From Ministeria vibrans ATCC 50519 (taxonomy: Eukaryota > Protista > Filasterea), in the NCBI GenBank assembly GCA_943704425.1, contig CALSCP010000031.1, forward strand, positions 101,869 to 161,833: a stretch of DNA of 59,965 bases, written 5' to 3'. The notes under the pieces are model-generated. The model was not told where the DNA came from. It saw only the letters and a program-made list of their open reading frames with translations, and did no database searches. A program made the translations under genes and the position numbers. Position 1 is the first letter of the stretch. The number at the start of each line of letters is the position of its first letter. Shown in pieces: positions 1 to 59,965 of the stretch.

Positions 1-1052
1 GTTGCTGCGGTGGAGGTGGAGGGGGCGGGGGAGGTAGAGAGGGGGCCGGAGGAGGGGGTGGCATCGACGACTGTTGCTGTTGTTGTTGTTGTTGTTGCTG
101 CTGCTGCTGCTGTTGTTGGCGCATTGGGGGAAGGCCGGGTGGGGGCGGTGGTGGCGGAGGCATATGGCCACCACTGCCACCACCACCAGACTCACTTTCA
201 CGTCGGTCTTCCATACGCATTCGCTTCATCGGACGACTCCCCCAATCCCCATCACCGCCACTTCCTCCCCCACCCCCAGAACTACCTCCACCAAATGGTG
301 GTCCTCCACTTGACCCGTTACTCTGCGAAAAAGAAAGAGTCGGTCGAAACGGCAACGCAAAGCATCAAAGAGCCACTCTACTCTTACACGATGTTGCTGC
401 TGATGTTGCATTCCGCGCTGCTGCTGTTGCTGTACATGGGACGGCATCTGTTGGCCTGACTGTGACATTTGTTGTTGTGAAGGTGGCGGTGGCGGTGGCG
501 GTGGCGGTGGCCGCGGTGGCTGCCCATACGAGTCGTACTGCAACAACACAGAGGACAGGAGCAACGGTTACACAAACAATCATGAGTGCTCTGTGTCAGT
601 GGAGCTCTTTACCCCTCTTCCCGCTCCTCCTCCCCCTCCATGACGGTCGCTATAGTACAATCCGTTTCCGCCCGACATCATACTCCCGTGGCCGCTGGAG
701 CCACGCCTGCGGGGCAAGCGAGAGGCGTTGAGAAAAACACAAACGATTGTTCGACATTTCGACAGAAAACAGGCAAAAACGCTACCAGGATTGTCCCTGC
801 GGTGCCTGTGGAGGCACCATGTGGCCCTTTTGGCCCGGAGGTCCGTGCGTGGGCGGCTGTCCTTGGTGATTGAAGGCTGTGATAGAGAAAGAGAAAGAGA
901 GAGAGAGAGCGCATCAGTTGAGCAATGTTTCAAAAATATGTGTGTAGGTGTGTGCGTGTGTGTGAGAGAGAGAGAGAGTCTCTGTGTGTATGCATATGTG
1001 TGTGTGCGTGTGTGATCGTACGAGACCCGCCTCTTTGGTCTCTAAATGACAT
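1..1052 (-). CDS. 5' part of a multi-exon gene encoding a Gly/Pro/Gln-rich low-complexity N-terminus; continues beyond the left edge
   Basis: ATG at 1052 (MSFRDQRGGS). Phase-consistent GT-AG exons give ...FNHQGQPPTHGPPGQKG.../WRGSSGHGSMMSGG...GGAGRG/YDSYGQPPRPPPP...QQQ/SNGSSGGPPFGG...; no folded domain lies within the window. Confidence 0.6.
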
Positions 1053-1133
1053 GAACAATATAAAAATGAAATGATTATTAATAATTCTTCTGACTTCTCA
1101 AATAATAATAATTAATAATATTTTCTGTATACA

Positions 1134-2835
<1,702 letters not shown>

Positions 2836-3050
2836 AGCACATTACCCAAAGTAAAAGTGAGAGCCTGTAACATATGCAAAGAAGGAAACTTTCTTATACA
2901 CACACACAACATCATATACAAGATATGAGTCTGTTTGTATTCACAACGAGAACACACACTGAATCGCTCGCTCTCTCTATCACTTTGCTTCTCCCTTAAA
3001 CACACACACACACACAGACAGAGAGAGACACACAGACAGACAGACGAACA

Positions 3051-3083
<33 letters not shown>

Positions 3084-3126
3084 GCTCCCCATCACTTTGT
3101 TCTTTCTCCCTCCTCTCTCCCTTCGC

Positions 3127-3641
3127 TCACATCATCTTCAGAGTAAAGCGCGCTCGCGAGAGATCCTCGTCGTCGTCGTCGAGCAGTCGAATCTCGTCGC
3201 CGTGTTTGAAAGGCGTCTTCTTATCCGACTCCAGCAAATCATTGTTGAGACGCGTGCCGTTCGACGACGTGTCCGTAATCGTCACAGAGTCTCCGCTACG
3301 CTCAATCACACAATGGCGTCCCGACACCGCCTGAATGGGCAATGAGAGATCACAATCTAAACACAATGAAACAAACAATACATCATTACAAACATCCTTT
3401 GTAACGTGCTGTTAGCAGCTCCCACGCCCACCCACACATACACATACACACACATACACACATACACACACTACGTAAGCACGCGCCTCGACCGGCAGCG
3501 CTGGAGCAGGACGAGGCGAGAAAGGAAGAGATGAGGTCAGTTTCAAACGAAACATTTACACACAGCGACATCGTCCGAGAGGTTTCTTTTGCCATCCACC
3601 CCCACAATATACATCACTGACGCACTGCAGTGCAACGCCAT
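3127..3641 (-). CDS. Small FHA-domain protein (5' exon structure uncertain)
   Basis: The last exon AVSGRHCVIERSGDSVTITDTSSNGTRLN...FKHGDEIRL carries the FHA S-x-x-H, NGT and GD-x-I motifs. An upstream exon supplies the GR motif (AGRGA). Probable ATG at 3641. Confidence 0.75.
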
Positions 3642-3920
3642 TCCGCCCACCTGCCTCTACAAGGTACAGTTCATGTTTTTACAAAGACATTACCTTCTCG
3701 TCGGCCAATCACAAAAGTGTCTTGTGACAACTGTACATGAGGCATGTTCGGCCGTGCCAAGTGAGCCCAGGGTGAAGCCATGTTGACAAACGTACAAACA
3801 ATACAATATAGAATTGAGATTTGAGATTTCTGATTTTGAGATTTCTGATTATTTTCTGATTTGAGTTCTATTCAGTTTTGTTCACTAATCACTAATCACT
3901 TATTTTTCTTCTTTTTTGCG

Positions 3921-5182
3921 ATGGACGCCGATAAAATCAAAGCTGCGAACAAGCGCCTCATGCAGGCAAACCAAGGGGCAGCGCATTGTGTTGGACTGGC
4001 CATTGGGTCAGCCCTGGGCTTCTTTCGTCGGATCCTTGCCAGTGGCGATTTCGTCAACAAAGTTCGGCCATCCCCTCTCGTCTCGCTCTACTGACTCCCT
4101 GTTCACAGACGTCGCAAGAGCTTGCCGATGTGTGCTCCGTCAACGAACGGTACATGCGCGAATGGCTCAACCTGATGGTCGCCAGTGCGTTTGCGACGTT
4201 TGATCATGCGACGGCACATTACTCCTTCGCGAAGGAGACGCTCCACGTCTTCAGCGGAACCGATTCAAGTGCGATTATGTTTTGCGAGGCTCTCTGTCGA
4301 CTCCAAGTGAACTTTGAGCACATTTTGTCGGCATTCAAGGTGAGCTAACGCACAATTCAACCGATCGAGCCGACCTTGACGCACCGCCATAACCATCACC
4401 TTGCAGACTGGCGATGGTGTCAGCTACGAACACTACGACGGCTTCTCCTCACTGATGAACCGCATTTCGGAGCCACGCACACGCAATGAACTTGTGCAGA
4501 CGTTTGTGCCTTCCATCCCAGGTCTTGTCGACAAGGTAAGGAGGTAGCTTGTGCAATGCACCACAGATGCCTCATAAAATCATCTCTCATCGGTGCGATG
4601 CAGCTTGAAAAGGGAATCCACGTGGCGGACGTTGGCTGCGGCCAAGCACTTACTCTGGAGCTACTGGGCGCACGGTTTCCCAAGTCGACCTTTGTGGGAC
4701 TGGACCTGAGCGAAGAGGCCCTGGCGACAGGACGAGCGTCTCTGGCGAGCGCAGGGGTTACCAACGTGACTCTGACGGCACTTGACTGCACTCGTTTGGA
4801 GCAAGAGACGCACTTGATGGGCGTCTTTGACTGGGTGTTCACCATGGACGCCATCCACGACCAAGGGTCCCCGGCCACGGTGCTCAAGGGCATCCACGCC
4901 ATGCTCAAGGACGACGGGCAGTACTCCATGGTCGAGCCCGCTGCATCATCCAACCCTGCCGAAAACGCCCAGTCGCCCTTTGGCGCCTCCCTGTACACCA
5001 TCTCGCTTCTGCACTGCATGCCCGTCTCCCTCGCACAGCCGCAAGGCGTCGGCCTCGGCGCCGCCTGGGGCCACCAGCAAGCTTGCGACTACCTCGCCCG
5101 CGCGGGTTTCGAGGTCCATGTATCGCCTGTCGCGGGCGATTATGTCAACACCCACTTCCTTTGCACGAAGACGATTGTTTGA
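3921..5182 (+). CDS. Class I SAM-dependent methyltransferase, Rv2258c-like (winged-helix N-terminus plus MTase domain), 3 introns
   Basis: TSQELAD...NERYMREWL (wHTH), TGDGVSYEHY, VADVGCGQ (motif I), DAIHDQ and YTISLLHCMPVSLAQ...GLGAAWG are typical of the Rv2258c family. Confidence 0.85.
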
Positions 5183-5388
5183 TACAACCCTTTTCATGTT
5201 CTGATTGTTCAAAACACTGTTCCTCCGTGAGCTTTGAGTATTGTATCGACTTTTATTTTTCCTAGAGAGTGCCTTGACTTCAATTATGCTTTTAGAATAC
5301 GATAAATTTATTCGTCCTTTTCTTCTCTCTCTCTCTCTCACTTTGTTTCTCTCTCTCCCTCTACCACTGTTTCTTTCTCCCTCCCTCC

Positions 5389-7747
<2,359 letters not shown>

Positions 7748-7754
7748 GATACAG

Positions 7755-7787
<33 letters not shown>

Positions 7788-7975
7788 NNNNNNNNNNAAA
7801 AAAAAAAAAGTGATCACTCACAAGAGCTGAAAACGTTACTTGAGCTCAGTCACAATAGCTCACCCTAAGTCTTTTTTTTTTTTTTTTTTTCTCAATTCTC
7901 TCCTTTGCCTACCTTCAACCCTTGGCAAAGTGCACGGCGTGATCAGGGCCCGGGGCAGGCGGCATCAGCGATCCT

Positions 7976-10501
7976 ATGGCGCACATCACTTCCCTGTCGC
8001 CGCACAAGATCTCCCTGCTCATTCTTGTGCTCAACCACATCACCAACCGTGATGACAGACCCGCCCCTGTGCGCCAGGCCCTCGCCAGCTTTCTCGTCGA
8101 CCAGATCAACGTAAATTTTCAAAGAAAAAAGAAAAATGTGCCCACCCTGTCGCTCTGCGTGCTTGTAGAGCGTCGAGTCGCACGCCGAGCCGTCCCTCAG
8201 TTGCTTTGTTCGCCAAATGTGTCTCCCTGCGCTCGGCGCGGACCTCGCACGCAGTCTGGTGGCGCAACTGGGCGCCATTGAGACCATCGACAACCTGTGC
8301 GACTTCTTCGTCGACGTCTCTGAGACAGTCCCGGAAGCGCCGCAGCTTGGCGCCCAGAACATCGCCCTGGCTGAGTCTCTCTTTGGCCTGTACAACCGAC
8401 GCGTGCTTCTCGCATACGACACAATGGATTTTCTTGAGGTGCAGACAGAAAGACGGACGATAACACACACAACTCACTTTCTTTTTTGTTGTTTCTTTCT
8501 CTGTTAGATTGCTACTCTGTTTGAACAACTCCAACAGTACGTGAGTTTACAAGCGCCAGTCACAGTAGACGACGAGGCAACGGCAGCGAACGTAGTAGGA
8601 CTTCGCCGACCTCTCCTCGATGCGGTCGAGGTCACGTACGAGGAGGTGCTCGCGCGCGAGTCATCTCAAATGGACACCACCACCACCACCACCCCCGGCA
8701 CTGGTGCTGACGATACCGCCTTGTCGCGTGCACTAAGCCACGCTGAATGTCATCAGTTCCTCCAAGACCAGGCGGCGCTTCTTGACTCGCCTTATGCCGA
8801 GCATGCCTTGGGACCCGTCGCCCTTCAGCGTCTCATTGACCGCATGCTCAATGCTCATCCCGACCTGTATATTGCCCATTTAGTCAGTTTTCTCAATTGC
8901 GTTCGCTCGCGCGAGTTCCTTGGCGCCCTCAACGCCCTCCATCGCTATGCGGACCTGTGCAAACGTGCCGACAAGCACAAGTCGTCCTTTCCTTTCGTCT
9001 CGCTCTGTCTCGCATCCCTCCACTACCGCCTAGGCAACACAGACGAGTCGGAGAGGGTCGTCAGCGAATGCGTGCGCTTTGCACAGGAGCGCAAAGACTC
9101 CCATTCGGTACTCAATGCGCTCAGCTGGCTCGTGCGTTTGTCGGAGCCCACCAAAGCGCGTTCGCTAGTCGTCACCTTCCTCCATCGCGCCCGTGAGCTT
9201 CATGTGCCTCACCAGGTTGCCATGGCTCAGCTTATGGCTGCCGAGCAAGCCATGCGCGCCGGTATTTCCCCGGCCTCCGTCCGCCAGCTTGCTTCCGTCT
9301 CCTCTTCCAATCCCGAGACTGATGCCCTCGCCCATGGTCTACAAGCGGCCCTCTGGGACTCGTATGGCAGCACTGCCCTCGCCAGTCTCTTTCGCCAACT
9401 CTCCCTCGACTGTGGCTCGCTTGCTCAACAGCAACAACAACAGCAGCAGCAGCAACAACAACAACAGAGCAGCCAGGACATGTCCTCGTCGGATCACAAG
9501 AGCCCCGCCAACATCTCAGCAGCATGCGCTCATATTGAGACTCTCTTCGGTCGTGGCATGCGTGACCAAGCCCTTGCACAACTCCTCGACTGTGAGCAGT
9601 CAATTGCCCGCCACCATCGCTTCCTGCGCCCCGACGACGCCGACGAACTGCGCGCCTGTCGTCTACGTCTCATGGCCGCCCAGCTAGTACATGCTGGCCA
9701 ATGGTGCTCGGCCGAGGCGACCCTCACCGACCTCAATGGCGTGCTTGTGTCGCTCGATCGACTGGGCTCAGGTGACGTGCCCTGCCTCACCCTTGCAGGC
9801 ACTGCCGCACCCACGCATCCGCGCGTTCTCCGTTGGCGCATCTTTATGGCATCCTCTCGCCAACTCCACACACAGGCACTCTCCCTCGCATCCGCCTTTG
9901 TCGAGGCCGCCTCAGCATCTACACACGCCCCACTGCTTGCCGAAGCACTCGTGGCCCATGGACGCGCTCTCACCGCCGCCCACATGCTGCACGACGCCCA
10001 GCTGTGTCTCCTGCGCGCCTGTGCCCTTTCCACCGTCATTCACTGCGTCCCCGTCCATCTCGAAGCCACCGTCGCCCTCGCACACACCCTCAACCGCATC
10101 CACGCCACCACCAATGACACCAGTGACACCCCATCCTCGCAAGCGTCGCTCCTCCTCGACCAGACAGAGCCTGTGGCCCGTGCCGCCCACAACGCAGCTC
10201 TGCTTGGCGAGCTCCTCCTCCTCCGCTCTGCCTCTCCTTCCAACGACGACGCCGGCGACAACCGTCTCCTCCTCGACGAGGCCCAGTCCCTCTTGCTCTC
10301 CGCCGGTCATTTGCATCTCTTGCGTCGCTGCTACAAATCACAGGTACCACACACATTTGTCGTTATTCATTTGATTTATTATTGTTTTTTTTTTCTCAGG
10401 CACTTTTGGCACATTCGGAGGGTCGTTTTGCCGAACGAGACGAGTTCTCGCGTCGCTTCAAAGAAACCTCGGTGCAACTCAAAAGCAACGCAAATATGTA
10501 A
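7976..10501 (+). CDS. ANAPC5: Anaphase-promoting complex subunit 5
   Basis: N-terminal LSPHKISLLIL; AHLVSFLNCVRSREFLGALNALHRYAD; LCLASLHYRLG...ECVRFAQERKDSHSVLNALSWL match the APC5 core. The last exon ends in TAA at 10499-10501. Confidence 0.88.
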
Positions 10502-10849
10502 ACAATATTCATCTCATTAATATAGCAGTATCAATTTAATTTCGGGTGGGTGGGAACAACTTTGATGTTTTCTTTTTTTTCATTTGACGATCTAAATTAA
10601 TTCTACGACAGAAACAGAAACGAACTGGTCAACTTTTTTATTGGACTCGAGTGGAAGCCATTTTTGTTAGTAGGCGAGTGCCAAATCGTCCAATTAGACC
10701 ATAACCTTTTTTAAGCAAGAGGGAGTGGTGGGGGGCGTCGAGGGCATAGCGAACTGTGTAGAGGGTGACCTTAATGATAATGATAATGAGTGCAGATTGA
10801 AAGTGACAGAGACAGACGAATAATTAATCGCACTAATAATAATAGTAAT

Positions 10850-12928
10850 CTCTCTGGTACCGGAAATACGTAATTAAGAATGCAAAAATGTAAAATTTTC
10901 TAAAAGTACGAATATCTTTCTTTTGAGTATAATTTGTAGGCGTTGGCGGGATCGGATTCCTCGGCGTGAATTGCCCCTATAACCTATTTCAGTCCTTTTC
11001 TTCTCCAGTTCCTATGAGGGATAGGTCAAGACGGCAGGCTGGAGTGCGTGGGTTCCTCCTCCGAATGCAAGAGGAGGAGGAAGAGGCAGCAGTGGCAGAT
11101 ATTGTTGAAAAGGACCGCGTTGACAAAGGCATTCTGCCCAGCGACGATGAGGAGGAGGATGAGGAGGATGAGGGGGACTCCCTTGAGGCGGAAGAGGAGG
11201 AAGAAGAGGAAGAACCGGCGACTGAGACGGAAACAACGACGGTGATGGGTTCTTCGGCAAAAAAAACGCAAGCTGCCAAAAACGGCTTCTGGTTGGACGG
11301 CTGTTGACGCTATGCCTGACGAAATGCCTTCATTAGCTGGACTGAAGACTATTTCAGTCCATGGGAGCGAGAGGATAGAATTTGGTCCGGTGTACGACCG
11401 GGTGGAGGGCATTTCGGCACTTTCTTGTTTCAAAAAGTTCTTCAGCGAGGCTGTTGTCGACAATATCGTCCAGGAGTCGATCAAACACGCTCGCTTGCAG
11501 GGCTACAAGCTTCAACTCGATATCCCCACCTTCTACAAGTGGCTGGCGGTCGTGTTCATCCGCGCCATTCGCCGTCCGAGGCGCACAGGCAAGCTGTGGT
11601 CAGCTGATCCATTTCAATCTTTTCCTGGAATGGGTAGGATTATGTCGTGCGACCGCTTTATGGACATCCTTCGCTTCCTCCACATCAACGACACATCCAA
11701 GGGCATGGAGGGCGCTGTCGAGGCCGACAACCTGTACCGAGTGCGGCCACTTTTGCAGAGCGTTCTCACGACGTGCAAAAGCTCATATCGCCCTTCTCAA
11801 CAGGTCAGCATCGACGAGATGACAGTGCCCTTCAATGGCCGTTGCAAGCACCTCCAGCTGTTCAAGAGCAAGCCGCATGGTGCCGGTGGTGCTCTCCGCG
11901 TCGACGCGCTGTGCTCAGCGGACACAGGCTACTGTTATGCCTTTGTGTTTGAGGCAGACAACCAAAGGGCGCAGAAGACGGCGGAGATCAGCGGCCTGCG
12001 AATGCGGCCGATGCGGCCTGCGAATGCGGACGCTCTGGCTCGCGGAGCAATTGCCCCAGACGCACCACTACATCTACATGGACAACCTATACGTGACTGA
12101 GTGGCTGTTGGAGCGTCTCCGCGAACGCAAACACTTTGCACTGGGCACATGCCGAAGCCCTCCGGCCATTGTCACTCAGAAGCGTGTCGGCAAGGACAAG
12201 CTGGAAGATGTGCGTGGTACTATGAAAATTGCTCTCAACGCCACCAAGACAGTCGCCGCATTCAGCTACTATGATACGAGCCCTGTTCACATGATGACAA
12301 CCTACCGCGCGTCGTTTGCGACCTCGGTTGCACCACGCACAAAGCGAGAGCGCCCACAAGCACTCACCGACTACAACAACTTTATGAACGGCGTCGACCG
12401 CAACGACCAGTATCGCTGGCAGCATCCGTGCTACATGAAGTCCGTGAAGTGGTGGAAGTCAGTCTTTTTCTTCCTCGTCGACCTCAGTCTCATCAACGCA
12501 TTCATTCTGTACAAAAACCGACCGACTGCCGACCCTGACAGCCGATACACACTTGCCGACTTCCGCGTCGATCTCATTGCTCAGCTCGCGCCAGACGACC
12601 CAAAACCGACTCTACGGCCCGGTCCCCACAAGCACAATGCACACTATGACAATAAGCGGCAAGAGAGACACTGGTTTGCCCCTAACCCCGACTTGGACAC
12701 ACGAGGAAATCCCAAGTTGCGATGGTGTGCTCGCGAAGGTTGTGGCTCACGGTCGTCTTTCGTCTGCCAACAATGTGATCGGGCCTTCTGTTTTTGTGCC
12801 GCGCGTCAGTGCTTCAATATGGAACACTGTTCTTCTGCCCAAATGGTCAATTTCGAGTGAAAAATTTGTTTTTTGGAATATGCTTTTTTTTTTCATGAAT
12901 TAGAAAATTCTGTACCGGAACCAGAGAG
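10850..12928 (+). mobile_element. piggyBac-superfamily DNA transposon (~2.08 kb)
   Basis: 14-bp terminal inverted repeats with 1 mismatch (CTCTCTGGTACCGG 10850-10863 / CCGGAACCAGAGAG 12915-12928). Internal inverted repeat AATTTTCTAA 10894-10903 / TTAGAAAATT 12900-12909. The element encloses a piggyBac transposase. Confidence 0.85.
11014..12860 (+). pseudogene. piggyBac transposase disrupted by two frameshifts
   Basis: Acidic N-terminus, MSCDRF..ILRFLH, VSIDE, YMDNLY, YNNFMNGVDRNDQ, KWWKSVFF and a C-terminal Cys-rich domain are split across three reading frames (10966-11307, 11312-12100, 11835-12860). Confidence 0.88.
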
Positions 12929-14354
12929 CTAATAGGAAAATAAATAGAGAATCGCATTAATAATAATCTTTTTTTTTACTTTACGATCTGACAGCCTCCG
13001 GTAAAAATTCGGCGGATTTTTGAGGCACAATGAATTTTTTGTAAGCATAATAATTTGTTTCCTAGGGGGCCATAGCCAGTTGTTGGATTGTTGGAGACTT
13101 GGAGTACCTTAAATGTTGCAACTCACTTACTCAGTGCAGGTACTGGGGTACGACTGAGGTTTCACTGAGGTACATTTACTGTACGATGAAGCTTTTCCCT
13201 CTCGCTCGGAACTTCCAAAAAAAACACTCCCTTCTGACTCTCGTAAAGTACACTAGAATGACTAGATGACTAAAACTAGATTGCTGTACGGACCGAGGAC
13301 CGACTTCAAACTGACGCTTTGGAAGAATTTATTTTAGAGTGATGATAAATTATTTCTGATATTTTTTAGAATCAAGTTTTTTATCGATTATGATGTATAA
13401 GGTACTGCTACTTAGGGAACCCATTCGGCATTCACTCAATAGAGTGAATTGACCTTCCACACCTCAGCTTATCTCATGGAACAATCGTCACTCTCAAATT
13501 GAATCGCCAAAACCAAATTTCTCGTCCATTTGACTGCGTCCCTTTCATCATCAGTGATACATCCAGAGTCATCATCCTTGTGGTGTGACAATGGAACACA
13601 GGGACTCCCTTGAATTCCCCTTGAATCTCTTTTTCACATGTTCTTTCTTCCTCTGCTTCTCCTCTGCGACTCACTCATCATTGTCACTAACGCATCTGCC
13701 GCCGGCGATAGTTCACCTGCATTGCATTTTTCATCCTCTACGTGGCCATAGTCGTCCGTGAAATGGCCCATTTCGTCCGTTCTGTTCTTTTTTTTCTCCA
13801 AAAAAATTATACAATCAAAAAAAAAGATACCGAATAGCTTTCGGACTGTCGCACAGTGTCTACATGTGCCTCCCCACGTCCTTCGTACACTCTTCTTCAC
13901 TCATCTTTCTGGGAGGTAGTGTACGATTTTCGTTTGGTTTCTCTTTTTTCTTTTTTTTTTTCTTCTGTTTCCTTTTCTATGACCTTCCCATGACCTTTCT
14001 ATACTTCCCTTTTGTGTGGTGACTGTATCATTCATAAATGGGTTGTATTCTTCGTCTTCTACTTTCTTTTGTGCTTTGCCACCGGTTGGTATCAGCACTC
14101 AGTTATTGTCTGAGTAATAATAATACGTACAAAGAACTTCTTTACCTAAATTACCAATGTGAGTGGAAATTTAACGGAATTGTAACCCACGGGACGATTT
14201 TACTAAAAATATATCATAAGATATTACACTTGTGCTTTTTGTTGTATATCCTGGTAACTGACTAACTGCATCATGAATAATTAGGATGTATTTTTCTGTA
14301 ATAATAATATTAATCGGTATGTTTTAATCACTAAGTTGTCTTCACTTGGTGTAG

Positions 14355-14732
14355 GTGGCTGTGCTCATTTTTGCTGCTCTTCTTTGTGCCACTCGGGTGC
14401 AAGCTCAGTCGCCTAACTTTTGCCAAGTTAGCCTTGTTTGTAAGCTTCCCTTCAAAAGACGTTCATAATAATTAAATTATGATAAAATTAGAAGAAGAAG
14501 ACAATATTATTGTCCAATTTATAATAATCATTATTACTCTTAATAAATGGGCTGTATTCTTCTTCTAACAATTATTATTATAAATTATTATTACCAATAC
14601 CCAGGCGATAGCGTCGACACTGTTGTCGCCGACTACTCCGACAGTGGTGACACTCAGGGGCGCTCTTGGACGACATCGGTGAAGTCTGTGACCAGCAGCA
14701 TCTTCCTTGTCGAACTCTTTGTACGCAGATAA

Positions 14733-14763
<31 letters not shown>

Positions 14764-15206
14764 TATTATTCTTAATTTATTTATTAAATTTTCTCTTTAT
14801 TCTCCTAATTTTATTATACTTATTTCGTAGACCGCAAATGTTAACTCTTTGGCGAATGACGATAATTACATTACATTTGTGTAAGGGCTTTAATAATACT
14901 CATACTAATAATAATAATAATTATTATTATTATAATTTCTTATTAAACTTTTGTTTGTTTTGTATCAACTGCAATGACAGTGCAACGAAATCCACGAGCT
15001 CGATCCGCATCAGCACCTTTTACAACAGCTTCAACGATGCGGCAAGCCATGGTTGCTCCGTTTTCGCTGGCGATTCCTCCACCTTCGCGGGGACGTCTCG
15101 CACTGATTATGCTAGCCAAATGCAGCACAACCTTGGAGACTCCATCCCCGTTGGAACCGGCAAATGTCTCGTTTGGCGCGTGAAGCAGACGAATCTGGCT
15201 AATTAA
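14355..15206 (+). CDS. Small putatively secreted orphan protein (at least 4 exons; start codon not identified)
   Basis: GC-rich exon islands in AT-rich DNA splice in consistent phase: VAVLIFAALLCATRVQAQSPNFCQVSLV/CDSVDTVV...VELF/TANVNSL...TFV/ATKSTSSIRI...KCLVWRVKQTNLAN*. The N-terminal part is signal-peptide-like. Confidence 0.55.
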
Positions 15207-15525
15207 TTGATATGCAAGCCATTTATTAATGACGTCAGACAAAGAACAAAAATAATAATAATAATAAAAAGAAAAAAAAAGACCTAAAAACGGTCACAAA
15301 AAACAAACCTAAACGAAAGTGTATCTTCTTTGCACTTTCCTGTCGTTGTTGCAAATCGTGCCGCCGGAGTGGATAACAACGTTATTTATTTTGCATGTTT
15401 CTTCTTTTTTGTCGTTCCCCTTTTCCTTCACAAAATATAATGATCTTCTTTTTTTTTCTTCGCAAAATTGTGTGAAATGACAAAATAAAGGTGTACAAAA
15501 ATAACAGAATAAATTATTATTGTTA

Positions 15526-16555
15526 TTAACGCAGCAGCTGCGTGCTCTTGAGCAAGAGAAGACGTTTCGTTGCGGCCGAGAGTCCTTCGTTCGCGGTTTC
15601 GCGGAGCACTGCAGCAGCACCCTGAAGGGAAGGGGTGAGGAGCGAAGCTGAGGAAGGACGCCACAGGTCGACGGAGTTGTCGATGGCCATCGACACGGGA
15701 AGCACAATCTGGTTGTCGTCCTCGGCGGTGATTTGAAGAAGACAGCGGATGCGTGGCGGGTCGGCAGTGACCACCTCGATGGCGGTGTGACCTTCTTGGG
15801 GCAGGTAGCGCGTGGCCATCTGGTCGGCGGGCGACGGGACGACAGAGGGCGCGACAAATAGAAGAGCGACACGAGGGGTGTGGGCGCGCAAGCAGCCAAC
15901 GAGAGAGGCAAGAAGCACAGGGGGTGCCGTGAGGAGGCGTAGAAAGGCACGCAGTGAGGCACAGGCAGTGGATTCGGAGGCAGACGCAGCGAGAATGTTG
16001 TGCTCAAAGAGTCGTGCGAGCAGTGCGCCATCGTCAGCGTGCATGGCCGCCGTGCCTTCAAAGTGCTCGAGAAACGGGGCAATGTCGGGTCCACCACGCA
16101 GCGTTGCCTGCACACCCGACATGGGTTCGGTAATAGTGAGCGCATTGGCTTGTCGCACGCACCGCAGTGCGTCCTTGGGTAGTTCCCTGACGAGCGAGAG
16201 CACATTGGACGTGAGCCAGTCCCATCGCACACAGTGGCGCACACTCACCAGAGCGTCGTACAGCTGTGCGGACGGCACAAACTTACGCGGTCGCTGAGGC
16301 GACGCCGCATCGGCTGCCGACGACGAATCACCGCTTTTGAGGTATGCCACCAGTGCCGGCACCGTGGACGCCAACTTCTCGGGCGTGGCCAGACCGGTGG
16401 GATCGTCGTCCAAGGAGAGACAGCAGCTAAAGGGTCGTTGGGTGGGCACCACAAACACATTGAGGGCACGCGAAAAGTCCATAAGCTTCAGTGACCAAGA
16501 GCGTACACTGCGCACCATCACTGAGGATAAACCACCACCACCACCACCACCACTG

Positions 16556-16598
<43 letters not shown>

Positions 16599-19500
16599 CA
16601 TTGGTGCAGTAGTACTCACGCAAGAACCGCACCACTGCATCCCATGGATGGCGAATCTCACGCACATGCTCAATGAGTGCCACAATGTTCAACGGTACGC
16701 CATTGTTGTTGTTGCCGTCGTTGTGCGCCGTCGAGTCGCTGACAAGCTCGTTCAGACGACGATTGAGTTCGCGTGCAAATGTGCTTACAAGGGCACTATC
16801 GGGCACTGCGCCACCATCAACATCCATGGCGGTATTCGATGACGACTTCATCGTCGTGCCACTGCCGAAGGCCACCACCGTACACTGACTATCGTCGCGT
16901 TGCCCATCGAGAGCGACATGTAACGCACGGCCATCCACGTCCAGTTGCAGCGTATGGAGACGGGTGTTGACCGTCACTGCAACATCCGATGGCACACGCG
17001 TGCGAAGGTACTCGATGCGAGCAATGGCACGCCACTCGTTGAGCAGCGCCTGCGGTGACATGGGCGCGCCGCGGTAGCGAAGTGTCAGAGGCGACGTATG
17101 GTTGTCAAGCTCAAGCGAGACACTCCAGTGCCACTCAAGACCCACCAATGAGATAAAGGCGCGCGCATTGCGCACGCGCGACTGTAATTCAAGCTGGGCA
17201 AAGTCATGTTTGGGCATGGTTCCAATGAGGACGTTACATGCAAGATTGGCAGAGGAGGGCGAGGGATGTGACGCTGGCGAGTTGACAAGGGGACTGTCGT
17301 GGTCCACGAGGCGTGCCTGACAGCCAGCGTTGATAAGACAGTCGCGCAAAAGATGACCCGCGAGTCGCTGCATGCAAAGGAACCCGGCCTGAGCGACACT
17401 CACAGGAGTTTGCGAGCTTGTGTCGACGGGCGACACGTCAAAGAGCACTGTACACTTGGGAGCGCCACCCACATGGGTATCTGCGGCACGAGCCACGCGA
17501 ACGGCAGCGTACGGAGGTGCACAGACAGACTGCCAAGCAACAGGAGACATGGAAACAGTGTCTTTGGTAGAGTCGTCGGGCTCATCGTTATCGTGGACAT
17601 GACCACAGGCAAGGAAGAGACCCGGAAGAGACGGGAGCGAAAGAAGCAGATCGAAGCCCGAGGGAGGTGTCACGCCGGTGGCTGAGCGCTCGCCCAGACC
17701 CGCTAGTTGCGCAACGGCACGTGCTTCGTTGATGCGAGCTCGCTCACGGAGGAGTGTTACAACTTTGCAAACGGCATTGGCGGGTGAGGCGCTGCTATTG
17801 AGCATGGCGCTCAGGTCACGCTCGTCTGCGTCTACATTGGTCAGTAGGTTGCCCGAGGGCGGATCGACACAAACAATGAGATGACACCCGTCGTTGGTGA
17901 GATGCAATACGGAGGTGGCAGAATCAACAGAGTAATGAGCGTTGGTGGAGGCGCGCGCAAGAGCTTGTGCGGCGGCCGTGCGAATGCTCGTGTGTCGATA
18001 GCGCACCTGAAGACGCACATTGGCACCGGCAGAAGCTGCAGCGCTGACCCCTCGCTTCGTTTCTCCCTCGCTTGTGTCCATGCGACTATTACTGATTTCG
18101 TCGTTGTTGTTGTCGGCATCACTGCCGCTATGGCTAGCGGAGAGCACACGTACGTCGGAAGGGTCGTCAAACAGATCCGACTGACGCAGGGCAATGGCAA
18201 GCTGTTCGACGCGAGCGTACGCCTGCAAGTCGATGGCGCGCTGGAAGAGCCCCTCGACGTCGAGCAACGAGAGAGGGGCGTGTGCAGAGAGGAGCGAATC
18301 TGAGCGACGATACGCAGGGCTCATGTTGCGTTGAAGGAGCTGTGCCGAGAGGGAAGGGGAGTGGGATATGGTGAGGGGACGACGGGCGTCGTCGCTGGGC
18401 ACGCTTACGCGCACCCACACACCCGGAACGTGTTGTTGCAGTGCCTTCCTTTGATTCTCAAGATGAACAGCCAGTCCCGAACCCTCGCGGCTCGTCGACG
18501 TTGCCAACGCCTGAAGTTTGGCGAGTTGCTGCTCGCGATAGAGTGCCGCCAATTGCACCTGATAGCGACGCCAAAAGGTCAGCGTGAGCTGCTTCCCCGC
18601 CTCGTACTCGACACGCACTTGGTCGTGCCATCGTTGCCGTTCCAGCTGACGCGCTTGTGCAGCAAGTACGTCCAGCTGAACGCGTTGACAAAAGCTGTGA
18701 AGCAAATCATAGAGGGCATTGAGTGCGACGCCGACGTGCGTCGTGTCATCGTGACCGTCCGTGTCGACGCTATGGTTGCGTGTTGCCTCGACAATGGCGT
18801 GTTGAGCAAGTTGCATAAGATAGTGACGCTGACTGTCGGTAATTTGCACCGGCTGGGCACCCTCAAGGGTGGGCGTGGTGAGCATGGACGAGGTGGAGCC
18901 GGCAGAACCTTGTGCGGCAAAGATGGGCGCATGGATGAGAAAGCCGATGTCCAGAAGAAGCCATGGATCGTCGGGTGAACGCAGGGTGAGCAGAGCCTCG
19001 AATTCTCCGGCGACACTTACGCGGAGGCAGCCAGCGTTCACACGAATGTCGGTGAGGTAGGGCGGCAGAGCGTTGAGATGTGCAATGAGAATGCCTCGAA
19101 TGTGATCGCTGAGTCGCGCAAGCGTCAGAGTGCGCTCGTCGGCGGTAAGCGACGATGGTCCGGCAATCTCGGACAGGATGGACGGCAAGCGATTGTAGCA
19201 GCCGGTCGAGAGGGCGTCGGTGGCAACGGTCATCGCAAAGGGAGGCATTCGCGCCTTCTCCAGCCGTGTGTGGAGCACGTAGGCTTCGTCGGCGGCCCGT
19301 GTGAACACCATGGACCGTGCACCGAGAACCCCCGCAAGGCGGTGCGCTTTGCGGGCGTCTTCAGCGCGATCTTGCGTCCACAAAAGGGCAACGAGCAGAC
19401 GGAGGAATCGCTGTCGCGTCGTCTCCGCGTACTCCAGCAACGCCGCCTTCCTCTCCGCGTCCTGCCGACGCGGGTTTCTAAATGGTGGTGGTGATGGTGG

Positions 19501-19670
19501 TGGTCAATGGGCTGGAGAGAGGGCACAGGGGAAGGACTTTGCAATCGCTTTTTTTTTTTTTGTTCGTACACTTCGACCAACGTTTGCAACGCATCATAAG
19601 ACTTTTGAACGGCGTAGTCAATGAGATCGCGTAGTGATCGCGATGGAACAACCACCGTGCCGGGCTCCAT
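15526..19670 (-). CDS. MED14: Mediator complex subunit 14 (one intron near the 5' end)
   Basis: LRDLIDYAVQKSYDALQTLVE/...ERKAALLEYAETTRQRFLRLLVALLW, ARMPPF...ATDALSTGCYNRLP, VAGEFEALLTL and LYDLLHSFC...QLDVL match the MED14 N-terminal domain. 1304-aa ORF. Confidence 0.92.
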
Positions 19671-19800
19671 GAAGCAAAGAAAGAAAGAAAGACTAATACT
19701 GTCTAAAAAAAAGTAATTTTATTCAACTCCCCTTGACTGTGATCTACAACGCCCTTTGTTTTCTTGCACACGCCTCTAGATCGTCGTAGTACACTCAAGA

Positions 19801-22800
19801 ATGGGGAAGAAGAAGTCGATGCAGGAGTCGGAAGACGAAATCGAACTCAACGCGTTGGATGGCGAAGACGGCGACGAATACGAAGACCCCAACGACCAGG
19901 CCATTGCCGAGGAGATCAAGGCTGGCAAGCATGGTAAACCCATCGCTTACGACGCTAATTTCAAGGTAAAGACCAAAACGAGTCTTTTGTGTATATATTT
20001 ACCCCAAAAAAGAGAGGAACCGACTCGTTTATGGCATTGCTGCTATGCATGGGCCCCTTCTCGCGTGTGTCCTGTGTTTGCCGTGGGGGTGTGTGGCCCG
20101 ACGTACAGTCGTCGGATGCGATAATACCGTCTTTTAGACGGAAGCGAACGAATTGAAATGACGTTTCCGTGTTTTCAAAAAAAAAAAAAAAAAAAAAAGT
20201 CGCTGCCAGGCCCTTTTGGAGGAGGTCTGGACGGTGGGCCTTGGGCGGTGTGGTGTGTGTTGCTTGCCACGTGCGTATTGCGCGCATTGCGTTTGTCGTT
20301 GGGTGCGAATGACGCGTTTGCGAAGAGCAAACAAGAGACAACAGTCGCGTCTAAAAAAAACCTCATTGTGTCTGTGTTGACGGTTTTTTTTTTTTCATCG
20401 CTGAATTAACGCACAAAATCGTTTGGTTTGTGTCCACTACAGGGTCCGCTGGACAAAAGGAGATGCCACGACGTGCCGTGCCTGTTGATTTTCATTGCGT
20501 ACATGGTCGGCATGGCGATTGTGGCTGGGTTTGGGTTTAAGAACGGCGATCCGCGTCGTCTGCTCACTCCCACCGACTCAAACGGCCGTCTCTGCGGCCA
20601 GTACTACGGCTCGGCCGCCCACCTTGATCTGCGCAACAAGAACAGCCTGATGATCCTCGACATTACCCAGTGTGCCGTGTCGGGCATTTCCAATCTGCCC
20701 AACTGCGCTGACTCACTTCAAGTCTGTGTTGCCACCTGCCCCGACACCCTCTATGTAAACCTTGTCTCAGGCGGCTCCCTCACCGCCGCCCTTGCCGATC
20801 CCTACTGTGACTATCTGGTCACGCCCACGGACAACAGTGAGCTGCAGACTGCCATTGACAGTACGTGAACCGCCCTCCCCTCCAAATTTTCGTTTTCGAT
20901 TTTCCAATTTTTATTTTGATTGCGTTTATTCGCATCGCACTTCAGAGGCCTCTATCCCAGATGTCTCCTCCAAAAAAAAAATCAAACAAACAAAAACAAA
21001 ACAAAACATCTTTTTTACTTCTTGTACATAGACGAACAATGTCCACCATACCTGGTCCCCAGTATTCAAATGCTAGGACGATGCGTGCCTGACCTGTCTG
21101 TTTTCGTCAACATGACGTACCAGGCCGGTTCGGCTGTCGACATTGTTGTGAGTCTCTCGGACCTGCAAGGTTACGTCAGCATCTTCTACAACGTCCTCAA
21201 CTCGGTCCCCAACGCCGACAAGGTCCTTCAAGATCTTCAAGCGGGATGGGGCTACATTGCAGCGGGGTGTGCGCTCGCTCTCCTCCTCTGCTACGTCTGG
21301 CTCTTCCTTCTCAACTACATCGCCGGCTACATGGTCTATATCTCAATGCTCGCGACCCTCGCCGGCTCAGCCGCCGTCGCTATTCTAGGCTACATCGAGT
21401 GGAAACAGGCGCAGATTGACAATGCAACAAATCCTCAAATGTGGGGTTCTCTCAACGTAAACCCAAAACAATCCCAACGCTATCTTTAAATCATTGTGCA
21501 CACGTAGGTGTCACAATACCAAGAATGGACATACCTTGGTCTTGCGATTGCAGCATGCATTGTGTTCGTGGTGGTCCTGCTGCTGTTCATCTTCTTTATG
21601 AAGCGCATTCGCATTGCCGTGCGGGTCGTCAAGGAGGCCGCTAAGGCAACGCGCTCCATGCCCTTCCTCGGCTTCTGGCCCCTCGTTGTGCTTCTCCTAC
21701 AGTTTGCCTGGCTCGCCTACTTTGTCTTTGTCGGCGCCTACCTTGTCACCAGCGGCACCCCCACCTACTTCAACACAAGCACCTCCCTTGCCCCCTGCAG
21801 CACTCCTGGCGGTGACTGTGTCTTCAACGAGTACTCATCCGATCTCACTCTCAAGGTATGAAAAAAAAAAAGTCTGGGGCGAGACAATAATTCCCATTGC
21901 ATGTTTTTAGGGAATGATTCTGTACCATTTGTTTGGGTTTTTCTGGACACTGAACCTCGTCTCTGCGTGGGGTCAGATTGTCATTGCAGGCGCCATTGCC
22001 GGCTGGTACTGGACCCGCGACAAGAGTGTAAGTGTAAAACTCGTGTATGTGTGTGTGTGCGTGTGTACGTCAGGGCCTTGTTTGTCTCTGTGCAATGATC
22101 AAGACGTTTTTTATTTGTATATTTTTGTTTTTGTGTCACACACTGTTTCTCAGACTGTGGAGACTCATTCACGGCGACTTATCCTATGTCTTCTCTCTCA
22201 CACACAGACGGTCAAGAGCCCCATCACCAATAGTGTCAAGCGAGCCTTCTTCTACCACATGGGCTCACTGGCACTGGGATCGTTCATTATTGCCGTCATC
22301 CAGACCGTGCGTGTGCTCCTCGAGTACGTTGCCCGCAAGACACACGCTCGTCGCAACATGATCCTCAAGTGGGTCATTTGCATTGTCCAGTGCTGTCTCT
22401 GGTGTCTTGAGAAGCTCATCAAGTACCTTAACAGAGTAAGCAAGGAAGCCAGTATCATTCACAATCACCCTCTCCAACTGATATCCCGTTTCTTCCCTCT
22501 CTCTTTTACTTTGTTTCATTCTTCTTTGTCTTTTGTTTCTTTCTCCTTTCTCTCTCTCCCTCTCTCTCTTAGAATGCGTACATTGAAATTGCTGTTTATG
22601 GGTATGGGTTCTGTCGTGCGGCATGGCGCGCCTTCAAGCTGCTCGCCCGCAACATCCTCCGCGCCATTGCCGTTGATCGTGTCGGCGCCTTTGTCATATT
22701 CATGTCTAAGGTACTAGCTATTTTACTCACTGTACTGTACCTCTCTCTTTCTCTCTATCACTTTGTTTCTTTCTCCCTCCTTTCTATCACTTTGTTTCTT

Positions 22801-23441
22801 TCTCCTTCCTTTCTATCACTTTGTTTCTTTCTCCCTCCTTTCTATCACTTTGTTTCTTTCTCCCTCCTTTCTATCACTTTGTTTCTTTCTCCCTCCTTTC
22901 TGTCACTTTGCTTCTTTCTCCCTCCTCTCTCTCTCTCTGACCACTCTTTATTTGTTTTCAGTTGGCTATGACTGCCATTACTGGTTTCCTGGCGTACTAT
23001 TTCTTCCGGTCGAAACAGGCCGAATACAATTACTACCTTGTGCCTGTGATCATCATTGGCATCTTTGCCTGGTTCTGTGCGCTCGTCGTCTTCAGCTCCT
23101 TTGACATGGCCAGTATGCACGCCTCAAACAAAACTTCTCATAGCTAACTCACTGTGCGTACTTTCTCTCTATCACTTTGTTACTTTCTCTCTCTCTCTCT
23201 TGCAGTTGACACTGTATTCCTGTGCTTCCTGGAGGATCTCGAGCGCAACGACGGTAGCGACGAGAAGCCCTACTACATGGCCAAGCAGCTGCAGAACCTG
23301 GCGGGCAAGAAGCCCAAGAAGAAGAAGAAGGATGCGTCGGCAAGTGAGGTCGACGCAGACAAGAAGAAGGACAAGAAGAAGAAGAAGCTCAGTAAGAGTG
23401 CCGCCCCTGAATGGACCAAGGAGGAGAAGAAGGGGAAGTAG
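19801..23441 (+). CDS. SLC44A: Choline transporter-like protein (SLC44/CTL family), multi-exon
   Basis: GPLDKRRCHDVPCL, GDPRRL.TPTDSNGRLCG, CPPYLVPS..MLGRCVP, FFYHMGSLALGSFIIA, CCLWCLEKLIKYLNR/NAYI and IDTVFLCFLEDLERNDGS..KPYYM. Confidence 0.95.
22755..22928 (+). repeat. Intronic minisatellite, 6 x 29-bp unit CTATCACTTTGTTTCTTTCTCCCTCCTTT
   Basis: Unit starts at 22755, 22784, 22813, 22842, 22871 and 22900, with few mismatches. Confidence 0.95.
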
Positions 23442-23532
23442 TCTTCTTTATTATTTCAATACAACATTATTCTACTAATAATAATAATATTATTATTTGA
23501 TTGTTGTGTATACATTATGCAATACTACATTA

Positions 23533-24560
23533 TTACGCCTCGGAGGCATCAGCACCAATATCATCATCGACATAAACCGCATCGCCCGTGGCACTTGTGG
23601 TGCGTCGCTCAATGGGCTCTGCAACCTCCTGAATCGCATCCAGTTGACGTACAATCTCCTTGAACGTGGGCCGTGTTGCGGGATCCGCTGCCCAACACGC
23701 TGTCATGAGCTGCGCATAGTCACTCTGCCACACAATCGACACAGCCGGTCGTTCCCCGCGCAGCACTGCCGCTTCAACATCAAACGGACTTGCATAGTGC
23801 TCAAAGGGCAGTCTTCGAGACATAATCTCCCACCTAAACAAAAATGAGTCGAAAACACATTTTACAGGTCAGGCAGGATCAGTTGCAAATATTCTTATCG
23901 CCCTCCTACATGATAATGCCATAAGAATACACATCGGCCGCTGAGCCATACACCTGCGACTGAATAACCTCCTAACAATATAATTATTGCATACACAAGT
24001 AAGTCCCATTGTGAGAAATATTTTGTGTAAAATTCTTACGGGACTCTGCCACAGAAGCGTGCCCACTCCCTGTGTCATCACACGGTACATTGACTCATCC
24101 TTTGCACTGCTACTACTACTCGACGCAGCTGCCAGGCCCTTGATGGTCCGTGACAGCCCACTGACCTCGATTGATGTCGCAGACTCACTGCGCCCCTTGC
24201 TTCCGTTGCCCTCGGTCGCCCCGTGCTGTCCCATCATCTCCGTGATCCGCGATGTTCCAAAGTCACTCACTTTCACCACCCAGTGATCACTCACAAGCAA
24301 ATTAGGGCTCTTGAGGTCCCGATGAATCCGCTCAGGTGTCAGTCCGTGCAAGAAGCGCATTCCTTTGGCCGCATCCAATGCAAACCGCACTTGCATTTCC
24401 CAGTCCAGCTCCACACTACTATCCATCAGCAAACGGTTCAACGAGCCCCGTTGCATAAACTACCAGGGCAATAAAAGAGTATTAGAGAAAGTGAAAGTGA
24501 TAGAACGAGACAGAGACATTTATACCTCTGTGACGAGAAACGGTACTCCCTTGAAAGACC
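23533..24560 (-). CDS. TKL/tyrosine-kinase-like protein kinase, C-terminal part only (subdomains V-XI); N-terminal exons missing
   Basis: PFLVTE/FMQRGSL, IHRDLKSPNLLV, VKVSDFG, GVGTLLWQSP(E), DVYSYG, WEIMSRRLPF and CWAADPATRPTF. No Gly-loop or VAVK exon is present upstream. Confidence 0.85.
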
Positions 24561-24589
24561 CTACACACAAACAAACAAACAAAGAGAAA

Positions 24590-24885
<296 letters not shown>

Positions 24886-24933
24886 TGAGACCACAACACA
24901 ACACAACACACTCAACAAGTAAAAACAGTTCAC

Positions 24934-25152
24934 CTCTCTGCGTAGATCGGCCGCTGCCAAGGCCTTCTTGACTGCCGGCATCACATCACTGGCACTGCCG
25001 TCCTTTCCTTGCGGCGCGTCCGTGTGCTTGTAGAGGAAGCCAAGCGAGACGGGCGTCCAGTGCACCGCAACACCCGGCAGCATCACCGAGACGCGCTTGG
25101 ACGCCATGTAGGCAAAGGGACAACATAGATCGTAGTAAAACTTGACGCTCAT
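24934..25152 (-). CDS. First exon of a glutathione S-transferase kappa / HCCA-isomerase (DsbA-like) protein; rest of gene absent
   Basis: MSVKFYYDLCCPFAYMASKR...VHWTPVSLGFLYK...KKA..AADLRRE matches the GST-kappa F-Y-D-x-x-(S/C)-P-(Y/F) and W-x-P-x-x-L-G motifs. The exon ends at a GT donor (24933). Confidence 0.8.
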
Positions 25153-25267
25153 CAGAAAATCAACAAAGAAATTGTGTGCGTGTGTGTGAAATGGACATTT
25201 GAGATTGAAATTATTTTACTTATTCATTTTAACTTTGAAGTAGTACTCATAACAAAATAGTATTGAC

Positions 25268-27079
25268 ATGCCCCCTCGACGAAAGGGCGGTCGCCTGGAT
25301 GATGAATCGGGTCGCAGCGCAAAGAAAAAGGCCAAGAGCAGCGTGGCGTGGGCGATTCGCGAGCGTGTTGAGAAGCACGTCGACCAGATTGCCCAGGTGT
25401 TCTCACGCGCCACCCCAGGCACGCCTGCCACTGCGACGCCCCTCGACGGTGTCCGTGTCATCCGCGATCCCTTTCCCATCTGCGTCATTTCGTCGTTTTT
25501 CGCCGACGAAGCGCTGCTGCGCGACGCTCGAGACGCCATCCTTGAGCTGCCGCTTGTTCCCAAGTGCAACGACCTCTACCACTTTCACCAGTCGCCTCAA
25601 GACCTCTGGGCGGGTCCCGTCACTCGGCAGGCGATCCATGATGACGACGACGAGGAGGAGGAGGAGGAGGAGGACGAGGAGGAGGACGAGAGCGAGTGTG
25701 AAGCGGCCATCATCACCGACTTGCGCACCTTTATGAAGGACCGTGTCCGTCCATGGGTGCGCGATCTCTCTGGGGGTGTTCCAGTGGACAAACACCGTGT
25801 TGATGGATTCTTTGCATTCTACGGACGTGGCGATCATTTGCTCTGTCACGACGATCAGTTGGAGACGCGACGCTATGCCTATGTGTTGTATCTCGTCGAC
25901 GAAGACTACTCGGCCGACGACGGTGGTGCACTCGAGGTGTTTGGCACAGATGACGCCGGACGTCCTCTTGCTCAAGCAGCGCATGCAATCATTCCTAAAT
26001 GGAATCAAGTGCGTCAAAACAAAAAAAAACAAAAATCCTTCTCAGCGATTTCTGTTCTCTCTTCTTAGTTGGTCATTTTTGAAGTGTCCCGCAGATCATG
26101 GCATCGCGTTGCCGAAATAGTCTCGACGGAGCGTCCTCGTCTGTCAATCACAGGCTGGTTTCATGGACCGCGCCAGAGCACATCGCCTGTCAGTCACGAC
26201 ACGCCGCTCGCTCTCGCTCTGCCCCATGCGAACCTCACACAAGGTCTGGTTTACAATGCGAGTGTGTTGTGCCCGGTTTCTTCTTTTACTCATCGTGCAA
26301 ATGGATGTGTTGTATAGATCCCGATGTGGTTTTGTCGTCGTGGATCAGCAGTGATTACACAGTCGCGCGCAGTGTCAAGAAGATTCGTCGTCTCTTTGAG
26401 TCCACTTCGAGTTGCCAACTCTGCGACTTCCTCTTGCCCGCACGAGCGCATGCGCTCAACACCGCCTTCAAAGCGACTCTGGATGGAAACTCTCACCCCG
26501 ACACAGCCCAGTGGGCTCTTGAAGGGTCGCCTGAACGCCAACACTTTCACACGTAGCAATGACAACAATGACGTGTGCACTGGGCTTTTGCATCTCACTC
26601 TGTTTGTCCTTTTCTCTAGCTTGAGGAACACCCGCGATGGCCCCATTGGCGAAATGTATGCGTTTCTGACAAGTGCTGTGTTTGTGGGGTATCTTCACCG
26701 GCTGACAGGTCTGGACCTGACTCAGTGCACTGCGGCTGTGGCGTGTTTTGCGGGTGGGGACTACACGTTGATGCATGACGGAGCAGAGGCCAGGGAGCGA
26801 CTTGATGCAGTCCTCTATGGGCTGTGTGGGATGCAGGGTGCAGCAGCAGAGAAGGAGGATGATGATGATGAAAGTGATGCAGTGTGGGACAGTGAGAGTG
26901 GCGGCTACACTTCGTATGCGTCGCCTGAAGAGACTGAGGAGCTCCTTTCGGTGCTCCCCGCCGAAAACACGCTGTCGCTTGTGTTTCGTGTGCCTCCTGC
27001 CATGCGTTTTATCAAGTACCTCAGTGTCAATGCGCCTCGGCAGCCACTTGTTCTCTTTGACGCAGTCTACTGCGAGTAA
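25268..27079 (+). CDS. OGFOD1: 2OG/Fe(II) ribosomal prolyl 3-hydroxylase OGFOD1/Tpa1
   Basis: DPFP, KCNDLYHFHQS, HLLCHDD (HxD), DGGALEVF, SWHRVAEI and RLSITGWFH, plus a second degenerate DSBH domain (GDYTLMHD, GGYTSY, NTLSLVFR..MRFIKY). Confidence 0.93.
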
Positions 27080-27343
27080 AACTCGAAACATCTCTTTTAA
27101 TTTGTGTACGATGATATGTGTCGGTTGCGACTCCTTAGCGTGTTACTGGTCATGGCATGAACCCATTGATACTTTGTACAACTAAAAAAATAAAATAAAT
27201 AATTTAATAATTATTGTATTAATAGATTTTGGTCATCATGATTATTATGAAAGTAATAACCGTTTGACTTGTTCGACCACACAACACTCTTTTTTCATTG
27301 TCTGCCGTGTCTCCTTCCTACACTCCCTACTTAACACACTGCA

Positions 27344-27727
27344 ATGGGCAAGACCTACGGACACTTCCGCCAAGCCGAGCGGTACACATGGGACCGATGG
27401 AGTCGATCGCACAAGAGTGATCGACCTTGGCTAAACTCAGACCAGGCTGTGCGCATTGACGGACGATTGCGCCTCCCACGATCCTGGTCACATGCCAAGG
27501 CCCTTGGTGTTCGTCGCCGAGAGAAGGAGACGCCTGCGCAGCCTGTCGATCGTGTGGTGGCATTGGCCGAGACCCAGAGTAAATTTTTGCGCATTCGATG
27601 GGCGACGCCCACTGACGAGGTCTGGGAGGTCCAGGACCGTCGACGAAGCCGTCTTTTTCGTCGTCAATCTCGACAGGTTGCAGGCGAGGGTGAGGATGAG
27701 GATGAGGATGAGGATGAGGGTGAATAA
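27344..27727 (+). CDS. Orphan Arg-rich protein, copy A (127 aa, intronless)
   Basis: Clean ORF in a GC-rich island. Paralogy with 28086-28487 is conserved at amino-acid level. Confidence 0.8.
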   Translation: MGKTYGHFRQAERYTWDRWSRSHKSDRPWLNSDQAVRIDGRLRLPRSWSHAKALGVRRREKETPAQPVDRVVALAETQSKFLRIRWATPTDEVWEVQDRRRSRLFRRQSRQVAGEGEDEDEDEDEGE

Positions 27728-28085
27728 CAATACGTTTTTCAGTTTGGTTTGTATAGTAATAATTTTTGTAATGCAACGTAAACATAAAAATAATAATATT
27801 ATGTAGCCCATTCCAATTAAGTCAGCAGTGAACTCAGAACTGTGACGTTTCATCACTTTCAAGTTTCAAGTTGGCGCGATACAGTCAATATCGCACACAC
27901 CTGTACACTTGAATTGGAAATTCATTCCCAGCTGCCAAAGCACTACATTCGCAGAACATCATTGAGATGTTATTTCCCAATTCTCTAATAAATTTATTTT
28001 TCTATTTCACAATTTTTACTCCCTCGACACTCACACAGACAACTAGACACTAGACACTGCTCACACTAGTAATTCTTTCTACATT

Positions 28086-28487
28086 ATGGGGAAGACATAT
28101 GGGCACTTTTCCATGGCGCAAGGCGACCGATTGAATGGACTCAAGGGCAGTCGCGCGGAGGGTCGACCTACGATCAACTCAGACCACGCTCGCCCTGTGG
28201 GAGCCCAAGGCGGAAAGCACCGCCTTCCACGCTCCAAGTCACATGCCAGGGCCCTAGGGATCGTGCGAAAGGACCCTTTGCCGGTCGCCCCGCAGCCCGT
28301 CGAGCGATTCGGCGTTCGAATTGCGCAAGAATTCTCATCCGACGAGACGTGCTGGGACGTACAGGACCGCCGCCGCCACCGCACCTTCCGACGATCCAAC
28401 CCCGCTCCCCTGCAATTTGAGGCCCGTCAGATCCGTGAGGAGCAACAACAGCAGGACGCGCACGAGAGCGACCACAGCGACAGATAA
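28086..28487 (+). CDS. Orphan Arg-rich protein, copy B (133 aa, intronless)
   Basis: Shares MGKTYGHF, RP..NSD.A, RLPRS.SHA.ALG, QPV.R and W.VQDRRR.R.FRR with copy A. Confidence 0.8.
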   Translation: MGKTYGHFSMAQGDRLNGLKGSRAEGRPTINSDHARPVGAQGGKHRLPRSKSHARALGIVRKDPLPVAPQPVERFGVRIAQEFSSDETCWDVQDRRRHRTFRRSNPAPLQFEARQIREEQQQQDAHESDHSDR

Positions 28488-28674
28488 ACAATGACGCAAC
28501 AATGTTTCTGTACAGTACAATTTCATGTGTGTCCCACTCTCTCTACCAAGAGTACTACTAAGTACAGGTTACTATCATCAGTTCTCTCTTTATCGGGACA
28601 GATGTTCTTCTTTGACTTCTGCAAGTATATATATATGTCCTAAGATTGAATACAAACATAATTATTACACGAGT

Positions 28675-29792
28675 TCAGTTTGAGTCTTCTCCACTGCTCG
28701 ACTCCGCACTCTCTTCGTCGTCGTCGTCGTCGTTGTTGTCATCGTCGTCGTCTTCCTTGTCTTCCGTATCACTCGCAGTGGGAAACGCAGAGCGCTCAGC
28801 ATCACTTGAAGCAAACTCCAACGTGGGAAACTCAATGACATTGATGTGTTGCAGAGCAGTGCGCAATGGCACGTCCATTGCCACACAGTGATACCGCCGC
28901 CTGTGTGCAGGCGACGGTCGTCGCAGCACGTGGCAGGTTACTTTGCTTCCATCTGAGTCACAACACAGACAAGAAAGACATGTAGAGTTGTTACTATAAT
29001 AATTCATAATTATTTTGTATTTCGGTTCACCTTGAAACCATTTTCGGAAGAGCAGTCGATTGCCGGTTGTGTTGTCAATGTGATCATTGTTATTGAGCGT
29101 GTTGGAGAGGAGTTCGCGCAGAGTGCGTCGCTCGTCGAAACGGTCGACAATGAGTCGGGCGTCGGGACAGACCAACTCGACGGTCCACGAGAGCGCACCG
29201 CCGTGGAGCACGCGCGAGCGGTTCTGCTCGTGTCGTTTCATCCCGGTGGGCATCACCCCTACTTCCATGTGTCGTTCACGGGCCGCCTGTACAACCTTGC
29301 GCAGTGTGGTGCTCAGTCCTGCGTAGGACGACGCAGACACCTTGCTTCGCTGTTCCTTGTGACGCCGCTTCTCCAATTGCTCCTGCAACTGCTGCTGCTG
29401 CTGCACAAAGAGCGTGTCGGCCCGCGTCGCCCGTGCGAAGTGCTGCAGTAGGTCAATGTCGCTGGACAGTGTGCCGTCGTGGAACTGCGACAGCGGCACA
29501 AACGCACTCGGCTGAAACACATCTTTGCACGACCCTTTGTGTTTCTTGAGACACGCTCCCGAGCACGCTTGCCAGTAGCATCCAGGGCACCTGCCATGCA
29601 AGGGAGTGAGACAACGCCAGGCGTAGCGAGCTATACGAACCGGTAGTTGGCACGCGCTTGATTACACTCTTGGCACAGCCCTAGTGGCTCGAAGCGTTGT
29701 TTTTGACGCGCCCGTTCAGACGAGGATGATGCTACAGTCGTCGACGGAGGTGTTGGGGATGACGCGGAGACATCCTCAAAGTGACGTTTCAT
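28675..29792 (-). CDS. ZNHIT6: Box C/D snoRNA protein 1 (zf-HIT)
   Basis: CQECNQARANYR/CPGC...CSGACLKKHK (zf-HIT), FVPLSQF...LSSDIDLL, MPTGMKRHEQNRS, LSWTVE and VIEFPTL. Confidence 0.88.
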
Positions 29793-29865
29793 CGAATAAC
29801 AAAATAAAGAATTATTATATTAATCAAGTTGCATAGTGTGTATTCGATCGATCTACACATGACGC

Positions 29866-30380
29866 TCAATCGCAGGTGTATGGCGGTAGAGAGGTGCCTC
29901 CATTAAGACATGTCACTTGGCCTACGGTTCCACCCAAGGATTGGAGATGTTGCAGTCGCGTTCGCAACAGAGTCGCGCGATCAGTCAATGCGTCAAGACT
30001 ACAAGTGCAAAGAATAAACCACAAAGAGAGACTCCACAGGGAAAGGAAAGAGAGCGCAGCACGTACGTGTCTCTCAGATACTTCAGGTCTTCGCCAGTGA
30101 TGCTTATGGTCGCATCGGACGCGCCCCCCGTCGGGTTTGAGGTGGGTTTGGGCAGTTGCACTGCGTCGCACTCAACAACGCCCTTCTCAACCTCTACGCG
30201 CGCGCCCGACGGTTTCAGCGCCATGCTTCCGTCCATGTCATGCTCAATGACCACTCTACTCAGAGGAAGAGGAGAGATTGATAAGTACGCTTTTCTTGTT
30301 TTTGAAGTTTCGTTTTCATACTCGCCAGACGAGCCACACAACAGCAGCGCCAGTACGAGAAGGGAGCCGAATAATCTCAT
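29866..30380 (-). CDS. Small secreted protein: signal peptide, beta-rich segment, coiled coil and truncated EGF-like motif (3 exons)
   Basis: MRLFGSLLVLALLLCGSSG/DRVVIEHDMDGSMALKP...ISITGEDLKYLRDT/LDALTDRATLLRTRLQHLQ...CLNGGTSLPPYTCD*. The GT-AG introns are phase-consistent. Confidence 0.65.
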
Positions 30381-30515
30381 AGAGTAGTGAGACCGTCGCA
30401 AACTGTTAAATAATCTGAGTAAGAAAAAATTAGAATCAAGAGCTGTGTTTAAAACTAACAAAACTGAAACATATCTGACCCCAAAAACAAAACAAAAATT
30501 ATCGATTTTCTTGTT

Positions 30516-32037
30516 ATGCGCACCACATTGATCCTTCTGGCTGTCGCTGCTGCAGCGTTTTCCATGCCTATGCGTGCTGTCAGTGGACTGTACGGTCTCA
30601 ACGACAAAGTCGAGCTCATCCGGTAAGAGAATAACACTCAAAACAAACGACAGTCGACAAACCTCCTGTTAGGGTGAGCCCTTCCACCGGTGCCATGACA
30701 CCCGTCGGTGCTCCTGTTGCATACGAGGCGCAGGCGCAGCAGCTGTCGACGATTGACACGAAAAACGGCGTGTTTTACTTTGTTGGGCTGAACCTCACGA
30801 CGAATGTCGACGCTATTGTCGGCCTCAGCCTCGAAACAGGCGCGGTCGTCAGCGAAATCCCCGTCCCGATCGTCAGTGGTGTACGTGGCTTTCGAGCGAA
30901 CTCGCCGCACGCCTCCAGTGTTGTGATACCGATGTTTTTGCGTAGATGCTGGTTGGAGTGGGACAAGTGCTTGATTACGACTCGGCCACGGACGAACTGA
31001 TCATGATGGGTATGCGCCATTGTCTGTGTGTATTCATGTTTGCCGTCCTTGTGGCTCACTCAAAGTGTGTGCTTTTTGAACACAAACAGGTCGCGAGAGT
31101 GTGTTGGGCACAGCTCCGCATCACATTCTCTCTGTGTCGCCCCAGACGGGCAAAGTGCGCGAGATCACCAAGATCAACGACGTCATTGATGTGCTGGGAG
31201 GTGCCAGTGGCGTCGACCCGGCCGCCGGTGTCGAATGGGTCCAGCTGGCAGTCAACAAAAGCGGTGAAGGTACACTACTTACGCCAATGATTATGTCAAG
31301 CCCGACACAAACTGACTCCCCCACACCAGTTCACATCAATTTGATGTCCTTTGATATCAAATCGGGTGCGCACAAACTCAGTTTTGACAACACTGCCAAT
31401 CTGGGCACTCTCAATTACGACCACAAAATCAACCAAATGCTCTCCATCGGTCTTGAAACTTCGGTAAATGTTTATAATTATATTATTTTATTATTATTTT
31501 ACAGAGATAAGTGTAACGCGTTGAATTTTTGTTGTTTTAGCCCGTTCAGCGTACTTTGAACCGTCTTAACAGTCTCAGTGGCAAAGTGACTAAAATCGGA
31601 AACATTGACGGTACAAAAGAGAAAGAGAAAGAGAGCAAGTTGATCATAAAATAAAACAATGTGTACACATAGGATACTTTGTGATTAATTCATCAATCAG
31701 TGCACTGAACACGGAAGGACGAGTGCTCTATGCAATGCTTCAGAAGAACAACCAGAAGGTACGCATCTAACGCCGCTTACTCCTCTGAGTCGCAAAAACT
31801 CGTTTAATTGTGTATGTTTTTCTCTCCGTGTTTTTTTGTTTCTCCCTTCCTCTCGTCGTCTTCCGCATTATTTGGCTCTCGTTTGCGCATTCATTCTTTT
31901 TTTCATCCCCCACTTGTTGCAAATAGAATACGGACCTGTTTCTGGTGGGGATTGACGCGGACACTGGAAAGATTGTGTCGTCCGTGGACATTTGTCCTGT
32001 GGGCGGAGACTGCCCATGGAGCCTTGAGTGGTACTGA
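30516..32037 (+). CDS. Secreted beta-propeller-like protein, multi-exon
   Basis: Signal peptide MRTTLILLAVAAAAFS; repeated blade-like units (VSPSTG, LSLETGAV, VSPQTGKV, FDIKSG, SLSGKV, IDADTGKI); ends ...CPWSLEWY* at 32037. Confidence 0.7.
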
Positions 32038-32220
32038 TTGACCTTAAGAGGAAGCAAACAGTAAAGACAATGAGAAATCTGTGAACCATTTAGTGATCAG
32101 TGCTGTGAACCATTCAATGATCAGTGCTTCCTATAGATGTTTCTCGAAAATTTTAGTTCTTCTTTGTACAAAAGATCGCGGTCTCTCGGCCCTCCCATTC
32201 CTTATTGTTATTGGGTTGGT

Positions 32221-32858
32221 TCACTGCTTGCCAATTGCCTTCTCCACTGTAAAGAAATGATTGCTCGTGTGTGCGTCGTGTTTGCGATGTTCCGCTTTGA
32301 GATGACCTATCACACAGAAAAGACATCAATTCATCCGCAATTGTATCATTTCTCTCTGTCGTACCCTGAGCATCTACAAAAAGATCGTGTTTTTGTCCGT
32401 GACACGTGTGCGTAAAGGCAACGTCGCCCGATTCGTTCTCGTGCGTTGAGAAATGGCACTCTTCGGTGCGTTTGGCGCTTGTGTGAATCTGTGAGTAACA
32501 GAATAAATACAAAACCCATTTCTCGCACTCTTTCGTTGTGACGTCTCGCTCAGCACCCACGTACCTCTCCCTTGTCTGTCACTGCAACATACAGTCCTGA
32601 CGAGGCCTTGATTGTCACAGTGTGCTTGTGGGCATCACCAACCTCTGTTTGCAGACGACATTGCAACATCAGTCAAACGTCGAGAAAAAAAGCGCGAGAA
32701 GTCGCACTTCGAATTCTCTTACCGAGTGTGAAAACAAACGGAGCGCCACAAACACCGTCAGCCTCCGCGACGTGCGTGCCATGTACGTGTTTGCCCTTGA
32801 TCTCCAAGTATGACTTGGTCGATGCGTGGCGCAGTGTGACTGGGACGTTGGTGTGCAT
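32221..32858 (-). CDS. FGF-like / hisactophilin-like His-rich beta-trefoil protein, 141 aa (exons 32858-32723, 32644-32565, 32488-32365, 32306-32221)
   Basis: Four phase-consistent GT-AG exons run from ATG to TGA. The sequence contains YLEI..K.VHGT, VTIK.SSGLYVAVTDKGE, S.K.TEECHF, LFVDAQG and NHF, colinear with FGF core motifs. Confidence 0.75.
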
Positions 32859-33107
32859 ATTGGAAAATCAAAGAAAAAAAGTGATCTTCAATAATCAATT
32901 AATTTAAAAATAAATTAATATTATTAAATTATTAATCATTATTAATTAATGATTAAAAAAATTTAAAACAAAAGTTAGAAAACAAAACAATAATTAATAA
33001 TAATAATAATAATTATACGTCTTAACGTTAATAATAATAAATAATTAGTATTGTAATTCTAAATATTAATATCTTATATTTTTTATTATTGTAAACTCAA
33101 GTCTGTC

Positions 33108-36100
33108 TCAACGAAACAGAGCAACAAGCAGCGCATCGAGCGCACTGTACAATAGGTGCTTGTTGAGGCGGCGATCCTGCAGCATGTCAAAGAGGCGCGA
33201 CACGCCGTGGATGGAGTTGAAACGGCCCACCATGCGCTGGGCCGTCTCGGGCACTCGGTGCAGCACAAGCAGACGCGCAGTCGCACGCGCATCATCCGCC
33301 CCAGCACCCCGATTCCCTTCCCGCTCATCGCCAGTCATCACTCCTCTCCGCCCCTCAAACACAGTTCCATTGGGAAACAAATAGGAGCTCAGCCGAGACA
33401 TGTACGATAACATCGCTTGCTCATTCGTCAGCGCATAACACTCTTCCAAAATCTACACAGCACACTATCAGTGAACGCTCATTCTCCCCTCTCTCTCTCT
33501 CTTGTGTCTTACTCGTCGGTTGATCTCATCTCCATACCACTGCTCCAAAATCTGTCGGGTCAAATTTAATGCTTTGCGTCTCAACCAATGATTTCGCGAG
33601 CGTAACTCAAACGCCTACAATACAACACCAAAAAATGATAGTCAGAATAATTTAGCAAAATAATAATAATAATTATGATTAATACTATAATGCCTTTTCA
33701 TACCTCTTCAAACAGTGCAAAAAGCGCATCCAACAGAATCTGGGCATTTTCCCGATCAAACCCTTCTCCGCTCTCTCTTCCTCCCTCTTGTTCCTCCATC
33801 TTCTTCTCATGTTCCTTCTTCTTCCTCTTCTTATTCTCCTCCACAAGTCGTTTTGCTCTTTGTTCCGTCCGCTCTCGTTCCAACAATCCACTCACAACCC
33901 TGAGAGAAAAAAAAACAATAATGAATTACAAAGAAAGAGAAGAACAACAACTCTTAACCCGTTATCTTCAGCAATGAACTCTGGCGCTTCCTGCACTCCA
34001 CCGTAAGGCATTTGCTGCTGCTGACCATAGCTACTTGTCTTCTCTTTGGCAGTTCCTGAGTTGTTCCGCGCTACTCGTCGAATCTTCTGCAGTTTCTCCG
34101 TCGCCCGTCGCACCAACTTTCGCATTGCCATCTTCCCTTCTTCCCCGTCCCGCCCTGGCGACGGATCACTCAACATCCCTATGTACAAGCAACGCATAAA
34201 TGTCATTTCCTTCCTTCTTTCTCTCCCAATCCCTCTCAATCTTTTCTTTCTGTTTCTTTCTTGGAAACCCAAAAATATTATAATTATTTCGTACCGTCCG
34301 ACTCAATCTTCAGGAGCAGATGCACTTCTTCCGATTCACGCAGTATTTCATCCGACAACAATCTGTTGAGCCAGTCGTTCAGCGTCCGTTCACACTACAC
34401 AACAAATCAGATTTTCCCATCGCTTTTCTCTTGCTTTCATAAAAGTTTGTACCTCCTTTGGGTTCCGGAGCTCCTCTTTGGGCGACGGAAAGGGCAACAA
34501 ACGAACCTTTTTAAACTTTTCGGCAAGCGAGAGATGCGCCTGACGAAAATCGGCAAGACGACGGGCCACGACAAAGCCAGTCGTCGTAGGGCTGACGGGG
34601 GAGGAAGAAGAGGAAGAAGAGGACGTGACAGTGGAAGCACGCACAACCTGGATAAAGTACAGAATGCGGTTGGCGCGCACGTGAACTCCACCGCCGTCGT
34701 CGTGCTCGCTCGAGACAATGCTCGCACTCACAATGTGATGATTGTCTTGCAGTGCGTTCACTTGCTGTTGTAGTTGTTTGTGGGCGTGTCGCTCTTCGAC
34801 CATAGCAAGCAGTTGGACCAGCTCCGTCTCGAGCTCTTCACGTTGTCCCATGAGCCGTTGTGCCTGCTCGTGCGTCTCCGCCCGCTCCATCAGCGTGTCT
34901 AGCACAGCCTGTTGCTCTCGCAGTAGCACCACCGCCGCCCCAATGGGATCGTACGACGCCTGAACCTGCGCCCGCTCCTCCGCGTCCCGCTCGCGTGCCA
35001 CCGACGATGCACCAGACACCACACTCGACTGGTCGTCAGTTGTCACATCAACCCCCATCGCCTTTTCTTCCTCGTCGTCGTCTTTGCTCGACAATTCGCT
35101 CCCCTCTTCTTCTCCTTCCGTCCCGTCATGAACACTCACCGAGTCCCCTTCACACGCGAGCGTCAGCTCCATCGACCTGCTTCCCTCCCCCGACTCCTCC
35201 TCCTCTTCCGCCTCTCGTACACTCCTCTTTCTCCCTGGCCTTCCTTTCTCGTCCTCAGCACTGCTCGCATCACTACTTGGCATAACATCATGATCCAAAT
35301 CGTACAGCAGATTCCGATACAAGTCGCTGCGTTGGAAACGAGGAAAATATCGCTCACGCATCCGACGCAACACTGTGTTTTGCGCCCGATCAAAGCAGTC
35401 GGCACCCAACTCATCGACACTCGCTGCCCTCCCACCACCACCACTCGACGCAGAACTTGATGCAGCACTTCCAAAGCTACTGCTCCTTGAGCGGTCCCTC
35501 AGACGCATTTCTACTGCACGCACCGTCGACTCGTCCAACTTCACCTGTAGCGGTGCGCCCGAGCTAAAGTGCAGCGTGAAAATGTTGAAAGCCTCCTGAC
35601 GGACCTGATCCGGCTCGCTTGCCAAATGCTCCTGCGCAAACGCACGAAACTGATTTACGTTGATCCACAGCTGCAGCAGTGCCGTCGCCTTCTCGCGACA
35701 CATAAACTCCATAAAGTACGACAGCGCATTGATGTTCCCCAAAACACTGTCAAGGGTCATTTTGCTGCGCCGCTTCGCTCTCGCCAGCAACTGCACATGA
35801 TACTGGTGCTGTTGTTGCTGCTGCTGTTCGCTTTTCAACTGTTGTCGTACTTTGAGACGCTCACTGCGAGTGCGTCGCCATCGTGAAAGAGGATTGCGTG
35901 ACAGTGACGACCCCTTTCGCGCCGCATCGCCACCCTGACTCTCAATGGCCCCCACCCCAGCCACCCCCACCTCCTCCNNNNNNNNNNGCCAGACGTCATG
36001 TTTGGGCCCCACCTCCTCCTCACTCCCTTCTTCTTCTTCTTCTTTTTCTGCTTCTGCTGTCTTGGCATGGCGTGCCACCGAAAAGGTCCGCGAAGATACA

Positions 36101-37668
36101 ACCAGTGTGTCTGGTGTGGCTGGCGTGCTACGCATGTGGTATGGTTGTGGTGTCGGTGTCGGTGTCGTCTGGTCAAGCAAAGTCATTGTGTCGCGTCGCG
36201 AGGGCGATTGGCTCTGAAAGGGTGATGCGTCGGCAACTACAGTGGTATCGCGCTGAAGCAACGGTGCCCTGAAATGCAAGGGAGGGCACTGGACCTCGAG
36301 AAGGAGTTCGCCCACAGCGTCGTGTTGGTGCGCGGCAAACACGCCAAACCACTGTTTGTGTGGCTCACCGTCCGCCAACAACAACTCTGTACCGTCCGCG
36401 TCGCCACTAAGACGCACCGTAGTCTCACCCAACACCACTGCGTTCACAAAGGGGTTCCATTCGTAGACCACAATGCGCACTGTGTCGTCCTCGCGCTCCA
36501 TGCCATCGAGGTCCACCGTGAACACTTCGTCCCACCACAGCGTGTCGCGCGCAACGTTGGCCGAACGCAGCTCCGTGTCACCATAGAACAGCACACAGAA
36601 GGGATAGCTCGCACCCACGTGAGAGGGAAGCGCCGAAAAGTTTTTTCCTTTGTACAATCGAATAGTGAGCAAGCGCACCGGCGACGGTGGTGGTGGCAGT
36701 GGTGGTGGTGGAGAAGGATGAGAAGGAACGCAAGGAGATGGTTGGTCCTCCTGTGCTGTCCCTGCTGTTGAATCATTGATGAGCAGTGAGAGAATGATGT
36801 TGTTGATAACGTCTGGGTCGGTAATGGATTCGACAAGGGGAGCGAGACACTGGCAGACGAGTACTTCGCGCAGCAGCAGGCGCAGAGTGTCCGAGCGAGC
36901 TTCGTGCTCGGGCAGCAAATGCGCGATGAGCACCTCGGCGACGTTGCGCAAGTAGGTCGCCTCGTTGTCGCGAGACTGACACCCAAAATGGAGGTAGCTG
37001 CCACCACGTGCGGGGTCGGAGAAGTAGGCATCGCGCGTCACGTCCGACGCACACGCGCGGTGAAACTCGCGCAGCTGCACAATAAGTGTGTGCGACACAC
37101 TGTGTGTAAAGATCATGGCAAGGTCGACACGACGCGCTCGAGCACGCAATCGCTGCGCAGCGTCCCGCAAAATAGCCTCGGCCGCAAGCGGGAAGGTAGG
37201 GTCGCCGCTGACGGCAGAGGTGTACCAGGGACGCACAAAATCACGAACGACGTAATGCACCAAATCATCCAACACCTTCGGAAGCGCTTCAGTGCTCGCG
37301 CCTATCGCAGTGGCATCACCCCTTTCTGCTGATGGTGCCTGTGATAGTAGTGGTAGTGGTGGTGGCTCGCGTAGTGTAGCGCTACGCTGCTGTACGTAAC
37401 GGTGGACCGTTTTTGCAAGCTCGAGGTAGAGCTGAAAAAAAACACACGTCCGCCGCGAAGTTCAATTCGTCACAGATCACACAATACACACACCAACTCC
37501 AGAGCAGCTTACCAAGAGCGAGTTTCCCATGGCCAAGAGGTACCCGACCGCGACAAGCACGAGGGCCACGGCGACCCGTTCGTAGCTGTGCGTCGCAGCC
37601 AAAAGTGCCGCACATACCACAACACCAATGGCAACGACAGCCGATTTTGTAGGCGTCGCCCACACCAT
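33108..37668 (-). CDS. Sorting nexin of the SNX13/14/19/25 (Mdm1) class: TM-PXA-C2-RGS-PX-Nexin_C
   Basis: N-terminal hydrophobic segments; PXA (VVRDFVRPWY, LLREVL..CL.P..ESITDPDVIN); RGS (FMEFM...LQLW..VNQFR, FDRAQ..V...M...YFPRFQRSDLY); PX (VARRLADFRQAH..L..KF); Nexin_C (LFEEV/FELR...WLRR, NKHLLYSALD). Confidence 0.9.
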
Positions 37669-37788
37669 TCGGAATCGTGTGGTGCAACTCTGCCGGTGTA
37701 CGTGAGTGGCGAAGGGGGTCTCGCAAGTGTAAAGTTTAAAAAAAAAATTATTGAAAAGATATTCATTAACGAGTCTCAAGAGTTCCAT

Positions 37789-38424
37789 TTACTCGCAAGC
37801 CTGAGCGTAGTTGACAGGAGCCATTCCAGTAGCGCCAGTGCGCTCGACGGTTGCTGTCATCCAACCCTCATCGATAATCTCGACGTTAATGAAAAAGTCG
37901 CCCTCTTCAAAGCTGATCTCATCAGCATCCTCAGCAGTGTAGTCGTACAGCGCAACGTACTTGCCGCCAGCCGCTGCAGGCGGGGCAGCAGCCTCCTCCT
38001 CCTCGGCCGGCTCAGCAGCCTAACACATTAAGAGGGTCAGATAATGTAAAAGTGAGTGTGTGCGTGAGTGAGAGAAAGACGTACCTCTTCCTCTTCCTGG
38101 TACTCAGGTTCAGGGGCGGCCTCAGCCTCGGGTTCAGGCTCATACGCAGCCTCGGGTTCAGGCTCATACGCAGCCTCGGGTTCAGGCTCAGGGGCAGCAG
38201 CAACGGGAGCGGGAGCAGCAGCAGCAGCAGCAGGGGCGGCGCGGGCACGGGGCGCATCGCCATGTGTCGATCGCACCGACTGCGAGTACTTCACTGAGGA
38301 CTGCGCTGCCGTGTTCGCCTTCAGTCGTCGCGTTTCCGGGTCATCAGCAACAACAGTAAACTGAGGGGAGAATGAAAGAAGTTAGTGAATTGGCCTCAAC
38401 TCACACAAACACACACATACAAAC

Positions 38425-38468
<44 letters not shown>

Positions 38469-39652
38469 ACACAATCTCTGACTCTTTCGCTTTCACACAC
38501 ACACACTCTCTCTCTCTCACACACACGCACACACACACACTCTCTCTCTATTTCTTTCTTTCTTTCTCGCTCTCATTGAGTATGATTACTTACGTTCTTC
38601 TTGCTCTGGTTGAAATCCTTGTGGTACTCCGCCTGGCTCTGTAGCTTGGACTGCTCGGCAAGTCGCTTCATTTCAGGTGTCTCCGATACTGCTGTTGCCT
38701 GCGTCTTGGGGTAGTGACTTAAAAAAAACAACAACATAACAAAAACAAGTAGTCTGAATGAATCCGCTGTCCCCTCATTCGTTGCACCACTCGTTTCGTT
38801 CTCTTACGGAGTGCAGTACGGTCGCTTGTTGAGTCCCTTGTAGTTTTTCAAGTTCAATGTCATGTTGCACACTTCACACCTGAAGCAGCCCTTATGCCAT
38901 GCCTGGAAGATGACAATGAAGCGCGTTAGATACAACAACAACACTCACACACACACACACACACACACCACAACAAACACACCAAGTCAAAATAATGAGT
39001 GTTACAAAAATGCAAACAAAAAAAAACTCCCCCACACATACAGTCAATGCAACAAACACAAGTAGGAGTGTGCTGCTGAGAGCCGAGCAGAAGGCAAACG
39101 AGGGCAGTGGGAAACGAAAAGAGCGAAAAAGATTGAACTTTACTCTGCGACACATTCACGATGAGCAGAACCGTGCAATGCTGCGCGTGCTGGGTGGTGA
39201 AGTCCACTGGAGACGTCGCGATGCGCAACGGGAGGGTACGAGAGAGACAGAGAGAGAGAGAAAAGAGAAAAAAAAGACAGAAAAAAAAACGAAAAAAACA
39301 GACAAGAGCGAAAGGAGAAGCGCATCGCGTCCGTTTCAGGGGGAAGAGGGCCGATGGGGCGATGCACGCTGCTCGTTGCAGCCGATACCCGGTGAGCAGA
39401 GGCGCTTTACGGATGAACAAAGGAAAAAAGATCGACAAAAAAAGTTCGGGTGGGCACAACAGCAAAGCCCATTGCGTACCTGGTCAAGGCACGAGAACTT
39501 CTCGGCGGGGTACACTGTCTTGTCGCACCTGCGCAGAAGAGGAGAGACACACAGCGGGCGTAACAGTCAGAAATAGAGCAGAAATCCCAAATGATGACTG
39601 TTTATTCCCGAAGCTCTCTTGACTCTTCCTACTTGGCACACTTTGGGTTCAT
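37789..39652 (-). CDS. LASP1: LIM and SH3 domain protein LASP (LIM, 2 nebulin repeats, SH3)
   Basis: Spliced [46 protein letters not shown]...PYCTP/HYPK; nebulin repeats ETPEMKRL...QSQAEY and DDPETRRL...QSSVKY; SH3 ALYDY...EISF...EGWM...GMAPVNY. Confidence 0.95.
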
Positions 39653-39854
39653 GGCGATGGATGAGTCCAAGGAATGGGAACGGTAAACAAGAAGAGGGGG
39701 GGAGGGGAGGTGGTTGTCAAACTGTGTTAAAGAACTGAGAGTCTGAGTGATCAGACAGTGATCAGTAGGAGGGACAGACGACACTCACTCGACAGTTCAC
39801 TTTCATCAATATTCAATAATTCAAACTCTTTTTCATATCTTTCTTTCAGTAAGT

Positions 39855-40371
39855 ATGGCTGAGAAGCAGAACCCGTCCGAGTTCCTCAAGAACATCATCC
39901 ATAAGGATGTAATAGTAAAACTCAACAATGGTGTGGAGTATCGCGGTATGACTTCAAACGATGTTTTTGCCCCTTTTTGACCGTCTTCTCGTCCCGCTCG
40001 TCTCGCGTGCCCCTTAGGAAAGCTCACCTGTCTTGATGGCTTCATGAATATTGCGTTGGAACAGGTACACGCGACCGTTTGGTGTCTTCTTCATTTTTTT
40101 CAAGAAAGTGTCGTTTTTTTTTTTGACTTGTAACGCACTTAATACCACACGAAATGTGCCCGTCTCGTGGCGACACTGGTGTGTACCGTATTGAAGTGCG
40201 CATGCGAGGGTGTGTGTGCGGTCTTTATCTCGAGGAGCTTTGCGATTGACTCTCATAAACGTCTCTTCTCATTTTGTGCAGACTGAGGAATATGTGGGTG
40301 GACAGCTCAAGGAAAAGTACGGCGATGCCTTTATCCGTGGAAACAACGTTTTGTATATCAGTACAGCATAG
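39855..40371 (+). CDS. LSM6: U6 snRNA-associated Sm-like protein LSm6 (3 exons)
   Basis: PSEFLKNII...VKLNNGVEYR/GKLTCLDGFMNIALEQ/TEEYVGGQLKEKYGDAFIRGNNVLYIS. Confidence 0.96.
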
Positions 40372-40431
40372 CAACTTTGTGACATTGTTTTTATATAATT
40401 ACGTCTTATTACAATAATAATTATTATGCTA

Positions 40432-42330
40432 TCAATTTCCCGCTAAGAGACGACTCTGCGCACGCATAAACGCACTCTGAAGCCGAGCAGGAGGCGGGCT
40501 GTGTTCATCAAACCAGCGCATGTTCCCAGTAAATTCAGCGACAAGCGCCGCACAGAGCAGCAGAAGGGTCGTCTTATGCACACAACCGTCACAGCGCAAA
40601 GCCTCCCATTCCACCTGTGCACCCACCACACCACCACCATTCATCAATATCGTCAGCAACGCATCCACATACACCGCACACGCACCACCACTGCACACGC
40701 ACCTGCGCACCACCCGCACTGCCTCCTCCACCACATGTGCTCCCACACTGCCTGTCTCCACCATCCTTGCCAGAGTCTCCTCCATCACTCGCTCCCCTTC
40801 CTCACTCTTCTCCCGTCCACCCATCCACCCCAATGCAAGCTCACATGCGCATGAAACACTCCCTAAATGAAGCACTCAGTACAGAGAGAGAGAGGAGGNN
40901 NNNCACACATTTATATATATACCAAGAGCAAAGAGCACATCCACCAAAAGCCTCTGCCTTTCCCACGCGCCTTCCTCCATCGCCACACAGCCCCCCACTA
41001 CAGCCACCACAGCAACTCCATCCAACCCCGTCATGGCTCTCCCACGCCCCGTGTGCCCCACCAGCCACCCACACAGCGTCGCCGTCTCCCACAGCACCGC
41101 CTGCGTCACATGTGCCCCGTCTCCTTCTTCCCGCCGCCTCCGCCACCACTCACTCCCACTCGAGATAATCCCCGCCGCATCCCATTGATTCTACAAATCG
41201 TGTCACGAAACGATAACGAAATGGTGATATTTTTGACCTGACCTGTGCAATTTGCTCTTGCTCCATACGACCCATATGATGCCGCTCAACCGCCAGCAGA
41301 AGCGCATCCAATGCCAATTTCTACACGAAAAAGTCCCTTGCGTCAACTCGAAACGAACAGAAAAATAAGAAAGAAAAAAGACACTGACGGGCTGAGAGAG
41401 GCGCAGGGCACGAGAAAGCATCACACAGCACTCGTGATGGATCCGCTCAAATGGTATTTCCCCTCTGTCACTGCTGCTGCTGCTGCTGCCCGTGCTACTG
41501 CTCTCTGCTGTCGCATGTTGGCGATCTACTTGCGATAGAATCCGTGTAACTCGTGTGAGAAGCTGTCCGAGTTCACTGACGCACTGACGCAGCTCATTGT
41601 GCAACGCAAACGCTACGTTGACGAACAAAGAGTGTTATACACTGGGAGATATTTACTGCATCACTAACGGAATACCTGACGCTGCTCGCAATGCCGTCAT
41701 GTAATACTGAGGTCTTCCACGCTCCCATTGGTCTCGAGCAGCTGCACTGAGGGTGTCCGCGTCGCCTTTCATTGGACATTCCGTCAAAAAAAAAATACAA
41801 AAACGCAATGTCTTGAACTTGTCGCGCACCTTTTAGGCTTGTGGGTGACGCCGCAGGGCGTTTGGGACTCGCTTTGCCACGCACAGGGGACGATGTAGGA
41901 GTAGCACCACGACTGGCGACCGTCTTTAGATGCTTGGCACTGGCACAGTGGTTCTACAGAGCGAAATAAGAGAGTGGGGGTGAGCATACGACGCACTTTG
42001 CAGAGTTGTCGCGGACGTTGTAGGTCGCTGCGCTTGCGAATTCCTTGCCGCACGGGATGCACTTGATGCCACCACCACTGCCGCCACGGGGACTTCCGTT
42101 TGGAGAGGGCGCATCTCGCGCAACGTGGGTGACAGCAGCGTCGAGGACGGACGCGGGAGGGACGTGCAGAACGGGAGACTTCACTGCAGAGAGAGGGGAA
42201 AGAGGGGGCGACGAGGAGAGAGTGCGGCGTAAGCAGACGATCGGGGATCATCCTCTTGTGGCTGTCTACCCGAAGGAATGGGTGGTGACCCAAAGCGAGG
42301 CAGCTGCAAAGCCACCTTTTCAAAGTTCAT
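40432..42330 (-). CDS. Uncharacterised multi-exon protein with a U1/matrin-type C2H2 zinc finger
   Basis: ATG 42330 (MNFEKVALQLPRFGSPP); spliced CIPCGKEFASAATYN/NHCASAKHLK. Further helical exons run to 40432, with a small N gap at ~40900. Confidence 0.55.
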
Positions 42331-42358
42331 CAGTCGAAAAAATTAAAGTGAAGCTTAT

Positions 42359-45300
42359 TTATTCGGACAGAGTGAGTTTGAGCGCAATCTCGCTTGCGTC
42401 AATCTGCGCCTGAGACACCCACAGCTGGTAGTCACCAGGGTATAGACGATGCTCAAAGGCTGTCGTGCGACTCGACGTGTACGCCAGCGACCGGTCCGTA
42501 ATAGGAATGTCAAGTGTGACCGAATCACCCTACAAAGGACGCAGTCACGTCAGTCAGCGATATTATGAAAGGTGATTTGGTTTTTTGAAGTCGGACAGGA
42601 TTGATCATGGGGGTCTTGGCAAAGGCAACAAGACGACGGAAGTAGCGCACAACGCCCGTATAAGGGGGGTCGTGGGCGTACACCTGGACCACAGTGGCGC
42701 CCTGGCGCACGGTACCCACATTGGCAACGGTCACACGCACATGTGCGATAGCTGTGGGCGTCTGGGAGGGATGGCGCGGTAGCGGTGTGGTAGTGTTGCT
42801 CACACTAGCTGTTTTGATGTCGAGCGTCGTGTACGACAGTCCCTATAATAAAAATATAATAGTCACTTTTTTGGTACGACAACATTGGGTGTCGTATACG
42901 AATCCAAAAGGAAAAAGTGGCACAGCCGTCGAGAGAAAGTACCCGCGTGTAAACTGTTTTGTGTTGTCGCCCCAGTCAGCAACGATCTGATGCAGAGTGG
43001 GCGATGAAGGACCACCCACCTACAAAGAAAAATACACGCACTGAGAAGAGAGACACACAAACAAGTGCTCCTCATACTTGACCAACGTTTCTTGGCCAAC
43101 TTTGGGAAAGACGGCCTGTGGGCTCTTCGGCGCCTGTGAGGACATCATAAATGGCAGTGGCGCCCGACTCGCCCGGACGATAGGCCACGAGAAGCGCATC
43201 AATGCCCGAGAGCAGCGCATTGTCTGCGCCAAAGGTGACGGCGCGCCCATTCACAAGCACCACAATCAGCTTCTGGGTGGCCCCCTTGTGCTGCACCAGC
43301 GCACGCAGAAGCGTCTCTTGTGTACCTGGCAAATCCAGCGAGTCGCGATCGCCCCCACCCGACTCGTCTACTTTGGGCAAGTGTGAGTTCTCACTGCAAC
43401 TGTCCATAGAGTCGCCCAGCACCGCAATCACCACATCGCTCTGGGCGGCCACTGCCAGCGCCGCATTCACCAGCGACGCATCGTCCGTCATATTGTTAAT
43501 GTTGGCACCGCGCGCAAACGGCACAGTCGTGCCCCGTCGCTCATTGAAGATCATCTCAACCGTCTTGACATGTACACTCTCGCCGATGGGATGAAACGTC
43601 TTGCCAATCAGCGAACATTGTGCCTCACAGCCCCCATTGCCATCGCACCGCGCATTCTTCGGCGAAGGATCGCCCGCACACCCTCCGTTCGGCCCCACGA
43701 GAGCCACACGTGACAAAGACCCCTCACTCAGTGGCAACACCCCTCCACTGTTCTTCAGTAACACAATGCTCTGCTTCGCTGCCTCTCGCGACGTCTCCAG
43801 ATGACTCTTGGCGCGCAACACACTCTTGTACAGCGTCGCATTCACATACGGCCTGTCAAACAAACCAAGTGAGAACTTGTGTCGCAACACACGCGCGGTA
43901 CTGCGGTTCAGCATTGCCTCGTCAACCAGTCCCGACTGAATCGCCTCAATCACATGTCGATACACTGTCGAGCCGCACTAAAAAAAAGAAAAATAAGACA
44001 AGCATTACAATTTGCCATCCTCTCGTATCACTTTACTTTTTCTCCCTCCTCTCTCTTATCACTTTGTTTCTTTCTTCCTCCTCAATCTCTCTCCCGACAT
44101 TGTTTCTTTTCTTCTTCTTCTTCTTCTTCTTCTCTCTCTCTCGTACTTGGTTCTCCACGTCGACACTGGCGTTGAGTGCCAGCGCCGCTGCACTCGCTTC
44201 GCTCCACGCAAACTCAAAGTTTCGCAACAGCTCAATGTCTCCACAGTCTGAAATGGTCCAGGAGAGATCAAAGCCCAACTCCTTGTTCAACACCTATACC
44301 ACAACAAAAATGTTAGACAAATGCTCCAAACCAGACCGTCGACGCAACCGACCTCGGCCATGTAATTGTTGGCGTGCAGAGGCAGTGCATCCCATGCCTC
44401 GTGACTGCGCATGGCCGCACGCAGACCCGCACGCGCCACAAGCTCACGCCACGGTCGCACGTAGACATCCCGCATGGTATACTCAGACAGGGCGGCCACA
44501 CCGGCGTTGATTCCGCCCTGTGCTGCTCCATACGCAACATAGTGTTTGCCTACTGCTCCAACCTACACAAAACCCCCATAAGACCGCGTTTTCTTCTCTT
44601 CCCCCCCTTTTTTTTTGTCGTTACTTTGTCCTGTGCCGAGTAGCACTGAGGACCACAGGGCGCTCCGTCTGTGCCACCCTGGATGCCAAGGGTCATAGCC
44701 ACACCCATCTCTCCGGTCAGATAGGGCTCTTCGCTAAACGCCTCCTGACCGCGTCCGTTGCGCGGATCCGTGTACAGATTCACCTCGGGCGAGTACGCTG
44801 CGTCAAGACCAAGCGCCCGACACTCGCGAGCGACCACTGAGCCGATATCGTGCATCAGCGACACATTCCACGTCGCTCCAAGGCCAATGGATAGCGGGAA
44901 CAGCGTTGCGCCGGGTCCTGCGCTGTTCAGCGTTTCCTAACGACACCCGGCGGCGCGCTCAGAGAAGGATGCACGGTAGATACACATGTGCTTACCTGGT
45001 GCCATGCAGCGGGGATGCCCAGACGTGAGTTTTCAAAGAAGTGGCGTTGTTCGTCGTTTCGCGCCGCAATCAAACTTTCCGGCGTGTTCTCGTCGAATCC
45101 CGACACCTTCTGAGCGCCAATCGACGTCTTCTCGTACATACTGTACTCTTCTTTCGTTGGCTTGTTGTGAATCGAGAAGACTTGCGCCTACACAGTGCGT
45201 GAGAACTGCTTTGTGTTTACTTTTCGCACCTGTCGTTCTTCAAGCGTCATCTGAGCCAGAAGAGCCTGAACGCGGGCCTCGACAGGTTGCGAGGGATCTT

Positions 45301-45361
45301 TATAGTTTATCTCTGCCAAACAGGCGGCGACCAGCGCCAGGAGGAGACATATCTTCAACAT
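42359..45361 (-). CDS. Secreted glycoside hydrolase family 3 (beta-glucosidase/xylosidase) with C-terminal Fn3-like domain
   Basis: Signal peptide; YKDPSQPVEARV..LLAQMTLEE; SRLGIP; DPRNGRGQEAFSEEP; KH; ISDC (nucleophile Asp); SIVLLKN; GGDRDSLDLPGTQ; PTGRL; PFG.GLSYT. Confidence 0.93.
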
Positions 45362-45539
45362 ACGAAAGAGATTACTCAATCGAAACTCAAAAGTTTATCA
45401 ACCGATCAATTTTCAAATCATTTTTATATTTATGATCAAACATTTTTGCTTAATCAACACGTGACAGAAGTAAAGATTTTTCGTTGCTTGATGATTTTGG
45501 TTTTTGATGTGTTTGATGTGTTTATTATTCTTCTTTTTT

Positions 45540-48500
45540 TTACATAACAAGCGAGTCTTGCAAATCTTGCGGAAGGCTTTTGATGATGGTGTCAATGTGA
45601 GTTTCGAGCTGTTGCTTCATTTCGCCCGACAAAAGTGATCGCGAACTCTCACTCGTCTAAAATAATTAATATGAAAGGTCAAAAGAAAAAGAAAAAAGAA
45701 GAAAAAGTCGTACGAGTTCCTCTCGAATGCGCACTAGCAAATCGACCACTTCAACTTCGTGTTTGCCATCGAGAAAAGGCTGAAGATCAGCGAGACAGAG
45801 CTTTTCAAGGTAGATGCGACGAAGACGGCGATTAGCACTCTGCTGCTTGGCACGCAGCCATCCTTCAAAGTTGCCTGTACAGTGTGTGGTAATTGAGTGT
45901 GAGTGTGTGTCTATGTGTGCGCATATTTGTATGTGTGTGTATATGTGTGTGTACCACTTTGAAGAAACTTTCTGTAAAGCGCAAGCAGATCGCCCTTGAG
46001 TGCCACTGCTGAGGGTCCCGATTGTTTGCGAATCGTCTCCAGAAACGCCTACAGTCCAAAAAAAAAAAAAAAAAAAGGCAAAATGTCAGGTCAAGTTCAC
46101 CATCTCTCTCTCGCTCTCTCTATCACTTTGTTTCTTTCTCCCTCCTCTCTCTCTCTCTCTTTGTTTGTTTCTTCCCCCCCTCCTCTCTCTCTCTCGTTGT
46201 GGTGCTGTAGTTTCTTGTCTTCATACCGTTTCATCAAACTTTTTAGCTTTCGGTGGAGATTTGAAAGGGGAAATGAGATTTTTGTTGAAGGGCATAAGAG
46301 AGGCAAAATAACGTTCAAGCGGAGCCATAAACGTGTCTACAACACACAGAAGAGAGAAATTACGACCGTCAGATTGATCGTGCTTTTTTATATGAGAACC
46401 CAACCTGTCTGCTCGACGAAAAATCTGCGAATGGCTTTGTTGTTCTGATCAATATTGTCGTCTGCATCGTCTTTGAAGTTGAGTCGTTTGAGAAGAGCTT
46501 TGAAAGGGGAAGGATCGAGAAGAGGACGAGTGCTCTTGGCCTCAAGACCCTGTTTCCACTTGGGGCCGCGGGAGCGACCGGGTGCAGGAGCCTAAGAGAA
46601 AATAAAAGCGGATTAGGGGGAAAGGGCCATTATCAGTAGTGGTTGGTTTTAGTGTGAGAGTGTGGTGGTGCTTGTTCTTTTGCTATTGTTTTAGTCCAAT
46701 ATGACTAAAGGCGTTTATGTGTGTGTGTGTGTGTGTTGTGATTGAGATTAGTCCAATTTTAGTGAAGGGAGAAGTTCAATCTATTTCTCTGCTTGTATGT
46801 CAGTCTTACTGCGTCACCCTGTCGGTCTGGGGCATTTTCGACGCCCACACGCACAATGACGGGCCAGTGCTGAAGAGCCTTTGAAAAGTAAGGGTTGGTG
46901 ACACCAAGAATGGCCGAGGGGGGAGCCAGACGCGTCTTGGACGTGTACTCGGGGAACTGGGCGTCGTGGATGGTAAAAAAGGGCCGGAAGTCGCCACAGT
47001 ACTTGACTGGCGAGATTAGACTAACGGAAGGGGGATAGACATGGTTGTTATAAAGAGCGAATGGACAACACACAAGCAAGAACAATGAAAAATCACGCGC
47101 ACAACAATTGGCCAAATGCAATGTTATATACCTGACAAGAGACAGGACGCTCTCAGCCACCAAATCTACGTAAGGAGACCAGAGGAGCAGCGGCTGACCA
47201 GTCAAGACAAACTCCCACAGAAAAGGCAAGTCGGAAAGGAACCCTTGGAAGCACTCGTACACTTTGACTTCGTTGAGAGACGCCGTAATGCGATTCTGTG
47301 ATGGCATCATTGGCTGTAGCGGTGCTTCTTGCCACACCTAACAGAAAGTGAGACAGACAGACAGAGTCAGAGACAAAGACACGGTGAGTCAAAGGTAAGA
47401 AAGAAAAAAAGACGCGTAAGAGAGAGTGAGTGAGTAACAGCGTATAAAAGGAACAACAGATGATGAGAAAAAGAGAGAGAACCACAAGAGGACAGACAAA
47501 CACACCAAATATGCCACAGTCAGTGTCAATCAAAGAAAAAAACGACAAAATCCCATCTCAACAATGTGCATTACTTCGTCTTTCTCGGATGTGTTTGGAA
47601 TGCGCACGACGAGCACATGACCAAGAATAGGCAATTCAAGGGTGGTCCCCAGCGTAGGCGCAGGCCACTGGCTGATATTCTAATCATTCAAAATCGTTGC
47701 ATTGAATACGAGAAATTGGATGAGAAAGACAATGTTCTTACTTGACAAGTCGCTTCGAGCATGGGTCGACCATTTTCAAAGAATTCGGGTGCCAATAAGC
47801 GCACCAATTTGCCGTAGACACCAATGAAGGGTTGCACGGAGAGCAGCACAAGACTCTTTTGGAAGTATCCTCTGCGCAGCGCACTGTCCTTCATCTGGCG
47901 AAACTGCACAAACCCATACAGAAAGGGTTGTTCGCCCACATTCAGTCCAACCGCCTCCACTTCGCTTCGGTCTTTTCCGCCATGTGCCAGTCGCCCCGCA
48001 ATACCGGCCGGAATCCCTAAGTTGTGATGGGTGTTTTGTTTAAGCCTTTCGATTCGATTTTGGCGTACCTCTCATTCGGAAGCAGAATGCCGTGTCCCCT
48101 TCGTTGCCAGAGTTGGAGTCGGGAAAGGACAGATAGCAAATGCTGCTCTTTTCTTCGGGCGTCAGTGTGGTCGGAGGGTAAATGTACTCGAGAGACTGTA
48201 AAATCAGAAGGAAAGAGAGAGAGAGTGTGTGTGTGTATGTGTGTGAGAGAGAAAGAGACAGAGAGGGTGTGTATGTATGTGTGTTCGTTAACACACATGT
48301 ACATGCACAACGAAAACGCGTACCTGTCCCAACTCAACGTCAAATGTCACCACACACATACAGACGAGCCAGCGTCCTATATGCACAGTCGTATGCAGTT
48401 AGAGTATTGCAATTCTCCCTTGTTTTGCGATATATACCAAACGCTTCGAGATCCAGCATCTCGGCTGCTTCGCCATCCTCCTCAACAAGACCCGCATCTG

Positions 48501-48989
48501 CTTCGGGTCGCTTCTTGTCAGGTCGATCGCTGTTTGAGAGAGGATCGACAAGTTGAGAGATATAATATAATAAATCGAGTCGAACGCGACGCGATAAGGG
48601 TCCTCCGACGCCACAGGCCAGCCCATATGGGTGCCAGACCCTACACGGTGCCAGCACACCCATGTGCGAGTCCCAAGGCTGCTTGGTGCGTCCAGTGCGG
48701 TCCTATTTTGCACTTGGCCGCAGTGCGTCGACACACAAAATATGACCCCATTCGACTCCACTCCTTCTTCGCTCTTCGTCGACTTCCTCCGTGTCTTTCA
48801 GTTCCATCAGTCAACCCAGAACAACGCATGCGACCGCGATACAGCACGCACACAATCCGATTCAGTTGTGTTGACGTTTCAAAAAAAAAAAAAAACTCAC
48901 CTTGCCCCTTGAAGGGTAGTCAGGTCGCTTTTCATGCGCGTCGCCGGTGATCGAGGTTCCGGCGGTAGTTCCGCCTCTTCTTCCATCAT
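45540..48989 (-). CDS. DENND6: DENN domain protein DENND6 (FAM116), multi-exon
   Basis: [23 protein letters not shown]...[19 protein letters not shown]; [25 protein letters not shown]; [10 protein letters not shown]; [10 protein letters not shown]; ILGVTNPYF; C-terminal [10 protein letters not shown]. Confidence 0.93.
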
Positions 48990-49115
48990 GGTGGGAGTAT
49001 AAATATAATTTGATTGAATTTGATTAACGAATAACGATTGAATTTGATTGATCTATAATAATTATTATTATTATTATTCAAGTTCGGGCATTGATCATTA
49101 TTATATTTTTGACAC

Positions 49116-52100
49116 ATGAGTCCGTCTCCTGTGGTTCTCCATATCCTGCTTGCACTATCGTCTACAGTGCTCGTATCCACTGCAGGTTTGAGAGGCGCGC
49201 GCGGGGGGCACGAGCAATAACGCTGACTCCATTGCGTGTGTGTAGTGTGGTCTCTTGTCGTTCCGTTACTGCTCCCTCAGGACACGAGCGGCCGTGTAGG
49301 CGACGCGGACACCCGCACCGAGGTTGAAAACCAAGCTGAGAATGAGCGAGAGGCTGAGCGGGTGCGCGTGGGGCTCGTCAAGCGGCGTCTGGCGCGTTTG
49401 AATCTCGGCGAACTTGTGCACACAGACAATCATCGCGTTCGCTGCACGCTCCTTCGCATTCTACTCCTTCGCGCCGCCCAGCCGGGCCACTTTGCCAATA
49501 TCCTTGCGCAGTGTCGCTCGTACGACGCCGGCGAACGGCGCAAAGCAATCACTGCTCTCTCACTGCTGACCAAACGTCGCGAAAACTGGACTCGTCTTGT
49601 CAACGACGGAGCGCTCTCTATTTTCATCGAAGCTATTGCAGGAGGTAAGTCGTTGATGTGTGGCAATCTGCTCGAATCCTCTTTATTATTAATTGTAATA
49701 ATTATTACAATCATGTTTTTGTTTTTCTTCTTTCAGATGACTCTCACCTTCACATGATTGCCACTATGGCGCTTCTTGAGTTTGCCTCCGCCTCTCCCCA
49801 AATTCGCGCCATGCTTGTTCGAGACCTTGATCTTCTGCCACTCTTGTGTGTTCGCATTCGTCACACTCGAAATCGTGACCTTGTCTTTTGGTCGCTCATG
49901 ATTGTAAGGAAAAGGAATCCCCAAGTATTATTAATCATTATTGCTTTTTTGTTATTTTTTTTTCGGCAGTTTCTTCAGTTGTGCGAAGATGCAGACATGT
50001 TTCCCTTGCTTGCGGATGATAATGAGTTTGTTGAAGCCATGGCATATGCGACCAAGTGCACACAGACAAGCACTCCGTCGCAACGCGTGTGTCTTCACAT
50101 CATTGTCATGCTGTGTGGGCACGAGAATCGCGATAACGACGAGCATGACACACGGCACACCGCTGCGAACGATGATGGGATCGATGATCATGACGATGGT
50201 AATAATGACGATGACGATGAGATTGCACAGCCGTTGGTCCGTACACCCACTGCAGGCAGTGGTGTGTCGCGAGGAGGCACACCATTGTCGCAGCGACGAT
50301 TGTCGCGCACCATCTCAAGGCTGAGCCGTCGCACAAGCCTCAACAACAACTGTCACAGCCAGACCAACAACAATCCTTATGATCACCGTCCCTTTGACGT
50401 TGTGCGGCTGCTCTATGCGCGCGACGTGCTTCCGGGTGTGGTGAGTCAGTTGCGCAGTGAGGATGCCGAATGCTCGTACTGGGCACTGGCAGTCATTCAC
50501 GAGTTTGTGTTGCGTGGCATTGCGCGTGAGGATCTCCGATGTGTGCCGGGCTTTGTGTTGTCGCTGTCGCGTGTCGTGAGCAACGGTGATGCCAATGTGC
50601 AAAAGATTGCTATGCGAGTCATTGGGTTTTTAGCGCTGCGCAACGATGCCTTTAAACACGAACTGTTAGCGTCGCAAACACTCTTGCCCAAACTTGTCGT
50701 GTGTGTTGCGTCCGGTGACCACGATGTTGCTCACTGGGCTATGGTGCTCATTCACGACATTGCCATGCTTGGCGAACCCGCTGCGGCGTGTCTTGTGGCC
50801 GTGCCCGATCTTGTATCCATGTTGGTTGCCCTTGGCTGTGGTCGTTTGCCGGTGTCGCGACGTCACGACGAGAGCACCAATGATCCTTTGAATGAGACCG
50901 TCTCTCACGAGGTGGAGCTTCTCTTGCGTCTTTGTGCCGAGACCTTTGGGTTTCTGGGTGGTGTCGAGGCAACACACCGTGATCTGGTGGCGGCCGGTGT
51001 GCTCACGGCGTCGGTGGCGTTTCTCTATCGCAACGACCCTGAGCTGCACTTTTGGGGCACGGCACTTTTGTTGAATCTGGGCGGATCGTCGCACGAGGCC
51101 AAGGCGATGTTATCGGGCACGCCCGAGCTCATTGTGATTCTCACCGAGTTGCTCGTGTCGTCATCGCGTGAACACGTCTCGAGCATGGCCGCCAAGGTCC
51201 TTGTGATGCTTGCCTTTGACAGTGCTCAGGTGCGTGCGGTGGTTGAGCGAGACATTGTCAAGCCACTGTGTTCGTATGTGGCAAGTGTGCCAGGCCATGC
51301 GGCGGTGAACCGCGTTGACGAGATGTGCTTGCTCTCGGTGTTGTCGCGTGTGCCCTCCTTCAAACGATGCATTGTCGACTTTGTGGGTATGGTGCCGTGC
51401 CTGTGTGGCATGATCACGCGTCTCACAGAGCACCTCGAACACGACGAGACCGGCTACGATCATGCTCACGGCGAGTTGGCTCTGGTCATTTTGAGCGAAC
51501 TATCCCTGGACACGCATGTGCTTCGCCACGAGCTGCTCGCCTCGTCCGTTCCCCTTCGTCTTGTCTCCTTTCTGCGTCGCGTGCTGCAACTCGCTAATGC
51601 GCAGCGCCGTGCTCACTCCAACTTGCAATTGGAGTACTCGTCCGCCACCACTACTACAAGTTGCCCTGTTGGCCGAACGAGCGTACTGAGTTGCAGCAGT
51701 ACCGGTAGTGACACGCCCATGGCGTTGTCATCGTCATCGCGACTCTCGGTGGATCCCAATGTGTCGTTGTCGTTGGGACGCGCCGTGTTGGAATCGAGTC
51801 CCCGGACGACACCCGTCATTGCAAGGACGTTGCGTGGTGTGTGCGTGAGCATTGAGGGCGCCAGCATGCTACATGTGAATGGACATGCGGATCCGTGTGC
51901 CGCCAATGACGAAGTGCGCCGCGGTCTGTTCGACAACGATGAGGATGAAGAGGACGAAATGATGCGACGAGTGGCGCTGTGTGGTGAAGAAGAAGAAGAA
52001 GATGATGATGATGGTGGTGGGCGTTTTTTTCATGTAGACGGACTTTTGCGTGCGGAGACAGTGCCGACTGTGGACGAGTCGACGACGACGACGACAACGG

Positions 52101-53365
52101 CGCTCACGAAGGGAAATGCAGTGGATCCGGTGCTGATGGCCTTGATGATTGTGGGTCGATGTTGTTGTGAGTGTGGTGCTGGAGAGTATGAGGAGAACGA
52201 CGAGGCAAGCGATGATGTTGGGCCGAGTGGGGAACGCCGACTGCGACGATTAAAGGACACAGGACTGGTGGCACTGTTGCATGGGTGGCTGTTGAGTCGT
52301 GAGTTGCGGCTGTCGGCGGGGGTCCAGCTTGAGTCGTGGGGTGCGCTTGATCTTGATTCATGTGGCATTCTTCTGTGTGCTTCGACGTCACTTGAGCGAC
52401 TTACATATTGTGTCGGCGGCGGTGAACGAGTGGCTACTACTATATGTGAGTGGAGTCGCAGCGACACGACGGGACGCTTGTTCTATTCGGGCGATCGACG
52501 AACTGTGCGCAACGATGCGTGGACGTTTGAGAGTGTTCGAGCGAATGCGAGCGTGGCTGGCGCTGGACAGTACTACTATGAGTGCGAGATGCACACGACG
52601 GGCATTGTGCAGGTGGGCTGGGCGTCTGCCGAGTGTGAGTTTGATGGACTGGGCGGTCGTGGCGTGGGCGACGACGAGCACTCGTATGCCTTTGATGGGT
52701 GTCGATGTCGCGTGTGGCATGGCCTGGAGGGTTTGGCGGGCGGACGACGCTATGGACATGTGTGGTCTGCCGGCGACGTGATTGGATCACTACTGGACAT
52801 GGACGCAGCGGAGATTTCGTATTTCTTCAATGGAGAGCTCATGGGGGTTGCCTTTGTGGATGTGGACGTGAATCGCGCGTGGTTTCCTGCAGTGTCGTTG
52901 GCAACCGCACAGCAGTGCAGTGCGACGTTTGTGGCGCCTTTTGTGTATGGCCCGTGGGGTATGCGAGATCATGTTGGCGTTGGCGCTCGCCTTGGGGGGA
53001 GGCAGGAAGCGAAGGTGGAGACCCTGGAAACTGTTGAGCTGGCACAGCTGGGGGAGCAGTCGATGGTGTACGCGGAGACGGATATGGGGGGGGGCAAGGG
53101 GCAAGGTGTGTGGCTTGGAGTCGGTCTGTTGGAGCAAGGGGAGAAGGAGAAGAAGAAGAGCATGATGCAGGTGATGTCGGATGGGAGTGTGGTGTGGGAT
53201 GAACGCGTTGTGGCACAGGTGTGCTTCCCTGCTGGTGTGGTGGGCTGTGGTGTGGCTCTGTTGCAGTCACGTGTGTTTGTCACATGTGACGGTCATTTGG
53301 TGTGGAGTGACACTGTTGATGAGACGAGTGTGTCGCAGTGGGTGTTGTTCCATTCGCAATCGTAA
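49116..53365 (+). CDS. ARM-repeat plus SPRY(B30.2) protein, RSPRY1-like; 3' end probably missing
   Basis: Hydrophobic N-terminus and ARM-like repeats. The SPRY domain VRNDAWTFESVRAN...YYYECEMHTTGIVQVGWA...GVGDDEHSYAFDGCR..VWH...W.AGDVIG..LD resembles RSPRY1. No RING domain is seen. Confidence 0.75.
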
Positions 53366-53366
53366 G

Positions 53367-53399
<33 letters not shown>

Positions 53400-53402
53400 T
53401 AC

Positions 53403-54609
53403 CGCAGCAACTCAGTGAGGTGCTCAAGGGGCACTCTGGGCGAGTAGAATGGATTGGCGCGCTGTGATTTGGCCCAGTGAAGCGAGGTGTCTTCACTGTC
53501 GCGGTTCTTCACGATGTACAGGAGCATGTCACGTTCGCGCGAGCTCAAGCGGTAGGCGGCGGTCAGGGTCTCGGCGGCATCAAGGGAAGGGAGAAGAGCT
53601 GCGAGACGTGTGAGGGGGTTCGACGTGGCAACCATGCGCGCCGCCAGGTGATCCAGATGGGCTGCATCTTGCGCTGCCGAGGTCAAGTGGATATGCTGCA
53701 GTACTCCCATGTCGCGCATCAGTGCAATTTCGTGCCAAGCGGATGGGTGTGCCATGATACGTCCCATTTCTGACCAGATGCGTTCGCCACTGATGCGTTC
53801 CAGACCCCCAACTGTTTCACGAATGGCCACCGTGGCTTCCGCGTCGTGATCGGGTGTACCGTTTATGCGCCCGTGGAAGCGAAAGTAACGCAGGATGCGC
53901 AGGTAGTCCTCTTCGATGCGCGTCTTGGCAGTCCCAACGAAGCGAACATAATGGTTCTCCAAGTCTTCTCGACCCCCAAAGTAATCATACAGGTTCCCAT
54001 CAAAGTCCACCGACATGGCATTCACTGTCAAATCACGACGTTCCGCGTCCTCGCGCCACGACGAAGTGTACTTCACCTAAAGGGCCATGACGAAATAGGG
54101 AGTCAATGCACTGCACAATATTGCCATTATGCAATCCAGTGGACATTTCCCGTCATTACCTCGGCAAAGCGTCCGTCGGTCGCCGTGTCGACGCGTAGAG
54201 TAGTGACTTCAAAGGATTCCTTGGTGGTGGCATTGTGGAGCGTGAGCGTGCCGTGCTGTAAGCCGGTGGGGATGACGTGAAGAACGCCGAGCCGCCGCGC
54301 GAGTCCAACAGTCTCTTCTGGCGTGGCGTCCGTCGCCAAGTCGATGTCTTTGGGCGCGTTGCCAAGGAGTAGGTCGCGCACGGCACCCCCGACCAGCCGC
54401 ACCGTGTAGCCTCTTTGCTGGTACATCGTCAGCAGCTGTTGAAGCGACGGAGTGCGAATCACTTGCAGTTGATCACGCTGTCCGTCGGTTAGCCGCGAGA
54501 CGGAGGCCGTCTCGGCAGCAGCAGCATTGCTCATTGAACGTGACGACAGAGCGGTTAATAGTGGACGACAGGCGCGACGGTGACCTGCAGCGAGCAGACC
54601 AGCGATCAT
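53403..54609 (-). CDS. TRNT1: CCA tRNA nucleotidyltransferase (3' exon missing in this assembly)
   Basis: RLVGGAVRDLL..PKDIDLAT, GLQHGT, FEVTTLR.D..TDGR, DAERRDLTVNA, RIEEDYLRILRYFRF and ISGERIW.E. Confidence 0.95.
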
Positions 54610-54679
54610 AAAAAAGAATGACTGATCTGATTATTTATTAATTATATATATTATATTTGTTTCCTCTCCTCTTTCAGGC

Positions 54680-56554
54680 ATGGTGTCCATCGTGGCTTCG
54701 TCGGCAATCCCATTTGCCGTTGTTGTCGGAGTACGATTTTTTTTATATGTTTGTCATTTCCCCAACAACTCTTTCTCTTTCGCATAGCTTTGCGTGGCGT
54801 TTGCCTTCGCCTTTGTCATGTACTATCGGGCGCCACGCACGGAAGCGTTTGTCTTGACGACCGTCTCGGTGACGCTGCTGGCCTCTCTGCTCTGTGTGGG
54901 CCTGGTGCCCATGGACATTTTCATTGCGTCGTCGACGAAAACTCCCGCTGGCGAGTTCGCCTCCTGGGCGACCAACAGCACCGTTGGGAAGGTCGACAGC
55001 GCACTCACCACCACCTACTATGTTCTCTATGGCGTCGTGTTGACGCTGGCCTTTGCCGCGCTGCCGTTTGTCTTCTTTTACGCGGAAGACGAAGACGGCG
55101 ACATTGACGACGACGAGGAGGAGGAGGACGCTGCGACTGCGCGGTCCAGAGCACGCTCGGGCACCCCTGCCCTCTCGACCTCGTCCAAGTCGTCGAAGCG
55201 CGCGTGTCGTGCCCTCAAGTTCACCATAGGGTTTCTTGTGCTCTTTGCCATCCTTATGGTCATTGGGGTGTTTGTGTCGGGGGGGTCGAAGCCGCCGGAC
55301 GAGGACGAGCTGCGCTGGATCAAGGAGGTGATTACGCAGAACCGTGGCGAGCACGCACTCTCGTTTGTCATTGGTGTGCTTACACTGCTGGGCATGGCGC
55401 TCATGTGTGTGTATACGGCGATTGGCATGTCTGCCATGCCTCTGCACCTCATCCGTGGACGTCGCAAGGCCTCCGACGAGCTGCTCGACGTCGACACGGA
55501 GCGTGGTCGAGTGCGTGCCGATCGCCACATTCTCTTGCGTAAGTATCGCAAGTACACGACGACCACGGCAACCGCGGCAGCCATGAGCTACGGGGACAAC
55601 GACAACGACGATGACGACAACGACAACGATGTGTACGAGACATTTGAAGATGACGAGACGACTGGCGCTGACGGCGAGCTACAGCGTGTGCCCATGATGA
55701 CACCCGCACAGCGTGCGCGACGCAGCCAACACCAGGCACTTATTCAGAGCATGTCGTCGACCGACCGCGCAACGTACCGTGCTCTTGAGCGCAAAGAGCG
55801 TCTCATGCGCACACAGGAGCGACGTCTTGCGGCCGCCGAGCAGGGTTGCCTCGCGCGCTGCTGCATGCTTTTGCGACCCTTTCAAGTCATATTTGGCGTC
55901 GTCTTTGCACTCTTCTCCCTGCTCATCATTGTGTCAATTCTCCTGACGAGCATCGACAAGGCACTCCACGGCCTTGGCCCCCACGCGGGCTACGCCCTAC
56001 CTCGTCCCCAGATTCCCAACCCCGTTGACACCACTCTCATGTTCCTCTCGCGTGCCTATCCCCTCGACTATGTGCTCTTCTGCTGCCTCGTCGTTTACCT
56101 CATTCTGTGCACCACCAATGGCATTGTGCGCATTGGTATTCGTGCGCTCTGGATCAAACTGTTTGACGTGCGACGCGCGCGCACGGTCGCCCAGGCACTT
56201 GTTCTCGTGGTTTTCGTGGTGTGCACCGTAGTGCTAGCCCTCGACGCCCTCCTCCTCACCATCGCGCCACAATACATGGCCTACGGCACCCAGCATTACC
56301 TCGTTAACGGCACTATCATCGAGCAGTGCTCCACGGCCGCCCCACAGGGCCTCTGCACCCTCACTCGTGTCTCCGCCCTCTACAACCGCTTCTTCTACTC
56401 ACTCACCTTCTTCGGCGTTGTCTTCTACTGGGCCAACTGGGTCTTCATTGCCGTGTTTGTCGTCGGTACCATCTTTTACCTCATGCGCGGACGACAGGCG
56501 GCCATCTCGGGCGCATCATCCCTGGCTTACGATTCGTTGGCCGATGACGAATGA
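54680..56554 (+). CDS. LMBRD1: Lysosomal cobalamin transport escort protein LMBD1 (LMBR1 family)
   Basis: LVPMDIF, LPFVFFYAE, ALKFT, YTAIGMSAMPL.LI, LRPFQ, LLTSIDKALH, NP.D...YPLDY, GIR.LWIKLF..R..RT.AQA and APQYMAYGTQ.Y. Confidence 0.92.
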
Positions 56555-56664
56555 AAGTAACACAGTAAACAAACTTATCATCTTGCATTATTATGAGTGT
56601 TATAACTTGTAAGTTGTAAGTGAGTTAACTCTTTAATTATTTTATTGTTTACTGTGTGCACCGA

Positions 56665-59600
56665 ATGTCCAATCGAGTCATACTATGCTCCGTGGCGATC
56701 GTGCCGTCGCGGACGTGCTTTGTGCGCGTGCCCGTGTCGCTGCTGTCGGGTGCTTCGTCGTCGCAAGTTCGCGTGGTTGCCCTGCAGCACCTGTCGTCGC
56801 CTCGCCTCTTCTACACGAGTGCCACGGGCGCGTCGCACAATGGACAGTCGATTGAAATGGACGCTGCCTTTGCGCAGGTTCGCTGGTTCTCTCAAATTGA
56901 AGCACGCTCTTCGTGACACCTCTCTCGATTTTTTTGTCTTGTGTGTGTGCAGTGTTGTGGCCTCGCGTCGGGCGATTCGGTCAACGCCTACCTTGTGCTT
57001 GGTTCACCTGTTGCTACCACGGTGAGTTGTGAGCCGGTCAACGTCGACGACTGGGAGATTCTCGAGACACACGCAGGACGACTCGAGGCGAACGCACTCA
57101 ACCAGCTGCGCGTCGTGCAACCCGGCCAACAACTGCCTCTGTGGGTGTCTCCGTCGACCTTTGTTCGTGTGACCATCTCCAGTGTAACTGCTGGCAAGGA
57201 GACCTCAATTTTGCCTCGTCACTGTGCCATACTCGCGAGCGACACGACCGAGCTGCATGTCAAGCCTGTGCCTCGTCCTCTGCTGCGTCCCTCAAAAGAA
57301 GCCGACGACTCGGCATCCGTGGCTGCACCGCCCTTCTCTGCACGATTGCGTGTGCTTCCTGCTATTGCTGTGACTGCAAGTGACTGCACTGCATATGTGC
57401 GTGCCGACTCAGGCTACACTGCGGGCACCACAGTGAAGGTGGGTGACCATGCGTATGCGCGCATTTCGCCCATTGTCGAGGATAGCCTCGTGCCGGTGGG
57501 CCATTGCGTGTTGAGCGAGATTCTTCGACGTAGTGCACGAGTCGCTGCCTACGAAACCATTCAGATTGGCGAGTGCAGCACGGACGACGACGTCAACGAT
57601 GCCACCGACACTTCTGGCCAGGGGGTGTGCCTACACTTGTGTGGTGGCAATTCACGCGACGACAGTGTGCGCGACTTTTCTGCTTGGGTTTTGGCAAATC
57701 GGCCCTCTGTGTTGTTCACGGGAATGCATTTTTGTGTCGACAACAGGCAGTACCGCATTCGCCTTGCTGATTCTTCTTCCTCGTGCCTTGTGGTCGACGA
57801 CATTTCCCAGGTGGAGAGTCTCCTAGTCAACTGTGTGTGGAAACCGCAGCAACTGGACAATGGAGATGTCGGTAGCACCTTCAACGATGAAAGGGACGGC
57901 TGTCTCGGGGAGGACGCATCGCGTCCCCTGCGCGGCCTCAACACACAATTGGACGAGATTCAGACGACACTCGACACGCTCCTCATGTTTCCTCGTCTCG
58001 TCCACCTTGGGCCGGGCTCCAATATCGTGCACCATCTTGTGCTGGTGGCCGGACAATGTGGCACGGGTAAGTCGCATTTACTGACACAATTGGCCGGTCG
58101 CTACGCATCGAGTCCTGCTCATGCGAACCCCGTGCGAGTGGCATGTCGCGACGCTCTTCTAACGGGCCATCGTGGGTTTCTGGAGGCCCTCGAGTCCGCA
58201 TTAGAGCGCGCACGAGCCACCTTCCCGGCTTTGCTCTTGCTGGATGATTTGGACGCGGCCCTACCGTGCGACACGGAAAGAAGCGGTGCGCACTCGAGTA
58301 GCGTGCGCATTGTGGCGCGCGTGTGTGAGTTGCTTCAGCAACACCAACCTTGCGCTCCCATTGTTGCGACGTGCGCCACTTTCGCCTCGCTGCATCCCAT
58401 GCTCCTTGAGGCGCTTCATGTCAAGTCGGTCACACTGTCAACGCCCACGGCGAGTTCACTTGCAGCCATTCTTGCCGACGTGGGCGTGAATGGCACCGAG
58501 ACACTCATGGCGGGGGATGGGCGTCACTTTGAAGGGTGCGTTGGCGGTGACCTGTCGATGTTGGTGAAACGTGCACGTCGATGCCAGCAGGCGATGGGTG
58601 CGGGCGAACTGACTGTCGATGACATTGTGAGAGCACGACAGGGGTATACGTCGCTAGCAATGCGCACCATTGGCAAAGACGGCGACGCTGCTGGTGGTCA
58701 TAATGACTCGGTGTCTAACGCGCCGGTGGGTCTTGCGCGTGTGGGCGGACTAGCGCGAGCCAAAGCACTACTGGAGGAGGCAGTGTTGTGGCCGGTGCGA
58801 CACGCAACGGTGTTTGCACAGTGTCCCGTGCGCATCGCTCGGGGTGTTTTGCTGTACGGGCCACCGGGCTGCGGTAAGACGCTGTTGGCAACGGCGATTG
58901 CCGAAGAGTGTGGTCTGCCGTTGCTGTCGGTACGCGGACCCGAGTTGCTCAACAAGTACATTGGCGAGAGCGAGCGTGGCGTGCGTGAGTTGTTTGTGCG
59001 CGCGCGCACCGCCAAACCCTGTGTTCTGTTTTTTGACGAGTTTGACGCTGTAGCGCGTCGTCGTGGCGGCAAGGACAACACGGGCGTGACGGATCGCGTT
59101 GTCAACCAGCTGCTTACGCAACTTGACGGTGTACACGGTCTCGAGGGAGTACATGTGATTGCGGCGACGAGTCGGCCCGATCTGCTTGATCCGGCTCTGA
59201 TGCGACCTGGACGACTCGACTGCCGCGTCTACTGTGGTGCGCCGACATGTGAGACGGAGGTTGCTGAAATTTTGTGTGCTCTTGCGGCTACGTGGGCTGA
59301 GGGTGAAGCTGCTGAGAGCGGATGTGACTGGCGGAAAGTTGCGCGAGCGTGTCCTGGCGGTGTGACAGGTGCCGACTGTAAGGCCATTGTGGGCAGTGCG
59401 TATGTGGCAGCGGTGCATGCAACCATGGAGAAGCGCAAGGCAGAGGCGCTGCAATTGATTGAAGGCGGTCAAGACCTTGCAAAGAGCACACCGGGGACCG
59501 TGGTGTTACGTGGTGGGGAGCGAACAAACGACGATGGTGATGATGACGCGTGGGCTGCGGTGGCCAGTGTCGCAGGTCATCAGCGACAACACGAGCTCAT

Positions 59601-59862
59601 TGCGACCGGACCACAGACGGACACAACAGCATCAGCTGCAGCAGTGACGTCCAAAGTGACACTCACCGAGGGACAACTGATTGCGTCGGCAGAAACGACA
59701 CGCGCGTCCCTGCGCACCGCAGACACCTGGCTGGCCCTGCATGCGCCCTTCTTCTCGGCCGACGACCGTGCTGCTCTGCTAGACGCGTCGCCTAGTGTCA
59801 CTCCCACTGGCGATGCGAGCACAGACTTGTCTGAGCGAGCAAAACGTATCATGTGTATGTAA
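56665..59862 (+). CDS. PEX1: Peroxisomal AAA+ ATPase PEX1
   Basis: The PEX1 N-domain motif EPVNVDDWEILETHA..LE...LNQ.R is present. Degenerate D1 (GQCGTGKS, LLDDLD) and conserved D2 (GPPGCGKT, GPELLNKYIG.SE, FFDEFD, DNTGVTDRVVNQLLTQLDG). Confidence 0.95.
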
Positions 59863-59965
59863 TGTAAACCATTCTTCTTCGTAGTATAATACTATTGTTT
59901 TATTTATTTTGTCACTCTTGTAAATGAGATTTTCCGACATACGTAAAGTTCTAGAGGGGGGGGGG

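Follow-up and report, generated by a model that had tools for sequence, protein, structure and literature searches.

A single-copy, transcribed gene for a histidine-rich protein with the sequence features of a stand-alone fascin-type beta-trefoil and a putative pH-dependent charge switch

We find that the stretch of 59,965 nucleotides analysed here (the window, to which all positions refer) carries on its minus strand a real, single-copy and transcribed gene for a small histidine-rich protein. The 141-amino acid product appears, from comparison with sequence profiles, to be a single stand-alone beta-trefoil of the fascin type. We consider the chances about even that this protein acts as a histidine-based charge switch, which would bind acidic partners below about pH 6.8.

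The gene consists of four exons joined in phase via three GT..AG introns, and the joined exons amount to 426 nt, which is 141 codons plus a single terminal TGA. The four-exon, 141-amino acid peptide put forward in the original prediction, which was made from the letters of the DNA, matches the translations of all four exon bodies exactly; as that prediction had also stated, the list of open reading frames holds only fragments of the gene. The ATG at 32858 is the earliest start codon downstream of an in-frame stop. Two codons are split by introns, E46 (G/AG) and G114 (G/GT), and the introns are poorer in GC (0.38-0.46) than the exons (0.48-0.57). Upstream of the 5' end of the gene, the RNA contigs show neither a joint nor a loose end. 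The features of the gene and of its upstream spacer are as follows.

32860..33100, no strand: AT-rich spacer of 240 bp from the 3' end of the sorting-nexin gene to the start of the trefoil gene (from the sequence and the position of Nexin_C)
32859..32877, minus strand: short 5' UTR, approximate (RNA contigs reach 32852, and the bin 32852-32877 has low depth)
32723..32858, minus strand: exon 1, with the ATG at 32858; 45 complete codons and the first base of codon 46
32645..32722, minus strand: intron 1, 78 nt, GTAAGA..CAG, phase 1 (from the sequence; skipped in X8, X17, X20 and X16 contigs)
32565..32644, minus strand: exon 2, E46-E72 (from the sequence, translation and RNA contigs)
32489..32564, minus strand: intron 2, 76 nt, GTACGT..CAG, phase 0 (from the sequence; skipped in X8, X17, X20 and X16 contigs)
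32365..32488, minus strand: exon 3, I73-Q113 plus the first base of G114 (from the sequence, translation and RNA contigs)
32307..32364, minus strand: intron 3, 58 nt, GTACGA..TAG, phase 1 (from the sequence; skipped in X8 and X17 contigs, with the cut at +2)
32221..32306, minus strand: coding part of exon 4, G114-Q141, with the TGA at 32223-32221 (from the sequence and translation)
32140..32220, minus strand: 3' UTR of at least 80 nt (a spliced X8 contig covers 32150-32304 and continues for 10 more letters)

Transcription and splicing of the gene are evident in public data. The stretch 32150-32900 is present in 20 public runs from 11 studies, algae and marine metagenomes among them, and all three junctions, for which the original prediction had proposed a check in RNA, are found in spliced contigs from four runs in four studies. 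The joints 32644>32723 (intron 1) and 32488>32565 (intron 2) are spliced in runs X8, X17, X20 and X16, and the joint 32304(+2)>32363(+2) (intron 3) is spliced in X8 and X17; all of the joints read CT..AC on the plus strand, that is, GT..AG on the strand of the gene. Run X20 is recorded as polyA RNA-seq of a marine metagenome, and run X17 bears an organism label identical to that of the source of the DNA. A search of the genome (29.7 Mb in 2860 contigs) found exons 1-3 in single copy, at the intron-containing locus only. As the genome holds the intron-containing copy alone, the joined form must come from RNA. A possible paralogue of exon 1 on contig C2280 was rejected, the weak match being to a His/Thr-rich stretch that does not look like coding sequence.

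Run X8 contains unspliced contigs as well, over 32461-32594 (intron 2) and 32616-32752 (intron 1), beside the spliced ones. These may represent pre-mRNA, intron retention or DNA carry-over, which are indistinguishable from contigs. The organism is also present in an environmental sample, since an ENA metagenome scaffold of 666 bp (L001) is identical to the window from about 32108 to 32773; the protein P0001 (135 amino acids), a prokaryote-style gene call on this scaffold, is a meaningless read-through frame.

Upstream, on the strand of the trefoil gene (window 33108-37275, minus), lies a gene for a sorting nexin of the SNX13/14 type, with the domains PXA-C2-RGS-PX at 34393-37275 in a single open frame of 961 amino acids and with Nexin_C (Pfam, 33111-33449, minus) in a separate last exon that ends at 33108. 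The C2 domain between PXA and RGS scores 33.7 bits with Pfam. The spacer between this gene and the trefoil gene (32860-33100) is presumed to hold the promoter of the latter. On the other side, a convergent gene, in which Pfam recognises no family, has its end near 32060. A 24-nt unit occurs twice in tandem, with three mismatches, between the convergent 3' ends (32080-32127); the repeats are located some 95-140 nt beyond the TGA of the trefoil gene and may lie within its 3' UTR. The genes that flank the trefoil gene have no bearing on its function.

To classify the product, we compared the joined 141-amino acid model with fascin-domain profiles that we built ourselves, instead of with the curated model of Pfam. 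The profiles derive from 47 fascins retrieved with the 346-amino acid open frame of the genome's own fascin, from which 166 domains were cut, aligned and turned into an HMM; the source fascins that were checked have Pfam Fascin scores of 155-237 bits. The 166-domain HMM matches the joined protein with 28.5 bits (E 7.8e-11 for one sequence; HMM 6-120 on residues 8-135), and 2000 composition-preserving shuffles reached at most 15.1 bits and the reversed sequence 1.6 bits. Because this HMM included domain 1 in a shifted register, clean profiles were rebuilt. The profile of domain 1 only (31 sequences) gave 31.2 bits in register, with HMM 43-131 on protein 43-137 (shuffle maximum 9.2), and that of domains 2-4 (93 sequences) gave 28.6 bits, with HMM 5-115 on protein 7-127 (shuffle maximum 11.6); across the profiles, E for a single sequence is about 1e-10 to 1e-11. 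Two training sets without overlap thus concur on a fascin-type trefoil domain.

With a single-sequence query, hhalign reported for the fascin domain a probability of 80 % and an E of 1.4e-5 over 113 columns; of the 24 possible exon orders, the native one scores best; and the 608 ORFs used as controls, taken from the window and from two further loci, scored at most 11.2 bits. A hydrophobic residue is kept at 18 of the 21 fascin core columns in which P(hydrophobic) is at least 0.6. Against the fascin assignment speaks the low identity to individual fascin domains, which is only 16-26 %. Exon 1, which corresponds to the first trefoil leaf, has named neighbours in the ESM Atlas that are all beta-trefoils (Fascin, FRG1, RicinB_lectin_2, MIR/Ins145_P3_rec, Fascin/FRG1-like and CDtoxinA). 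An internal three-fold repeat is not significant in the sequence of the 141-amino acid protein (z = 0), and the trefoil call therefore does not depend on the repeat. The beta-trefoil fold, which the original prediction had claimed, is borne out by the match to the fascin profiles, and we conclude that the product is probably a single stand-alone trefoil of the fascin type.

Exons scored singly with the 166-domain HMM give 1.7, 11.7, 2.8 and 2.3 bits, and it is because single exons score so low that the searches made exon by exon are blank. No Pfam family matched at E<=10 in the exon-by-exon search (the Pfam Fascin gathering score is 23.1 bits), and among PDB sequences exons 1, 2 and 3 found no trefoil chain, the results being chance matches (beta-lactamase, cytochrome c7) or none. 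A six-frame search of the genome with the Pfam FGF and Fascin models gave nothing at the trefoil locus. When a collection of 5.8 billion proteins was searched with the 135-amino acid open frame that contains exon 3, the sole return was that frame itself, on an ENA contig of metagenomic origin. JGI metagenome contigs yielded no relative for exons 3 and 1, and the ESM Atlas no usable match for exon 3. The sole match to exon 1 among 1.84 billion representatives (HMMER, E 2e-5) was P0002, which we rejected as a relative: this protein of 283 amino acids is the translation of a tandem DNA repeat, with a 53-residue unit present five times, and the match is an artefact of summed repeat scores. P0002 also matches several unrelated Pfam families by such summing. 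In the exon-wise queries of the protein collection, the representatives and the JGI contigs, no orthologue of the 141-amino acid protein was found, and a function can therefore not be argued from conservation.

An ordinary fascin with four domains is encoded elsewhere in the genome, on contig C2213, and the trefoil gene is therefore not the fascin orthologue. The sequences nearest to the C2213 fascin are environmental ones (63-67 % identity), followed by those of Pigoraptor (EukProt Opistho-1/2, 48 %) and Capsaspora (47 %). Taken with the presence of the stretch in marine and algae-associated metagenomes, these neighbours suggest that the DNA comes from a marine unicellular holozoan akin to filastereans. 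By Smith-Waterman alignment, the 141-amino acid protein resembles the C2213 fascin weakly above shuffles (z 2.2-2.4). We considered and rejected a recent duplication of domain 1 of this fascin, because the identity is 19 % and domains from other species are equally close; as the domain of the genome's own fascin is no closer, the trefoil gene is not a recent copy, and its sequence points to an old or fast-evolving relative of fascin domains. The protein is like the fascin domain (PF06268), and domain 1 especially, in its core and in the leaf motifs G-x-Y-[LV], K-G-E and x-F-x-[LV]-E, but fascin is made of four tandem trefoils, with about 490 amino acids, whereas this protein is one domain of 141 amino acids, with a histidine content five times that of fascin domains. 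Fascin bundles actin via sites formed between its domains. The FRG1, DUF569 and prokaryotic Fascin/FRG1-like proteins are also stand-alone trefoils, to which this one is likened via the language-model neighbours of exon 1 only; we know of no report that any of them is rich in histidine.

The composition of the protein differs markedly from that of fascin domains in histidine. The joined exons reproduce the 18 histidines in 141 residues counted in the original prediction (12.8 %), whereas the 166 fascin domains average 2.4 % and reach 6.0 % at most; the protein has 3 Cys, no Trp and a pI of 6.8. The absence of a signal peptide, also part of that prediction, is confirmed by an N-terminus, MHTNVPVTLRHAS, without a hydrophobic leader, and the protein is presumably cytosolic. 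In the profile alignment, 17 of the 18 histidines lie off the core, in weakly conserved, non-hydrophobic columns or in insertions. The charges other than histidine are almost balanced (15 K+R versus 17 D+E). Because the charged residues nearly cancel without histidine, the net charge swings across pH 6.0-7.5: the calculated values are +12.6, +7.0, +2.0, -0.9, -2.4 and -3.2 at pH 5.5, 6.0, 6.5, 7.0, 7.5 and 8.0, with zero net charge calculated to fall near pH 6.8.

The protein has retained the hydrophobic core of fascin and carries its 18 histidines on the surface. If it works as a charge switch, their titration would set the net charge, from about +7 at pH 6.0 to about -2 at pH 7.5, the remaining charges being near balance. 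By analogy, acidification of the cytosol would cause the protein to bind acidic partners, which may be F-actin or acidic membrane lipids, and alkalinisation would release these partners, as in Dictyostelium hisactophilin, minus the myristoyl switch of the latter.

Hisactophilin of Dictyostelium discoideum (PDB 1HCD/1HCE) seems to be the closest known design to the 141-amino acid protein, and the analogy drawn in the original prediction is a good one, given a single histidine-rich trefoil with a pI of 6.8. To our knowledge, hisactophilin is the only well-studied protein with this design of a histidine-covered trefoil surface. It is a single trefoil, the surface of which has 31 His, 10 K+R and 13 D+E, and it binds actin and membranes in a pH-dependent manner, with a myristoyl switch on its N-terminal glycine (PMC13405390); it is without close homologues (PMC9945329). 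Both proteins are small single trefoils that lack a signal peptide and have histidines across the surface, and they are likened by design and not by alignment. In both, the other charges almost cancel and the sign of the charge flips around physiological pH. Similarly, both are orphans by sequence, the present protein having no detectable homologue of a close kind. The two differ in size and histidine content (141 amino acids with 18 His, or 13 %, versus 118 amino acids with 31 His, or 26 %) and in the supergroup of the organism, a holozoan-like marine protist here and an amoebozoan in the case of hisactophilin. Moreover, the present protein begins Met-His-Thr, residue 2 being His and not Gly, so that it cannot be myristoylated and is without the myristoyl switch. 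We suggest tentatively, as a possibility that we do not hold to be probable, that it represents hisactophilin's counterpart among holozoans, a stand-alone and histidine-loaded trefoil in which a fascin-domain signal is still detectable.

A charge switch is not the only use to which such a surface might be put. The same fold might serve as a cytosolic protein that binds or buffers Zn, Ni or Cu, with H-x-H and H-x-x-H pairs as chelators, and the 18 His and 3 Cys in 141 residues would suit this role, as would the non-core location of 17 of the 18 histidines; pairs are found at neighbouring strand positions (H24/H26/H29, H51/H53, H99/C101/H102 and H120/H123/H126), and several histidines are spaced i/i+2 and thus fall on the same face of a strand. 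We nevertheless consider metal binding rather unlikely, as the exon-wise Pfam search recovered neither a family nor a motif known to bind metal and no metal-handling genes lie nearby, and the near-neutral balance of the other charges suits a pH switch equally well. The histidines would be incidental if the protein were a cytoplasmic trefoil lectin or inhibitor, with ricin-B-like sugar binding or with protease inhibition of the Kunitz/mycocypin kind. Many signal-less lectins of fungi and protists are indeed single trefoils of about 140-160 amino acids, and the Atlas neighbours of exon 1 include RicinB_lectin_2 and CDtoxinA. However, the 141-amino acid protein has no Trp and no Q-x-W repeats, each of its leaves ends in an 'x-F' of the fascin/FGF type, and among those neighbours the lectin clusters come after those of Fascin and FRG1, all of which makes a lectin or inhibitor improbable.

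The remaining alternative concerns the family and not the surface. The original prediction had read the protein as a pre-metazoan relative of FGF, by comparison with an FGF9-type string, and this reading is not supported: the fascin profiles match with 28.5-31.2 bits over nearly the whole domain, so that trefoils of the fascin/ricin type score better and no FGF-specific signal is seen, which is the outcome that the prediction itself had named as speaking against an FGF relative. Motifs that it had held to be FGF-specific occur in fascins as well. Pfam's FGF model scores 31-33 bits, above its cut-off of 24, on the genuine four-domain fascins P0015, P0017 and P0019, with a match that spans about one trefoil leaf (residues 57-104), and the column of Cys83 has Cys in 10 of 32 fascin domain-2 sequences, with Asp before it and Phe two positions after. 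The FGF scores of these fascins and the domain-2 Cys argue that the motifs shared with FGF are probably leaf features common to these trefoils. We dropped an argument that mapped the FGF-matched stretch of the fascins onto the 141-amino acid protein, because the leaves align in more than one register. Residues 71-85 fit the FGF signature of PROSITE PS00247 (G-x-[LIM]-x-[STAGP]-x(6,7)-[DENA]-C-x-[FLM]-x-[EQ]-x(6)-Y) through C-x-F, and an equal fit arose in 7 of 20000 shuffles; the signature fails at both of its last fixed positions, where [EQ] is Thr and the final Y is Asp. A check against FGF profiles, also proposed in the prediction, gave no match to Pfam FGF, either at E<=10 or at the locus, although this test was exon-wise only and, being blank for Fascin too, carries little weight. 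An FGF cluster is absent from the ESM Atlas neighbours of exon 1.

A stand-alone, signal-less FGF relative, older than animals and with an intracellular role like that of FGF11-14, is thus improbable, even though several observations fit it. The protein is like the FGF family (PF00167), FGF11-14 included, in the trefoil fold, in size and in G-L-Y, K-G-E and E-C-x-F; a signal peptide is lacking in FGF1/2 and FGF11-14 as it is here; the fit to the first two thirds of the signature is rare in shuffles; and the lineage would be a relevant one, given that the genome's fascin is nearest to filasterean fascins. Against these stand the incomplete signature and the fascin profiles, which account for the whole length of the joined protein. 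The literature can be read both ways. According to one review, FGFs probably go back to a trefoil domain of the FGF-like kind that an ancestor of choanoflagellate type possessed (PMC8226934), and this review is a source for the mention, in the original prediction, of FGF-like domains in choanoflagellates, but FGF signalling has been described as arising with eumetazoans, in work that also reports two conserved core intron positions of FGF genes, ici1 and ici2 (10.1101/2024.08.30.610304). By the original prediction's own account, introns 1 and 2 of the trefoil gene appear displaced by a few codons from the FGF core introns.

The place in the genome that is most like FGF is elsewhere, at L002:853-2025 (minus strand), which is about 6745-7917 of contig C1478, in an open frame of 391 amino acids with two trefoil-like units. 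Here residues 121-175 reach 24.2 bits with the Pfam FGF model (cut-off 24), over HMM 4-58 only, a partial and borderline match, and the Fascin and RicinB_lectin_2 models score 15.7 and 14.2 bits. The similarity of this frame to the 141-amino acid protein is not beyond chance (z 1.2).

The analysis does away with an attractive claim that the data do not support, that of an FGF older than animals, and indicates how such a claim comes about: single leaves of fascin trefoils resemble FGF, even to Pfam's FGF model, and isolated Pfam FGF matches in protists thus call for caution. What remains is a small expressed protein in which the surface of a fascin-type trefoil appears to have been turned into a histidine charge switch. 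If pH-dependent binding to actin or membranes proves true, either a sensor of the hisactophilin type arose twice from actin-crosslinking trefoils or the design is an old one, and the protein would be the first sequence bridge from the orphan hisactophilin to the fascin family, and would come from a unicellular organism closely related to animals. A second, independent example, in a relative of animals that bears filopodia, would aid the study of the coupling between pH sensing and the actin cortex, and of the ways in which trefoil surfaces are repurposed.
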